Origin: an uncultured cyanobacterium
GTDB lineage: Bacteria; Cyanobacteriota; Cyanobacteriia; Cyanobacteriales; CAWCAG01
Assembly: GCA_963803805.1 (NCBI GenBank)
Contig: CAWDOD010000002.1
Coordinates: forward strand, 768,001-832,000
Length of the DNA: 64,000 nt
Direction: 5' to 3'
Part shown: piece by piece, positions 1 through 64,000 of the stretch
Layout of the letters: every line of letters begins with the position of its first letter
Position numbering within the stretch: position 1 is the first letter of the stretch
Position numbers and translations under genes: made by a program
Notes under the pieces: generated by a model
Seen by the model: the letters and a program-made list of their open reading frames with translations, nothing else
Databases searched by the model: none
What the model was told of the DNA's origin: nothing

Positions 1-2
1 GG

Positions 3-3000
3 GGGATTGCGGGAGAGGTAGGGCTTAAAGATGTTAGGGCTTTACAAGAAGCGGTGAGTAGCCATAATACCCAGGAAGGTTGGCTAGTTTCTGCTAGACG
101 AGTGAGTCAAGCAGCCCGTAAAGCCATGGAAAAAGGGGAGAATAGTCACTTAGTTTGCTGTACTTTTGATGAATTGTTAGATGAAGATGCTGATTTTACT
201 ACTTATTTAGACTGGTTAGCAGAAGAGGTACAACGGCGTAGTATTGACCGTTTTTATGTTCCTTTGGGTTGCAGGAAAGAAGAAGTTGATCCGGAGACGA
301 AACAGAGATTGGGAGTTAGTTCCTATGGGGAAGAAGATGGTTGGATTGAGGGTTATGTTGATTTGTGGTTAAGTGATCCGGCGAAGGAACACCTTTCGGT
401 GTTAGGGGAGTTTGGTACAGGAAAAACTTGGTTCGCGTTGCATTATGCTTGGGTTGCTTTACAGAAATATCAAGAAGCGAAAGGAAAAGGTTTACCTCGT
501 CCCCGTTTGCCTTTGGTTATTTCTTTGCGGGATTATGCTACGGCTGTGAGTGTAGAGTCTTTATTTTCGGAGTTCTTTTTTCGTAAATACGAAATACCTA
601 TCCCCGGCTACAGTGCCTTTGAACAACTGAACCGCATGGGCAAATTGTTGCTGATTTTTGATGGTTTTGATGAAATGGCCGCCAGGGTAGATCGGCAAAA
701 GATGATTAATAACTTTTGGGAATTGGCTAAGGTGGTTGTTCCCGGTGCGAAAGTTATTCTTACCTGTCGTACCGAACATTTCCCTGAAGCGAAACAGGGT
801 AGGGCTTTGCTTAATGCGGAGTTACGTTCTTCTGTGGCTAACTTAACAGCAGAATCTCCCCAATTTGAGGTTTTAGAATTAAATAAGTTTGATGATGAAC
901 AGATTCGCCAGGTGTTTTCTTTTCAGGCAGAAGAGGCTACGGTGGAAAGGATTATGGGTAATCAGCAACTGCTGGATTTAGCCCGTCGTCCGGTGATGAC
1001 GGATTTGATTTTGGAGGCTTTGCCGGAGATTGAGGAGGGAAAACCTGTGGATATGTCTAGGGTTTATCTCTATGCGGTGCGGCGGAAGATGGAGAGGGAT
1101 ATAAAATCAGAAAGGACTTTTACTTCTTTGGCAGATAAAATGTATTTCCTCTGTGAGTTGGCTTGGGAGATGCTTTCTACTGACCAAATGAGTCTTAATT
1201 ATCGCCTCTTTCCAGAGAGGATTAGGCGCTTGTTTGGGACTACGGTACAGGAGGAGAAGGATTTAGACCACTGGCATTACGACATGATGGGGCAAACTAT
1301 GTTGGTGCGAAACTCTGAGGGGAATTACAGCCCTGCCCATCGTTCTTTATTAGAGTTTTTTGTTGCTTATAAGTTGGCAGCAGAGTTGGGAGTTTTGGCG
1401 GAGGATTTTTTAGATGTGGTGCGGCAGCAGTCAGATTTAGATGAGGGAGTTGCAGCCCAGAGTTATGGTTGGTTTGAGTATTTTCAGCGTCGGAGGAATA
1501 GTGCGGGGGAGATTGTTCCTATTGCTGGGTTGAAAGAGTTTCGTTGTGAGTCTTTGGGGCGTTTGAGAGGAAGTTTAGGACAGAGGCCCCTGGCTAAGGC
1601 AGTTTGGGATTTGTTAGTGCCGATGGTGGATAAGGAGAAAGTGGGGAGGTTATTGGATGTGGTAGAAGGTACGCGGGGCAAGACGGAGGAGGAGGTTGGT
1701 TATGTTGGGGGGAATGCAGCGACGCTTTTGGTTAAGGTTGATAATGGGGCGATTGAAGGTAAAGATTTGAGTGAAACTGTAGTTATTGGAGGGGACTTTG
1801 TTAATGCAAGCTTGCGTGATGTAAATTTTGCGAAAGCAAATCTAGCTAATTCTATTTTTCCAAAAACATTAGGTGCGATTTTAAGTATCGCTTTTAGTCC
1901 CGATGGTAAACTTTTAGCTACAGGTGATGCTAATTGTAATGTTGTTCTTTGGGAGGTTGCTACAGGTAAACAAATCTTACTTTGTCAAGATCACAATGAT
2001 TGGGTAAGTTCAGTGGCTTTTGATTCAACGGGAAAAATTGCTGTTAGTGGTAGTTTTGACAACAATATTAAACTCTGGGATTTATTTACTGGCGAATGTT
2101 TAACAACTCTACAAGGTCATACTAACAGAATTCACTCAGTTGCTATCAGTCCTGACAACAAAATTCTAGCTAGTGGTAGTGCTGATTGTACAGTAAGGTT
2201 ATGGGATCTGGTTACAGGTGCTTGTCTACAAACTTTATCAGAGTATACCAGCATTGTACGTACAGTAGCTTTTAGTCCAGATGGTCAAATGTTAGCCAGT
2301 GGCGGTAGCAATAAACGAATTAAATTTTGGTATTTGCCAGCAAAAGAGTATAGACAAACTTTACAAGGTCACACTGATTTACTCATGACAGTAGCTTTTA
2401 GTCCAGATGGTAGAACTTTAGTTAGTAGCAGCCAAGATGGAACTCTAAAACTATGGAATCTAGAAACTGGAGAATGTATTCAAACATCAGAGGAACATAC
2501 AGATTCGATTAGATGCGTTGCTATTAGTTCTGACAGTAAAACTATCGCCAGTGCAAGCGATGACAACACAGTAAATATCTGGAGTTTGGAAACTGGAGAA
2601 CGTATTCAAACACTAGAGGGACATACAGATTGGGTTAGAGGTGTTACCGTTAGTCCTGACAGTAAAATTATTGCTAGCGGTGGAGAAGATCAAAGCATTA
2701 GATTTTGGAGTAGAAACACTGGAGAATGCCTCAAGATTATACAAGGTCATTCAGGAGGTATTAGAGGAATAGCATTATACCCAGATGGTAAAACAATTAT
2801 TAGTGGTAGTGAAGACAGTGTAGTCAGAATTTGGGATTTTTCTACTGGTAAATGTCTAAAAACTTTGCGTGGACATACCAGTCGTATTAATGATGTAGCT
2901 ATTACTTCAGATGGCAATATTATTGTGACCTGTAGCTATGATAAAACTATTAAGCTATGGGATAAAATAACAGGTAAATGCTTACAAACTTTGCAAGAAC

Positions 3001-3728
3001 ATGAGCGACCAGTTAATTCATTAGCACTTAGTTTAGATGGACAACTTTTAGTTAGTGGTAGTGCAGACAAAACTGTTAAGATATGGGATCTCGCAAAAGG
3101 AGAATGTATCAAGACTTTGCAGGAACATGATGATTGGACTTGGTCTGTAGCAATTAGCCCTGATAATCAATTTGTTGTTAGTTGCAGTGATGACCAGACT
3201 GTGAAAATTTGGGAAGTCTCCTCTGGCAAGTGTTTGTATACTTTGCAATTATGTGTCAAGGGTCTGAGGTCAATAGCTTTTAGCAAAGATGGAAAAGCTT
3301 TAGCAATTGGGACTATTGATTCTGTTATAAAAATTCTAAATTTCAAGACACTTACCTGTTTTAGAAATTTAGAAGGGCATAAGAATAGCATTAAATCAGT
3401 AGCATTTAGTCCAGATGACAAAATTCTTGCCAGTAGTGGTGCAGACCGTATAATTAAATTATGGGATATGCAGACAGGAAAATGCCTCCAAACCTTAACA
3501 GGACATACGAACATAGTACAATCAATAACATTTAACATCGACGGCAAAACTCTAATTAGTGGTAGCTACGACGAAACCATCAAAATCTGGGACGTTGAAA
3601 CAGGGCAATGTCTCAAAACCCTCAGCAACAAACCCTACGCCAACATGAACATCACCGGAGTCAAAGGATTAAGCCCAGAACAAATCAACTCCCTCAAGGC
3701 TTTAGGGGCAGTGGAAAGTGGGCAATAG
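3..3728 (+). CDS. NACHT NTPase + pentapeptide repeat + WD40 repeat protein (bacterial NLR-like); 5' end lies outside the window
   Basis: Frame is open from position 3 (GIAGEVGLKDVRALQEAVS...). Walker A GEFGTGKT, Walker B LLLIFDGFDE, pentapeptide stretch DFVNASLRDVNFAKANLANS, then about 14 GH...WD repeats. Confidence 0.9.
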   Translation, partial: GIAGEVGLKDVRALQEAVSSHNTQEGWLVSARRVSQAARKAMEKGENSHLVCCTFDELLDEDADFTTYLDWLAEEVQRRSIDRFYVPLGCRKEEVDPETKQRLGVSSYGEEDGWIEGYVDLWLSDPAKEHLSVLGEFGTGKTWFALHYAWVALQKYQEAKGKGLPRPRLPLVISLRDYATAVSVESLFSEFFFRKYEIPIPGYSAFEQLNRMGKLLLIFDGFDEMAARVDRQKMINNFWELAKVVVPGAKVILTCRTEHFPEAKQGRALLNAELRSSVANLTAESPQFEVLELNKFDDEQIRQVFSFQAEEATVERIMGNQQLLDLARRPVMTDLILEALPEIEEGKPVDMSRVYLYAVRRKMERDIKSERTFTSLADKMYFLCELAWEMLSTDQMSLNYRLFPERIRRLFGTTVQEEKDLDHWHYDMMGQTMLVRNSEGNYSPAHRSLLEFFVAYKLAAELGVLAEDFLDVVRQQSDLDEGVAAQSYGWFEYFQRRRNSAGEIVPIAGLKEFRCESLGRLRGSLGQRPLAKAVWDLLVPMVDKEKVGRLLDVVEGTRGKTEEEVGYVGGNAATLLVKVDNGAIEGKDLSETVVIGGDFVNASLRDVNFAKANLANSIFPKTLGAILSIAFSPDGKLLATGDANCNVVLWEVATGKQILLCQDHNDWVSSVAFDSTGKIAVSGSFDNNIKLWDLFTGECLTTLQGHTNRIHSVAISPDNKILASGSADCTVRLWDLVTGACLQTLSEYTSIVRTVAFSPDGQMLASGGSNKRIKFWYLPAKEYRQTLQGHTDLLMTVAFSPDGRTLVSSSQDGTLKLWNLETGECIQTSEEHTDSIRCVAISSDSKTIASASDDNTVNIWSLETGERIQTLEGHTDWVRGVTVSPDSKIIASGGEDQSIRFWSRNTGECLKIIQGHSGGIRGIALYPDGKTIISGSEDSVVRIWDFSTGKCLKTLRGHTSRINDVAITSDGNIIVTCSYDKTIKLWDKITGKCLQTLQEHERPVNSLALSLDGQLLVSGSADKTVKIWDLAKGECIKTLQEHDDWTWSVAISPDNQFVVSCSDDQTVKIWEVSSGKCLYTLQLCVKGLRSIAFSKDGKALAIGTIDSVIKILNFKTLTCFRNLEGHKNSIKSVAFSPDDKILASSGADRIIKLWDMQTGKCLQTLTGHTNIVQSITFNIDGKTLISGSYDETIKIWDVETGQCLKTLSNKPYANMNITGVKGLSPEQINSLKALGAVESGQ

Positions 3729-3814
3729 GTAATAGGCACTCTTGCAATAGTATTATTACTTTTTGCACCCTCAGCTTTACTTAGTCTGATTATCCGGATT
3801 TGATATCATTGATT

Positions 3815-3864
3815 AGTCATCTTCAGATGACTTTTGCTATTAGCCTGAAATTTATTTCTAGGCG
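3815..3864 (+). repeat. Cyanobacterial dispersed double-hairpin repeat, copy 1
   Basis: agtcatcttcagatgact hairpin followed by gcctgaaatttatttctaggc; resembles the reverse complement of 3955-4007. Confidence 0.6.
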
Positions 3865-3877
3865 AGATGAAATCTCA

Positions 3878-3946
3878 AAACAGGAGAATGCTTCAAAACT
3901 CTCAGCAACAAATCCTACACCAATGTGAACATCACCAGAGTTAAGA
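3878..3946 (+). pseudogene. Degenerate duplicate of the 3' end of the NACHT-WD40 gene
   Basis: aaacaggagaatgcttcaaaactctcagcaacaaatcctacaccaatgtgaacatcaccagagttaag aligns without gaps to 3598-3666 (aaacagggcaatgtctcaaaaccctcagcaacaaaccctacgccaacatgaacatcaccggagtcaaag). Confidence 0.8.
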
Positions 3947-3954
3947 CTTAGAAA

Positions 3955-4007
3955 CCGCTAGGGATTAAAATCCCCAGCTTACAGCTTAAGTCATCTCAAA
4001 GATGACT
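3955..4007 (-). repeat. Cyanobacterial dispersed double-hairpin repeat, copy 2 (inverted)
   Basis: ctagggattaaaatccccag hairpin plus agtcatctcaaagatgact hairpin; inverted relative to 3815-3864. Confidence 0.6.
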
Positions 4008-4053
4008 CGGAGTCCTTAGACTTCTCACTTGGAGTCTAAACATTGATGAATAG

Positions 4054-4139
4054 GTAGGTTGGGTAGAGCGATTGCAACACCCAACGCACTCGCTCTCACG
4101 CCTTGCTGCTGTTGGATTTTCTCCGTCAATCCAATCTAC
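4054..4139. repeat. GTAG-type REP-like element (inverted pair)
   Basis: Begins GTAGGTTGGG...CCCAAC and ends GTTGGA...CCAATCTAC; a related half copy lies at 29374-29407. Confidence 0.55.
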
Positions 4140-4633
4140 AGTTCATGACTTTTGATCTAGATTTGAGATTAGTTACTGAGGATTTTTGTAGCCCATAAAT
4201 AAGCAAGAAATTATTTTACTAATTCTCTTGGTACTATCTTCTTGACATGATATATTTGATAATGGGGAATATATATTTTCATTCAAAAAATTGCAAATAT
4301 TCCCATTATCTAAAATAATTATACTACGTCAAGGGAAAATAAAAATTGAATTTAGAAAAAGATTTTTTTCGTAATATTTGGAAATGTTTAAATTAGCGAT
4401 CGCAAGCCTTCTACTTCGACTGCCATCCTCCTCAAACATTAGTAGAAAGAGGCTATTGCCTTAAAAATAGTACAAAGTTAGGGTAATCCCTCAACTTAAC
4501 TTCCTACCCCTAACCACTCAAACAACCCAACAGAATAGCATTGCGGCTTAAATGTAGCCAATTTGCCTTGGGGAACATACCTCTATTTACCTTAAGTATG
4601 TACAGTTAATCAACCTTAAAGAGGTATTCAACA

Positions 4634-4789
4634 ATGCTAACCAACCAAAAATCCAGCGTTTGTTTCCCTAAAGCTAGTGTTTGCTTTCCCCAAGCTAGCG
4701 TATGTTTCCCTCAACAAAGCTCTACTAATCAAGCACGTCCGACTGTTTCTCTGGTTCTAGAAGACTTGTCTAAGAGCTTGAAGCGTTAA
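4634..4789 (+). CDS. 51-aa peptide with 3x SVCFP repeats; candidate multi-core RiPP precursor (absent from the ORF track)
   Basis: MLTNQKSSVCFPKASVCFPQASVCFPQQSSTNQARPTVSLVLEDLSKSLKR*. GAGGT RBS at 4621-4625. The SVCFP copies differ only at synonymous third positions. Confidence 0.85.
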   Translation: MLTNQKSSVCFPKASVCFPQASVCFPQQSSTNQARPTVSLVLEDLSKSLKR

Positions 4790-4814
4790 TAACTTTATTG
4801 CGGCTTATTTATAT

Positions 4815-4844
4815 TGTAGGGGCAAGGGGCCCCTTGCCCCTACA
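4815..4844. repeat. Perfect 30-bp palindrome (GTAG REP-like hairpin) between the peptide and methyltransferase genes
   Basis: TGTAGGGGCAAGGGG|CCCCTTGCCCCTACA. Confidence 0.85.
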
Positions 4845-4918
4845 GAACTGGCTATTGCCACGAAATGGAGAAAAAGGACGCTACATATCATTCCCTCATC
4901 CTATCAGGAGGTTAAATA

Positions 4919-5734
4919 GTGAAAAACCCTGCTGGTTCCTACGGTTTTGAATCCTTAGAAACAAGCGCCCAGGAACAAGAAATATGGCGATTAAAGAATC
5001 AAGCAAACACTATTGTTCCTCCTCAAAGCGCTTTTTTGCAACAACTAGGGATTAAACCAGGGATGAAAGTACTAGATCTTGCTTGTGGCTCTGGTGTGAA
5101 TAGTTGCCAAATTGCTAAATTCGTCACTCCAGGAAAAGTAATTGGCGTGGATCTCAGTAAGTCAATTTTGGCTAAAGCAGAACTTATCAAAGCCAGGCAA
5201 GGTATTAATAACGTCGAATTCTACCAAGGAGATGCCTATCAACTTGACTTTCCCGAAGCATCATTTGACTTTGTTTATGTTCGGCTTTTGTTTCAACATC
5301 TTACCCATCCCCTCGAAGTACTCAAAAATATTCATCGAGTTTTGAAACCAGGGGGACTCTTGTGCGTATTAGATATTGATGAAGGTTGGGCAACCCTCTA
5401 TCCTGAACCAGAGTCTTTTACTTTGTATCGCCAAAGTTTTGCTAAAATGCAAAAAAAACTAGGCGGTGACACCTTTGTGGGGCGTAAGCTTGGTAGCTAT
5501 TTACAAAAAACAGCATTAGTCGAGGTAAAAACTCATGTAGAAATTATCTCCAGCGACGATATTGGCTTAGATAATTTTCTTAATCTCCTTTCTTTTGGTA
5601 CTCCTTATAACTCTCAACAAAAATATTTAGCAGAAGTAGCTACTCAAGCAAAAGAAGATGCCTATGCTTTATTGCTTATTCCCTACGCTTGGGCTGGGTT
5701 AGGAATTTTTGTGGTTACTGGACGTAAAGTTTAG
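4919..5734 (+). CDS. Class I SAM-dependent methyltransferase
   Basis: Motif I VLDLACGSG, GVDLS, GDAYQLDFPEASFDFV, RVLKPGG; AGGAGG RBS before the GTG start. Confidence 0.9.
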   Translation: MKNPAGSYGFESLETSAQEQEIWRLKNQANTIVPPQSAFLQQLGIKPGMKVLDLACGSGVNSCQIAKFVTPGKVIGVDLSKSILAKAELIKARQGINNVEFYQGDAYQLDFPEASFDFVYVRLLFQHLTHPLEVLKNIHRVLKPGGLLCVLDIDEGWATLYPEPESFTLYRQSFAKMQKKLGGDTFVGRKLGSYLQKTALVEVKTHVEIISSDDIGLDNFLNLLSFGTPYNSQQKYLAEVATQAKEDAYALLLIPYAWAGLGIFVVTGRKV

Positions 5735-5820
5735 GTGAATTTGAATAGTTTATTCCTTGAATTTAAAAAGGACATCTTGGGAGGTGAGATGTCCTTTAAA
5801 CAGATTTGCAAATTGAAAAT

Positions 5821-5958
5821 TTACTTGAATCCGACTGCTGCTTGCCAAACAAAGGCAAGTAAAAGAAAAAAGAGAGGAATAATTGGTAAAACATCCACTA
5901 AAGGATCGAAAAGAGAATAAGCTTCGGGTAATTTCGCCAATAGCATTGCTACTTCCAT
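5821..5958 (-). CDS. psbK: Photosystem II reaction center protein K (absent from the ORF track)
   Basis: [45 protein letters not shown], 45 aa, downstream of tgt. Confidence 0.97.
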
Positions 5959-6039
5959 ATTATTTTTTTACCTTCCTAAGACAATTTTTAATCATATTTA
6001 AGGAAAATTTTAACATGAGTTGGTTGGCCGCTTCGCGGT

Positions 6040-6076
6040 AAGTCAAAAGGCAAAAATCAAAAGTCAAAAGTCAAAG
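6040..6076. repeat. STRR-like heptamer tandem repeat
   Basis: agtcaaa aggcaaa aatcaaa agtcaaa agtcaaa. Confidence 0.7.
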
Positions 6077-6085
6077 AATTGTTTC

Positions 6086-7198
6086 CTAATCCTCTATACC
6101 CTTTAGCCAATTGCCAAAATCCTCTACAAAACTGCCAGCAATGATCGCTCTTCTGATATCTTCGGTGAAGCGGATTAATTCTCTAACGTTGTGTAAAGAC
6201 AGTAAAATATAACCCAACATTTCCCGCGATCGCACTAGATGATTAAGGTAGGCGCGGGAGAAAGTCTGGCAAGTGTAACAGCTACAAAGGGAATCTAGGG
6301 GAGTAAAATCTTCTCGAAAGCAAGCATTTTTGAGATTCAAACGTTTTCCCCTTACCAAAGCCGTACCATGACGGCCAAAACGTGTGGGAATAACGCAATC
6401 AAACATATCAATTCCGGAAGCAATTCCCTGCACCATTTCTCGATATGTACCTACCCCCATTAAATATCTTGGCTTATGGTCAGGCAAAAGGGGAGCCGTT
6501 GAGCGTACAATCTCATTAATAAGTTCTGGAGGTTCCCCTACACTTACCCCTCCTATAGCATAACCAGGCAAGTCTAGATCTGCTAAATCCTGAGCTGCCT
6601 TTTGGCGCAAATCAGTATAAACTCCCCCTTGTACAATGGCGAATAAAGCCTGTTCCTGGGGGCGTTGGTGGGCTTGGATAGAACGTTTTAACCAACGATA
6701 GGTACGTTCAGTAGCTGCAACCACCTCAGAACGCTCAGCAGGGTAAGGGGGGCATTCATCGAAGGCCATGATAATATCCGCACCAAGGGCATTCTGAATC
6801 TGAATAGAACTTTCTGGAGTGAAGTTAATTATTCTGCCATCTCTAGGAGAGCGAAATTCAACTCCTTGTTCAGTTATTTTCCGTAGTTTGCTAAGACTAA
6901 ATACTTGAAAGCCACCAGAATCAGTTAAAATCGGTTGCCGCCAACCCATGAAGTTGTGGAGTCCCCCCGCTGCTGTGATAATTTTTTCTCCTGGTTGGAG
7001 ATGTAGATGATAAGTATTAGCTAAAATAGTTTGAGCCTGACAATCTTCTAACTGCGCCGGAGTCAAGCCTTTAACTGTTGCCAAGGTTCCCACAGGCATA
7101 AATTTAGGAGTTTCCATGTTGCCATGAGGAGTATGCAACACTCCAGCCCTAGCCTGGGTTTGATGACAATGCCCTTGATGCTGAAAAGAAAATCCCAC
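6086..7198 (-). CDS. tgt: Queuine tRNA-ribosyltransferase
   Basis: [37 protein letters not shown] zinc site. Confidence 0.97.
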
Positions 7199-7239
7199 TA
7201 ATTAAATTGCTATCATCATAAATTTGCAAGTTGCAAGTG

Positions 7240-7689
7240 CTAAAAAGGGCAATCATCCTCATCAATCTGCACATCCCATTTAGCAGAGAGAACTTGAGCT
7301 ACCATCGCTTCTAAAGCGTCTACATCAAAATTTTTATTAACTTGCTCTTCTAAGGGACTAGACAGAGGAATTAGCCGCAACTGGCGATTCTCTTGAATTA
7401 GATCAAAGTAAGCTTCTCTATTTTCAGAGCAATGTAATTGTAAATAATCAAAACTTTGTACATTAAGATGAAGAGAGCCATTGGCAATTAAGGTAGATTG
7501 GTGAGGATCGCTAAATATCTCCACCACAAAACCTTCATTTTCAACTTGTAATTTCTCTTCTAAAGTGTGAATATATTTGACACGACCAAGGTTAGTAAGA
7601 AGACGACGCATATCGTCCTTATTAACAATAATGCCGTTATCAACAATACAAGGAGCTGGTAATTGGTGTATGGATTGTTCGTGACTCAT
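7240..7689 (-). CDS. Conserved cyanobacterial hypothetical protein
   Basis: 149-aa ORF with normal composition; no motif recognised. Confidence 0.75.
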   Translation of the reverse strand: MSHEQSIHQLPAPCIVDNGIIVNKDDMRRLLTNLGRVKYIHTLEEKLQVENEGFVVEIFSDPHQSTLIANGSLHLNVQSFDYLQLHCSENREAYFDLIQENRQLRLIPLSSPLEEQVNKNFDVDALEAMVAQVLSAKWDVQIDEDDCPF

Positions 7690-7960
7690 AGGGAAAAGCC
7701 TGTGATGCTTTTGGGGTGTCTAGATTGCAACGCTATTGTTAAGGGAAATTAAGGTGATTAACCTAATTTGTTGCTGATTAACCGAAGCAATAACTGTCAA
7801 GAAAACGACTTAAAGTGAGTTTAACTCTACCAAGGCAGTTCCAGCAACAAAAGATCAATGGCTTGCTATTTAATTTTAGCTAGACTACTAGACGATCTTA
7901 GCCCAAGTATAGGCTGGTGTTGCCATAAATTTTTGCGACTCATTAAATTTTCGATTAAGA

Positions 7961-8752
7961 ATGAAGCAATTTTTGCATCATGAATCAGTAAAATCAAGCA
8001 AGTACGTCCTCAAGTCCTTTTTGGGAGCGATCGCTTTTTATACTTATATACCGTTACCTTCTCAGTGGAAATTGGAATGGCAAAGGATCGCTCGTTTCGC
8101 TCCCCTAATAGGTATGATGATTGGTGGCTTTCTGGGGTTAATTGATCTGGGTTTAAAGCAATTAGCTATGCCTGAGTTAACTCGCAGCGCTTTAATTGTC
8201 GGTATTTGGATTCTCCTCACAGGGGGCTTACACCTAGATGGGGCGATTGACAGTGCCGATGGTTTAGCAGTGTTGGAACCCAAGGAACGGCTAGAAGCGA
8301 TGCAAGACAGTCGTACAGGTGCTTTTGGGGCAATGGCCGCAGTCATAGTCATACTCTTAAAAACGGCTGCTTTGAGCGAAATAACTAACTATCGTTGGTT
8401 AGCTTTGATGGCTTGTGCTGGGTGGGGGCGTTGGGGACAAGTTTGGGCGATCGCTTACTATGATTATCTTAAACCAGAAGGCAAAGGAGCATTTCACAAA
8501 GAGTCGATACAGCTACCTCAAGACCTACTTTTAGGTTTAATTGCCTTAATAGGTTTAAGCGCGACTCAGCTTTATTTTCATCCCCAAGTTTGGCAGCCAC
8601 CTCTAGTAATAATACTCGGTGGGGCGTTAACTACAATAGCTGTAGCTGCCTGGTTTAAACGCCAACTAGGAGGCCATACAGGGGATAGCTATGGTGCAGT
8701 GGTAGAGTGGACAGAAGCTTTACTAATGTGCCTTTTGACCATGGTGTTCTAA
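7961..8752 (+). CDS. cobS: Adenosylcobinamide-GDP ribazoletransferase (cobalamin synthase)
   Basis: TGGLHLDGAIDSADG, MQDSRTGAFG, GGHTGDSYGA; multiple TM segments. Confidence 0.95.
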   Translation: MKQFLHHESVKSSKYVLKSFLGAIAFYTYIPLPSQWKLEWQRIARFAPLIGMMIGGFLGLIDLGLKQLAMPELTRSALIVGIWILLTGGLHLDGAIDSADGLAVLEPKERLEAMQDSRTGAFGAMAAVIVILLKTAALSEITNYRWLALMACAGWGRWGQVWAIAYYDYLKPEGKGAFHKESIQLPQDLLLGLIALIGLSATQLYFHPQVWQPPLVIILGGALTTIAVAAWFKRQLGGHTGDSYGAVVEWTEALLMCLLTMVF

Positions 8753-8764
8753 GGATTTACCCAC

Positions 8765-9301
8765 TTAGTTGCAATCACAAGTTGCTGTACTATCTGTGGG
8801 TCGCAAACGGGTTACTTTAAGAGAGAATGTACCACCACCAGTTTCTCCAAAAGCTTTAACCCGAACAACATATTTGCCTGTTTCTGCAATTCTGGAAAAT
8901 AACAAAGAATTAGTACTACCATCTGGACCATCATCATTTTCTCCTACAGCCGAACCATCATCAGCAATTAAGGTAATGACTGTATCAAACTCTTCAGAAA
9001 TAAGGTCTATAGCAACTTGATCTCCTTTCTGTAAATCTACCAAATAATCTCGAAAAAAACCGCCATCACCTGTAGGGATATCTTTTTCTGAAAGCCGATC
9101 AGAAATTTCATTGCTTTGAGGTATGGGAATAGGGGCATAGCTGCTTTGTGCTTGAGTTGGTTTGATTTTCATTCCCAAGGTTAGGAAGACGGTTCCCATC
9201 AACAAAGTTGAGTACCAGCAGAGATTAGAGGATTTGATCATGGAGAATAATATTAGGTGATACCATTTATCATTAAACATTAAACATTTATCATCGACCA
9301 T
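8765..9301 (-). CDS. Secreted PPC (pre-peptidase C-terminal) domain protein; true start probably downstream of the annotated one
   Basis: GDQVAIDLISEEFD, ENDDGPDGSTNSLL, GKYVVRV. Confidence 0.8.
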   Translation of the reverse strand: MVDDKCLMFNDKWYHLILFSMIKSSNLCWYSTLLMGTVFLTLGMKIKPTQAQSSYAPIPIPQSNEISDRLSEKDIPTGDGGFFRDYLVDLQKGDQVAIDLISEEFDTVITLIADDGSAVGENDDGPDGSTNSLLFSRIAETGKYVVRVKAFGETGGGTFSLKVTRLRPTDSTATCDCN

Positions 9302-9318
9302 AGTTCACTTCACACTAA

Positions 9319-9428
9319 TAGACATCTCCGATAATTAAAAATCCAATCAATTCTCATACCGAAATTATCAATTCTTACCACTGTTCCCTGTTCCCCGTTC
9401 CCCGTTCCCTCTTTTCCGGAGATGTCTA
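9319..9428. mobile_element. MITE-like element with 12-bp terminal inverted repeats
   Basis: tagacatctccg (9319-9330) and cggagatgtcta (9417-9428) with TA ends; internal ctgttcc/ccgttcc heptamers. Confidence 0.6.
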
Positions 9429-9522
9429 ATAGATTCTGCTCAACAAGCCAGTATATTAACGGAAGCTAATAAGACAGGTAAGATATAATCCAAAGTTGGC
9501 CATCTTAGTTCCGCAATAATTT

Positions 9523-9891
9523 ATGACACCACAAGAATTAATTCTTCTTCTCTTATCAATATCAATTAGTGCTTTAGGACAGTTTTGTTTAAAGCTAGGG
9601 GCCCTCAAGTTAGGGAAAGTTACTGCTAATAATATGGTTAGTCATGTTCTCAGTATTGCTACCACCCCAGAATTAGTTGCTGGTTTGGTTTGTTATGGAT
9701 TAGGGGCAATTTTTTATATTATGTTGCTTACCCGCGTTAAGCTTAGCGTGGTTGGCCCTTCAGCTTCCTTAATCTATATTTTTTCGGTTTTACTAGGTTA
9801 TTTTGCTTTCAACGAAACTATTCCTGTTAGTCGTCTATTTGGGCTAGGTTTCATTGTTTGTGGTGTGGTTTTAGTAGTTTGGCAACAGTAA
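9523..9891 (+). CDS. Small EamA/SMR (DMT superfamily) membrane transporter
   Basis: Four hydrophobic helices; GQFCLKLG, LGYFAFNETI, GLGFIVCGVVLV. Confidence 0.85.
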   Translation: MTPQELILLLLSISISALGQFCLKLGALKLGKVTANNMVSHVLSIATTPELVAGLVCYGLGAIFYIMLLTRVKLSVVGPSASLIYIFSVLLGYFAFNETIPVSRLFGLGFIVCGVVLVVWQQ

Positions 9892-10068
9892 TTTCTTGAC
9901 ATACTAGTAGTACGTCTAGATTAATAGGCATAATTTTCTCAAACCTGCGCGGCTAAACACCGATCTGGTATTACTAGTTTAAGAACTGTCACATTAATTC
10001 TTTTTTGTACGGATTTAGGATGAAAAAGACTGCATTAGTGAATGAAGCGTCTCATAGGAGTGTTCGCT

Positions 10069-10293
10069 ATGCAAATTCAGGGTTCGGTTTTATTAACAAG
10101 CTTATTAGTTACTGGTTTGGTTAGTCATTACCATCAAGCAGAATATCAGCAGCAAATGCCAACACAATTTGAGACTCATAAACAAGGAATTCTTGCTCAA
10201 AATGAACAGCAAGGTAGTAATTCTCGTGGTGATGGCCGTCGGGGTGAGGATCAAGGGAAGGAGAAGAAGCAGGAACATCGTCATCAAACTTAA
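10069..10293 (+). CDS. PatX-like small secreted peptide with RGDGR motif
   Basis: AGGAG RBS at 10056-10060 favours ATG 10069. Hydrophobic N-terminus SVLLTSLLVTGL, a Q-rich linker, then SRGDGRR. Confidence 0.6.
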   Translation: MQIQGSVLLTSLLVTGLVSHYHQAEYQQQMPTQFETHKQGILAQNEQQGSNSRGDGRRGEDQGKEKKQEHRHQT

Positions 10294-10302
10294 AGGATAG
10301 AG

Positions 10303-11349
10303 TTACTCCTCATGGTCAAATCCCATAGATTGCAACATATTTTTTCTTCGCTTACGGGCAATTTCTTGGAGATCAATAATTCTATCTGTTTCATCAACTA
10401 TCTCTCCTGTGAGTACCTCAAGTACATCTTCTAAGGTGACAACTCCTGAGACACCGCCATACTCATCAAGGACAACAAAGAGATGTTCATGGGTAGATTG
10501 AAAAGTTTTCAGTAGTTTATCTGCCCTAACTGTTTCTGGTACGTAATGGACGGGACGAACTAAATTAGCAATTTGGCGATCGCTCTCATCTTCTACCATA
10601 GCAGCAAGTAAATCTTGCTTTAAGGCTACGCCAATTACTCGATCTAAAGAGTCTTCTACCACAATGATCCGGGTATGCTGAGAGTTTAGGACTTTGTCTT
10701 TGGCCTCTTTAAGGGTTAATTCCCCTCGCAAATAGGTAACAATTACCCTTGGTGTCATTAGGTTCGCAGCATTGAGATCATTCAGTTGAAAGACACGCTG
10801 AATCATTTCTGCTTCGTCGTCTTCAATGACTCCTTCTTGATAACCGATTCTAGCTAAAAATCGAATTTCTGCTTCGTTAGTGGTAGGGAGTTTTGTTCCT
10901 TTAATGAAGGGAGATGTTACTTGTTCCATTAACCACACTAAAGGAGTGAAGAGGAAAGTTAGCCCTTTAACAGGAATGGCCACAAAAAGAGCTATATGGT
11001 GAGCATAGCGTTCTCCTAAAGTTTTAGGAATTATTTCAGCAAATACAATAATTAAAAAGGTTAATACTGCCGAAAATAGCCCTAACCAAGCATCTCCTAA
11101 TTCTTGAGTTGCTAAACTGCCAATAACAATACTGCCAATAATATTGAAGGTATTGTTAAGGATGACAATAGTAGCTATAGGACGATTTATCCTTTGCCGG
11201 ATTGCTAAAAGGGCTAAGGTGGCAGGTTGTTTAGACTGGGCTAATTGGCGAACTTTAACTGTAGATATAGATAGTAAAGCAGTTTCTGCACAAGAACAGA
11301 TGGCCGAACCTGAGAGAACAATAAGGACAGTAATGAAAATCTCAAGCAT
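10303..11349 (-). CDS. CNNM/DUF21 + CBS domain protein (hemolysin/CorB family)
   Basis: SCAETALLS, AEIIPKTLG, MTPR, VLDEYGGVSGVVTLEDVLE. Confidence 0.92.
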   Translation of the reverse strand: MLEIFITVLIVLSGSAICSCAETALLSISTVKVRQLAQSKQPATLALLAIRQRINRPIATIVILNNTFNIIGSIVIGSLATQELGDAWLGLFSAVLTFLIIVFAEIIPKTLGERYAHHIALFVAIPVKGLTFLFTPLVWLMEQVTSPFIKGTKLPTTNEAEIRFLARIGYQEGVIEDDEAEMIQRVFQLNDLNAANLMTPRVIVTYLRGELTLKEAKDKVLNSQHTRIIVVEDSLDRVIGVALKQDLLAAMVEDESDRQIANLVRPVHYVPETVRADKLLKTFQSTHEHLFVVLDEYGGVSGVVTLEDVLEVLTGEIVDETDRIIDLQEIARKRRKNMLQSMGFDHEE

Positions 11350-11475
11350 GGGGATGGCAACAGAGGTTAGGCGAAACTGATGGAGAATGGGAAGTTGGTT
11401 TACTTCCTTTATCTTCCCATCTCATCAATTGCTAGTATCAGTTATTATTGCCATGGTGTGCTAGTTAATTATTGC

Positions 11476-11901
11476 TTATTTGCTGTCTTGTGCTTCTTTC
11501 TTTTGAGCAGAACCTTGGCTTCCTAGTTGAATCAATTCAATTTTATAACCATTAGGGTCTTCGACAAAGGCTATTACCGTTGAACCGTGTTTCATTGGCC
11601 CTGGTTCCCTAGTAATTCTACCTCCTCGCACTCTAATTTGAGCGCAGGTATCATAAATATTATCTACTCCAAGGGCAAGATGTCCAAAACCATCACCAAG
11701 TTCATAACTATCTACCCCCCAGTTATGGGTTAGTTCAATGACACTATGTTCCGACTCGTCGCCATATCCCACAAAGGCTAAGGTGAATTCGCCGCCGGGA
11801 TAGTCTTTTTGACGGAGTAATTTCATACCTAAAACGTCGCAGTAGAATTTCACCGATTCTTCTAAGTTGCCAACCCTAATCATGGTATGTAGCATTCGCA
11901 T
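11476..11901 (-). CDS. gloA: Lactoylglutathione lyase (glyoxalase I)
   Basis: [40 protein letters not shown]. Confidence 0.97.
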
Positions 11902-12009
11902 AGTTTTATACTCTCCGTTTTTATTATTAATTGTCAGCGATACAATTATTTAGTCTAGCTTGCAAAAATGACTACAGTAGATTAAGGCTAAATTGAACAT
12001 TTTAAATGC

Positions 12010-13695
12010 GTGAAATCCCTTCGTCTTTACTTCCTCAACTGGCATATTTTTTGGAGTTTTATTTTGCTTCTTGCGGTGTTTTGGTCATTGCAAGTTGGCG
12101 GCATTTTTCAAGGTAATTTAATTAATCTCGGAGGCATTACCTTAGTTTTACGCTTTCTCCGTGCAGGTATTTCTCCTAAAATTAGTCCTGACTTTTTGCT
12201 TCTGACTTTAAAAGCAACATTAACCACCTTAGCTTTTGCTACCTGCGGGACTTTTTTTAGCTTACTTATTGGTGTTGTGGGAGGGGTATTTTCTTCTCAA
12301 GTTTGGTGGCATTCTTTATTACCTAATAATTCTATAGTTCCTTGGTTATTAGTAAGAAGTCTTTTAGCAATACCTCGCTCAATTCATGAAGCAATTTGGG
12401 GCTTATTTTTCGTTAACATTTTTGGCTTAGATCCTCTAGTAGCCATAAGTGCGATCGCCCTTCCTTTTGGAGCCATTACGGCTAAGGTTTTTGCCGAAAT
12501 TTTAGATGAAACACCCCCCCAAGCTTTACATAGTTTATTAGGTAGTGGTGTTTCTCCTTTATCAGCTTTTTTTTATAGTATAATTCCTCAAGCTTTTCTC
12601 AATCTTCTTTCCTACACTTTCTATCGTTTTGAGTGTTCTATTCGTTCTGCTGCGGTGTTAGGGATTATTGGTGCAGGAGGATTAGGTTATGAAATTTTAC
12701 TTAGTTTGCAAGCCCTAAATTACGAGCAAATGTGGACTTTTTTAATTGCTTTAATTATTTTAACTGGTAGTGTTGATTTATGGAGTTCTTTGTTGCGTCG
12801 CGGTTTGGATGCCCCTTCTCGCTTGGATTTGCATCTTCTAAGTTCAGTAAAGAGAAATGATAACACCGAAAAAACAAAAACTTTTAGTAAAGGCAAATCT
12901 TACTTAATTAACGCCTCTGCTATTGGTGTAGTTATCTTAATGATTTTTTCTTTTTGGTACATTAGAGCAGATTTTTCTCAACTTTATTCTTCTCGTACTA
13001 TTAGTAATCTTAGTAACCTAGTCAAAGAAGCCTTTCCACCGAATTTTAGCTGGCTATCTTACCTTTGGGAACTCTCTCAACAAACCTTAGCTATGTCGAT
13101 TTTAGCAATAGTTATAGCTGGTTGCGGAGGCATCTTACTTTCTTTTGCTGCTGCTAATAACTTATTCCTATCAGGAGGAGTATTCAACCCAGTTAAAAAC
13201 CAGAAAATACTCTTTCTTTTCCTATTAATTACTACTCGTTTAATTTTACTTGTAGCCAGGGCTATTCCTGAACCAATTTGGGCGCTAATTTTTCTTTTTG
13301 TCTTCTTTCCAGGCATTTTACCCGGTGCGATCGCTCTGGGTTTACATAATTTAGGTATCCTAGGACGTTTAATGGCAGAGGTAATAGAAAATCTTGAGCA
13401 ACAACCCTTAAAATCTCTCTCTGCTTTGGGGGCAACATCAGGACAAGTTTTTCTCTATGGGATTTTACCCCTAACTTTACCTCGCTTTCTTGCTTATATT
13501 CTTTACCGTTGGGAAGTTTGTATCCGTGCCACTGTTATTGTCGGTTTAGTAGGGGCAGGAGGGTTAGGTAGGTTATTAACAGAGCAATTAAGTAATTTCG
13601 ATTACCCTAGTGTTGTTACTATTTTGATAGTGTTTATAGTACTTACTTCTATTGTTGATATTATTAGTACTTCAGTAAGGCAAACTTTGAGATAA
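12010..13695 (+). CDS. PhnE/PtxC-family ABC transporter permease with two fused permease domains
   Basis: Two copies of the permease signature: YRFECSIRSAAVLGIIGAGGLG and YRWEVCIRATVIVGLVGAGGLG. Confidence 0.88.
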   Translation: MKSLRLYFLNWHIFWSFILLLAVFWSLQVGGIFQGNLINLGGITLVLRFLRAGISPKISPDFLLLTLKATLTTLAFATCGTFFSLLIGVVGGVFSSQVWWHSLLPNNSIVPWLLVRSLLAIPRSIHEAIWGLFFVNIFGLDPLVAISAIALPFGAITAKVFAEILDETPPQALHSLLGSGVSPLSAFFYSIIPQAFLNLLSYTFYRFECSIRSAAVLGIIGAGGLGYEILLSLQALNYEQMWTFLIALIILTGSVDLWSSLLRRGLDAPSRLDLHLLSSVKRNDNTEKTKTFSKGKSYLINASAIGVVILMIFSFWYIRADFSQLYSSRTISNLSNLVKEAFPPNFSWLSYLWELSQQTLAMSILAIVIAGCGGILLSFAAANNLFLSGGVFNPVKNQKILFLFLLITTRLILLVARAIPEPIWALIFLFVFFPGILPGAIALGLHNLGILGRLMAEVIENLEQQPLKSLSALGATSGQVFLYGILPLTLPRFLAYILYRWEVCIRATVIVGLVGAGGLGRLLTEQLSNFDYPSVVTILIVFIVLTSIVDIISTSVRQTLR

Positions 13696-13789
13696 ATCTA
13701 GTTGTAATGACCTGGATGTTGAATATTTTCAAAAGTTGATTTGTTGATAAACTAGTATGTGCATCTAGTCTACCTAGAAAGAGATATTG

Positions 13790-14695
13790 CTATGAACAAA
13801 AACTGTCGTATTCAGAAATTTTAATTTTAGTTTCTTGGGCAAGACACATAGCAATTCCTTTTTCATAGTAAGCAACTTCATTAATAAAAAGCGGCCAAAC
13901 AGTTTCTTGACCTTCATAAAATATTGTTTTCCCCTCAAAGGTTAGAAATATAGGCTCTCCTGGTTGAAGCTTTTGATAATCTTTATTCTCAAGTTGAGGA
14001 TGAATCATTGCTTGGATTTCTCCTGCCTTATTCTTAGGATAATCAATAGTTCTTAAATGCTGGTAGATAGTTAACTCCTGATCTATTTTTGGTAAAAAAC
14101 CTTGGTTGTATTTATCTAAGTAGTCTAGAACATGATGAACTAAATTTTCTGTTTTTTGAAGCATAGTAGCTTTGAGAGTCCCCGGTACAATTGGCCCTAA
14201 TTCAAGAGAAAAACCTAATTCGCATAAGGAATTAAGGAAAGGGTTTTCCTGGGTTTTTTCTGTCCAATAATAAACTTTTAATTTGGGTTCTATCAGGCTT
14301 AAATAAGCAGCTAACCTAAGATTAAAAGGATGCTGATTTACTAAAATTATTGTTAATCCCATGTTGGCACTACTACTATGTAAATCCAAGATAAAATCAG
14401 CTTGAGAACTACCTTGAAAACCGATGGTTTGATGAATGATTTTCGCTCTTTTCTCTTCGTAGGTACTTAGGGCAGGATTATGTAAGTCTTGGGTGACAAA
14501 GCAGCGATTCAGGTCTTTATCAAGATACCTTCTAGCTGCTTGAAAAGCTCTGGGGTTAGCTAATATTGCTTGGGTTTGGAAACTTTTTCTGTTGATTAAC
14601 TCAGGGAAATTATCAAACTTCTTTACTAAGTAGATCCCAGTAAATTCATTGCCGTGAGTTCCCCCGACAACGGCAACTCTATCGATATTTACCAT
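13790..14695 (-). CDS. Aspartoacylase
   Basis: GGTHGNE, RYLDKDLNR, LDLHSS, FINEVAYYEKGIA. Confidence 0.92.
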   Translation of the reverse strand: MVNIDRVAVVGGTHGNEFTGIYLVKKFDNFPELINRKSFQTQAILANPRAFQAARRYLDKDLNRCFVTQDLHNPALSTYEEKRAKIIHQTIGFQGSSQADFILDLHSSSANMGLTIILVNQHPFNLRLAAYLSLIEPKLKVYYWTEKTQENPFLNSLCELGFSLELGPIVPGTLKATMLQKTENLVHHVLDYLDKYNQGFLPKIDQELTIYQHLRTIDYPKNKAGEIQAMIHPQLENKDYQKLQPGEPIFLTFEGKTIFYEGQETVWPLFINEVAYYEKGIAMCLAQETKIKISEYDSFCS

Positions 14696-15075
14696 TGATG
14701 ACTATAACTCCTGTTTAGCTGTACTTGATTCAAAATTTTCTTTTGATTGTCTACTATTTCACTAAAAAGAGATATTCTCAGGATAAGAACCTTTTTAAGA
14801 TAATTTTCTTTTCAATTAATCAATAGTTGATACTAAAAAAAATGCTCCTTTAGTTATAAATTTAGCGACTTCTCTAAAAAAATGGAGAATATACGGAAAA
14901 ACAACTTGTCTAAGCTATTTTATTATCCTTGAGCTTAACTAGTTAAATTTACAAACTTCAGTATTACTAATAAATCTTGTTTACTCTCAAGGAAAAATAA
15001 AAAAAGTGTCAGTATTAACTAAGCTATTTACTATATTCACATTTCCAAGAGAATCATTATATTAAATTGTCATTT

Positions 15076-17373
15076 TTAGGGAATAGCTAAAGTTGTATCT
15101 TCTATCCTTCGGTGTAAATCAGGAGTAACTTGACAATCGCTTTGCAGACATTTGATGAGAAATTGATTAGTATCATAGTACTTTTGTAGTAATTCTTCTT
15201 GTTGAAGAGTAAACTGCCATTCATAACCAATTTGTCTGTATTCTATTAATAAATCTCTAAATTTGCTTACCCATTCTGTACCATTGCTATACCACCAGTT
15301 CTGGAGATTTTCTTTGCCTATTTCTAAATCAGGTAGTTCTTTCTTCAAAACTTGGAGTGCTTCTTGTAACTGCTCTTCCATCTTAAAATTGCGTTCTAAA
15401 TCTAAAGCAAAACCCAAATTAATAATATTTTTAAGCTCAGGATTTTTAATCAAGATTAAGCTTATACGAAAAGCACGAGCTAAAGCTAAATCCAAAGCTA
15501 ATTCGGGAGATAAATCAGAAGCTAAATTAGGGTCTAAAGATAAAGCTAAATTCAAATCTCGATCATCAAAAAGAGTAAAATAAAAAGCCCTCACTGCTCC
15601 TAAATGGTAAGATACATCTAAGCTATTAACCTTTTTGTTGAGAGATATAATGAAAGTTTTTAGTTCTTCTTTTCCTAGTAAGATTTTATCAACCTCTTTC
15701 TTCATTGCTTGCAAAAGAAAATCTGCATTGGGTAGCATACTTGCCGTTAGCAAAATAACTTCTTGCCATTGCGGATTAGTGGTATGACTAGTAAGGGTAG
15801 TCAAAGACTTTTCTGGTGTCTCTTCTTTGAAGTTAGCAACGATTTTTCTGGCAGTAAGATACTCTTGAAAAGTTAAATGAGAAAAAGAATAAATATCCCT
15901 AGCTCTTTCTACCAGTAAACCATGTTGCAATTCAATGGCTGTCAGAATCGCCTCGCTGTCTAGCCACAAAGTTTCTGGATCTGGGTTACTATTAGGTAAA
16001 CTAGCTAAATGATTGCTAATAATATCGAGGATTTCACTCTTTTCAAAAAAGAAACTACCTCGTTCAAAGTTTGTAGCAGCAATTTGGCTGAGAAGCTTAA
16101 TTTTATCAGCCAAGGATAGGTTACGGTAAGCTTTATCTCTTTGAATTCCCCTTGCTTGGTCCCAACGTACCAAAAGAATATCCAAACCTGCTTGATAAAG
16201 TTTAGAACGTTTAGTGGGAAAGGTTGCTCTTTCTTGAAATACAGAGCAAATTAAACTTAATAGAATAGGTGTAGCAACCAATTCTCTAATTGGTTGATTT
16301 TCCTGAGATTCTAACTGTTCAAAAAACTTCTTAGTTAAAACAAGTCCTTCTGTTTCAGAACCAATAGAGTTGGTAACAAACCACTTTTGAGCAAAGGTTC
16401 TAATTTGTGTCGAATCAAAGTCAGCAATTTCTACATAATTAAACCCTCTAAAATAATATTGTTGGGCGGCGATACGACAAGTAATAATAATTTGGTTTTG
16501 ATAGTAGTTATTGGCGAAGAGATCAATTTCTTTTAAAACTTCCTGACTGTATTCTTTAGGAACTTCATCTAATCCATCTAAAAGTACTAAAATCTTGCCT
16601 TTTTGAAGGAGAATATCTACTTGTTCTAGAGTAACTTGACAACTATTCCAACTGCGAGTGATATAGTTTAAAAAACTAAAATCTTCTTCATCTTTGGTTT
16701 GGGCTACAAAATTGCGAAGCTGAATAAAAACGGGTATGCAATCATCCTTATATTCACCTTTACTACATTGAATAGCTAAATGTTGTAAAAAAGTGGTTTT
16801 ACCAGCTCCCGGCTTACCTAAAATCATCAACTTAGCACTATCGGTAGCTGCTTGAATACCTGCTACTACCTGCTGATTTTTTGAGGTTAACCGAGGACGT
16901 TCCACCTGTGGGTGAGAATCTTGCAAATCAGATACTTCTAACCACCTTTGATTAGTAAGATGGGGCAGAATGTTAACGCTAGTGTAAATAGAATCTAGCA
17001 ACAAAGGCTGAGTCATATCAAAAGATGACTGCAAAATGCCACATTGAGCTTGAATTTGCTCCTTAGTTTGGGATCGCAAAGTTGCTACCCAATTTTCAAC
17101 TCCGGCATGGTTATCTAACCCAGTAGAGGGAGGTAGAGATTCAACCTCCGGAGGTAAATCAGCGATAGATTGCCATTCAAGATCCAATTGGAAGCAAATA
17201 TCAACAAAAAGATGCCTTTCAATCGGTCTGCCTGTAAAAAACTTCCAGATGGATTGACGAGTAGATAAGCCCACTTCTGCGGCTAAATACTCCTGAGTCC
17301 AGCCTTTTCTCTGAAAAGCTTTCTTGGCTCTAGTAATACCTTCTGGGGATGCTTTAAGCGATCGCTTAGCCAT
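15076..17373 (-). CDS. XRE-like HTH + NACHT NTPase protein
   Basis: N-terminal GWTQEYLAAEVGLSTRQSIWKFF; Walker A GKPGAGKTT; Walker B LLDGLDE; YSFSHLTFQEYL. Confidence 0.9.
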   Translation of the reverse strand: MAKRSLKASPEGITRAKKAFQRKGWTQEYLAAEVGLSTRQSIWKFFTGRPIERHLFVDICFQLDLEWQSIADLPPEVESLPPSTGLDNHAGVENWVATLRSQTKEQIQAQCGILQSSFDMTQPLLLDSIYTSVNILPHLTNQRWLEVSDLQDSHPQVERPRLTSKNQQVVAGIQAATDSAKLMILGKPGAGKTTFLQHLAIQCSKGEYKDDCIPVFIQLRNFVAQTKDEEDFSFLNYITRSWNSCQVTLEQVDILLQKGKILVLLDGLDEVPKEYSQEVLKEIDLFANNYYQNQIIITCRIAAQQYYFRGFNYVEIADFDSTQIRTFAQKWFVTNSIGSETEGLVLTKKFFEQLESQENQPIRELVATPILLSLICSVFQERATFPTKRSKLYQAGLDILLVRWDQARGIQRDKAYRNLSLADKIKLLSQIAATNFERGSFFFEKSEILDIISNHLASLPNSNPDPETLWLDSEAILTAIELQHGLLVERARDIYSFSHLTFQEYLTARKIVANFKEETPEKSLTTLTSHTTNPQWQEVILLTASMLPNADFLLQAMKKEVDKILLGKEELKTFIISLNKKVNSLDVSYHLGAVRAFYFTLFDDRDLNLALSLDPNLASDLSPELALDLALARAFRISLILIKNPELKNIINLGFALDLERNFKMEEQLQEALQVLKKELPDLEIGKENLQNWWYSNGTEWVSKFRDLLIEYRQIGYEWQFTLQQEELLQKYYDTNQFLIKCLQSDCQVTPDLHRRIEDTTLAIP

Positions 17374-17525
17374 TAATCTATCTGGATTCCTCTCTAAACA
17401 GAGCTAAGAAGTTTATTCCTTCTTATATCCATAATATTCCCCATTTAAGTTGATCGTAGATAGGGTAATTGCTTCAATTAAACTAATTAGGGTTGCCCCA
17501 GGGCATTTTCTGACACTAACTTTGA

Positions 17526-17747
17526 TCAACTAATCAGTTGATCACTATTTAACTTATTGGTAATATCCAAAGCACCATCTTGAATATACTGTATGTACTT
17601 CAGGCGTTTTTCTTCAGACCAAGTTTCACCATGATTTTTAAGCAGTTCGGCAGAAGATAAGATTTTGGTCAAAGGAGTACGCAGTTCGTGATGAAAATTG
17701 GTCAAAAACTTTACCAGATCGGTTTCGATCGGCTCTTCATCCTTCAT
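17526..17747 (-). CDS. Stand-alone HisKA (DHp) domain protein
   Basis: H-box FHHELRTPLTKILSSAELL; no HATPase domain. Confidence 0.7.
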   Translation of the reverse strand: MKDEEPIETDLVKFLTNFHHELRTPLTKILSSAELLKNHGETWSEEKRLKYIQYIQDGALDITNKLNSDQLIS

Positions 17748-17907
17748 TTTTTTTTTATATTTCTAGTGGTATTAGTCATTTTTAGCTGTTAACTTGGCTA
17801 TTAGGCATCTGTCCTAAAGTCTAGATACTTAGAACTTTTGATACAACTTGAGGATTACTTACAAATACGCAGATAGAGAATGATTTGAAGCTAATACTAA
17901 ACCGGGT

Positions 17908-19755
17908 TTAGTTGTGGGGAGCAGGGAGCAGGGAGGGGGGAGAAGTTGGTATCACATTGCCTTTTGCTAAACGCTTTTTAATCGTCCCTAAAACATCTTC
18001 TAACTGTACATCCTTAGACTCTTTCGTTGCCCTTTCTACTAACTCCACCTTGCCTTCTTGTAAAGAGCGTCCGGTAACAAGGCGATAGGGAATGCCAATT
18101 AAATCTGCATCTTTAAACTTAACCCCTGCCCTTTCTTGGCGATCATCGAGTAGGGTTTCTATACCAGCTTGATTCAACTCCTCATATAACCTTTGCGCTG
18201 CTGCCATTTGCTGTTCGTTATTAATATTAGGAACGGTAATAATTACGTGATAAGGTGCGATCGCTACGGGCCAAATAATGCCATCTTTGTCATAGGATTG
18301 TTCTACTGCTGCTTGTGCTAAACGGGAAACCCCCACGCCATAACAACCCATCCATAAAGGAAAAGACTTTCCCTCTTCATTGGTATAGGTTGCACCCATA
18401 GCCTCAGAGTATTTTGTTCCCAACTGAAATATATGCCCTACCTCAATTCCCCTAGCACTTTGAAGGATTTGTTTGGGGTTATGAATAGCGCGATCTCCTA
18501 CTGTTGCTTTACGCAGGTCTATCACCGATTCCGGCAGGGTAAATTCTGCCCCCCAATTTGCCCCCACAACGTGATGCCCTAGTTCATTTGCTCCGGTAAC
18601 GAAGTTTTTGACCTCAACAACGGTTTGGTCTGCTAGACGCAAAAATTCACTAGCAAAATTCTCTACTTTTTTGATGTAATCATCCTTCAGATCCGGGGCA
18701 ATGTAACCTAAAGGTAGGGGTTGAGCAGCCCATTTTCTTTGAGCATTTTCATCAGGTACATTAAGAGCAAGAATTGTATTGGCGTTGTAGTTTCCAGCTA
18801 ATTTAACCAATTCATTTTGCAACTTCACTTCATTAACATCCTGATCGCCACGAATGCTAACTAAAACCAATACCGTCATGCCGTTATCATAAACAGTTTC
18901 ATACAAAACATTTTTAATTGCTACTGTAGGAGAACAACCTAAAAAGTCGCACATAGTAGCAATGGTGGCTGTGTTAGGAGTTTCTCGCTTCTCGTAGCTA
19001 GTAAAAGGAGATGCTTCTATTTCTGGAGGTAAAGAAGTTGCCTTTTCCACATTAGCGGCATAGTTGCCATCTTCTGTGTAGAGGACTTCATCTTCCCCTG
19101 CTTCTGCTAAAACCATAAATTCTTGGGAACCAGAACCGCCAATGGCTCCAGAGTCTGCTTCCACAGCCCGAAAAGCTAAACCAGAGCGGGTAAGCATATT
19201 ACGATAGGCCCTATCCATAGCTTGGTAAGTTTCTTTCAAACTCTCCTCATCACTATGGAAAGAATAGCCATCTTTCATAATAAATTCTCGCCCTCGCATT
19301 AGACCAAAACGAGGTCGAATTTCATCACGGAATTTAGTTTGAATTTGATAAAGGTGGAGGGGTAGCTGGCGGTAGGAACGGATTGTATCTTTAGCAATGG
19401 TGGTGATAACTTCTTCATGGGTGGGGCCTAATGCTAATTGTCGCTCCTGCCTATCGGTAAGGGAAAACATAATCCCTTCCGCTTTAGTATAGGTATCCCA
19501 ACGCCCTGATTCTTGCCACAATTCTGAGGGTTGCAGTTGGGGTAACAAGCATTCTTGCGCCCCAGTAGCATTCATTTCTTCCCGAACAATTTGAGAGACT
19601 TTTTGCAACACCCGCCACATTAAGGGTAAGTAAGCATAAACGCCACTACCAATGCGACGAATATAACCTGCCCGAAGCAAAAGCTTATGGCTAGGAATTT
19701 CTGCTTCCCTTGGTGCTTCTCGCAGGGTGACAAACAGCATTTGAGACAGTCGCAT
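17908..19755 (-). CDS. proS: Proline--tRNA ligase
   Basis: [44 protein letters not shown]. Confidence 0.98.
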
Positions 19756-19891
19756 TACTTACTTACCTTATCTGTACCGAAGAATGATTATTTCATTCAG
19801 TCTATGGCATTAAGGAAGTTATACAAAATCTAACTTTGATAGACTACTATATATTCTCTTAAAAGAGATGATTAAGTTAAAATAACCTTGG

Positions 19892-20275
19892 TTAATCTTG
19901 TACATATTCTGTGCCGTTAACCAAAGCCATTTCTGCTTTGACAAACTCCCTACCCAAATAAAGGGCATGAGCTAAGTAAGAAAGGGGACAAGGTTGAGCA
20001 ACTTCGGTAATTTTCACCCCTAATTCTTTGGCTGTTCTACCGGTAAAAGTAGCTGTAGGAGTTCGCTTTAAAGGTTTGTCACAAGGAAAAGGCTTTCCGG
20101 TTTCGGGATCTACGGCTAAACCTTTTTCGTTAATCTCATTGGTATAGTGTTCTGCACAAATCAAACTTTTCCCTCGATCTAAATAAATAATAAAATAACC
20201 AGCCGGATCTAGTTCAATGAAGCGTTGGGAAAGTTCTTCATCAATAGCGGCTAAATTATCGAGCTTTATAGTCAT
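19892..20275 (-). CDS. DUF4346 domain protein
   Basis: ELDPAGYFII, HALYLGRE...AE, YVQD. Confidence 0.8.
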   Translation of the reverse strand: MTIKLDNLAAIDEELSQRFIELDPAGYFIIYLDRGKSLICAEHYTNEINEKGLAVDPETGKPFPCDKPLKRTPTATFTGRTAKELGVKITEVAQPCPLSYLAHALYLGREFVKAEMALVNGTEYVQD

Positions 20276-20332
20276 ACAAAATAAGTGTTTATTTGCAAGT
20301 TTGGGTAAGCTGTTGAAATGTATTCTTAATAG

Positions 20333-20419
20333 TCAAGCATCATAAGCAGAAATTTGATAATTAGCAGCAATTAAAAAAGCAGATTCCATTAGTTCAGTAG
20401 TAGATAAGCTGTCAGGCAT
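20333..20419 (-). pseudogene. PIN/VapC toxin C-terminal fragment
   Basis: MPDSLSTTELMESAFLIAANYQISAYDA*, resembling the PIN-domain isaYDA.Y segment. Confidence 0.55.
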
Positions 20420-20512
20420 TTAATTTACTTATTAGGTTTGATGGGGAGATAGGGAGATAGGGAGATGGGGGGAGGGTTTTAGGGCTTATTTCCTAGTTGA
20501 GTAATACACAGT

Positions 20513-20617
20513 TTAACGGTAGATGTATTCGTAGAGGACACTTTCAATACCTATGCGGCTACCTTTGATGCGGATGTCATCAGGGGCTAGAAAGTTGAAG
20601 TAATCTTGGATTTGCAT
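20513..20617 (-). pseudogene. Truncated DUF433 antitoxin
   Basis: MQIQDYFNFLAPDDIRIKGSRIGIESVLYEYIYR* stops after 34 aa. Confidence 0.7.
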
Positions 20618-20646
20618 ATCTATGAAATTTTGATTGATTTTAAAAC

Positions 20647-20991
20647 TTAACTTTCTGCTTCAATTGCTTCTGTTACTTGCTCAATTAGAGGTTCAAGATC
20701 GTTACTATATGTATCCCAGATAATATCTAAATTTACACTAAAGTAAGCATGAACTAATCTATTTCTCATACTAATTATATCTATCCAAGGAATTTCTGGA
20801 TATCTCTCCTTACAAGCACTAGAAACTTGATTTGCGGCTTCGCCAATAATTTCTAAGTCCTTAACTATAGCTAAAGTTAACACCCTATCCTCATCTAAAC
20901 TATCTCTTGATTTTCCAGCAACAAAATCAAGTATTTCTCTTGCTGCATCTCGCATATGTTGAAGGCGTGTCAAGTCGTCAATTGCTGTCAT
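20647..20991 (-). CDS. HepT-like HEPN ribonuclease toxin (DUF86)
   Basis: LEIIGEAA, IPW, RNRLVHAY (R-x4-H HEPN motif). Confidence 0.92.
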   Translation of the reverse strand: MTAIDDLTRLQHMRDAAREILDFVAGKSRDSLDEDRVLTLAIVKDLEIIGEAANQVSSACKERYPEIPWIDIISMRNRLVHAYFSVNLDIIWDTYSNDLEPLIEQVTEAIEAES

Positions 20992-21289
20992 ATTGTACTA
21001 ATGCCTCAGCTATGACGCGATCGCGGAAGTAAATACTTAATTCTTCAGGTGTTCTCAAATCAATTTTGCGTCCCCATAGCATCGTCGATAATTCTCTTTC
21101 CATTCTCGCTATCTTTAGGAAACCTGGGGTTTTTCCTGGCTCAAATTCTACCAAGAAATCAATGTCGCTATCAGGGCTAAAATCATCTCTTAATACTGAA
21201 CCAAATAGAGATAGTTTACGAATGTGGTGAAGTTGACAAAATTGAGCTAATTTTGCTGATTCTATTTTAATAGGTAAAGTTTTATTCAT
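20978..21289 (-). CDS. MntA-like minimal nucleotidyltransferase antitoxin
   Basis: LFGSVLRDDFSPDSDIDFLVEF; overlaps the HEPN gene. Confidence 0.92.
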   Translation of the reverse strand: MNKTLPIKIESAKLAQFCQLHHIRKLSLFGSVLRDDFSPDSDIDFLVEFEPGKTPGFLKIARMERELSTMLWGRKIDLRTPEELSIYFRDRVIAEALVQYDSN

Positions 21290-21348
21290 AAGTTTGCTTA
21301 ATTGCTATTATATTTTTGACTTTGTTCTCTAGCAAATTATTTAAAGGG

Positions 21349-21543
21349 TCAAAACCGACCAGTTTCAAAATCATCTAGCCCTTGTTGAATACCTTCAATT
21401 GCTGCTTGGGAATCTTCTAGTTCCCACTCTAAGATTTTTTTGAGTAGTTCGGCAGCAACTACGCTTATGTTTTGACCTCGTTTTCTGGCCTGTTCCCAGA
21501 GTTGTGCTTCTAACTCTGGACTCAAATCAATGCTGATTGTCAT
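21349..21543 (-). pseudogene. Antitoxin-like protein with nonsense-truncated C-terminus
   Basis: MTISIDLSPELEAQL...IQQGLDDFETGRF; the frame continues as *PFK*FAREQSQKYN, suggesting two premature stops. Confidence 0.55.
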
Positions 21544-21584
21544 CTCAATTTGGTTGTCTTTTTAAAGTTCTATTTTATCAAAAC

Positions 21585-21920
21585 CTAACCAACGGCGAAA
21601 TCTGTAAACTTACGTGCTAAAGGTTCATGAAATGCTATGACAATATCTTGCTTAGAGATACCCTGCTCAATTAGTTTATTGGCAAAGTCTACTTCTGTAC
21701 CATCATACTGAATCCAAACTTTGTTATCTTTAAGATCAATATGAATAGAACATCCGTAGATACGTCTGTGCTTGTTCCAACCAGTCCTAATTACTTGATA
21801 ATGCTCTCCTTGTTCATCAAAGCTAGTATAAACTTCAACATCGCCATAGGAAGGCTTTATATAGCTATACTCAGTGAGGATTTGTTTGACAATTGCACGA
21901 TGATGTTCTAGTTTTTCCAT
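21585..21920 (-). CDS. xisI: XisI family protein
   Basis: HYQVIRTGW, HIDLKDNKVWIQYDGTE, GISKQDIVIAF. Confidence 0.9.
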   Translation of the reverse strand: MEKLEHHRAIVKQILTEYSYIKPSYGDVEVYTSFDEQGEHYQVIRTGWNKHRRIYGCSIHIDLKDNKVWIQYDGTEVDFANKLIEQGISKQDIVIAFHEPLARKFTDFAVG

Positions 21921-22324
21921 TGTACGATTACCTCTTGGAATGGGTTGAATACAATTAATTTAAGCTGTACTTCTTCAATTATCATTTGGGTAAATCGTCT
22001 TGAGAAGAAGTCTTCATAACTAGCAAGGGGAACAGCAAGATACAGAGTTCTTTCTGGTTCTTCTGCTTTTAGAGCAAAACGGTAGTTGAAATATTGTCCT
22101 AAAGCAGTATGAAACTGATAAATTTCAGAGGTTCCCAGAAAGCTTTTGACTTCCACGGCAATTTTTTCCCCTTGTCTTTCTGCGCCAATTAATTTTTCTG
22201 CACCCAGATCAATTTTCATCGTTACATCACCAAAGTCTACATCCAAAGGATCATGGGTAATAGTCCAGCTTTCTTTTTCTAAAGTGTGGCGAACGGCATC
22301 ATGGTAGAAATCTTTAGCTGCCAT
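21908..22324 (-). CDS. xisH: XisH family protein
   Basis: MAAKDFYH, WTITHDPL, IDLGAEK, IAVEVKSF, ALGQY. Confidence 0.92.
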   Translation of the reverse strand: MAAKDFYHDAVRHTLEKESWTITHDPLDVDFGDVTMKIDLGAEKLIGAERQGEKIAVEVKSFLGTSEIYQFHTALGQYFNYRFALKAEEPERTLYLAVPLASYEDFFSRRFTQMIIEEVQLKLIVFNPFQEVIVQWKN

Positions 22325-22401
22325 CTATTTATCTTAATCGTCTCTGATTAATTTTATATATATTAGGCTGCCCTGGATATAGCTTGGCTTGCTTTGCGAT
22401 G

Positions 22402-22740
22402 TTAAGAAACTGCAAAATCTGTAATCTTCCGGCTTTCAAGAGTTTTGTAAGCTAGGACAATTTGTTGAGGAGGTATACCTAAATTAACAAGTTCGTTAGC
22501 AACGCCTTCTTCTGTACCATCTTGTTGTATCCAAATCTTTTGGTCAATAATATCGATATGAGTTAAAGTTCCATAGATACGTCTACTTTTATGCCAACCT
22601 ATGTCTACAAGTAGATAATGGTTACGAATTTCATCTATGACTAGTTGGCTTTCCGTTTCAGGATCGTTACTGATAAATTCAAGGTAGTCTTGTAAGACTT
22701 GAATTGTTGCTTGTTTGAGGTTGGTTTTTAGGGTATCCAT
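22402..22740 (-). CDS. xisI: XisI family protein (second copy)
   Basis: HYLLVDIGW, HIDIIDQKIWIQQDGTEEGVA, GIPPQQIVL. Confidence 0.9.
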   Translation of the reverse strand: MDTLKTNLKQATIQVLQDYLEFISNDPETESQLVIDEIRNHYLLVDIGWHKSRRIYGTLTHIDIIDQKIWIQQDGTEEGVANELVNLGIPPQQIVLAYKTLESRKITDFAVS

Positions 22741-22778
22741 TTAACAATTACCTCCTCTGTAGGATTAAAGCTAAAAAG
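22728..22778 (-). pseudogene. XisH C-terminal remnant
   Basis: LFSFNPTEEVIVKWIP* overlaps the xisI start, as does the intact xisH end LIVFNPFQEVIVQWKN*. Confidence 0.65.
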
Positions 22779-22783
22779 ACAGA

Positions 22784-23032
22784 TCATTTTATTCTTCCTC
22801 CTTCTCTAATTAATTCTGTACTATCGAGCCATTGAATATTAGTTTGAGTTGCTCGTTTTTTCTTTCTTGCTTCTATATTGGCAAGAATGATTTTGGCATT
22901 TTTACGTCTTTCTTCCCAAGTAGGATCAGTTTCAGGAGAAAGGTTGATTTTTAGAGTTGTTTCAGTTTTTGCTAATGCTGTTTTTAAGAGTTCAATTGCT
23001 TGCTCATTAACAGAATTGATAGTAAAAATCAT
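22784..23032 (-). CDS. Small hypothetical, antitoxin-like protein
   Basis: 82 aa; C-terminal DSTELIRE resembles the ends of VapB-type partners. Confidence 0.5.
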   Translation of the reverse strand: MIFTINSVNEQAIELLKTALAKTETTLKINLSPETDPTWEERRKNAKIILANIEARKKKRATQTNIQWLDSTELIREGGRIK

Positions 23033-23062
23033 GTATATAAAAATAATAAATTTAATTTCCCT

Positions 23063-24112
23063 TTAAACTAGCTTGAACCAATATTTATAATTTTTTACCT
23101 TATCAATAAGCTTTACATTTTTAATGTGAACCTCGTATCTAGTATTAGTATTAAGGTTATCTATTTTCCAACTCAAGATGTTTCCAAGTCCAGGCATATC
23201 ATTGCTATAATCTATTGCATTAACTTTAACTGATTTTTCATTTTCATCTAATATTTCAATATTGACATTTGAAAAATCTACTTTTTGGCTATTCTTTATA
23301 CTTATTTTATCTGCTACTACACTAAAAGATAAAGCAGGATAACCTTCTGAGTTTTGCAGAAATAATTCAGAGGGATATTCGTTATAAGGATACGCGATAA
23401 AATTAGGCTCTAAAGACATCAAGTTTTCTGGTCTGTAGTTTTCAATACGAATTGCCATACTACTTATTTGATAGGCTCTGATTTCCTCTCCGTTTTTCTT
23501 GATTGATTGTTTCTGGAGCGATCCATCAAACCGACCAAAAGATAACTCTGAAACAAAAGGATTTAAAAAAACAAATCTTTTAAAAGTTTTCCTGTTGAAA
23601 GCAGCTTCTAATAATTCTTTTGTACTAACAAATTTATTAAGATATTGATCATTTGTAGTCGTTACCGATGTAGGCACATAAATCAAAGATGTTTGCACAG
23701 TGTCTTGCTGGCTTTCTGATGTAGAATTAGACCAACATCTATAGTTTTTATTAGGTTTGCCGTTTTTGTCATGGTTAGAGGCTCTTACTAAAGCAGCTTC
23801 TGAAGCGCGATATTCGTCCTTATACCGATAAGTAATTGGTCTTAAATTGTGTAGTATTCTAATTCTGTTTACGGTTTCAACAAATTCCTGAATTTCAGTA
23901 TCTCTTAAGATACCTTTAATACATTTTTTAGAACTAGGAATAGTAGTGTAAATGCTTTCAATACTGATTTTGGTATCATCTACTCTAACTTTTTCCATAC
24001 CAAGTTTTTCTAATCGCTTTTTGTTTAATCCTTTCAAGAAATAGTTACCAAGTGATACGGTAAGCAAAAGAATAATTAAAGATAAAATATTTTTATTTAA
24101 CCTAATTTTCAT
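23063..24112 (-). CDS. Membrane-anchored CAP/SCP-like domain protein with C-terminal Ig-like domain
   Basis: N-terminal TM segment; VNRIRILHNLRPI...EAAL; C-terminal NTRYEVHIKNV...YKYWFKL; very AT-rich. Confidence 0.6.
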   Translation of the reverse strand: MKIRLNKNILSLIILLLTVSLGNYFLKGLNKKRLEKLGMEKVRVDDTKISIESIYTTIPSSKKCIKGILRDTEIQEFVETVNRIRILHNLRPITYRYKDEYRASEAALVRASNHDKNGKPNKNYRCWSNSTSESQQDTVQTSLIYVPTSVTTTNDQYLNKFVSTKELLEAAFNRKTFKRFVFLNPFVSELSFGRFDGSLQKQSIKKNGEEIRAYQISSMAIRIENYRPENLMSLEPNFIAYPYNEYPSELFLQNSEGYPALSFSVVADKISIKNSQKVDFSNVNIEILDENEKSVKVNAIDYSNDMPGLGNILSWKIDNLNTNTRYEVHIKNVKLIDKVKNYKYWFKLV

Positions 24113-24149
24113 TTTTAGCTGCCTTACTTTCCGTTAGCTTATACTTATG

Positions 24150-27100
24150 TCATTCTCTAAAAAAAGGCTTATACCCATTGTTGTACCAGATTGATACATC
24201 AAAAAGATTGTCAATTTCCTGAGCAGTAAAAGGATTTTTCCCAATGGCTAAAGAATCAATCCATTCTTGACGGTTGATTTCTTGGTGCTTTGAATCATCT
24301 AATTCTATTGACTCCTGAAGGTCTTTAATAGCTGCCTCAAAGTTATTAACCAGAGCAAATGCTAAAGCTCGACTTGTTAGTGCATAAGCTCTCATCCATT
24401 CCTTATCTGCAAGTTCTACAGCTTTATTACAAGCCGTCATCACCTTAGAAGCTTGTTTGTGTAAGCTACCAAACCAGCAAAGCTGATTCCAAGAAGATGC
24501 TGGGATTCCTATTTCTGGCTCCGATGGTCGTTGTTTTGCATAAATCTCTGCAAACTGCTGAGCCTCTTTAAAAACATCAATTGCCTCGTCAATTTGCCCC
24601 TGTCTTGCCAAAGCTTCTCCTCTAGTAACTAAGGCTGGTATCACTAAGCGTAATACTTCCAATTCAGGATTCAAGACTAAAGTTTTGTCCATCTCAATTG
24701 CTTGTTTGAATTTTGCTAATGCGGCTTTTGTTTTCCCTTGTCTGGCAAAATGACTACCTTGATCAATTAATAATTGAACGGATAATTTAGCATCATTGCA
24801 TAGCTGACGATCATCATTAGCTACGTTAGAATTATTTTTGATATATTCATTAATCCAATAACAACCGCGTTGTATTAAATCATCTAAATCTAAATTCCAT
24901 ATAATCCCTGGTTCATAACCTGTTGAAGCTAGTTTCATTCCATTCGAGCTGAAACTTACGCTACTTATTCCTGAACTTATTCCTTTTGTCTGCTCTTCTG
25001 TGTTTAAATTAGAAATCAAATTACCATCATAATTCCAGAGCTTTATGACATTATTGCCCCCACCAGAAGCAATAATACTATATCTATAATTGTGGTCTAA
25101 ACTACTCACTTTACCATCGTTACCTGTGAGAGTTTTTCGTAAATTACCGTCTAAAGTCCATGTTTTTATAGTACTATTAAAATCAAAGTCAGAATTGCTT
25201 GATGCACCGGCTGAAATCAAAAGATTTTCTTGGGGAATAATGAGTACATCCAGAGCATTTTCTCCATGTGTAATTCTATGCTGTAAACGGTTATCTGTAT
25301 TCCAGAATTTTATATCTTTATCATAACCACCTGTAACAATTTGATTGTTTGGTGTAAATTGAACACTTTCTAAAGAATCTTCTGTCTCAATTCTGCTTGA
25401 AACTAAATTAACATTAAATATTCGACTATTTTGACGAGCTATTTCTAAAGTATATCTAGAGCCTTCCTGCTTTGCATTATCTAAAAACTCATTAAGAAAA
25501 TCACGAAAATTTCTGACTCCTATATTACTCAAATTGGTTCCATTAATACTTACAATACGATCTCCTACTGTCAAACCTGCTAATTGTGCTGGTGAATTAT
25601 TAACAACTCTACCAATAATCAAACTTTGCGCTTTATTATCTGGGATTGGATAAAAACCTAACCCAACATAGTAGTTTCTCCACTTACTTATTTCTCTGCC
25701 AGATAAATTCCAAGTTCTGATTGTACTATCTCCCCCTACTGTAACTACTCTTTTACCATCAGGGCTGAAATCTATATCATTAACATAGTCTCTAGAGTCT
25801 CTCCCAGGATTATCTACTTCATCTTCTCTTCCATGTCCATAAAAAGTCTGTATTAGTTCTCCATTACGCTGCCAAATTTTTGCTGTCTTATCTTCACTAG
25901 CAGAAGCAATGATTTTGCCATCAGGACTAAACTTAACTTTGGTAATATTTTGTTGATGTGCTTTGATAGTATTAATTAATATGCCATTGTGATTATAAAG
26001 CTGAATATTTTTACCATTTGCGTGAGCAATTGTTCGATCGTCTGGGCTAAAACTGATACTACTTCCACCATTATTGAGCTTAGTTAAAGGAATACCATCA
26101 AGCTCCCAAAATTTAATCGTCGTATCCTGACTAGCAGAAGCTAAAGTTTTGCCATCTGGACTAAACTTCACGCTAGTAATGAAGCTACGGTGTCCCTCAA
26201 TGGTTTTAATTAACTTGCTGTCACGTTGCCAGATTTTGATTGTATTATCATAACCAGCAGAAGCAATAGTTTGACCATCACGACTAAAAGTTATACTCCG
26301 TATCCCACGACTATGACCAGAAAAAGTATTAATTAAAGTTCCATCGAGATTCCATAAATTTATTTCGCTCCCTATAGATGCAAGAATGCGCTGACCATCA
26401 GGACTAAAAGTGACAGTGTTCCAATCTGACACTTTGGGTTCTCCCTTTCCTACCAAATTTTTAACAAGTTTCCCATCACGACCATAAAGTCTGATGATAG
26501 AAAGATTAGAGTCACTAGCTGGAGTAAAACGACTAGCTAATGCAATTAGTTGACTATCTGGACTGAAAGTAGCACTTGTAATTTCTTCATCACTGTCAGT
26601 TAATTTAGCTAATAGTTGACCATTAATATCCCAAAGTTTAGCCCCCTGTCTTCCAGCAGAAATTATACTTTTTCCATCCGGACTAAACTTTACGTCAAAA
26701 ATCAGACTACCATCATGTTCAAGGTTGGCAATAAGTTGATTATCTAAAGTCCTCAATTGAACTAAATTATTGCCTCCTAATGCGATCACTTTACCATCAG
26801 GACTAAAAGTTAAACTTTTTGAACCTCCTGATAATGAAGCACCATTCAATTGTCTTAAAAAGCTTCCATCAGCTTTCCATAGCCGAACGCTATTTAAGCC
26901 CGATGAAGCAATAAATTCACCATCAGGACTAAAGTCTATCATCGTAACTTCTGATGAATGCCCATCTAAACGATTACGTTCTTGAATTCCATAAACTATT
27001 TCTCTTAAAGCTGTGATGACCTTGATTTCTGTCTCAAGTTTTGCTTTACCAGAGCGTTTCAATTCCTGTAATCGCTTTCCCACTTTTACTGCTTGTACTA

Positions 27101-29318
27101 TGGCATCAAGTTCTTGATTAAGTGTAAAACGCGATTGAGCGTCGGTGATATCAGTAATGACCTGATTGTTGATACTTTGGATTTGAGCATTGCGCCATTG
27201 GAAAAATGCAACAATACCGGCTATGCTCACTAAAATAGTGGAAATAATTGCCACTCTTGTACGGGATTGAGCAGCTTTTCTAGCCTGTCTTTCTTGCTTT
27301 AACTCTCTATCTCTTCTTTCATTTTCCTCTTTAATGATGCGATCGCGCTCTTTCCGACTCTCCCTAACAAACTCCCTCGCCAAACCAGACAAAGGAACAA
27401 TCTCAACCTTCTCCTCAACAAACTCCTCCGCCTCCCCTAACTTCACTCCCTCCAAAAAATAGCCCTTGCCTTCCTCTTCTGTGGGCTTACCTTGTGCCTG
27501 CCATTCCTCAGCAGCCCTCTGGATCTTCCTTTCTGTCCTAATCGCCTCTCGATTATTTTCCAACAAATTCTGCAACCATAACCAATTGCCAATCAACGCC
27601 TCATGAATAATCTCAACAGTTTCTTGTTCCGTTTCCTCTCTTCTATTCGTCACCACCAAACGCACAGAAGCCAACCTCGTCACCAAATCCCAATTATCTT
27701 CCCCCACTTCATCACGGGTAGCAATGCGGCGAGTATCTTCTGTTCCTTCCCCTGGTTGCACCAACTGAATAAAAATTCGTTCTGCCCGCTTCTTATCCTC
27801 CTTACTTAAACTGGCATATTTCCCCTCGGCATACTTAGCCAAAGCCCCTTCCACACCACCAATTTCTTCATAAACCTCATGGGTTAACAGGCCATGTTGC
27901 TGTTTTGCCCATAACAATTCCAAAGCAAACTCCAAGGAAGGCAAATTTCCCGGTTCCTTCTCCACCGCCTGCAAAATCCGTTCCGTTAACCCAGACTCAA
28001 TCCTCACTCCCAACTTTTGTGCGGGTTTTTCAATAGCCCCTTGCAACTCTTCCCGGTTCATAGGGCCAAGTTTGCGGTCAGCATCTTGCAAAGCATCAGC
28101 GAAAGGACGATAATCAAGAGCATAGCCTAAAAAGTCTGCCCGTAAAGTTAGCACTAACTTGAAGTTCTCTATATCGTTGACTGCTGACAACAATTGCTCT
28201 AAAAATAACTGACGTTCTGTATTATCTCGACAAAGGGTGTAGATTTCTTCAAATTGGTCGGCTATGAGTAACAAGTAAGTGCAGTTGTTCTTTTCTAAAA
28301 TACGCTCTATTACATCCCGTAATTCTATCTTTCCTTGCTGCAACTTTTTAGCTTGTTCGTTAATCTTCTCAAGGCGAATATCTTCATCTGTTTCCCTTTG
28401 CCACAGAGGAAATAACTTTGCGGCTAAGTTACGAAAAGGGCGATCGCCGGGACGAAATACCTCAATTAACCAACCTTCCTCTCCACGCAACTGAGGAACT
28501 AACCCAGCAAAGACAACAGAAGACTTACCACTTCCAGAAGCCCCAATTACTGCCACCAGAGGCTGTGTCTGTACCGCTTGTACCAACTGCTGAGTAAACG
28601 TTTCTCTACCAAAGAAAAACTCTGTATCCTCTTCTCGGAAAGCAAACAAACCCCGATAGGGAGAAGTAGAAATAATCTGCTCTTCTAATTCTGGACAAGC
28701 ATTGATAAGCTGGTCTATGGGAATAATAAAGGCAGCCCTAACTTCTGGTCGCAGACTATCAATAGCCACCGTCATACCAACAACAACCTCTAGTAGCTCA
28801 TCCCAAACCGGAGAACCACTAAAACCTGGTTCAATAGGATAAGCAGAAGATGGGGGAACTTCTATCTGTACTCGACCATTTGCTTGTCGCTCTCTGATAA
28901 TGCCATCAGTATAAACGCCAACCTCTTGCCCTTGGGGAAAACCAAAAACTTGAAAAGAATGCTTCCACAGGTTTTCTGTTCTAACCAGTCGTACAGGCTG
29001 AGTTCCTGGTGGTAAGGGATTTTCTAGTTCTAACAAAGCTATGTCAGCCCCAGTCTCCGGTAAAATAGAGGGACTCGGTTGGACTGGTAGCCAGCGAATA
29101 ACTCGCCCTCTGAGAATGTTTTTCGATGCTATTAAGGGAAAATCTAAATGAATTTCTTGATTTGGTTCATTTGGGGCATTTAACGGTTGACCAATTGCTG
29201 CATTAATCACATGGGCGCAGGTGAGAACATATTTATCGGAGACAAGAAAACCTGCACCAACAACTTTTCCGTTGGTTTGACGAATTCGGGCAACAGCAAA
29301 CTTCAATTGGCTAGTCAT
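24150..29318 (-). CDS. Trypsin-like protease + nSTAND1 NTPase + TM + WD40 repeats with PDZ insert + TPR
   Basis: Triad LTCAH / DIALL / GFSGSP; PYRGLFAF, GASGSGKSS, DQFEE; TM VAIISTILVSIAGIVAFF; WD repeats; PDZ-like SPAQLAGLTVGDRIVSING; TPR-like RGEALARQGQIDEAI. Confidence 0.9.
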   Translation of the reverse strand: MTSQLKFAVARIRQTNGKVVGAGFLVSDKYVLTCAHVINAAIGQPLNAPNEPNQEIHLDFPLIASKNILRGRVIRWLPVQPSPSILPETGADIALLELENPLPPGTQPVRLVRTENLWKHSFQVFGFPQGQEVGVYTDGIIRERQANGRVQIEVPPSSAYPIEPGFSGSPVWDELLEVVVGMTVAIDSLRPEVRAAFIIPIDQLINACPELEEQIISTSPYRGLFAFREEDTEFFFGRETFTQQLVQAVQTQPLVAVIGASGSGKSSVVFAGLVPQLRGEEGWLIEVFRPGDRPFRNLAAKLFPLWQRETDEDIRLEKINEQAKKLQQGKIELRDVIERILEKNNCTYLLLIADQFEEIYTLCRDNTERQLFLEQLLSAVNDIENFKLVLTLRADFLGYALDYRPFADALQDADRKLGPMNREELQGAIEKPAQKLGVRIESGLTERILQAVEKEPGNLPSLEFALELLWAKQQHGLLTHEVYEEIGGVEGALAKYAEGKYASLSKEDKKRAERIFIQLVQPGEGTEDTRRIATRDEVGEDNWDLVTRLASVRLVVTNRREETEQETVEIIHEALIGNWLWLQNLLENNREAIRTERKIQRAAEEWQAQGKPTEEEGKGYFLEGVKLGEAEEFVEEKVEIVPLSGLAREFVRESRKERDRIIKEENERRDRELKQERQARKAAQSRTRVAIISTILVSIAGIVAFFQWRNAQIQSINNQVITDITDAQSRFTLNQELDAIVQAVKVGKRLQELKRSGKAKLETEIKVITALREIVYGIQERNRLDGHSSEVTMIDFSPDGEFIASSGLNSVRLWKADGSFLRQLNGASLSGGSKSLTFSPDGKVIALGGNNLVQLRTLDNQLIANLEHDGSLIFDVKFSPDGKSIISAGRQGAKLWDINGQLLAKLTDSDEEITSATFSPDSQLIALASRFTPASDSNLSIIRLYGRDGKLVKNLVGKGEPKVSDWNTVTFSPDGQRILASIGSEINLWNLDGTLINTFSGHSRGIRSITFSRDGQTIASAGYDNTIKIWQRDSKLIKTIEGHRSFITSVKFSPDGKTLASASQDTTIKFWELDGIPLTKLNNGGSSISFSPDDRTIAHANGKNIQLYNHNGILINTIKAHQQNITKVKFSPDGKIIASASEDKTAKIWQRNGELIQTFYGHGREDEVDNPGRDSRDYVNDIDFSPDGKRVVTVGGDSTIRTWNLSGREISKWRNYYVGLGFYPIPDNKAQSLIIGRVVNNSPAQLAGLTVGDRIVSINGTNLSNIGVRNFRDFLNEFLDNAKQEGSRYTLEIARQNSRIFNVNLVSSRIETEDSLESVQFTPNNQIVTGGYDKDIKFWNTDNRLQHRITHGENALDVLIIPQENLLISAGASSNSDFDFNSTIKTWTLDGNLRKTLTGNDGKVSSLDHNYRYSIIASGGGNNVIKLWNYDGNLISNLNTEEQTKGISSGISSVSFSSNGMKLASTGYEPGIIWNLDLDDLIQRGCYWINEYIKNNSNVANDDRQLCNDAKLSVQLLIDQGSHFARQGKTKAALAKFKQAIEMDKTLVLNPELEVLRLVIPALVTRGEALARQGQIDEAIDVFKEAQQFAEIYAKQRPSEPEIGIPASSWNQLCWFGSLHKQASKVMTACNKAVELADKEWMRAYALTSRALAFALVNNFEAAIKDLQESIELDDSKHQEINRQEWIDSLAIGKNPFTAQEIDNLFDVSIWYNNGYKPFFRE

Positions 29319-29373
29319 GGGATTTTAGGTTGTAGGTTTGAGATGTCCCCTAAAAAGACTAATATTCAAGTAA

Positions 29374-29407
29374 ATGTTGGGTTGTGCTGTCGCTTAACCC
29401 AAGCTAC
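29374..29407. repeat. REP-like hairpin
   Basis: tgttgggtt...aacccaagctac, related to 4054-4139. Confidence 0.45.
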
Positions 29408-29427
29408 AGGATTTTGTGCAAGTGATA

Positions 29428-29757
29428 TCACTTCTTCCACTTCAAAGTTATTTCGTAGTTACCTTCTACATTAGCAGAAGCAATAACAGCACCCATTTCT
29501 GCTGTCATCTTAACTCCAAATTTCACCTCTACTTCATCAGGAGAATCTTTTAACTCGCGGATTTTACCAATAATATTGCTAGCAACTGGTTTAATGCTAT
29601 CCATAGCCTCAGCAAAAGAGGTTTGGGCTTTAACGACAATTTGTTGCCCAGGGTAATTTGCTACTAAACCTTCATCTACTTCATTACTTGGCAACTCTTC
29701 TACTTCTACCAAAATAGAGTCATCACCTTCGAGGCGAAATTCAATTAAGGGTTTCAC
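29428..29757 (-). CDS. Trypsin-co-occurring domain 1 protein (Trypco1, CU044_2847 family)
   Basis: ILVEV, SPDEVEVKFGVKMTAEMGAVIA, NYEITLKW; immediately upstream of a trypsin-domain gene. Confidence 0.85.
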   Translation of the reverse strand: MKPLIEFRLEGDDSILVEVEELPSNEVDEGLVANYPGQQIVVKAQTSFAEAMDSIKPVASNIIGKIRELKDSPDEVEVKFGVKMTAEMGAVIASANVEGNYEITLKWKK

Positions 29758-30005
29758 TATTAACCTCTGTTCTAGATATTTTTGTTGTTGAATTACCAGT
29801 GAATTATAGTTTTCCTTTTCAAAGACTCGCTGATATCATTAGACACAATTTTTACAATTTGGCTAGCTTGTGGCCCGGCTAACAAGTAATACAGCACCTT
29901 GAAACTCATTAGGTACATTATTTTAATGTCAAACTGTTCACTAATAACTTTTTGCTGGGTCAACCTCACCTTAAGCTAATCAATCCTGTAGGCTTTACAA
30001 AAATA

Positions 30006-30063
30006 ACACTATCAATAGTGGGTTTTTGCGTATAATACTGATCCATTACACTGTCTATGGTGT
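30006..30063 (+). promoter_or_regulatory. Two NrdR boxes flanking a TATAAT -10 element
   Basis: acactatcaatagtgg (30006-30021) and acactgtctatggtgt (30048-30063), starts 42 bp apart, each matching acaCwAtATaTwGtgt at 13/16; TATAAT at 30031-30036. Confidence 0.75.
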
Positions 30064-30122
30064 TCGATTTGCTTACGGCACATCAAGCAGTCTCAATAAA
30101 GTTAGAACTTATTACATCAGGT

Positions 30123-32390
30123 ATGCAACAGACCCTATCAACAACGGCAACGGCAAATTCCCATAATCGAGCCAACATTCAAGTTATCAGACGAAATGGC
30201 GCGAAAGCGCCTCTCAATGTCTCTAAAATTCGGTCTGTTGTTGACTGGGCTTGTGCAGGAGGTGAAGCTAATCCCATCACCCTAGAAGCAGGATTAAAAA
30301 CCCGCCTCAGAAATGGTGTCACCACCAGAGAGATCCAAGATAACTTAATTAACTGCGCTTTGGAAATGTGCAGCCCCACTGAACCAGACTGGCGCTATGT
30401 AGCCGGGAGACTCCATATTTGGAGTTTGTGGAAAGATATTTTGGTATCCCGTGGCTATCAGTATGGTCATTATGCCCGAACAGTGGCAGATAAAGTCAAA
30501 AGTAACCAATATGATCGGGCCATTTCTGTTTATAGCGAAGCAGAATTAACAGAGGCAGGGAGTTGGATCAATCCAGATTGGGATACAGATTATGATTATG
30601 CTGGGGCTGTTCTATTAACCAATCGCTATCTCCTTGATGATGAATTACCCCAGGAAGCCCTCTTAACCTGTGCTTTATTGTTGGCATCCACCGAAAGTCC
30701 ACATGAACGCTTAGGCTGGGCTAAGAAGTTTTATGTAGCGATCGCCACTCGAAAAATTTCTTTAGCAACACCGATTTTAGCTAACTTGAGAGTTCCTAAC
30801 GGTTCACTCAGTAGCTGTTTTATTGCCGCAATGGACGACAATTTAGAAAGTATTTTTGAAACTATTACTAATACGGCGAGAATTTCCAAAAACGGCGGTG
30901 GTGTAGGCTGTAACGTCAGTCGTATAAGGGCTACGGGTAGTTGGGTAATGGGCAAAAAGAATGCTTCAGGGGGAGTAATTCCTTGGATTAAGTTGCTCAA
31001 TGATACTGCGATCGCCGTTAACCAAGGAGGGCGTAGGGCTGGGGCTGTTACCGTTAGCTTAGATATCTGGCATCTTGATGTACCAGAATTTTTAGAGATG
31101 CAAACAGAAAATGGTGATCAGCGCCGCAAAGCTTACGATATTTTTCCTCAATTGGTTATTAGCGACGAATTTATGCGTCGGGTGAAGGATAAGCAAGAAT
31201 GGACATTAGTAGATCCTTATGAATTACGTACCAAGTTGGGTATAGAATTAGCTGAACTTTGGGGAGATAAGTTTGAAGCTGCTTACCAAAAAATTGAAGC
31301 TGCTTTAGACAAAGAAATCAAGCTTTATAAAAAAGTTAATGCCCGTGAACTTTTCAAAGGCATCATGAAAGCACAAGTAGAAACGGGAATGCCCTATCTC
31401 TGGTTTAAGGATGCTGCTAACCGTGCTAACCCCAACCAACACGAGGGATATATACCTGGTGGCAATTTGTGCCAGGAAAGCTGGTCAAATGTTAAACCAG
31501 GGGTAGAAGCCCACACTTGCAACCTTTGTAGCATCAACTTAGCTAATACAGAAGAAACTGAGTTACCCAACATTAGCCGCATTGCTGTACGGATGTTGGA
31601 CAATACCATCGATTTAACCTCTCCTCCCTTCCAAGCTAGCCAAACCCACAATGACAAGTATCGTACTATTGGAGTCGGTTGTATGGGCTTAGCGGACTGG
31701 CTAGCCAAGCGCAAGCTATCTTATAGCAGTTTGTCTGAGATAAGTTACCTTTTTGAGGAAGTTGGCTACTATTGCACCTATGCCTCCATGGAATTAGCCC
31801 AAGAAAGAGGGGCTTATCCTGCTTTTGCTGGTAGTGAATGGAGTAAAGGAAAACTTATCGGTGCTAAATCTGTAGACTGGTTTAAAGCTAATGCTAGAGA
31901 TCACGGGCGTTGGGTTGCCCTGGCAGGGGAGATTATTAAACATGGCATTCGCAATTCCCATATTACGGCGATCGCCCCTAACACCTCTTCATCTTTAGTC
32001 CAAGGTTGTACAGCCAGTATTTTGCCAGTTTATAGCAAGTTCTTCTACGACAAATGGGCTAAAGGAACAGTACCCATCGCCCCTCCCTTTATCAAAGATA
32101 GTTTCTGGTTCTACCGAGAAAATAAGAACCTGGATCAAAAAGAGGTGGTTAAAGCAGTCGCAACCATTCAAAAATGGATTGATACAGGGATTTCTATGGA
32201 ATTACTCTTTAACCTCAACAAAGGAGTTTACTTCCCCGAAGAACCAGAACGTTGTCTTAAAGCCAAAGATATCCTAGAAACCTTAATCATGGCTTGGGAA
32301 GAAGGATGTAAAGCCGTTTATTATATCCGCACCGTACAAAAAGATGATTTTAAAGAAAAGGGAGACAGTTGTGTTTCATGTGCTAACTAA
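30123..32390 (+). CDS. nrdA: Ribonucleoside-diphosphate reductase class Ia alpha subunit with ATP cone
   Basis: VIRRNG ATP cone, ATPILAN, SSCF, GNLCQE, APNTSSS, YYIRT, terminal CVSCAN. ATG 30123 preferred because ATG 30057 lies inside an NrdR box. Confidence 0.95.
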   Translation: MQQTLSTTATANSHNRANIQVIRRNGAKAPLNVSKIRSVVDWACAGGEANPITLEAGLKTRLRNGVTTREIQDNLINCALEMCSPTEPDWRYVAGRLHIWSLWKDILVSRGYQYGHYARTVADKVKSNQYDRAISVYSEAELTEAGSWINPDWDTDYDYAGAVLLTNRYLLDDELPQEALLTCALLLASTESPHERLGWAKKFYVAIATRKISLATPILANLRVPNGSLSSCFIAAMDDNLESIFETITNTARISKNGGGVGCNVSRIRATGSWVMGKKNASGGVIPWIKLLNDTAIAVNQGGRRAGAVTVSLDIWHLDVPEFLEMQTENGDQRRKAYDIFPQLVISDEFMRRVKDKQEWTLVDPYELRTKLGIELAELWGDKFEAAYQKIEAALDKEIKLYKKVNARELFKGIMKAQVETGMPYLWFKDAANRANPNQHEGYIPGGNLCQESWSNVKPGVEAHTCNLCSINLANTEETELPNISRIAVRMLDNTIDLTSPPFQASQTHNDKYRTIGVGCMGLADWLAKRKLSYSSLSEISYLFEEVGYYCTYASMELAQERGAYPAFAGSEWSKGKLIGAKSVDWFKANARDHGRWVALAGEIIKHGIRNSHITAIAPNTSSSLVQGCTASILPVYSKFFYDKWAKGTVPIAPPFIKDSFWFYRENKNLDQKEVVKAVATIQKWIDTGISMELLFNLNKGVYFPEEPERCLKAKDILETLIMAWEEGCKAVYYIRTVQKDDFKEKGDSCVSCAN

Positions 32391-32444
32391 TACTGCACTA
32401 ACTAGTTGACTACCTACTCCCCATTAAGATTAAGATTAACCTCA

Positions 32445-33497
32445 ATGCAAACTAAAATTTCCATGAAAAGTAACCCCATCTTCAACCCTGATGGGGATGA
32501 TCGCCCCGAAACTCGTTCCATTTGGTTTGGTAATACCACAAACCTCATGCAACTTAACGATGTCCGTTATCCCTGGGCTGTTGGTTTGTACCAACAAATG
32601 CGAGAAAACTTCTGGGTTCCCCAAAAATTGGACTTAACCCAAGATGTCACCGATTATTGGAACTTAACCCCAGAAGAACGCTATGCCTTCGACGGCATTC
32701 TTTCCTACTTAACCTTCTTAGACTCTGTACAGACTTGTAATATTCCCCACATCAAAAGTAGTGTTACTGCCCCAGAAGTTAGCCTTTGCATGGCAGAACA
32801 AATTTCCCAAGAAGGAATGCACAACCAAAGTTATCAATATATCATCGAAACCGTCATTCCTAGTGAACGGAGGAATGCTGTTTATGAGTTTTGGCGTACT
32901 GATAAGGTGCTGCGAGACAGGTGCGAATTTGTCGCCGGGCTTTATCAACAATATGTCGATAATCCCACACCAGAAAGCTACTTTGTTTCCTTACTCGCAG
33001 ACTTTTTATTAGAAGGGCTTTATTTCTACAACGGCTTCATCTATTTCTATAACCTTGCTTCTAGGATGTTAATGCCGGGGAGTGCAGACATTTTTAAAAT
33101 GATTAACCGTGATGAGTTAAGTCACGTTCGCTTGTTTCAAAAACTCATCCCTGAAGCAATGCAAGTATTTCCCCATTCCCTTGAACAAGTCTATGCTATG
33201 GTGGATGCTGCTGTAGAACATGAATGCCGTTGGACGGGGCATATTGTTGGTAACAACATTTTGGGCATCACAGAAGCTAGCACAGAACAATATACCAAAT
33301 ACTTAGCTAATATGCGACTGCGTAGCATTGGCTTAAAGCCTTTGTATCCAGAAGAAAAATACAAAAAGAGTCCCTACGCTCACTTAGAACGCTTTTCCGA
33401 TACTAAAAAAGAGGGGCATACCAAAGCAAACTTCTTTGAAGCGGGAGTTACCAGCTATGTTATGTCTTCTGGAGTCGGTGGTTGGGATGAAATTTAA
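32445..33497 (+). CDS. nrdB: Ribonucleotide reductase class Ia beta subunit
   Basis: FLDSVQ, QEGMHNQSY (radical Tyr), LEGLYFYNGF, RDELSH, NFFE...Y. Confidence 0.95.
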   Translation: MQTKISMKSNPIFNPDGDDRPETRSIWFGNTTNLMQLNDVRYPWAVGLYQQMRENFWVPQKLDLTQDVTDYWNLTPEERYAFDGILSYLTFLDSVQTCNIPHIKSSVTAPEVSLCMAEQISQEGMHNQSYQYIIETVIPSERRNAVYEFWRTDKVLRDRCEFVAGLYQQYVDNPTPESYFVSLLADFLLEGLYFYNGFIYFYNLASRMLMPGSADIFKMINRDELSHVRLFQKLIPEAMQVFPHSLEQVYAMVDAAVEHECRWTGHIVGNNILGITEASTEQYTKYLANMRLRSIGLKPLYPEEKYKKSPYAHLERFSDTKKEGHTKANFFEAGVTSYVMSSGVGGWDEI

Positions 33498-33791
33498 TTA
33501 AAAATTCTCAACTCCCACTTCTGTTTTGTTAACTAACCTAGGGATAGACAGTATAACTCCGTTGCAAAAAGCAACATTGCTTTATCCTTTGATATGAGTT
33601 ATCCATGACATTTGGCTTAAGCATCAAAAGCTTTGCAGGTTAAGGGTTGCAGCTTGCAGGTTGTAGGTTGCATATTTCTTCAACACTGCTGATTAGAAAA
33701 TTATTTTCCACAGAACACTAGCTGTTAGTACCAGAGATAGCGTATCTTAGGGTATTATCTCGCAGCTTTGTATTTTTGAACGTCTTACATT

Positions 33792-34481
33792 ATGTCCAAA
33801 TCTCTTGAATCTTCTGTCATTCCCCCTCAAGTTCAACAACTCTTTGCTCAAGTCTATGCAGAAATGCTTTCCTCGGTGCAAGGTGAAGCAACATCAGAAC
33901 AAGTTGAGCAACTCCAAACTGAGTTAGAAGCAGTAAAAGCTGAACTCAAGGGTATTCTCTTCGCTTTCGGCGAGTCACAAAAGCAAGTAATGGCTATAGC
34001 TCAGGAAAATGAACGGCTCAAACACGGAGGGGAACTGACGCAAGAGCAAGGCGAAAGCAGCGCTACTACTAAGACAACCCTAGCTGGACAAACCTTCTAT
34101 ATACCTTTGCCCGTAGCCGATGCTCTCCAAGCTGAACGGGTGAGTATGCAAGCGGAAATTGCTACTTTAAAAGCGCAGCAAGAGCAGCCAAAAGGCAAGA
34201 CAAACAAACCTAAGCCTAACCCTAAAAAAGCTTCTACTCAACCAACTAAGTCTAAAACAGAAACGAAACCTTCTCCTTCAATTGCTGATCAAGAAGGTTG
34301 GGATGTTGGGACTAAGAAAATGCAAACTGACTTAACCAAAACAAAAATCCTGACTAGAAGTCAAACTGACAAGGTAAAAAAAGCTGGGGCGAAAGTTACT
34401 GGCAAAGATGGTTCTGTTTGGGAATTCACTGGCAGAAACCGCGCTCGTAACAATGCGAAGATTTATGAACGTATAGGTTAG
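33792..34481 (+). CDS. Hypothetical coiled-coil protein with basic C-terminal domain
   Basis: 229 aa; heptad-rich N-terminal half, K/P/T linker, GSVWEFTGR C-terminus. Confidence 0.7.
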   Translation: MSKSLESSVIPPQVQQLFAQVYAEMLSSVQGEATSEQVEQLQTELEAVKAELKGILFAFGESQKQVMAIAQENERLKHGGELTQEQGESSATTKTTLAGQTFYIPLPVADALQAERVSMQAEIATLKAQQEQPKGKTNKPKPNPKKASTQPTKSKTETKPSPSIADQEGWDVGTKKMQTDLTKTKILTRSQTDKVKKAGAKVTGKDGSVWEFTGRNRARNNAKIYERIG

Positions 34482-34515
34482 GGGGTAATAGGTTTAGCGA
34501 TTAAAATTTCTCAGC

Positions 34516-34553
34516 TTAAAAAATGAGACTCTTATAAGAGTCTCATTTTTTAA
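34516..34553. terminator. Perfect 38-bp palindrome, probable intrinsic (bidirectional) terminator
   Basis: ttaaaaaatgagactctta|taagagtctcattttttaa with A and T tails. Confidence 0.75.
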
Positions 34554-34786
34554 TAGGGGTAAACTCAATTGGTATTTTTCTACGGATAACTAAAGGGCAA
34601 GAAATTATGCTGATGCTTCAGTTATTATTTATTTTGAGTACTTAGTAGATATTGTGTAAGTAATATTTTTTCTGTGAAGAAATAGAGAATGTATTTGTTT
34701 TTACGGCGGCGACAAATTAAATGGTTTTTTATTAAAAAATACAGAGAAAATATTCTCTCCTTAATTGTGCAATCACCCAAAACTTT

Positions 34787-35548
34787 ATGACATCCCTCCT
34801 CGTTAATACCAGCCCAGCTAATGTTTCCACTCCCCTATTCCAGAAACAAAAGCTTAATCAAATACTCAATGAAGTTGTTTCCCAATACGCCTTAGAAAAT
34901 CATCCTTTTGTTAAACAGTTTGCAGCAGGAAATTTTAGCAAAGATGCTATTCGCAAATTTGCTATGAAAATGCTACCGGGAAGCAATCGCTTCAATCAAG
35001 CATTTTTGAAAGTAACAGCGAAAATGTCCAATTATCGCGCTCGAACAATTATGTTAGAAAATGCTTTCACTGAACATGGAGAGCTAGATCCAGATAAGGC
35101 TCATGTAGCCTTATTTATGCGCTTTATGAGAGGTATTGATTGTCCTCGTGTTGATCTGAATGAGGATGACGGTGCTTTTCGTATCCCCGCCTTACGATTT
35201 AAGAAGTTTGAAGTTTGTGACGATGAGCCAATTGTACGCTCTTTGGGACGCTTTGCTGTTATTGAACAAATTTTACCTGGTATTTTCCCCAACTACATTG
35301 AGGGATTGCGTAAAATTTTCCCCGGCATTGATGACCAAACTATTGAGTATTTCCATATCCATTGTATCCTTGATCCAGAGCATACTGATGAGTTGCTTGA
35401 TGTGGCGCAAATGCACATCGAATCTGAGGATGATGTGATGTTATTTGAGGCAGGAGTGCAAGATATGGCCCTGTCAATTCAAGATATGTTTACTTGGATG
35501 AAGGAAAATTTGGAAGCAGAAGCTAGTACTCTATCGATTAACAATTGA
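34787..35548 (+). CDS. Heme-oxygenase-like di-iron enzyme (CADD/PqqC/TenA fold, iron-containing redox enzyme)
   Basis: HPF; LENAFTEHG...AH; AVIE; YFHIHCILDPEH (H-x3-D-x2-H). Confidence 0.85.
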   Translation: MTSLLVNTSPANVSTPLFQKQKLNQILNEVVSQYALENHPFVKQFAAGNFSKDAIRKFAMKMLPGSNRFNQAFLKVTAKMSNYRARTIMLENAFTEHGELDPDKAHVALFMRFMRGIDCPRVDLNEDDGAFRIPALRFKKFEVCDDEPIVRSLGRFAVIEQILPGIFPNYIEGLRKIFPGIDDQTIEYFHIHCILDPEHTDELLDVAQMHIESEDDVMLFEAGVQDMALSIQDMFTWMKENLEAEASTLSINN

Positions 35549-35703
35549 TGGATAAGGGAGAAAGCGGGGAAGAGAAAAATCCTCCCTAGTAGTCTTAACG
35601 ACAACGCTTACTAATACCCTATTTCCCTAGTTCCCTAGTCCAAAAAGTAGCTAAGTGTATAAAACTGCACTTGTAAGTCTTCCCCATCAAAGTAGCTTTG
35701 AGC

Positions 35704-36948
35704 TTAAACTGAGGAAGTTAAAGTAACGGGACTAGGGGCTTTTTGTACTGGTAGTTCAACAATAAACTCGGTTCCCTTACCAGGGGTAGAAAAAAAGCGG
35801 AGACGACCACCATGTTTTTCGACTATGATTTGATGGCTAATGGATAATCCTAGTCCTGTTCCTTTACCTACAGGTTTGGTGGTAAAAAAAGGATCAAAGA
35901 TACGGTTGCTAACTTCTTCGCTCATGCCCATACCGTTATCTTTAATAGCAATTCTAATCCAGTTTTCTTCTAGACCAACTGTCTTGATCCAAATTTTACT
36001 AGGATTAGTAGCTAGTTCTGCTGGAGATAGCTGATTGTTGCGCTCTTCTAGAGTGTCTATGGCATTGCTAATAAGATTCATAAATACTTGATTAACTTCC
36101 CCAGGAAAGCATTTAACCAAAGGAAGATTGCTATAATCTTTGATCAGTTCAACAGAGGGAGAACCAAGCTTTGTTTTGAAGCGACTACGTAACAGCAGTA
36201 AAGTATTATCTATACCTTCATGCAAAGAAGCAAATTTATACTCTGCTTGATCAAGACGAGAAAAGTTACGTAGAGAGCTGACAATTTCTCTGATCCGTTC
36301 TGCGCCAATTTGCATTGAACCTAAAAGTCTCGGTAAGTCTAATTTTAGAAATTCAAGGTCGATTTCTTCAATTACTTCTGCAACTTCCGGGGGAGGTTTG
36401 GGATAACAGCGAGAATATACAGTTAATAATCTCAAAATGTCTTGAATATATTCACTAGCGTAGGAAAGGTTGCCATAAATAAAGTTGACTGGATTATTAA
36501 TTTCGTGGGCTACCCCTGCCACTAGTTGACCTAAGCTAGACATTTTTTCTTTGTGAACAGATTGCATCTGCGATCGCTGTACCTGGTACAAATTAATTTC
36601 TGCTTTTTCTTGGGCTGTTTTATGTTCGTCTTTGATACTGAGGATTTGACGCAAGGTTTGGTGGTAAATGTGGATGCTAAAGAAAATGAACCAAGCAGTA
36701 GAGAGAAAAATTATTCCTGTTAAAAGAGGTAATAAGTCCTGCTTTTCTACCAAAACCAAATAAAAAGCGAGAGAATAGCCACAGAGGAAAAAAATGGTTG
36801 CAAAATATAAAACTTGCCAACTCCATTTTTCGCTACCGGAACTATATAGACTGAGAATATTCCTCACTTTGAGAGTTGAGAAGAACATTACTACGGCACC
36901 ACAAAAAATTAACAGGAGAGTAGTACTTTGAGATAGGAAAGATTGCAT
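35704..36948 (-). CDS. Sensor histidine kinase with 3-TM N-terminus
   Basis: GVAHEINNP, QVFMNLISNAID, DNGMGM, FDPFFTTKPVGKGTGLGL. Confidence 0.93.
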   Translation of the reverse strand: MQSFLSQSTTLLLIFCGAVVMFFSTLKVRNILSLYSSGSEKWSWQVLYFATIFFLCGYSLAFYLVLVEKQDLLPLLTGIIFLSTAWFIFFSIHIYHQTLRQILSIKDEHKTAQEKAEINLYQVQRSQMQSVHKEKMSSLGQLVAGVAHEINNPVNFIYGNLSYASEYIQDILRLLTVYSRCYPKPPPEVAEVIEEIDLEFLKLDLPRLLGSMQIGAERIREIVSSLRNFSRLDQAEYKFASLHEGIDNTLLLLRSRFKTKLGSPSVELIKDYSNLPLVKCFPGEVNQVFMNLISNAIDTLEERNNQLSPAELATNPSKIWIKTVGLEENWIRIAIKDNGMGMSEEVSNRIFDPFFTTKPVGKGTGLGLSISHQIIVEKHGGRLRFFSTPGKGTEFIVELPVQKAPSPVTLTSSV

Positions 36949-37267
36949 ATTTGTCTGGTTTAAAATTACTGAAGAGAAGTCTTCCTCCCCGGCATCAGGT
37001 ACAGGTTAGAAATAAACTCTTCTAGGAGAGAAAATTTAATTACACTAAAAAATAGACAAATTCCGGAAATAACTCCAAGATATAGTTGATTGTACTCAGG
37101 TAGTAACACTTAGCAAAGATTTGCTTATGAAAGCTTGGATTTAGTATGCCATTACTATAACGAAGTGCTAAAAAATGATGTTGGCAGAAAAATAGCTCTT
37201 CAACTGGCACACTAAGTATTGACAAGGGAGAAAATTGCTTTCAATTTTTAAAGAAATTGAAAGATTG

Positions 37268-37957
37268 CTAGACATAAACCTCTAGCAAGCCTTCAAACAA
37301 ACCTCTTCCCTCTATAGTTCCAAGAAGAGGATCGGAGGCTCTTTCTGGATGAGGCATCATACCTAAAATGTTGCCTTGTTCATTGGTGATCCCCGCGATA
37401 TTGTTTACCGAACCGTTAGGGTTGCTGGTTTCATTGATTTCCCCATTACTATGACAATAACGGAAGATTACTTGACCTTGATCTTCTATAGCTTTGAGGG
37501 TATCAGTATCAGCGTAGTAACGCCCTTCGCCATGGGCAATGGGTAAGCTAATGATTTGCTCACAAGAGTAGGCTTGAGTCCAATTTAAGTTGCTTCTTTC
37601 TACTTTAAGGGGAACGCGATCGCAGATGAAGTGTAAGTCTCGGTTACGGATTAATGCCCCAGGTAATAACCCTACTTCCGTTAAAATTTGGAAACCGTTA
37701 CAAATTCCTAAGATGTATTTACCCTGTTGAGCATGAGCCAGTACGCTTTTCATGACAGGAGAAAAACGAGCGATCGCACCACAACGCAAGTAATCTCCAT
37801 AGCTAAAACCACCAGGGATAATTATGACATCTAGTTCCGTTAGATCTGTTTCTTGATGCCAAACCATGCGGGTTGGCTGTCCTAATAACCCTTTGGTTAC
37901 TGTTTCTACGTCGCGATCGCAGTTTGAACCAGGAAAAACTATAATACCAAATTTCAT
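37268..37957 (-). CDS. purQ: Phosphoribosylformylglycinamidine synthase subunit PurQ
   Basis: [34 protein letters not shown]. Confidence 0.97.
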
Positions 37958-37962
37958 AATGA

Positions 37963-38232
37963 TTAACCGCTAACAACCAATTTCATTAACTCAAAGCGAT
38001 AATTTTCAATCACTGTATTTGCTAAGAGGCGATCGCAAATTTGTGCCAATTGTTCTTCTGCTTGTTGCTGATTAGCCGCAGTTATAATCAACTCTATATA
38101 CTTACCAATTCTAACTTGTTCTACTCCTTGATAACCTAACTGTTCTATACCAGATTGTACTGCTGTACCAGCCGGATCTAGTACTGAAGGTCTAAGAGTT
38201 ATGTAAATGCGAGCCTGATATTTTTCCATCAT
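37963..38232 (-). CDS. purS: Phosphoribosylformylglycinamidine synthase subunit PurS
   Basis: [29 protein letters not shown]. Confidence 0.96.
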
Positions 38233-38248
38233 AAGTCTGGTGATTAAA

Positions 38249-38704
38249 TTAACGTACTAAATAAGTTTTCCAAATCGGCTTAGTTTCTCCTGCTTCTCCT
38301 TTCTCTAATACTCGTTTCAATAAGCGCCAAGTTTTTCCTTCCCTTTGTAATTGTAAGTAAAGATCGAAATTATCTTTATCTTGCTCAACTTTTTTATTAT
38401 CTAACTTTATTTTCAGGTTGTAGGTTCCTTTAAGATGGTAAGTCGCTAGGTTGTTGACGTAAAGGGGTTTTAAGTCCTTGATGCTGATTTTGCCAATTTC
38501 CCAGGCAGAAGAAGAGGTTTTAAGCTTCTCTCCAAGCTGTTTTTGAGCTAAACTCACTTGCAATTCTACAGCTTGTTTAACCAAGTTTTTACTTGGTGCT
38601 AAAGTTAAAGGAGGAGTAAGACCAGCACAGGAGGTTAATAATAATATTATTAATAGTAAAGTGACAATTTTTTGATAGCAATTAGTTTTCATTAATTTCT
38701 TCAA
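38249..38704 (-). CDS. Hypothetical lipoprotein
   Basis: Lipobox LLTSC; QREGKTWRL motif. Confidence 0.75.
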   Translation of the reverse strand: MKKLMKTNCYQKIVTLLLIILLLTSCAGLTPPLTLAPSKNLVKQAVELQVSLAQKQLGEKLKTSSSAWEIGKISIKDLKPLYVNNLATYHLKGTYNLKIKLDNKKVEQDKDNFDLYLQLQREGKTWRLLKRVLEKGEAGETKPIWKTYLVR

Positions 38705-38726
38705 TTAATAATGATTATAAAATATA

Positions 38727-38851
38727 TATAGCAATTCTACGACTTGTGAGGTATGGCATAGATTCTGATTTTTGCTAATAGCTAGTGGCTAGTAGTTGGT
38801 GTAAATATGGAAATAGACCAAATGTACCTCATGAATTTGAGAACCGCTATA
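38727..38851. mobile_element. MITE-like element with TATAGC...GCTATA termini; a degenerate second copy runs to about 39026
   Basis: tatagcaattctacgacttgtgaggta ... tacctcatgaatttgagaaccgctata form imperfect TIRs; a similar left end restarts at about 38858. Confidence 0.55.
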
Positions 38852-39241
38852 GTAATTTAGTAATTCTCGTAGTTGTGAGGTTCGAGGTTCTTGATTTGAG
38901 GGAATAGGGTTGGCGTAGCGTTGCCGTAAGGATATAGCCACTCTTTCAATAGGCAACAGAGGTAGAGATTTTTCTGGTCAGGAAAAACGATGCTATAGCT
39001 TTATGAATTATTTGGGAAACGCTATATGCTCTTTAGGTAACTTGCTATACTAGCTCAGAAATTGTTAAAAGTTGAAAGAAAAGAACTAAAAACCGGGAAT
39101 TATTGAAATTAGCATAGCCATCTTAAATTAATAGTACTAGTCCTGGTTTCTAGGAACTTCAGACCATAACCATTGTAAACCCCGTAACTCAAATCAGTGG
39201 TTTTTAGTCTAATCACCTAAGTCCTAACTTATTTCTTAATT

Positions 39242-40846
39242 ATGCAACCTCCCATACCACCACAAACCGTTTTAAGACAACAGTATAAAATCAAGAAAAC
39301 CATTGGTAAAGGTGGTTTTGGTAGAACTTACTTAGTAGAAGACTTAACTCGCTTTAGCGAAGTTTGTGTTCTAAAAGAATATTATCCCGCCAACCAAAAA
39401 AATACTTCTATTTTAAAAAAATCTAAAGAACTTTTTCAAAGAGAAGCCCAGGTTCTTTATAAAATTGACCATCCACAAATCCCCAAATTTAGAGCTGCTT
39501 TTGTAGCTGGAGGGCGCTTATTTTTGGTACAAGATTATGTAGCAGGAAAAACCTATAGTAAGTTACTAGAAGAACGTCAAATTCAAGGAGAAACTTTTAC
39601 TCAAACTGAAATAGTTAAGTTTTTCCAAGCAATGTTACCAGTTTTAGAACATATTCATAAGCAAGGGCTGATTCACCGTGATATTTCCCCTGATAATATT
39701 ATTCACAGAGAAAAAGATGACCTACCTGTATTAATTGATTTTGGGGTAGTGAAAGAAAAAGTAGCTCAGTTAGAAGAAGAAACTGCTGTTCAAGGAACTA
39801 CAGTGGGTAAAGTTGGTTACTCTCCTAATGAACAGCTACAAACAGGCAAAGTATTTCCTAGCAGCGACATTTATGCTTTAGCCGTAACGGGAGTAGTTCT
39901 TTTAACTGGGAAAGAACCCCAGGAATTATTCGACCAAAATACCATGACTTGGCGCTGGCAGCAGTGGATACCTACCCTTAATGTCCACTTAGCGGGGATT
40001 TTCAACCGGATGATGAGTCCCCGCCCTAATAGTCGTTACCAATCAGCCACAGAAGTTTCTCAAGCTTTACGTTCCATAGCTGATTTGGTTACTGACACAG
40101 CCTCTCCACACCAAGCTGAAACTTTAATACCTACAGGGGCAAATTTTGAAACTTTGATTCCTACAAAGGCAAATACCGAACTTAGCAATTCTTCTTCTGG
40201 AAGTCAGGTAACGTCTTTAGCAAAGGGAAGCATAAAAACTTACCAACGAAACAATAACTACCCTCAAAGAAAGAGTTCAAATCGTCATAGTAATAGCCCC
40301 TTAGCTATTTTACTGATTGGAGGTAGCATCCTGAGTGTTCTTATTGTTGCTTTTGCAGTGATGATTAAATCTTTAGTTTCTTCTCCGGGAGAAGTCGTTT
40401 CTCAACAACCGTTGACTAGTGTACAAACGGCCCCACCACCACCTCCACAAAGATTCCCTCCACCTCCAAGAAGGCCAGGTGATCCTAACTTCGGTGTTGC
40501 TTCAGAAATTCCTCCTCAAACAACTAAACGGATGAGAAGAGAAAATCTCTCTTTACAAGAGAATGAAAATGTCATCCAATCAGGTAGTTTAGAAAAGGAT
40601 ATGGGAATTTCTTACAAAGTTTCTTTGTCAGAAGGGCAGCGCTTAAACTTCGCTATCATTCGCGGAGAAGTGACAGTTTCTCTATTAGGAATCAATCAAC
40701 AACCTGTAAATTCTAGAGCAATTAATACTCGTTTGTGGCAAGGAACAGTTCCTAAAGATGGAACATATCTTATTGAAGTTAATCTCGTTAATGGTGTTGC
40801 TGCAAGCGAATATGATTTGGAGGTAAGCTTAGAAGCCGGATTTTAA
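39242..40846 (+). CDS. Hanks-type Ser/Thr protein kinase with TM and extracellular domain
   Basis: GKGGFG, VLKE, HRDISPDN, IDFG, SDIYAL; TM segment LAILLIGGSILSVLIVAFAV. Confidence 0.93.
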   Translation: MQPPIPPQTVLRQQYKIKKTIGKGGFGRTYLVEDLTRFSEVCVLKEYYPANQKNTSILKKSKELFQREAQVLYKIDHPQIPKFRAAFVAGGRLFLVQDYVAGKTYSKLLEERQIQGETFTQTEIVKFFQAMLPVLEHIHKQGLIHRDISPDNIIHREKDDLPVLIDFGVVKEKVAQLEEETAVQGTTVGKVGYSPNEQLQTGKVFPSSDIYALAVTGVVLLTGKEPQELFDQNTMTWRWQQWIPTLNVHLAGIFNRMMSPRPNSRYQSATEVSQALRSIADLVTDTASPHQAETLIPTGANFETLIPTKANTELSNSSSGSQVTSLAKGSIKTYQRNNNYPQRKSSNRHSNSPLAILLIGGSILSVLIVAFAVMIKSLVSSPGEVVSQQPLTSVQTAPPPPPQRFPPPPRRPGDPNFGVASEIPPQTTKRMRRENLSLQENENVIQSGSLEKDMGISYKVSLSEGQRLNFAIIRGEVTVSLLGINQQPVNSRAINTRLWQGTVPKDGTYLIEVNLVNGVAASEYDLEVSLEAGF

Positions 40847-40869
40847 TTGAATTTTGCTAATAGTCTAGT

Positions 40870-40898
40870 TGCTAATGGCTAATGGCTAATGGCTAATT
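40870..40898. repeat. STRR-like heptamer repeat
   Basis: gctaatg x3 then gctaatt. Confidence 0.7.
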
Positions 40899-40955
40899 GC
40901 TATAAGTATTTTTAGAAAATATAAGATCCCCAAGAAATTTTTAACTTATTACTGA

Positions 40956-41738
40956 TTACTTAACCTTAACTGCTGTACGCAAAATTTGTCCGGCTAAAAT
41001 AGCAGCCCCAAAACCATTATCAATATTAACCACACCAATACCAGTGGCGCAGGAATTAAGCATAGTTAACAAAGGTGTAACACCTCCAAAACTTGTGCCG
41101 TAACCGATGCTGGTGGGAACAGCTACTACCGGGCAATCTGCCATGCCAGCTACAACACTAGGCAACGCACCTTCCATTCCCGCTACAACAATTAAGACAT
41201 CAGCATCCTCAATGAGTTGACGATGACTAAGTAAGCGTTGAATACCTGCCACTCCCACATCCCACAACCGCTTAACCTCAAAGCCAGAAAATTCAGCAGT
41301 AAGGGCTGCTTCTTCTGCCACAGGTAAATCTGCTGTTCCCGCAGTAAGGATAGTCACAACTCCAGGCTTTTTTACAGAGGCATCTAGGGTTCCCAAAGTA
41401 CAAATCCGTGCTAAGGGATGATATTGCACTCCGGCAACTTGCTTTTCAATTTCTTCATATACCTTTGGTTCAATGCGCGTTGCCATTACCACAGGATTTG
41501 TTTGCGCCATGGTAGCCATAATTTGAGCAATTTGACTAGGAGTTTTTCCTAAACCCCAAATAACTTCAGGAAATCCGGTTCTAAGCTGACGATGATGGTC
41601 AATTTTAGCAAAATCATCAACTGGTTCAAAGGCTAAATGTTTAAGCTTATCAAGAGCAATTTCTGGAGAAAGTTGTCCCGTCGCTACTGCTTCAAGGAGA
41701 TATTTCAAGTTATTAGATTGATACATATCAGTTGTCAA
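40956..41738 (-). CDS. larB: LarB/CpmA (PurE-like) protein
   Basis: DHHRQLRTGFPEVIWG, AGTADLPVAEEA, AGMEGALPSVV, VVNIDNGFGAA. Confidence 0.92.
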   Translation of the reverse strand: MTTDMYQSNNLKYLLEAVATGQLSPEIALDKLKHLAFEPVDDFAKIDHHRQLRTGFPEVIWGLGKTPSQIAQIMATMAQTNPVVMATRIEPKVYEEIEKQVAGVQYHPLARICTLGTLDASVKKPGVVTILTAGTADLPVAEEAALTAEFSGFEVKRLWDVGVAGIQRLLSHRQLIEDADVLIVVAGMEGALPSVVAGMADCPVVAVPTSIGYGTSFGGVTPLLTMLNSCATGIGVVNIDNGFGAAILAGQILRTAVKVK

Positions 41739-41965
41739 TGATCAGTTATCAGTTATCAATTATATGTTTTGTAGGTAGGTTTATTGAGATTTATGGCAAG
41801 GGTTAATATCATAATTAAACCTTGCATCTACTGGTTGTTAATTATTAGCAATTAACGGAATGCACATCTTCAAATAATGACATCTAGTTTTCATCCCAAC
41901 CAAATTGGCAGTCTATTTTAATAGACTTTATATATTAGCCAGTAACTTAAGTTCCTGGCGAGCTA

Positions 41966-43792
41966 TTATTTAGTTAATTCTTTTTCAAAAGAAGCATCCT
42001 TCATTTCGTAGCTATTCCAAAACTTATCTGGTAAAGCCACATATTTGACACCTTTAATATGATTGCGTACTGCCCCTAAAGCTAAAGGATTGACTAAGTG
42101 AATCATAGGCAAATATTCTTGGGTTAAAATTTGTGTTTGGGCATATATTTCTTTACGCTTTTCTATATCTATTTCCCTCGCTCCTTGAATATATAAATCA
42201 CTAATTTGTTGTTCCCAATCATACACTTCTCTACCTTCGAGTTCTCCTTGTCCTGGTAAAGGTTTTTGATTGAAAGTATGCAACCCTCCTTCAACACTCC
42301 AAATATTGCTACCGCTATTAGGTTCGTTGCCCCCAGTGAAGCCTAGTAAATAGCATTCCCATTCTAGGGAATTAGAAAGTTTTTCTACTAAAGTATTAAA
42401 AGCAATAGGAGCAAAGTCTACTTGAATGCCAATTTTACTCAAATCTTGTTTGATTTGTGCTGCCATTGCTTCTCGGATTTTATTACCAGCATTAGTAATT
42501 AAACTAAAGCGTACACGGTTCCCTTCACCATCAAAAAGTTCATCCCCTCGATATTCAAACCCAGCTTCTTGTAATAACTGCCTAGATTTATCTAAATCGT
42601 AATCATAAACAGGTAAACCTTCTTTGGTAGAAAGGTAAAAAGGAGATTGAATAGAAATAGGAGAATTTTGTGGTTCACCGATACCACGAAAAATATTATT
42701 AACCATTGCTTCGCGATCTATAGCATGGGCAACAGCACGGCGAAATTCTACTGTATTAAACCAACGAGATTTAACCGGATCTACTAAAGGTTTGCCGTCT
42801 CGTTTACCTTTATTAAGGTTAAAAGAAAAGAAAGTTTGTCCATAAGCTGGCCCAGCATTATAGATACTAAAATCACCTTTTTCTTCCTCCCGTTTTAGTA
42901 GAGAGAAAAACTCTGGTGTAAGTCCTACTGCATCCAAACCACTAGAACGAAATTGTAATAAAGAAGTGTCGGTATTCTCAACAATTTCCCAGACTAATCT
43001 CTCAATATATGGTAACTGATTGCCTTGTTCATCTTTGCGCCAATAGTAAGGATTGCGCCTAAAAATAACCCTTTGATTAGTTTGATATCCTGCTAATTTG
43101 TAAGGGCCATTAACAATTACTTCTTTGGGTGGTGTATCAACTCCCCAAGTGCTTAAAAATTCAGGTTTACCGTCCTGGTTTTTTGTCTCCACCGCTTCCC
43201 TTAAAGCGTGTTCTGGTAATATGTATAACTCAGTTGTACCAAGAAAGGGAGCAAAGGATTCTGGAAGGGTGAATTTTACTTTCAAATCATCAAGCTTTTC
43301 TACTTTAGGAAAAGCCCTACTTTCACCAATTCTTAAAGCATCCCTCGCATCAGTAGGAATTTCTTCATTAAGATAAACATCATTATAGGTAAAGATAACA
43401 TCATCAGCCGTCAAAGGTTTACCATCAGACCATTTCAACCCTTCCCGCAGAGTGAAGGTGAATTCCAAACCGTCCTCAGAAATCTCCCAACTTTCTGCTA
43501 AAGCAGGCTCAATTTCTGCTGTTTGACTATTTTCTCCTACTAACCCTTCATAGGTACGCAAAAAGATGTGAGGAAATTCTTGGTTAAGGGCATAATTAAA
43601 AGTACTGGGATCACTTAACATTCCCGTTACCATCTCCGGAACTTTAGCAACGTCTTTTTCTAAAGCACTCAAGTTACAAGAACTAAGTGCCATAGCTAAA
43701 ATTGAGGCGATCGCCATAGTTAAGCAGCGTTGCCAATTGATAGTGGGGAAGGAAAACAGTTTCATCAATTTACCTAATTTCAATATCTGCAA
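41966..43792 (-). CDS. Peptide/nickel ABC transporter substrate-binding lipoprotein (family 5)
   Basis: Lipobox LSSC; PALAESWEIS, LREGLKWSDGKPLTADDV. Confidence 0.92.
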   Translation of the reverse strand: MQILKLGKLMKLFSFPTINWQRCLTMAIASILAMALSSCNLSALEKDVAKVPEMVTGMLSDPSTFNYALNQEFPHIFLRTYEGLVGENSQTAEIEPALAESWEISEDGLEFTFTLREGLKWSDGKPLTADDVIFTYNDVYLNEEIPTDARDALRIGESRAFPKVEKLDDLKVKFTLPESFAPFLGTTELYILPEHALREAVETKNQDGKPEFLSTWGVDTPPKEVIVNGPYKLAGYQTNQRVIFRRNPYYWRKDEQGNQLPYIERLVWEIVENTDTSLLQFRSSGLDAVGLTPEFFSLLKREEEKGDFSIYNAGPAYGQTFFSFNLNKGKRDGKPLVDPVKSRWFNTVEFRRAVAHAIDREAMVNNIFRGIGEPQNSPISIQSPFYLSTKEGLPVYDYDLDKSRQLLQEAGFEYRGDELFDGEGNRVRFSLITNAGNKIREAMAAQIKQDLSKIGIQVDFAPIAFNTLVEKLSNSLEWECYLLGFTGGNEPNSGSNIWSVEGGLHTFNQKPLPGQGELEGREVYDWEQQISDLYIQGAREIDIEKRKEIYAQTQILTQEYLPMIHLVNPLALGAVRNHIKGVKYVALPDKFWNSYEMKDASFEKELTK

Positions 43793-43885
43793 GTCATGTT
43801 AAACCTTTAGTGTTCTCTTGCTGAAGTTAACAACTAAGGCAAACAAATTAAATTTAGTATGAATTTTAAATATCATCATCAAAAG

Positions 43886-43959
43886 TCGGGATGACTGGAT
43901 TCGAACCAGCGGCCCCTTCGTCCCGAACGAAGTGCGCTACCAAGCTGCGCCACATCCCG
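43886..43959 (-). tRNA. trnP: tRNA-Pro(CGG)
   Basis: CGGGATGTGGCGCAGCTTGGTAGCGCACTTCGTTCGGGACGAAGGGGCCGCTGGTTCGAATCCAGTCATCCCGA; anticodon loop TT-CGG-GA; CCA not encoded. Confidence 0.97.
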
Positions 43960-44136
43960 CTATTTTAAGGTAATGATTATAACACATAAGCGTCGTGCAT
44001 TTCGGTCGTTTGTGGAGGAAGGAATATAGAAAATAGGGAATAGAGAATATTAATTGCTCTCTACTCCCTCAATTATTGATAAACTGAATCATTGGTCATT
44101 GATAATTGATCATTAACAACTGATAACTGAAAAGCT

Positions 44137-45015
44137 GTGGTAGTAAAACCAGATTGGTTACGGGTGAAAGCACCTCAATGGCAGCGCGTTGGTAGCGTTA
44201 AAGAAATCCTGCGTGACTTGTCTTTAAATACCGTTTGCGAAGAAGCCTCCTGTCCTAATATTGGTGAATGCTTCAGCGTTGGCACAGCCACTTTTTTAAT
44301 TATGGGGCCAGCTTGTACCCGTGCTTGCCCCTATTGTGATATAGATTTTGACAAAAAACCTCAAGCCTTAGATCCTACTGAACCCTTGCGTTTAGCCGAA
44401 GCAGTTAAACGCTTAGGATTAAATCATGTTGTGATTACCTCCGTTAACCGAGATGACTTAGCTGATGGTGGTGCAAGCCAATTTGTACTTTGTATAGAAC
44501 AAGTACGTAAAGTTTCTCCTCAAACCACAATCGAAGTATTGATCCCCGATTTATGTGGCAACTGGAATGCCCTAGAAACAATTTTACAAGCCCAACCCGA
44601 TGTACTCAATCACAACACTGAGACAATTAAGCGCTTATATAAAAGAGTACGTCCCCAAGGAAATTATCAGCGCTCCCTAGAACTTATACAGCGTACTCGC
44701 CAAATTGCCCCTTGGGTTTATAGCAAGTCAGGAATCATGGTAGGGCTAGGAGAATCGGACACTGAAGTTAGAGAAGTTATTACCGATTTACGTCGGGTAG
44801 ACTGCGATATTTTAACTATTGGACAATATTTGCAACCTTCCCAAAAACATCTAGGAGTGCAAGAATTTGTTACCCCAACTCAATTTGCGGCTTGGCAAGA
44901 ATTCGGTACATCGATCGGTTTTCTTCAAGTTGTTTCTAGCCCCCTCACTCGTAGTTCCTATCACGCAGAACAAGTGAAAGAATTAATGCAAAAGTATCCT
45001 CGCTCTAAGTTTTGA
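44137..45015 (+). CDS. lipA: Lipoyl synthase
   Basis: [26 protein letters not shown]. Confidence 0.97.
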
Positions 45016-45568
45016 CCTGAGCTTAATTTAGTTAGTTTTAATTATTAAGTTATCAATAATTTTCATCTGAAAAGAGATTTTTATTGCTAGAATTAAAACA
45101 TTAATTTCAATCTCTTTGCTAATTCGTATTAACTACTAGCTAAATGCAAAGACTTGCTTTAAAATATTAGTAGTTACTGAGTTTGTAAGTGCAATTTCTT
45201 AATTGGTTTTTATAAACTAATTTCCTTACCTGTATCTGCACTTAGCTATCTTTATTAAGAAAAGACTTTGGCAATCTCCTCAATAAAGTCTCAACCCAAG
45301 TAAATATCAGCCCTAACCGCTATTCAAAATAAAAAACAGTCCGAAATCATGTTTTTTGGTGACGTAGATTAACATGAGATTTGATTGAAGTCACACAGGT
45401 TATTCCTGTAAATGCTTAAACTAATAGGTAAGGATGAGATAGCAACATAGCTATGTTGTCTTATTAAAAATCCCCTTGTTGATTAGTTACCCAAATTGGG
45501 AAATATAGCATTAAGCAGTGACTTAAAAGTTCAACCCTGCTATTGCCGTTCGTAATAGAGAAATCGTT

Positions 45569-46816
45569 ATGCCAGCTACTTCCTTTTACCTCGATACATC
45601 AAACACCGATACTCCACCTATTAATGGTTTTGGTATAAATGATACGAGCAATTCAGTTGGACAACCAGAAGATGGTTTGGTTGAACTAGAATTAGAAGAT
45701 AAAGACAAAAGCTCGTCAAAATCAGCCAGCCGTACTACTACAGATTTAGTTAGACTTTATCTCCAAGAAATTGGTCGAGTCCCCCTATTAAGAAGAGATC
45801 AAGAAGTTTCTGAAGCTCAAAAAATCCAACGTCATATGTCTTTGTTGGAAATGCGCGCAGAAATTGCTTCCCAGGGTGATGAAGTAGTTGAACGCTACTT
45901 GCAATTAATTGAAATCCACGACCGATTAGTATCTAAATTAGGTCACCGTCCTTCTTGGCAAAAATGGGCTACGGTTGCAGAAATGGATGTCCCCCAGATG
46001 AAGAGTGCCTTAGTAGCTGGAAAACAGCGTTGGGCCGAATCGGCTGGGCTTACCCCTAAAGAATTAGATAGCTTGCAAAAAGCCGGTATCAAAGCTAAGG
46101 AGCATATGATTAAAGCGAATTTGCGCTTAGTTGTCTCTGTCGCTAAAAAATACCAGAATCGTGGTTTAGAACTACTCGATTTAATTCAAGAAGGTACTTT
46201 AGGTATTGAAAGAGCAGTCGAGAAATTTGATCCTACCAAAGGTTATCGCTTCAGTACCTATGCCTATTGGTGGATTCGCCAAGGGATTACTAGGGCGATC
46301 GCCACTCAAAGTCGTACCATTCGCCTGCCAGTTCATATCACCGAGAAACTGAACAAAATCAAAAAAGCTCAACGCAAAATCTCCCAGGAAAAGGGCAGAA
46401 CCCCCACCATGGATGATGTTGCTAAAGAGCTAAACATGAGCGTACCGCAAATTCGCGAAGTGTTGTTGCGGGTTCCTCGTTCAGTATCTTTAGAAGTTAA
46501 AGTTGGTAAGGAAAAGGACACTGAATTAGGAGATTTACTAGAAACAGAATATATTTCTCCTGAAGAATCCTTGATGCGAGAAGCTTTACAAAGGGACTTG
46601 CATAATCTTCTAGCAGATTTGACTTCCCGTGAAAGAGATGTGATTCGGATGCGTTTCGGTTTAGGAGATGGCAACCCCTACTCATTAGCAGAAATTGGTC
46701 GCGCCCTTGATTTATCTCGTGAACGAGTCAGACAAATTGAATCAAAAGCACTACAAAAGTTACGTCAACCTAAGCGTCGGGAAAGAATTAGAGATTACCT
46801 GGATGCTTTAAGCTAA
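45569..46816 (+). CDS. sigC: Group 2 RNA polymerase sigma factor SigC
   Basis: MPATSFY start, TDLVRLYLQEIGRV, NLRLVVSVAKKY, FSTYAYWWIRQ, SRERVRQIE. Confidence 0.88.
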   Translation: MPATSFYLDTSNTDTPPINGFGINDTSNSVGQPEDGLVELELEDKDKSSSKSASRTTTDLVRLYLQEIGRVPLLRRDQEVSEAQKIQRHMSLLEMRAEIASQGDEVVERYLQLIEIHDRLVSKLGHRPSWQKWATVAEMDVPQMKSALVAGKQRWAESAGLTPKELDSLQKAGIKAKEHMIKANLRLVVSVAKKYQNRGLELLDLIQEGTLGIERAVEKFDPTKGYRFSTYAYWWIRQGITRAIATQSRTIRLPVHITEKLNKIKKAQRKISQEKGRTPTMDDVAKELNMSVPQIREVLLRVPRSVSLEVKVGKEKDTELGDLLETEYISPEESLMREALQRDLHNLLADLTSRERDVIRMRFGLGDGNPYSLAEIGRALDLSRERVRQIESKALQKLRQPKRRERIRDYLDALS

Positions 46817-46883
46817 AAGATTGAAGGGATTAAAAAATAACCTGGATGTTTTAAAATTTGATTAAGAGGAAAAGGATTTGTTC

Positions 46884-47813
46884 TTAGGGTTTATAAACCA
46901 CCCTAGCATCAAATCCTTTCGCTTTTAAAAGGTAAGCGCGGCTTTCTGCATAGGATCTGCTGTTAAAGCTTCCAGCGTTAACGTAGCTACCTCTTCTGGA
47001 TCGGGCTGAAATTGCTCTAGGTTCAGTTTCTAAAGCCCGATTGACTGCCTCAAGGCTGTCTCCTGGCACTACAACTACGTAGGGTTGGTTTTGAATAGTT
47101 GCTGCTACCAGTAGACCTAGTTTTTCTAGTGTTTCTTGCCCCGCTACTCCATCTGCCCGTAAGCCGTTATCCCTTTGAAATTGTCTTACCGCAGACTCTG
47201 TTTGTGAACCATAGATTCCATCTATCTGACTAAAGTAATATCTCCTCTGATTAAGTTCTCTCTGTAGAATCCTTACATCCTCACGATCATTAACTCTACC
47301 TCGACTTAAGCTTGTTGATATTAGCGTATTATTATTTCTGGTATCAAAAGCAGTACTTCGATTTCTTGTAGGTAGAGATGAGATATTTGTTAACCTATTC
47401 AACTCACCCCTTGTTTCAGGTCCAACTATGCCATCTACTCCTAAGCCATAATTGATTTGAAATCTTTCCACAGCAGTAGTCGTAGAAATATCAAAGAATT
47501 GATCCGGAGTGTCATTAAAATAGCCAAGTTGTCTTAACTGAGATTCAACTAGCCTAACTTCCTCACCAAAACTACCTTCTTGGAGAAAGTTAGATTGAGC
47601 TAATGTTTCTCCTGTTGTACTAAAAATCAAAAGTACACTAATTAGGGAAACGAGATAAAGTTGAGCATTTCCGGCTAAACCTTGTAGATCAGGTAAATTG
47701 TAATCTGGCGGCGACTCTGAAGTTTCCTCCTGGGCCAACTCTAATTGAAGATATGCAAAAGCTTCCATGATTTTGCTGTTTTTGCTAATTTTCCCGCTAG
47801 TATATAGCAACAT
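46884..47813 (-). CDS. Peptidoglycan-binding domain protein (two PG_binding_1 domains)
   Basis: TTTAVERFQINYGLGVDGIVGPET and TESAVRQFQRDNGLRADGVAGQET. Confidence 0.88.
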   Translation of the reverse strand: MLLYTSGKISKNSKIMEAFAYLQLELAQEETSESPPDYNLPDLQGLAGNAQLYLVSLISVLLIFSTTGETLAQSNFLQEGSFGEEVRLVESQLRQLGYFNDTPDQFFDISTTTAVERFQINYGLGVDGIVGPETRGELNRLTNISSLPTRNRSTAFDTRNNNTLISTSLSRGRVNDREDVRILQRELNQRRYYFSQIDGIYGSQTESAVRQFQRDNGLRADGVAGQETLEKLGLLVAATIQNQPYVVVVPGDSLEAVNRALETEPRAISARSRRGSYVNAGSFNSRSYAESRAYLLKAKGFDARVVYKP

Positions 47814-47964
47814 TGAGGGCTGGCTTGAGATTAATTTGCTGGAAACAAAAACTCAACAAAGTTTTTAAATAATTATGGCAATTAAGCCATAGAGAAGCAG
47901 TAGTTGAAGGCTGCCTTTTAAAAAACAACTTCAACTACGGACAACCCAGAGTATCGATTTTTGT

Positions 47965-48159
47965 TTAAATGATTCCTAAGCGATCGCAGATAACGGCACA
48001 GGATGCAGCAATAATAGTTAACGCTAAAGCCAGTAGAGGATGTTGTCCTTGGCTAACGGCAAAAGAGGTAACTATACCTGCTCCCACTGTAGCTATAGCC
48101 ATGGAAGTCCAGAAATTTTTATCAACCTTTTTCTTATACATGGGTGCTTCACTCAACAA
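47965..48159 (-). CDS. Small two-TM membrane protein
   Basis: 64 aa; two hydrophobic helices separated by SQGQHP. Confidence 0.65.
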   Translation of the reverse strand: MLSEAPMYKKKVDKNFWTSMAIATVGAGIVTSFAVSQGQHPLLALALTIIAASCAVICDRLGII

Positions 48160-48432
48160 GTTTAATTATGGGAAAAGTCATTTTTTAAGGAGAGATGTTA
48201 CCAAAAATACCATTTGGTTTTCGTATTGCTGAAAAGCAGAGACAATCTTGCAATCAAGGTTTAAACTTAGCTACTTTTCTTAACATGAATTGACCGAAAA
48301 ATTCTTGATTTCCTTACTGAATTACCCATTTTCACCAAGAATCATGATTGCTAACCCACGCTTTACTTGTGTACACTTCTTAAATTATGTAGATTTGTAA
48401 AAGTGTTAGGAGAGGCAAATCAATTTAACTTT

Positions 48433-49146
48433 ATGCAAACATTATTCCCCCCTAATTTTGCACCAACTCCTCAAACTGAAAACCAGCCCCTAAAACTTGT
48501 TGCCCTTGGAGACAGTTTAATTTATGGGTTCGGTGATCCCGTAGGTGGTGGTTGGGTAGAAAGACTACGCCGTCAGTGGATGTTTTCAGAAAGTCCTGGT
48601 CACGTTCTCTATAATCTTGGTATTAGGGGGGATGGAGTCATTCAAGTTTCCCAACGCCTAGAACAAGAATTTCGTACCCGTGGCGAGTTGCGTAACCGCT
48701 TACCAGACTTAATTATTTTATCAGTAGGAGTGAATGATTCCGCCCGCTTAGGTCACAGCAAAGGCAAGGGTTTTACAGAAGAAGAGGTTTTTCAATTCCA
48801 ACTAGCCCAACTACTAAACCGCGCTAAAGGGCTATGTCCTGTATTATTTGTGGGCATGGTTCCAGTAGATGAGCAGAAAATGCCTTTTCTCAACTGCCTT
48901 TACTATAATCACCAGGATCAATATCTTTACAAAGAAATGACTCGTCAAGCTTGTGAAGCAAGGAAAATACCTTACTTAGATATTTTCGATATCTGGCTGA
49001 AAAGGGGAGAAAATTGGCTTGCCCCTCATCTTAGTGCAGATGGGCTTCATCCTAACGTTAAAGGGTATCAAGCTTTGCTCGAAGATATACTAGCTTGGGA
49101 ACCTGTGGCTAAGCTAAATTATCCAAGCCAGCTTAAGCATCTTTGA
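48433..49146 (+). CDS. GDSL/SGNH hydrolase
   Basis: ALGDSL, NLGIRG, GVND, DGLHP; ATG 48433 is the likely start. Confidence 0.9.
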   Translation: MQTLFPPNFAPTPQTENQPLKLVALGDSLIYGFGDPVGGGWVERLRRQWMFSESPGHVLYNLGIRGDGVIQVSQRLEQEFRTRGELRNRLPDLIILSVGVNDSARLGHSKGKGFTEEEVFQFQLAQLLNRAKGLCPVLFVGMVPVDEQKMPFLNCLYYNHQDQYLYKEMTRQACEARKIPYLDIFDIWLKRGENWLAPHLSADGLHPNVKGYQALLEDILAWEPVAKLNYPSQLKHL

Positions 49147-49171
49147 ATTTTGCTAATGCGCCTAGTACGTC

Positions 49172-49256
49172 GATTTGCTTTTAAACACTTAAGTCCTTAT
49201 TTTGTGAGGGTTTTGCCTTATACAGGGTCTCCAAATAGATTTGCTTTTAAACACTT
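49172..49256. repeat. 19-bp direct repeat pair
   Basis: gatttgcttttaaacactt at 49172-49190 and 49238-49256. Confidence 0.8.
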
Positions 49257-50681
49257 TTACGCCCAAAAGGGAAGATAGCGAGCATAGCGTGTGGAAGCTG
49301 ATTCAGAATCGTCTTGCTTAATCAAACCATCTTCCTTTGTGGCTCTAATTACAATAGAAATTGCTGATGTCGATTTTTTAGAATCGCTCATCTTAAAACG
49401 CTCTCGTAAAGTTTGGTTTGACATCCGTTGATTGCTAACGTAGAGTAAGCAACAATGCTGATAACAAGCTCGGATGCGGTCTGATTTACTCATATCAGAA
49501 AAATTTTTGTGGGAAAACAAAATTGCTGTAGTGCGAGTTTCTCCTGCTCTAAAATCCGGTGCTGGTAATTGAAAAACTTCTACAGCTTCAATCACTTTGT
49601 CAATGCCGCTACCTTTTTCTTCACAAATTTTGAAGCGTCGCATTATGTCAGCAAGTTGTTCATTGCGAGAACGATATTCATCAATAAAACGTTCTACTTT
49701 AATAGGAGGAATTCCAGGGTTAGAAATTTCAATGCGATCACTATACATTTCAATCATCACCGAAGTTCCTGTAGACAGAAAATCCTGATGGATTAGAGCA
49801 TTAGCAATTAATTCCCTAAGCGCCTGTATAGGGAACATCTGCACTTCTTCACGCACAACTTGTTCAATAAAATGGTTTTGTGGTGCAGATGAATGAACAG
49901 AGTTTACTAACTCTTTAAATCCAACAGCATAACCTTTCCGAATAGTAATTTCTGTTTTGGTTTTGAGTTTATTGATTCCGTCATAAATAGTAAAACGTGG
50001 TGCTTTCCGAGCTAATCCTGTTGAAAAAGCATCAAGCCTTTTTGCTAATACGATTGCAGCTAAGTTAGAAATATTCCAGCCTCGATTTGTTAAACGAATA
50101 AAATTTTCACTCTGAAGTCTTTCTAGTACAGCATCGCGATTGATCGGGTAGGGTATTTCTAATAATTCAAAATAGGTTTGGGTATCGAGTAGAGCAATAA
50201 CATCAGCAGGATTAGCACCAGAGTGTGCTGGTTTTGAAAACCAACTCTGCCTATCTTCAGCAAATATACGCTTGAGCATATCAGGAGTCATTGGCACTAA
50301 ATTCTCACCTGAGCGCATTAGGTAAGATCCCTCCAAAGCTAATGGCTGTCCTGTGGGGCGAGTAGGTATTTCAAACACTAAAATCCGGCCCTCTGGATGT
50401 GGTAACTCTGTAGTTTCTACTCGTAATCGAAGTTTCTCAAGAATAGACGCCTTGATTTTGTTGAGTTTTTCTGGTGTATCAAAAGCCTGAGAGCCAACAA
50501 CCTTGCGTGGAAGCTTATCAGTGACTCCGAAAACTAAGTACCCACCTCCCTCGTTGGCAATTGCTACACAATACCGCATCAACTTAGTTGTATCAAACTG
50601 ATTTTTAGCTTCTTTAAATTCTAGATGTTCAGTTTCTACAGGTTCAACAAGCCATTTTTTTATAGTATCAAGAGTAACCAC
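49257..50681 (-). CDS. AlbA_2 (Schlafen-like) + HATPase_c_4 (RecG C-terminal-like) + winged-helix protein
   Basis: ETEHLEFKEA, AIANEGGGYLVFGV, ALRELIANALIHQD, IEISNPG, CEEKGSGIDKV. Confidence 0.85.
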   Translation of the reverse strand: MVTLDTIKKWLVEPVETEHLEFKEAKNQFDTTKLMRYCVAIANEGGGYLVFGVTDKLPRKVVGSQAFDTPEKLNKIKASILEKLRLRVETTELPHPEGRILVFEIPTRPTGQPLALEGSYLMRSGENLVPMTPDMLKRIFAEDRQSWFSKPAHSGANPADVIALLDTQTYFELLEIPYPINRDAVLERLQSENFIRLTNRGWNISNLAAIVLAKRLDAFSTGLARKAPRFTIYDGINKLKTKTEITIRKGYAVGFKELVNSVHSSAPQNHFIEQVVREEVQMFPIQALRELIANALIHQDFLSTGTSVMIEMYSDRIEISNPGIPPIKVERFIDEYRSRNEQLADIMRRFKICEEKGSGIDKVIEAVEVFQLPAPDFRAGETRTTAILFSHKNFSDMSKSDRIRACYQHCCLLYVSNQRMSNQTLRERFKMSDSKKSTSAISIVIRATKEDGLIKQDDSESASTRYARYLPFWA

Positions 50682-50844
50682 GCTGCGTTCCCCGTTGTAA
50701 TATAGACTGTGATTTACCTGCTTTGAATGAAGTATTACCTTTTTTCATTATCCAACAAAGATGCGAAGCTCGTAAGGTGATTTTCGATTTCCCGATTGGT
50801 TAAAATTAGAGAAGATGAGAAAGAAAGAATAGGGAGTTAGATCA

Positions 50845-51039
50845 ATGGTTAAATTGTTAGGTATAGTTCTGGTCATAGTTTATATCTGGGGATGTATCAA
50901 GTTTTGGCAAGGATTTAAAAGAACTAATTTTGTCCCCACTTTTGCTAATCGCCTTCTCTTAGCAGCTTTTTGGCCAGCTTTGTTGATTGTTAACAAATCC
51001 TATCGCCAAAATTTTCAAAAAGCCCTTAAAGGTAGATAG
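50845..51039 (+). CDS. Small conserved cyanobacterial membrane protein
   Basis: FWQGFKRTNF, FWP, SYRQNFQKALKG. Confidence 0.7.
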   Translation: MVKLLGIVLVIVYIWGCIKFWQGFKRTNFVPTFANRLLLAAFWPALLIVNKSYRQNFQKALKGR

Positions 51040-51077
51040 GGGAATAAAAGGAGAGCAGAATTAATCAATATATTTGG

Positions 51078-51842
51078 TTGATTGGTGGTACTAGTGAGAG
51101 TGGGGCAGTAGCGCGATCGCTGGCTGCTAAGAATTTGCCTTGTTTGATTAGCGTCACTACAGAATCTGCTTGTTCTCTTTATCCTCAGTTACCTTGTTTT
51201 GAGGTGATGGTGGGTAAACTTAATCGGCAACAAATTGAGTCTTTGTTAAGGGAACGAAATATCAAGGGTATTGTTGATGCTTCCCATCCCTATGCCACAG
51301 AAATTTCTCAAACTGCGATCGCCATATCTTCCCAACAAAATTTACCTTATTTACGTTATGAACGTCCAAGTTTAGGGGAGAATGAAGGAGAGGGAAGAGA
51401 GGGAAGGTTAGCTAGTTTTGCTACCCTCCTCCAAGGGAATTACCTCACCAGACAGCGAGTACTTTTAACCGTTGGTTATAAAGCCTTACCTTTATTTCAG
51501 CCTTGGCAAAACAGGGCTACTCTTTTCGCCAGAATTTTACCTAATCAAGAATCTTTACAAGTCGCCTTAAAAGCAGGATTTACGAACCATCGCCTCATTG
51601 CCATTCGCCCTCCTTTAAGTAAAGAATTGGAAAAGGCTTTATGGCAGCAGTGGGAAATTTCTTTAGTAGTAACCAAAGCTTCAGGGAAAGCAGGAGGAGA
51701 GGCCATCAAACGTTCTTTAACTAAAGAACTAGGGATACCACTAATCACTATCACCAGACCAAAAGTCAACTATCCCCAACAAACTAGCAAGTTATCAGAA
51801 GTAATAGTATTTTCTAAGCAACTCATATCAAACTCTAATTGA
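51078..51842 (+). CDS. cobK: Cobalt-precorrin-6A reductase
   Basis: IGGTSE, VDASHPYA, YLRYERP, VVTKASG; start codon position uncertain. Confidence 0.9.
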   Translation: MIGGTSESGAVARSLAAKNLPCLISVTTESACSLYPQLPCFEVMVGKLNRQQIESLLRERNIKGIVDASHPYATEISQTAIAISSQQNLPYLRYERPSLGENEGEGREGRLASFATLLQGNYLTRQRVLLTVGYKALPLFQPWQNRATLFARILPNQESLQVALKAGFTNHRLIAIRPPLSKELEKALWQQWEISLVVTKASGKAGGEAIKRSLTKELGIPLITITRPKVNYPQQTSKLSEVIVFSKQLISNSN

Positions 51843-51870
51843 TTGTTTTACAAAGCAAATTTGATCTATA

Positions 51871-53710
51871 ATGTTTCCCCCCTCCTTCAAACCCTTAGCA
51901 GCCATCGCAACTACTCCTAATGCTGTTACTAAATTACAGCTTTTGGGAATTAAAGTTTGGGTTCCCCAACCCCTTAGTCATTTGGCTGATGTCCAGGTAT
52001 ACCAAGGTTCTTTACAAACTTGTTTAGCCTCCCTTTGGAAAAATCACCGCGCCTTGGTTTTTTGCTTAGCTGCGGGGGCAGTAGTGAGGTTAATTGCCCC
52101 TCTTTTAAAAGACAAAAAGAGTGATCCTGCGGTGGTAGTACTAGATCAAGAAGGACGTTTTGTCATTAGTTTGTGTAGTGGACATCAGGGAGGGGCAGAT
52201 GTTTTAACTCGCTTAATTGCTAAGCAGTTGGGGGCAACCCCAGTATTAACCGGGGCAGCAGCAAGTTTGGATTTGCCGGGAATTGACCAGCTTGGGGTTC
52301 AGTTTGGCTGGGGCAAAGGAACAGGAGATTGGACAGGAGTTAGTGCGGCGGTAGCCCGTCAAGAGGTGGTAGAAGTGATTCAGGAAGTGGGTTCTACCCT
52401 TTGGCAAAAACATTTACCCCAAGGACATCCTTTTGTTTTTGGTTTTCCTGAACCGGGCAAAAATCAAGGGCAACCCCAAGGCAGAATTTGGATTAGTTTC
52501 ACTAAACGCAAATTTTCCCCGGACACAGAATCTTGCCAAAGTACAATGGCATCCCCGTGTCCTTTGGATTGGTATGGGTTGTGAACGGAGTACTTCTCAA
52601 TTGGTAATGGAAACTGCTATAGAGGAAGTATTTCAACGCTATCATCTGGCAACAGAGGCGATCGCAGGGGTTGCCACCATTGATCTTAAAGCTGATGAAT
52701 TAGGCATTTTGAGTTTGTGCCAAAAACGAAACTTTCCTTTACAAACCTTTCAGGCTGAGGCTTTGGAGAAGGTAGAAGTACCCACACCTTCTGCTGTAGT
52801 TAACCAAGAAGTGGGAACTCCTAGCGTAGCAGAAGCAGCAGCTATGTTAGCAACTCAAAATTCTTCTCTACTTGTCCCAAAACAAATTTTTCGCCTAGAA
52901 GGTGAACCGGGGGCTGTAACTGTAGCAGTGGCACAGACTGAGTTGGAATATATAGGGAGGAAAGGAAAATTATTTCTAGTGGGTACAGGGCCAGGAGACT
53001 TGGGACAAATGACCCCTACAGCCCAAACTGCGGTGGTCCAAGCAGATGTAATTATTGGTTATTCTTTGTACCTTAACTTAATTAAACCTCTTCATCGTCC
53101 AGGGCAAATTCAAGAAAGCTTCCCTATCACCCAAGAAAGGCAAAGGGCGCAAAGGGCCATTGAATTGGCTAACTGGGGTTTAACAGTGGCAGTAGTGTCT
53201 TCTGGGGATGCCGGGATTTATGGGATGGCAGGATTGGTGATGGAGGAACTCAAAGCACAAGGTTGGGATGGTGAAACTCCAGGAGTAGAGGTCTTTCCGG
53301 GGATTAGCGCCCTACAAGCTGCCGCAGCCAGGGTAGGTACGCCTTTAATGCACGATTTTTGTGCCATTAGTTTAAGCGATTTATTAACCCCTTGGGAAGT
53401 TATTGCTAAGCGTTTAGAAGCAGCAGCAGAAGCTGATTTTGTTACAGCAATTTATAATCCCCGTTCTCAATCTCGTACCCAACAAATTGAGATTGCCCAA
53501 AAAACTTTCTTAAAATATCGAGATGCTAATACCCCGGTGGCTTTAGTCCGTTCTGCCTATCGTCAAGATGAAGAAATTGTCGTCACGACTTTGGAGAAGA
53601 TGCTAGATTTTCCTATTGATATGTTAACTACGGTTTTAATCGGCAACCACAGTACCCAAAATTATGCCAACTGGCTAATTACCCCGCGAGGCTATATCAA
53701 ATCTGTTTGA
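51871..53710 (+). pseudogene. cobJ: CbiG + precorrin-3B C17-methyltransferase fusion, split by a frameshift near 52513-52535 (pseudogene or sequence error)
   Basis: Frame 1 has the CbiG N-terminus (DPAVVV, SGHQGGA). The +1 frame continues KVQWHPRVLWIGMGCER, PSVAEAAA, VGTGPG, VSSGDAGIYGMAG, TPRGY. Confidence 0.8.
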
Positions 53711-53801
53711 ACAGTTGCAAAAATAGCGATCGCTTCGAGCTTAGTTAGAGTACTGTGAGAAAAGAATATTTTATATATTATCTCGACAATATCTTACAGA
53801 A

Positions 53802-54944
53802 ATGACTTCTACCATCACCATCAAGGAAAACCATCGTCTCTCCCTAGAAAAACTAACCTTACCTAAGCGAGTTTTACTTGGTCCTGGCCCCTCTAATGCC
53901 CATCCCCAAGTACTGCAAGCCCTTAGTATTGAACCCGTAGGACATTTAGATCCTAGTTATCTATCCTTAATGGATGAGGTACAAGAACTTTTACGCTACA
54001 CTTGGCAAACTAGTAACCCTACTACTATTAGCATTAGTGGTACAGGTAGTGCTGCCATGGAAGCTACCTTAGCTAATGTTGTTGAACCAGAAGAGGTTGT
54101 TTTGGTTGGGGTTATGGGTTATTTCGGCAACCGCCTAGTAGATATGGCAGGGCGTTATGGGGCTGAGGTACGCACTATGATGAAGCCTTGGGGAGAAGTA
54201 TTTAGCTTAGCAGAATTACGAAGTAACTTAGAAAAACATCGTCCTGCTATCCTGGCTTTAGTTCATGCGGAAACTTCTACCGGGGCTTGTCAGCCTTTAG
54301 AAGGAGTAGGAGAACTCTGTCGGGAGTTTGACTGCTTGTTGCTGGTAGATAGTGTAACTAGTTTAGGGGGCGTGCCTTTATTGATTGATGATTGGGGCAT
54401 TGATTTGTCCTACAGTTGTTCTCAAAAAGGCTTAAGCTGCCCTCCTGGTTTAGCACCTTTTACCATGAGTCCTCGCGCAGTGGATAAGTTGCAACAGAGA
54501 AAGACAAAGGTTGCTAATTGGTATTTAGATATTTCCCTATTAAGCAAATATTGGGGACAAGAACGCATCTATCACCACACAGCCCCCGTTAATATGAATT
54601 ATGCTTTGCGGGAAGCTTTGCGCTTATTGGCAGAAGAAGGTTTGGCAAAGCGTTGGCAACGCCACAAAGATAATGCTCAATTACTTTGGGATGGTTTGGC
54701 AGATTTAGGTTTAAAATGCCATGTAGCTAAAGAATTTCGCTTGCCCACTTTAACCACAGTCCGCATTCCCCAAGGAGTAGATGGGAAAGGGATTAGTAAG
54801 AGGTTGTTGCAAAATTATAATATTGAAATTGGTGGCGGCTTAGGAGAATTAGCAGGGCAAGTTTGGCGTATTGGTTTGATGGGTTATAACAGTAAGCCAG
54901 AGAATGTAGAACTAATTCTTAAGACTTTGCAGGAAGTTTTGTAG
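53802..54944 (+). CDS. Alanine--glyoxylate/serine--pyruvate aminotransferase (class V PLP)
   Basis: LLGPGPS, VHAETSTG, YSCSQKGLSCPPG, YHHTAP, WRIGLMG. Confidence 0.93.
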   Translation: MTSTITIKENHRLSLEKLTLPKRVLLGPGPSNAHPQVLQALSIEPVGHLDPSYLSLMDEVQELLRYTWQTSNPTTISISGTGSAAMEATLANVVEPEEVVLVGVMGYFGNRLVDMAGRYGAEVRTMMKPWGEVFSLAELRSNLEKHRPAILALVHAETSTGACQPLEGVGELCREFDCLLLVDSVTSLGGVPLLIDDWGIDLSYSCSQKGLSCPPGLAPFTMSPRAVDKLQQRKTKVANWYLDISLLSKYWGQERIYHHTAPVNMNYALREALRLLAEEGLAKRWQRHKDNAQLLWDGLADLGLKCHVAKEFRLPTLTTVRIPQGVDGKGISKRLLQNYNIEIGGGLGELAGQVWRIGLMGYNSKPENVELILKTLQEVL

Positions 54945-55042
54945 GTTCTTGTTATTATTCTTATCAATACCTCTGGCATTCAACACTTCTGGCTCAAACC
55001 TATGAGCAGTAAACTCTTAAATGAGCTACTTTTGACTTAGTG

Positions 55043-57580
55043 CTATTCACCATTTTTCAAAACCTTGGGTAAGTTTGGAGGTTTCTTTAATTTGAGAGAA
55101 ACAAAATAGCGACTCCTAACCAAACTGGTAGGTTGCCAGGGAGGATGCCAGTAGGTGTCTTGTATAACAGCTTGATCATTATCTTTTGACCATATAACCT
55201 TAACTACACTAAAATTGTTGCGTCCCACCACTTCTCGCCCTTCTTGTAACCAACGATTACGCCAAAATACGGCTAGTAATTTACTTAATAATTTATTACC
55301 CAAATTGAGTAGAGGATTAGGTAAAGGACGTTTTTCTAACCACCTTTTAATACCCTTAACTTTCTCGGCTTTGAGGCGATGAATCCAAGCGATTTCATAA
55401 CGCCAGTCTGGTAAATATTTAGGGTCTTTAACTGCTAATTCCCAGGCTAGCTGCCAGTTACCTTGAGTAGGGTTTATTTTTCGTAGGAAGGGGCTGTTGC
55501 GATCCTGGTTAACTATATCAATCATCTGGATCTTCTCTGGAGTAATAACCACATCAACTAACTGAGGCTGTTCATTCCATCCTGCCCAAAATTCTGATTG
55601 TTCTGGAAACAAAGATTTCGCTTTAGTGTGAATCAAATAGGTGGCTACTTCAGCATTTTTAAAAGCGCTAGAAGTTAATTGCACTAACATCCCTGCTTTT
55701 TCTGAGTTCGTAGAAAGAGAAGGTGAGGAGGCTTGGAAGGGACGACGTGACCAATAATTGAGGCGTACAGCACAACTATAGTGGATATCTCCAGAGAGAA
55801 TTATCAGGTGATCGCGATGTTGAAATAAAGTAGTTAATAGCTTACTAAAAGCAACTTGATTAAAGTTCCAACTATCCCCCACATCGTTATCAAATACCCG
55901 TTCCTGTTGTAAGTAAAATTCCTGTACTTGGTCAATAATTTTCAAGCTAACTAAGTTAGTTGGGGCAACAATAAAAGTTAGTTCAACTTGGCATTTCTTC
56001 TCTGCTTTGAGTTTTTCTGTATAGGTTAAAGGGTCTTGTAATTGTTCTATAAAAGCTGTAGGAGAGAGTAACATCGGCGGTGTTAAAGAACCCTGTTCTC
56101 CTAAAGGATAGCCCCGCCAAGTACGTGTATCTAAAACGATGACTTCATGGCTAGTGCTTCTAATGGTGTAATGCCAAGTTAAGATGCTGTTTTCCCCGTC
56201 AGTTTTGCGCCTTAAAATTAAAACATCTCCATCCCTTTGATATTCTGCTAAACCTGATTCTGGATCTAAAGGAGGGATGCCCAAATAAGCAGCCAGTTGC
56301 TGATTGATTTCTTGATCTTTTCCCTGGGATGCTGACCATTTTTGGGCAGCTTTTAAAAATTTCTCTCCCCTTTCTCCTAACTCAAATTGTTCTGGAGTAT
56401 TGCCCCAACCTTGAAATAAACCATAGGACAACATGGCATTTTGTACGGTTCTTTTGCCGAGGGGACTGCTTAAGACACGGTTGCACCACTCTAGGTTAAG
56501 ATACCAATCATCGCTAACATCATGGTCATCAAAAATCATGTAGGTAGGTACATTAGCTAATGCCCGTCTAACTTGCCAAAGATCCCTAGCAAATTCTTGA
56601 ATAGCTTGCGTTTCACTATCCCAAATCTGGGCCTGTTGTGTATCTTTGGTGACGGTATTGCCTTTGGGAAACTCATTAGGCCAAATTACAGGCGACCAAG
56701 ATAGCAGATACATAGCATAATACTCCCCTAAGCTAAAAAGATGGCTTTTCGCTTTAGATTCATAACCGTGTAGCATTCCTGTAAACCCAGCGTTAATCCT
56801 GGCTACCTCGCTACGTTGTCCCGGTTTGATTTGTTGGGGTTTTTGAAATTCATATTCTCCGGTTGGTAACAGTTTTATAGGTAAGTCTTCTTCCCAACCC
56901 AGCAGACTATCTCCTAAATAAGATGAAGCCCATAATAAAGGATCGGCAACATCATCGCCGTAAATTTGATCTCCGGTGAGGAAGAGTTGATGAATCCGAT
57001 CATTAGCTAAGTGGGCAGATTTTTCTAGCAACTTATCGAGGATAGGTAGCATATCCCTTTCCCCGCCGTGGGGTTTGCGACAGGAACCATGGACGATTTT
57101 GAGCTGGTTTAAGTCCTCTGGGGGTAAGGTGAAGGTGGGGAGATTATGGTCGAAGTAGCTAAGGCTGATGTAGGGACTAAAGTTTTCGGCGTTTAAAGCT
57201 TGCGGGAGTGACTGAGGGGGAGAAGGATCGGTTTGGAGGTTGCTAAATTCGAGATCGTAGCTATAAATGTAGCTTGGTTGGAGATGGAAGTTATTGATTG
57301 GTTTAGCTGTAATGGAGGCTAAATGCAGATTTTGCCCTAACTGTATTGTGGTGCGATCGCCCCTCTGCACTAGTTCTTGAATCTTTTTTCCCTGACCGTT
57401 TTCAGTGGCATAGACTTTTAAGGTAACGTGACGCGGTTCTTTTAGTGCTACCCAAACCGTAACTGCTTCCGGGATAGTTTTTCGCAAAATTGGTCCTGCC
57501 AGAATTAGCGGCAAGTTTGACCAACTTTTAAAGTAGTCTGCGTGGGTATGGTAACTTTTTGGCATCCCCCTACTCCCCAC
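55043..57580 (-). CDS. PhoD-like metallophosphatase
   Basis: HGSCRKPHG, LTGDQIYGDDV, MIFDDHDVSDDW, LDTRT, LSGDIH. Confidence 0.88.
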   Translation of the reverse strand: MGSRGMPKSYHTHADYFKSWSNLPLILAGPILRKTIPEAVTVWVALKEPRHVTLKVYATENGQGKKIQELVQRGDRTTIQLGQNLHLASITAKPINNFHLQPSYIYSYDLEFSNLQTDPSPPQSLPQALNAENFSPYISLSYFDHNLPTFTLPPEDLNQLKIVHGSCRKPHGGERDMLPILDKLLEKSAHLANDRIHQLFLTGDQIYGDDVADPLLWASSYLGDSLLGWEEDLPIKLLPTGEYEFQKPQQIKPGQRSEVARINAGFTGMLHGYESKAKSHLFSLGEYYAMYLLSWSPVIWPNEFPKGNTVTKDTQQAQIWDSETQAIQEFARDLWQVRRALANVPTYMIFDDHDVSDDWYLNLEWCNRVLSSPLGKRTVQNAMLSYGLFQGWGNTPEQFELGERGEKFLKAAQKWSASQGKDQEINQQLAAYLGIPPLDPESGLAEYQRDGDVLILRRKTDGENSILTWHYTIRSTSHEVIVLDTRTWRGYPLGEQGSLTPPMLLSPTAFIEQLQDPLTYTEKLKAEKKCQVELTFIVAPTNLVSLKIIDQVQEFYLQQERVFDNDVGDSWNFNQVAFSKLLTTLFQHRDHLIILSGDIHYSCAVRLNYWSRRPFQASSPSLSTNSEKAGMLVQLTSSAFKNAEVATYLIHTKAKSLFPEQSEFWAGWNEQPQLVDVVITPEKIQMIDIVNQDRNSPFLRKINPTQGNWQLAWELAVKDPKYLPDWRYEIAWIHRLKAEKVKGIKRWLEKRPLPNPLLNLGNKLLSKLLAVFWRNRWLQEGREVVGRNNFSVVKVIWSKDNDQAVIQDTYWHPPWQPTSLVRSRYFVSLKLKKPPNLPKVLKNGE

Positions 57581-57638
57581 TTCCTACTCCCTCAAGCCAA
57601 GAATTTCGTACCTCACAAACAATCTTAAATATTATATA

Positions 57639-58700
57639 TCAAGGATTGCTAAAAGTATTGATTTCTCCATTCCCTGTATAGCGCCCAGGAATTGGTCGAG
57701 GAGTGATAGTGCGAGGATTGGTTTGAAATCCTTGGTTAAACTGATTATTGTTGAATGTAGAGTTTGGTACAGGTTGGGGTTGATAATAAACTGGTGGTGC
57801 TACTTGGCGAGTACTGGGGTTGTAAGTGCTGGCATTGTTGGGAACAGGAACTACCGGAGTGAAATTTGTTTGGACAGGGGCAAGATTAACTGGTTGAGAT
57901 TGACCTGAATAGTTGTAATTATTGTAGTTATTGGCAGGGGCTTGATAAGTCGTAAAATTCTGTTTTTGGTTATTTAAAATTGGTTGTTGAGATTGATACT
58001 GCCCTTGATAACCATTAACTTGACTTCCTTGCAAAGATGAATTGCTACTTTCCAAGTTGTTATTTCCTAATTGCTGGATACTATTTTTAGTAACCTCCAA
58101 TTGTTGAATTGCCTGTTGTAAAGCACTACCTTGGTTAGCTTCATTTTTGTTGTTGTTGCTTAACCCAAATTGAGGTACGTTGAAAAAAGAGCTGCTTCCA
58201 CTACTAGAATTGCCAGCAACGGGGTTAGAATCATTTTGACCAATTGTAGGTAGTAAACTTCCAAAGGCATTAGGATCAGTTAATGCTTCAAGAGCATTTT
58301 TAAAAGAGTTTTTGTTAGAATTTTCTTGCTCTTTAGTTTCAGCTTTATCTTGAGAGTTTTTCTCTTCACTCTCTTTTTCCGAGTCCTCTGTCTGAGTAGG
58401 ATTGTTAGGATCTATTGTAGATAAGGTTCCTGTATCTATTAGTTGCAAATCTTCTTCAGGAAGTTCCTCAGACAATTCAGAATCATTAGCTATACTGTCA
58501 GGATTGCTACTATCAACTGCCGACTCAGGTACTCCACTAAGTTTCTCTATCCATTCTGGATCTTGCAAATATTGCCAGACAAAGATGGAAACAACCGAAA
58601 GTATGGCAGCCGTAACCAAAAATTCTGGTCTTTTAAAAGGCTGCAACCGTGCTTTCAGGTAGCGAAGAGAATTAGAAGTGTTTTTCTGCTCAGATGACAT
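57639..58700 (-). CDS. Hypothetical membrane-anchored low-complexity (N/Q/S/P-rich) protein
   Basis: N-terminal TM segment, acidic linker, C-terminal PGRYTGNGEINTFSNP. Confidence 0.75.
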   Translation of the reverse strand: MSSEQKNTSNSLRYLKARLQPFKRPEFLVTAAILSVVSIFVWQYLQDPEWIEKLSGVPESAVDSSNPDSIANDSELSEELPEEDLQLIDTGTLSTIDPNNPTQTEDSEKESEEKNSQDKAETKEQENSNKNSFKNALEALTDPNAFGSLLPTIGQNDSNPVAGNSSSGSSSFFNVPQFGLSNNNKNEANQGSALQQAIQQLEVTKNSIQQLGNNNLESSNSSLQGSQVNGYQGQYQSQQPILNNQKQNFTTYQAPANNYNNYNYSGQSQPVNLAPVQTNFTPVVPVPNNASTYNPSTRQVAPPVYYQPQPVPNSTFNNNQFNQGFQTNPRTITPRPIPGRYTGNGEINTFSNP

Positions 58701-58907
58701 AAGCTTAACCAGAGTTGCTCTTTAATGACTAATAAAAATGGAGATATACCAACACAGTAGTTGATTGTTGTTTCTCAGTGGAATCAAATGGTTTTTCAAT
58801 ATTCCCAACTTATTAGAAAGCACAGCTAGCTAGGAATGTTTAAAGTTAATCTACCGCTCCTATACTAGCTTACTTTTTTTTCGATGCTACTATTGTTTCA
58901 GTATAGT

Positions 58908-59162
58908 TTACAAATCTGAAGGTGTATCTGGTGCTATTTCAATGCCACCGGTTCGTTTAACGGTTTGTTGATCAGTAATTAAGTCGCTAATCTGTTGTAT
59001 ATCAACACCCATATCTTGGCAAGCTTTTTTAAGTTCTTGCTGAAATGTTTTTAAGTCTTCACCATAACCACATAGCTTAGCTGCCACTTCCAAGCCTTGT
59101 TTGGCATTAGCTTTGGCACAATCAACTAAATCTGTACCTTTGAGGGGTTTATCTGCTGCCAT
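58908..59162 (-). CDS. Conserved cyanobacterial hypothetical protein
   Basis: LVDCAKANA, CGYGED, EIAPDT; GAGG RBS upstream. Confidence 0.75.
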   Translation of the reverse strand: MAADKPLKGTDLVDCAKANAKQGLEVAAKLCGYGEDLKTFQQELKKACQDMGVDIQQISDLITDQQTVKRTGGIEIAPDTPSDL

Positions 59163-59224
59163 TGTTTAACCTCTTAGTTGTTAATCTAATTAGCTTGTTT
59201 GTTATGAATTTAAACTGTAGCTAA

Positions 59225-60733
59225 TCACCGTTTCACATCATAGCCAAATAAGTTCGGGTTAACCTCATCTAAATCTAAATCAGCTAAGCCATATTCTGCC
59301 CAACGCCTTTCTACCATCTCGGCAATATCAGGATCAGATTCTAAAACTTCTCCCCATTCGTGGTCAGTTTCCGGGGGAATTTTTGTAGTAGCATCAATGC
59401 CCATTCTGCCCCCTAAACCAATTTTCTGACTGGCAAAATCTAAGGTATCAAAGGGAGTTTCTCCGAGGATGAATACGTCCCTAACGGGGTCAACTTTGGA
59501 ACTAATCGCCCAAACTACTTGACGAGGATCGCGAATGTTGATTTCTTTATCTACGACAATGACAAATTTAGTATAAGTGAATTGAGGTAAAGCACTCCAA
59601 AAAGCTAAAGCAGCCCTCCGTGCTTGCCCAGGATAAGCTTTATCAATGGAGATGATGGCGGCTTTGTAACTCAAGGCTTCCATAGGTAAAAAGAAATCGA
59701 CAATTTCTGATACCTGTTGCCGCAAGATGGGAGTATAGATACGGTTGAGGGCAATGGCCATCATCGCTTCTTCTTTGGGAGGACGACCGCTAAAGGTGGT
59801 TAAATAAACTGGGTCTTGGCGATGGGTCATGGTATGAAAACGGACTAGTGGAGAGTCTTCTACGCCGCCGTAGTAACCCATATGATCTCCGAAAGGTCCG
59901 TCGGGAAGCATTTCTCCTGGGGTAATTGTCCCTTCTAAGACAAATTCAGCAGCCGCAGGTACTTCTAAATCTAGGGTTTTACATTTGGCTAATTGTACTC
60001 CAGATCCGGCGTAAAGCCCTGCAAACAGCCATTCTGATAAATCTACAGGTATGGGGGTAGCCGCCGCCATAATAATCAAGGGGTCAACTCCTAGGGCGAT
60101 CGCAATTTCTAAATTTTTCCCCGCCTCTGCTGCTTTGCGTAAATGTCTTGCCCCGCCTCGTACCGATAACCAATGGACGGTCATGGTATTTTTTGATTGT
60201 AGTTGCAGGCGATATACCCCCACATTGGGAGTGCCTGTTTCCACATCTTTGGTGATCACTAACCCCAAGGTGATGATTTTTCCCGCATCTTTGGCATAAG
60301 GGCGAATGAGAGGAAGTTTGTTTAAATCTAATTCTTCTTCAGTGACAACCACTTGCTGGCAAGGGGGCAACCAACTTTTCCCTGGTTTAGCTTTAACTAC
60401 ATCAAACAAAACCTTCCCAAAATCAACAGCTTGAGAAATCTTTTTAGGAGGTTTGGGTTGTTGCAACATCCCCAATTTTTTCCCCAGAGTTTCCAACTCC
60501 TCTGGCTTTTCCATATTCATAGCCCAGCAAATTCTTTCTACTGTTCCCATGAGGTTAATTGCAACGGGAAAGGCTGCACCCTTAACGTTTTCAAATAGTA
60601 GTCCTGGGCCCCCTGCTTGCAACATTCGGTTAGAAATCTCGGCAATTTCTAAATCTGGGTCTACCAATGTATTGATACGCCGCAGTTGTCCCCGTCCTTC
60701 TAGAAGTTTAATAAATCCCCGTAAATCTCTCAT
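59225..60733 (-). CDS. ubiD: UbiD-family decarboxylase (likely 4-hydroxy-3-polyprenylbenzoate decarboxylase)
   Basis: NVGVYRLQ, DGPFGDHMGYY, GRPPKEE, MGIDAT. Confidence 0.92.
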   Translation of the reverse strand: MRDLRGFIKLLEGRGQLRRINTLVDPDLEIAEISNRMLQAGGPGLLFENVKGAAFPVAINLMGTVERICWAMNMEKPEELETLGKKLGMLQQPKPPKKISQAVDFGKVLFDVVKAKPGKSWLPPCQQVVVTEEELDLNKLPLIRPYAKDAGKIITLGLVITKDVETGTPNVGVYRLQLQSKNTMTVHWLSVRGGARHLRKAAEAGKNLEIAIALGVDPLIIMAAATPIPVDLSEWLFAGLYAGSGVQLAKCKTLDLEVPAAAEFVLEGTITPGEMLPDGPFGDHMGYYGGVEDSPLVRFHTMTHRQDPVYLTTFSGRPPKEEAMMAIALNRIYTPILRQQVSEIVDFFLPMEALSYKAAIISIDKAYPGQARRAALAFWSALPQFTYTKFVIVVDKEINIRDPRQVVWAISSKVDPVRDVFILGETPFDTLDFASQKIGLGGRMGIDATTKIPPETDHEWGEVLESDPDIAEMVERRWAEYGLADLDLDEVNPNLFGYDVKR

Positions 60734-60780
60734 CAGTTATCAATGATCAGTTATCAATGATCAATTATCAATGATCAATA
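60733..60780. repeat. STRR-like alternating heptamer repeat; related copies at about 41728-41762 and 44097-44130
   Basis: tcagtta tcaatga tcagtta tcaatga tcaatta tcaatga tcaata. Confidence 0.75.
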
Positions 60781-61220
60781 TGAGATTAGGTGCTGATGGC
60801 AAAATTTTGGGTGTAGCTAGTATTTTCTAGGTCTATTTTAAAGCTGAATTTTTCTCTGGGAGAAGCACTAGATTCGTAACGTAAAAAAGTCTCTCCTTGA
60901 TTGGTTTTTATTTCGCGAAAAAGTTCTTCTAATTCTGTTAAAACCATCAGTTTAAGATTGATTGGTAATTCTTCTTCTTGCCCTTGAGAATTATAGTTGT
61001 AAATTAAGGTTTCATTGCTTTACGCCAAGGCAAGCTGCTTTTCGGCTGTTAACAAACAGTAGAAATGAGCTTGCTTAAAAATTACTCCCTGGTATCCATA
61101 AGTTTGAGCTATTTTTGCTACTTAATTATAAATAAATGTAACGAAAAACCGAATTCCTCCTCAAATTCCTTGTTATTGCTTGAGAGAAAAATGAACTGAT
61201 AGCAAAAGGGAGCATAGTGG

Positions 61221-61895
61221 ATGAATTACTTTGGGATCTTAATGGATTTTTTGCGAAATCGTTCTCAGTTTCTAGATAATCTTGACAAAGAGGCAAAGCT
61301 AGAAAAGTATACTGTTGCCCTACTTATTTGTAGTTCTTTATTTTTTGCAATTTATGGGGCAATCATTGGTTCTTTTAGTGGCTGGCTACAAATGCTAGCT
61401 TCAGCAGTTAAGTTGCCAGCTTTGTACTTGCTTACCTTAATAATTTGCTTGCCAACTTTATACTTTTTAGATGTAATTTCTGGCTCTAAACGCACCTTTA
61501 ATCAGTATCTTGCCCTACTCTTAGCTGGCATGGCTATTATTAGTGTGACCCTACTTGGTTTAGCGCCTGTAACCCTGTTTTTTCGCATTTCAATTAATGA
61601 TTATACCTTCTTTAAACTCTGGAATGTAGCCATATTTATATTCACAGGTTTGGTTGGCGTTACTTTCTTTTATCGTAGCACTATTTATTTAGGACGTTCT
61701 GAAGAAAGATCGCCCGAAAGAAGTAAGCAAATTATCAAACCTTGGTTATTTCTATATGGTTTAGTAGGTAGTCAATTGGGATGGGTATTAAGACCTTTTT
61801 TCGGCTCTCCAGATCGTCCTTTCCAACTTTTTCGCGAAATAGAAAGCAACTTTTATTTGCATTTTTGGAAACTTATTGTCAATACTTTCAACTGA
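61221..61895 (+). CDS. Conserved cyanobacterial multi-TM membrane protein
   Basis: AVKLPALYLLTLIICLPTLY, YGLVGSQLGWVLRPFFG. Confidence 0.8.
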   Translation: MNYFGILMDFLRNRSQFLDNLDKEAKLEKYTVALLICSSLFFAIYGAIIGSFSGWLQMLASAVKLPALYLLTLIICLPTLYFLDVISGSKRTFNQYLALLLAGMAIISVTLLGLAPVTLFFRISINDYTFFKLWNVAIFIFTGLVGVTFFYRSTIYLGRSEERSPERSKQIIKPWLFLYGLVGSQLGWVLRPFFGSPDRPFQLFREIESNFYLHFWKLIVNTFN

Positions 61896-61950
61896 AAAAT
61901 GATTGCACTATGAGCAGTTTGCCTAAAATGAAAAGAGTAGCTAAATACCA

Positions 61951-62664
61951 ATGGAAATTGATTTAGAAAGCTTAAAATTAACTCCAGAACAACTGGAAGA
62001 CTTGGTAGAATTAGATACTAGCACTACTATTGCTGTGGATTTTTACCGAGCCTTTGTCTTCAAAAAACCTCAGCAAATCTTTTCTGTACTAATTACTGAG
62101 TTAGCCTTGTTCGTGGCAATGCTCATTTCTATTTATCCTATCACTCTAATCATTCTCAGAAATTCAAACAACCTACCAACAACTACTGCTGGAACAAATC
62201 AACTTTTACTGGTACTTTTGTTTTTTTCTTTGGTTTGTTTAGCAGGAATAAATGCTTATATTTGGCGAGGGGCTAAAAGTTTGAAATCTTTAGCTAGATT
62301 AATGGAGGAAACTGATAAGTATAATAGTGTTGTTCACACTCTTGAAGTTATGGAAAGACTAGACTCAGTTAGTGGCGCAAATAGTATTCAAAATCGTGGA
62401 GAAGTTTTTGAGATATTACAAGCGACAAAGAGGAGTTTAATTAGTGCTGTTAATATTGAAAAAGTGATGAGGAAACACCAAGGTTTCCTCGCCAATCGTC
62501 AAGACTTAGTTACAAGTTTGGAAAATAACTTAACGACTTTAATCACTTTTGATCCTAGTAGTGCTGCTCAAGAATATCAACAACTACTTAATGACACCTT
62601 ACAAATTGGTATGACAGTACATAAAGAGGTAGGAAAATTACAGAGTCGTAGGAGAAAAACCTAA
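61951..62664 (+). CDS. Hypothetical two-TM protein with helical C-terminal domain
   Basis: Two hydrophobic segments followed by a coiled-coil-like region. Confidence 0.75.
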   Translation: MEIDLESLKLTPEQLEDLVELDTSTTIAVDFYRAFVFKKPQQIFSVLITELALFVAMLISIYPITLIILRNSNNLPTTTAGTNQLLLVLLFFSLVCLAGINAYIWRGAKSLKSLARLMEETDKYNSVVHTLEVMERLDSVSGANSIQNRGEVFEILQATKRSLISAVNIEKVMRKHQGFLANRQDLVTSLENNLTTLITFDPSSAAQEYQQLLNDTLQIGMTVHKEVGKLQSRRRKT

Positions 62665-62686
62665 GACTCTGGTGAAATTATCCGTG

Positions 62687-63739
62687 TTAAAAGTTATAGC
62701 CAACTCCTAATAATAATCCTACCGCCGGATTATCAAACAATGTGGCATTAATTGCCGCAGTAGCGGAAATATTACGAGACAAAGGTACATCAACTCCTCC
62801 TGTTGCTAAGAAGTCTACGCCAGAATCATCTCCTGTAGAAATAGCAGCACCTGCACCAATATAAGGGGAAATTCTCAAACCTAAATCTTCAGATACGCTT
62901 TCTGTTACTTCAGTAACTCCAGGAACAAAATCAAAGGTCACAGGTAATAAAATAGTCGCGTCGTCTGAGAATAAAACGGCAGGTCTGACAGAGATATTGC
63001 GAGTTACACCAATTTTACTAAAAATAGTAAAACTCGTATCTCCTAGAGCCGTATCTCCATCTCCTATGCCAATATTAGCACCAACACCAACATAGCTAGG
63101 TCCTGAACGAGTAGACCGACCGAAGTTAACATCACTTTGTCCTACAATAGTCTCATTTTCTGCGGATTGAGATGTTTGGGAGGGGGAGGTAGTAACAGCT
63201 AACAAAGAATCTTCAGTATTAGTTACTTCTAAATCGGCAGCAGTAGTAGAAATATCTTGCTGTTGGGATAAAGAATCTTCAGTATTAGTTACTTCTAAAT
63301 CGGCAGCAGTAGTAGAAATATCTTGCTGTTGGGATAAAGAATCTTCAGTATTAGTTACTTCTAAATCGGCAGCAGTAGTAGAAATATCTTGCTGTTGGGA
63401 TAAAGAATCTTCAGTATTAGTTGCTTCTAAATCAGCAACAGTAGTAGAAATATCTTGCTGTTGGGATAAAGAATCTTCAGTATTAGTTACTTCTAAATCA
63501 GCAACAGTAGTAGAAATATCTTGCTGTTGGGATAAAGAATCTTCAGTATTAGTTGCTTCTAAATCGGCAACAGCAGTAGAAATATCTTGTTTTTGAGATA
63601 AAGCGATCGCTTTGTTACTGAGAGGTGCAGATTCTGCTAAGGCTGCTGATAAACTGAAAGCAATAGATAAAACCGTAGTACCGAAAAAAGCACTCACTTT
63701 TTTTAGGAATTTCATAAGCTCTAAAGAAAAATCAATCAA
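62687..63739 (-). CDS. Secreted protein with six 22-aa repeats and a C-terminal outer-membrane beta-barrel-like domain
   Basis: Signal peptide ending AALA; SYVGVGANIG, SPYIGAG, GGVDVPL; terminal GVGYNF. Confidence 0.82.
   Translation of the reverse strand: MIDFSLELMKFLKKVSAFFGTTVLSIAFSLSAALAESAPLSNKAIALSQKQDISTAVADLEATNTEDSLSQQQDISTTVADLEVTNTEDSLSQQQDISTTVADLEATNTEDSLSQQQDISTTAADLEVTNTEDSLSQQQDISTTAADLEVTNTEDSLSQQQDISTTAADLEVTNTEDSLLAVTTSPSQTSQSAENETIVGQSDVNFGRSTRSGPSYVGVGANIGIGDGDTALGDTSFTIFSKIGVTRNISVRPAVLFSDDATILLPVTFDFVPGVTEVTESVSEDLGLRISPYIGAGAAISTGDDSGVDFLATGGVDVPLSRNISATAAINATLFDNPAVGLLLGVGYNF
63204..63599 (-). repeat. 66-bp coding tandem repeat x6
   Basis: Units start at 63204, 63270, 63336, 63402, 63468 and 63534 and encode QQQDISTT(A/V)ADLE(V/A)TNTEDSLS. 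Confidence 0.95.
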
Positions 63740-64000
63740 GGAAAAGCTGACACATTAAAGTAGCCTTAATAACTCGAATTTAATTAAAGCTACGATTAAG
63801 ACTATCCACTATAACTTAACTTCTGTTCATCCTGGACTTTGTATTCCTTTAGACTGCTAAATAGTGTTCCCAAAAAAATTACAACTATATCCAAAGGATG
63901 ATACGGAAGATTGAAGCTAAAGAAGAAATTTCTTGCGCCAAAATACTACTCAATCAGCCTTTAGTATATTATTTCAATTCCTCAAGCATTTTCTTTGTTT

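Follow-up and report, generated by a model that had tools for sequence, protein, structure and literature searches.

A triple-repeat cysteine peptide beside a methyltransferase in a cyanobacterial genome: a candidate modified signalling peptide of a new kind

What is the role of a 51-residue protein that carries three cysteine-centred units in tandem and is encoded directly ahead of a methyltransferase gene? We address this question at a locus in an uncultured cyanobacterium, within a stretch of 64,000 nucleotides that is referred to here as the window (Table 1). The original prediction, made from the DNA letters, had proposed a candidate system resembling those for ribosomally made, post-translationally modified peptides (RiPPs). 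The 51-aa gene is real, yet it is missing from the ORF tracks of the genome.

Table 1 Features of the peptide locus, with positions counted from the first nucleotide of the window.
Feature	Position	Strand	Remarks
Large STAND NTPase gene, 3' part (NACHT and WD40 repeats)	3-3728	+	Context of the peptide locus
Non-coding spacer with dispersed repeats (about 3805-4017 and 4223-4408)	3805-4408	.	Rearranged or inserted region
GAGGT Shine-Dalgarno-like site	4621-4625	+	8 nt 5' of the peptide ATG
Peptide gene	4634-4789	+	51 aa; N-terminus polar, followed by three Cys units and the conserved tail
Three tandem 7-codon units SSVCFPK, ASVCFPQ, ASVCFPQ	4652-4714	+	Presumed modified or released cores
Conserved C-terminal tail RPTVSLVLEDLSKSLKR	4736-4786	+	Family signature; common to the C-terminal extensions of fused GRDP-like proteins
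Perfect 13-bp G+C-rich stem-loop	4815-4844	+	Between the peptide and methyltransferase genes
AGGAGG ribosome-binding site of the methyltransferase gene	4906-4911	+	
Class I SAM-dependent methyltransferase, 271 aa	4919-5734	+	Cyanobacterial clade tied to the peptide
psbK	5821-5958	-	Convergent; PsbK E 2.8e-26; marks the end of the inserted unit

The layout described in the original prediction is the one that we find. The open reading frame and its ribosome-binding site agree exactly with the predicted sequence, the methyltransferase gene begins with GTG 129 nt 3' of the peptide stop on the same strand and behind a strong ribosome-binding site, and the unit ends convergent on psbK. Tandem Repeats Finder reports a 21-nt period with 2.7 copies in the peptide gene (4655-4711). 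Units 2 and 3 share the sequence ASVCFPQ and differ at five nucleotides, all of them synonymous third positions; with 7 third positions among the 21, the chance of all five differences falling there is 0.001. Units 1 and 2 differ by four synonymous codons within SVCFP and by two non-synonymous codons in the flanks (S/A, K/Q), so that the earlier statement that every difference is synonymous is correct for the SVCFP cores and incorrect for the residues around them. At another locus (L120) the two units of a related peptide differ by six synonymous and no non-synonymous codons, and the 43 codons compared between the L163 and L164 orthologues show 13 synonymous and 5 non-synonymous differences. 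Because synonymous changes dominate both between units and between orthologues, the peptide appears to be selected as a protein. These comparisons indicate that the gene is real, protein-coding and conserved, and that the peptide, including its whole tail, is under purifying selection. An ORF arisen by chance across tandemly repeated DNA, yielding no protein product, would be in keeping with the short length and with our failure to find the peptide in a genome of the same genus (G001); the synonymous-only unit differences, the size of the family, the conserved position and the fused form described below all run against such an origin, which the comparative data already contradict and which retains a negligible probability.

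A word-index search recovered nine peptide proteins, and 1.84 billion representatives searched with a profile yielded 56 matches at E<=1e-3, about 50 of which are peptides of 42-68 aa. The family comprises about 50 clusters, and its members combine one to three near-identical units, with the pattern A-S-hydrophobic-C-hydrophobic-P/L/I, and a conserved C-terminal tail with the pattern R-P-T/S-V-x-L-x-L-E/S/T-D/N-L. The tail is nearly invariant across the family; the units vary between peptides and are near-identical within each. A script count among 55 peptides gave one unit in 10, two in 32, three in 12 and four in 1, figures that are rough, with at least three rows (P0021, P0054, P0062) miscounted. 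The closest relative of the window peptide is the copy at locus L002 (60%). No secretion signal was found in the family peptides. Scans of the peptide against Pfam and NCBIfam assigned no family, and a Protein Atlas look-up returned a best score of 0.76, below any useful level. Among sequencing runs, the stretch of DNA was traced to a single DNA run, which may be the source sample, and to no RNA run. A literature search on the peptide motifs and on cyanobacterial RiPPs, methyltransferases and follower peptides returned nothing on such a system, judging by titles.

Several candidates were set aside. One cluster member of 752 aa proved to be glycosidase-like and unrelated, and P0010 a tandem DNA repeat in translation. 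Weak profile matches in G449 (three internal stops), G479 (within a 406-aa ORF) and G700 (two internal stops) were judged spurious, and a metagenome scan with a narrower peptide alignment returned six loci, all false positives in which the pattern lies inside a 301-aa ArsM-like ORF.

The enzyme encoded downstream matches Methyltransf_31 (E 4.5e-27) and also Methyltransf_11 and Methyltransf_25, and is closest to the L002 copy (53%). Its predicted structure (pLDDT 90.5) has as its top Foldseek match 3mgg, an uncharacterised methyltransferase (TM 0.76), followed by a flat list at E 1e-17 to 1e-15 that includes LahSB and TmtA/GtmA; a sequence search gives the same picture. LahSB is a RiPP C-terminal methyltransferase, and TmtA/GtmA are thiol methyltransferases. 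Judged from the model and from sequence similarity, these neighbours do not indicate which acceptor atom the enzyme would use. A complex prediction of methyltransferase and peptide, run without controls, scored 0.00, a value that counts neither for nor against binding.

The original prediction had mentioned a Cys-based metal or metalloid ligand as an alternative, and the methyltransferase would then be an ArsM-like metalloid methylase acting on the bound element. Each unit offers one thiol, and ArsM models match the enzyme at E 3.8e-21 to 2.1e-18, a generic Rossmann-core similarity. The scores, however, lie far under the cut-offs (66.8 against 263 bits for NF008823, and likewise for the other ArsM models), the peptides have only one to three cysteines, each placed among hydrophobic residues, and no ars or metal-resistance genes were found near the peptide loci, whose neighbours are STAND systems. 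The alternative is left unsupported by these scores, and we consider it highly improbable.

The peptide lies directly 5' of the methyltransferase gene in 8/9 full-length orthologues (the window, L002, L033, L118, L119, L125, L163 and L164), while one orthologous methyltransferase, at G463/L132, has neither a peptide nor a GRDP-like gene upstream. Inspection of the regions upstream of methyltransferase homologues, proposed at the outset as a check, bore out the expectation of Cys-repeat ORFs with a variable number of repeats (1-3) and a conserved tail. This recurrence indicates that peptide and methyltransferase form a functional pair with a precursor-like build, that is, variable cores joined to a conserved C-terminal region. 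The peptide-linked methyltransferases form their own clade (support 100/99), apart from GNAT-linked relatives, and their subclades track the type of core, CFP grouping with CFP (91/91) and CFC with CFC (100/100). Distant relatives are fused or adjacent to GNAT-like and cNMP-binding proteins and have no peptide; thus, the wider methyltransferase family is not peptide-specific.

A strong stem-loop occupies the spacer between the two genes in seven of the eight cassettes. The hairpin of the window is unique in the genome and is followed by no T-run. The succession of a short ORF with repeated codons, a strong hairpin and an enzyme gene would also be expected of a cis-acting leader peptide, in which stalling at the repeated Cys, Phe and Pro codons sets read-through of the hairpin and hence expression of the methyltransferase. 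Yet the whole tail is conserved as protein, as the substitutions between the L163 and L164 orthologues show; in fused proteins the module is a C-terminal extension, behind which there is no gene for it to regulate; and the free copy at L120 has no methyltransferase behind it. Neither does the window hairpin, lacking its T-run, have a competing antiterminator: the best alternative pairing reaches -10.9 kcal/mol, compared to -28.1 kcal/mol for the hairpin arms. A leader peptide is therefore very unlikely.

The original prediction overlooked a third and more basic partner of the system, a GRDP-like gene, which precedes the peptide in 7/8 peptide-methyltransferase pairs. In the encoded proteins, similarity to the Pfam GRDP-like model (DUF1399/PF07173) is confined to its C-terminal third, at E 1.3e-6 to 2e-4; the scores are 29.6, 24.5, 22.4 and 17.2 bits where the Pfam gathering cut-off is 22.7, and only model positions 97-143 are aligned; the match covers about 45 of 143 positions and spans the V-D-x-V-W-H-x-H region. 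The protein is predicted to fold into six helices (pLDDT 85.7). Foldseek with this model found nothing at E<=0.001 (best E 1.2), and VIA-align against 48,161 chains gave a best Z of 4.0. The fold thus resembles no solved structure and gives no ground for ascribing an enzymatic activity to the GRDP-like protein, which might serve simply as a carrier or leader domain. A search for longer fusions of the domain gave five weak matches, none of them informative. Compared to the plant GRDP proteins, the bacterial ones are short (about 130 aa) and have no glycine-rich regions, and the literature on DUF1399/PF07173 deals mostly with plants and, judging by titles, with no bacterial peptide system.

The GRDP-like proteins outside the cassettes reveal a second form of the module, which had escaped the original prediction. 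Cys units and an RP-type tail end 18 of the 26 such proteins examined, one of which carries seven SDCLF units, and a profile built from free peptides only matched 13 GRDP-like extensions among 285 ORFs (E 1.5e-5 to 2.8e-3). In most relatives, the Cys unit and tail are fused to the GRDP-like C-terminus and no methyltransferase is present. Within the tree of fused forms, the GRDP-like genes from split cassettes form one group (83/89). These fusions bear on the proposal that the tail is a follower peptide specific to the methyltransferase: fused forms that have no methyltransferase conserve the tail to the same degree, so that it is neither primarily a recognition handle for that enzyme nor a follower specific to it. 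The suggested likeness of the tail to the cyanobactin LAELSEE motif likewise received no support from anything that we tested.

The surroundings of the module, likewise missed in the original prediction, are the next line of evidence. NB-ARC-TPR STAND genes flank 7/7 full cassettes, with EAD4 in four and an N-terminal HTH in three, and 16 of 21 fused-form loci have NB-ARC/NACHT, MalT-like TPR, EAD4 or TRADD-N-DUF1822 neighbours, counts that overstate independence in that STAND genes are common in cyanobacteria and the compared loci are mutually related. CHAT proteases are found near three of the seven full cassettes. Because the module sits in STAND NTPase neighbourhoods, its setting points to a putative role in signalling or defence and not to a classical antibiotic cluster.

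This setting can be read in a second way, with the peptide as an unmodified small protein that serves the STAND NTPases as ligand, bait or adaptor. The tail would bind to a TPR or WD40 sensor, or else to the GRDP-like domain, the Cys units would be what is sensed, and the methyltransferase would have another substrate or do no more than switch the peptide on and off. TPR domains commonly bind extended C-terminal peptides, a general habit that suits this reading, as do the conservation of the tail with and without the methyltransferase, the STAND-TPR genes as the most constant neighbours and peptides that have no secretion signal. Against it stand the tight linkage of the methyltransferase and its diversification in step with the type of core; moreover, near-identical units maintained by selection are less readily explained by a single binding handle than by the release of several products or by multivalent modification. 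On balance we consider an unmodified ligand rather unlikely.

How closely does the system resemble those already described? As in RiPP precursors, there is a short ribosomal precursor under selection with a recognition-like conserved region and one to three variable cores, an adjacent methyltransferase that would act as the tailoring enzyme, and extra precursor copies. A leader or follower protease and/or an exporter, which would complete the picture, is found neither in the conserved core of the cassette nor in the window, and CHAT or PDZ proteins occur in only some neighbourhoods. The earlier observation that no protease, YcaO or transporter gene is adjacent to the pair holds, and a genome-wide search located the sole YcaO gene on contig C8, away from the peptide locus. 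Multi-core precursors are known from the cyanobactin PatE, follower peptides from bottromycin, and cores fused to their own enzyme from borosins. The GRDP-like fusions and the free peptides recall the fused and split forms of the last of these. In contrast to known RiPPs, the cassettes contain no YcaO, PatA/PatG, ATP-grasp, tetrapyrrole-type methylase, protease or exporter, the partner is a helical GRDP-like domain, and the neighbours are STAND NTPases; the modification of the peptide is putative. The difference from the cyanobactin pathway, with no PatA/PatG or YcaO adjacent, extends to the precursor, whose conserved part is C-terminal instead of an N-terminal leader.

Looser analogies can be drawn with two signalling peptides. 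In AgrD, a hydrophobic core that contains a cysteine is joined to a conserved, charged C-terminal tail on which processing depends, and CaaX processing of the yeast a-factor associates a Cys-aliphatic-aliphatic-X sequence with a methyltransferase. Our peptides resemble the former in being small precursors of similar build, with a cysteine in a hydrophobic core and a tail that is conserved, and the latter in the association of Cys-centred hydrophobic units with a methyltransferase. Unlike in both, no AgrB, prenyltransferase, CaaX protease or ICMT homologue is present in the cassettes examined, and unlike in the a-factor, the units are internal and repeated, not C-terminal.

A precedent comes from Kaur et al. 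2020 (PMC7159879, eLife), whose main text describes peptide-processing systems coupled to AP-ATPase-TPR proteins, with the processed peptide proposed to be a toxin or a signal. The systems presented there share with ours a small peptide gene that diverges fast, though less so in its C-terminal part, beside modifying enzymes, an adjacent NB-ARC (AP-ATPase)-TPR gene (here at every full cassette), multicellular or colonial bacterial hosts, and a proposed signal or toxin role that works with a STAND system. Their own features, as given in that text, are a zincin-like metallopeptidase, radical-SAM/SPASM enzymes, FxSxx-COOH-type peptides and vWA-MoxR ternary ties; here we find instead a GRDP-like domain with a class I methyltransferase, Cys units with an RP-tail, and EAD4, HTH or TRADD-N STAND partners. 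Pfam scans of the neighbours of cassettes and fused forms showed no zincin-like metallopeptidase or radical-SAM/SPASM enzyme, and in the main text of PMC7159879, to which the search was confined, the terms methyltransferase, methylase, GRDP and DUF1399 never occur.

In the genome under study, the cassette is split: peptide and methyltransferase lie in the window, and the GRDP-like gene is on contig C11. This cognate copy is frameshifted and read in two frames, both pieces being closest to the L002 copy (67% and 51%). Its divergent neighbour, an EAD4-NB-ARC gene, is one of only two EAD4 genes in the genome. No GRDP-like relic was detected between 3700 and 4650 by tblastn with six GRDP-like proteins. 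The neighbour of the window peptide is a NACHT-WD40 protein, as opposed to the NB-ARC-TPR proteins of the full cassettes, and its N-terminus, which lies upstream of the window (L151:9233-10099), matches NNH5 (E 5.9e-49) and NA-iREase1 (E 1.3e-24). The repeats of the non-coding spacer have many matches of 74-89% in G001, which keeps the psbK-tgt synteny and lacks the peptide and the methyltransferase. This absence fits an accessory, possibly decaying element. Because the cassette is split and its cognate GRDP-like gene frameshifted, the local system may be reduced or decaying, a rearranged copy.

Based on these findings, we favour a RiPP-like module of Cys-modified peptides that serves STAND systems and in which the methyltransferase is an additional tailoring enzyme, and give this reading about an even chance of being correct. 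The open reading frame of the window would be a free-standing copy of a module of Cys unit and RP-tail that is elsewhere the C-terminal extension of a GRDP-like protein. In one sub-branch, the module would have become a separate gene between the GRDP-like gene and a dedicated methyltransferase, the unit would have multiplied to one to three near-identical copies, and a stem-loop would have arisen behind the peptide gene, where it would let the short peptide message outnumber that of the enzyme. The peptide would be a RiPP precursor with the Cys-centred units as its cores. The GRDP-like protein may act on the Cys units or hold them, and the methyltransferase may methylate the peptide, S-methylation of cysteine being the simplest guess and a carboxyl or amide group the other possible target. 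The tail would serve for docking, either to the GRDP-like domain or to the TPR sensor of the adjacent STAND NTPase, and the product could be a signal, ligand or effector within EAD4/TRADD-N/NB-ARC-TPR systems.

A bolder version would make the GRDP-like domains new enzymes that modify the Cys units or process themselves, and the modified peptides, methylated in the present case, endogenous ligands or second messengers for STAND TPR sensors. We regard this version as doubtful and distinctly unlikely. If true, it would add a peptide-signal arm to bacterial NLR-type immunity or programmed cell death and would give a first biochemical function to a domain shared with plant GRDP proteins.

Finally, the favoured reading of a RiPP-like module, if true, would define a new family of ribosomal peptide precursors of at least about 50 sequence clusters that has no Pfam or NCBIfam model, and would place the bacterial relatives of the DUF1399/GRDP domain in a functional context for the first time. 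The split form (peptide and methyltransferase) and the fused GRDP-like form are two simple constructs for mass spectrometry. A peptide-modification cassette would thereby be tied to EAD4/TRADD-N/NB-ARC-TPR systems, about whose triggers and messengers little is known, and the triple-repeat peptide is a good candidate for a modified signalling peptide of a new kind.

Re-reading the window bore out the sequence features in the original prediction, namely the ORF with its ribosome-binding site, the three units, the methyltransferase and the convergent psbK (Table). The peptide ORF contains three 7-codon units (21-nt period, 2.7 copies). Five nucleotides separate units 2 and 3, all third-position and all synonymous, and the chance of all five landing on third positions is 0.001. 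Units 1 and 2 differ by four synonymous codons within SVCFP and by two non-synonymous codons in the flanks, so the claim that every difference is synonymous is valid for the SVCFP cores only.

Table. Coordinates of the features discussed; positions without a handle are those of the window.
Feature	Position	Strand	Remark
Dispersed repeat families	3805-4017; 4223-4408		between NACHT-WD40 gene and peptide gene
Peptide ORF, 51 aa	4634-4789	+	GAGGT 8 nt ahead of ATG
Perfect 13-bp stem-loop	4815-4844		between peptide and methyltransferase genes; single occurrence in genome
Class I SAM methyltransferase	4919-5734	+	GTG start, AGGAGG ahead
psbK	5821-5958		convergent to methyltransferase gene
149-aa ORF	7240-7689	minus	next to tgt; syntenic in G001 (L139 1013-1462)
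Cassette-type GRDP-like gene of this genome	G000:C11:647142-647529 (L126 1492-1903)	minus
YcaO gene	G000:C8:109659-110678 (L166)		622-aa open frame
50-aa ORF	G000:C8:102403-102519 (L032)		about 7 kb from YcaO gene
Free peptide copy	L120 315-443 (G524:C199)		begins about 300 bp from contig end
GRDP-like gene of the same genome	G524:C92:3-374		at end of another contig
GRDP-like protein with seven Cys units	L198 1213-1917 (G643)	minus
Spacer hairpins of two orthologous cassettes	L163 9646-9707; L164 6933-6998
Methyltransferase relatives with GNAT-like/cNMP-binding partner (motifs assigned by eye)	L034 1747-3795; L035 1795-3810; L036; L115		adjacent genes in L036 and L115

A word-index search returned nine small proteins of the same build; two of them, labelled Merismopedia glauca at source, are identical in sequence to the ORFs that precede the two closest homologues of the methyltransferase (genome G017). 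A profile of 13 peptides gave 56 matches at E<=1e-3 among 1.84 billion representative proteins, of which about 50 are peptides of 42-68 aa; the long matches were discarded as repeat artefacts or unrelated proteins. In family members the N-terminus is polar and lacks a hydrophobic signal segment; Q/K-A-S-hydrophobic-C-hydrophobic-L/P/I units follow, one to three per peptide and near-identical to each other, and R-P-T/S-V-x-L-x-L-E/S/T-D/N-L forms the tail. Units were counted roughly by script in 55 peptides, with at least three rows (P0021, P0054, P0062) miscounted: 10 have one unit, 32 have two, 12 have three and one has four. The peptide has no model in Pfam or NCBIfam.

The units vary from peptide to peptide yet are near-identical inside any one peptide, a likeness that we attribute to selection, not recent duplication. 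The two units of the L120 peptide differ in six codons, all of them synonymous, and the orthologous peptides of L163 and L164 by 13 synonymous and five non-synonymous codons in 43. Sequence comparison shows that the ORF is a real gene under selection and belongs to a conserved family; that it is a chance ORF is hardly credible. The L120 copy is free and stands without a methyltransferase; it and the GRDP-like gene on the other contig of its genome may be neighbours, forming a GRDP-like and peptide pair without the enzyme. Six metagenome contigs (L152-L157) also carry a tail-like string, R-P-T-V-S-L-x-L-E-D, within a 301-aa ORF for a Cys-rich ArsM-like methyltransferase; this was judged a chance likeness.

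Close full-length homologues of the methyltransferase occur in 2 of 41 relatives, namely G017 and this genome; in the same-genus genome G001 the only matches were to generic methyltransferases. Orthologues were found in 2 of 401 genomes sampled across the phylum, and matches at E<=1e-40 in 8 of 401 sampled across the order; the orthologue is rare. A family-level search matched 5 of 39 genomes, two of them new, and led to two further cassettes (GRDP-like, Cys-unit peptide and methyltransferase genes, the split form); a second family gave a match in 1 of 61. The original prediction expected repeat peptides upstream of methyltransferase homologues, and one lies directly upstream of eight of the nine full-length orthologous genes, the sole exception being that of G463. 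The enzyme of G447 is reduced to a 131-aa relic, and G677 holds a distant paralogue adjoining a thioesterase-type gene.

The methyltransferase tree unites the peptide-linked enzymes in one clade (support 100/99), whose subclades track core type (CFP with CFP, 91/91; CFC with CFC, 100/100); the peptide is tied to a dedicated methyltransferase clade. More distant relatives (38-45% identity), found in other phyla and one picocyanobacterium, have GNAT-like plus cNMP-binding proteins as fusion partners or neighbours, and no peptide lies beside them. The nearest non-cassette relatives, in Opitutus-, Comamonas-, Pirellulaceae- and picocyanobacterium-type genomes, all have such a partner and look with it like a separate, unexplored enzyme pair.

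Seven of the eight peptide-to-enzyme spacers contain a strong stem-loop (-15.5 to -31.7 kcal/mol), and its stem sequence is not conserved among distant cassettes. Between the L163 and L164 hairpins, paired changes occur on both stem arms, as expected if the hairpin structure is under selection.

A gene of about 130 aa immediately precedes the peptide in seven of the eight peptide-methyltransferase pairs, the window being the exception. Its product has a weak match to the final part of the Pfam GRDP-like/DUF1399 model. Within the order, a profile of these proteins found relatives in 79 of 401 genomes, making them far commoner than the peptide or the enzyme. The structure model is confident (pLDDT 85.7, six helices) and matched none of the solved folds compared. 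Its invariant residues (Asp, Trp, His, Cys and His) are compatible with an enzyme.

We inspected 26 non-cassette GRDP-like copies. Eighteen, three of which are the same protein in sister genomes and hence not independent, carry a C-terminal extension with at least one Cys unit and then an RP-type tail; the remaining eight have a Cys unit without tail (2), are ambiguous (2) or have none (4). The richest in repeats among the members seen, that of L198, has a 96-aa extension with seven tandem SDCLF-type units before its RP-type end. A profile built from free peptides only, run on 285 ORFs, matched 13 extensions at E 1.5e-5 to 2.8e-3; these proteins are a fusion of the Rosetta-stone kind. This fused form shows that the Cys-unit module has its primary partner in the GRDP-like domain and not in the methyltransferase, and the conserved tail, proposed as a possible follower, cannot be specific to the methyltransferase. 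It also counts, together with the free copy lacking an enzyme gene and the conservation at the protein level, against the ORF being a cis-acting leader peptide; no antiterminator was found, and we consider this alternative very unlikely. The GRDP-like tree places the split cassettes in one group (83/89) within a 95/91 clade, among fused forms; the root is midpoint only, and the split form has presumably derived from a fused one.

NB-ARC-TPR STAND NTPases flank all seven full cassettes, with EAD4 at the N-terminus in four and a LuxR-type HTH there in three. Proteases of TPR-CHAT or PDZ-CHAT type are among the divergent partners, as are EAD4 adaptor proteins and an HTH-TRADD-N-DUF1822 protein. 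NB-ARC/NACHT, MalT-like TPR, EAD4 or TRADD-N-DUF1822 neighbours were found at 16 of the 21 fused-form loci covered, in a scan that took 39 of 76 ORFs of at least 120 aa and excluded the GRDP-like ORFs, loci L174, L185, L186, L190 and L192, and one further ORF each in L177, L181, L183 and L193. In these counts the loci are mutually related and STAND genes are frequent in cyanobacteria. A cleaner measure comes from this genome, which has only two EAD4 genes, one of which lies divergently beside its cassette-type GRDP-like gene.

The window has neither a GRDP-like gene nor a relic of one. The cassette-type gene on contig C11 spans two overlapping frames (76-aa and 85-aa ORFs), the result of a true frameshift or of an error in the assembly, and is divergent from an EAD4-NB-ARC gene whose open frame spans 827 aa. 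Its pieces are closest to the L002 copy (67% and 51%), as are the window methyltransferase (53%) and peptide (60%). The simplest history would be that one ancestral cassette stood beside an EAD4-NB-ARC gene and was broken apart by a later rearrangement. What now precedes the peptide-methyltransferase pair is a NACHT-WD40 gene with N-terminal NNH5 and NA-iREase1 domains, and the 900-bp spacer upstream of the peptide consists of dispersed repeats whose families have many copies of 74-89% identity in G001. That genome keeps psbK-tgt at 86% identity, has a different gene past psbK, and lacks the peptide and an orthologous methyltransferase. The 149-aa ORF beside tgt belongs to no Pfam family. Contig C4 holds another GRDP-like paralogue, a distant one, with a single C-terminal Cys unit and no tail. 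The only YcaO gene of the genome and the nearby 50-aa ORF, which matches the peptide at chance level (E 0.59), may be an unrelated YcaO-type peptide locus.

On our preferred reading, to which we give about an even chance, the Cys units would be modified at or around the invariant Cys, with a methyl group added by the methyltransferase in split systems; the tail would dock the peptide onto the GRDP-like domain or a TPR sensor, the hairpin would uncouple message levels of peptide and enzyme, and the product would be a signal, ligand or effector for the STAND system. Repetition of identical units favours a precursor that gives several equal products or has several equal sites of modification. Fold neighbours of the methyltransferase form a flat list that includes carboxyl, thiol, N- and C-methyltransferases. 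The peptide could alternatively be an unmodified ligand or bait, which seems rather unlikely, or a metalloid ligand with an ArsM-like enzyme, which is highly improbable.

In its main text, Kaur et al. 2020 (PMC7159879) describes EADs as adaptor domains recruiting effectors and other peptide-processing systems coupled to AP-ATPase-TPR proteins, the processed peptide being proposed as toxin or signal; methyltransferase, methylase and DUF1399 are absent from that text. The main text of Kaur et al. 2021 (PMC8195603) mentions EAD4 in passing only, and its few mentions of methyltransferase or methylase concern histone methylation. GRDP is absent from both main texts; the supplements may list the gene. 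The literature searched held no description of a GRDP-like, Cys-unit peptide and methyltransferase system.

The RiPP-like reading finds partial support, the peptide being a real, selected gene with a linked methyltransferase, but it is too narrow, the GRDP-like domain being the primary partner. The peptide module is tied to this domain in split and fused form and embedded among STAND genes. The window locus is a rearranged example of a module not named before, a GRDP-like domain plus a Cys-unit peptide, with or without a methyltransferase, that is associated with bacterial NLR-type systems.
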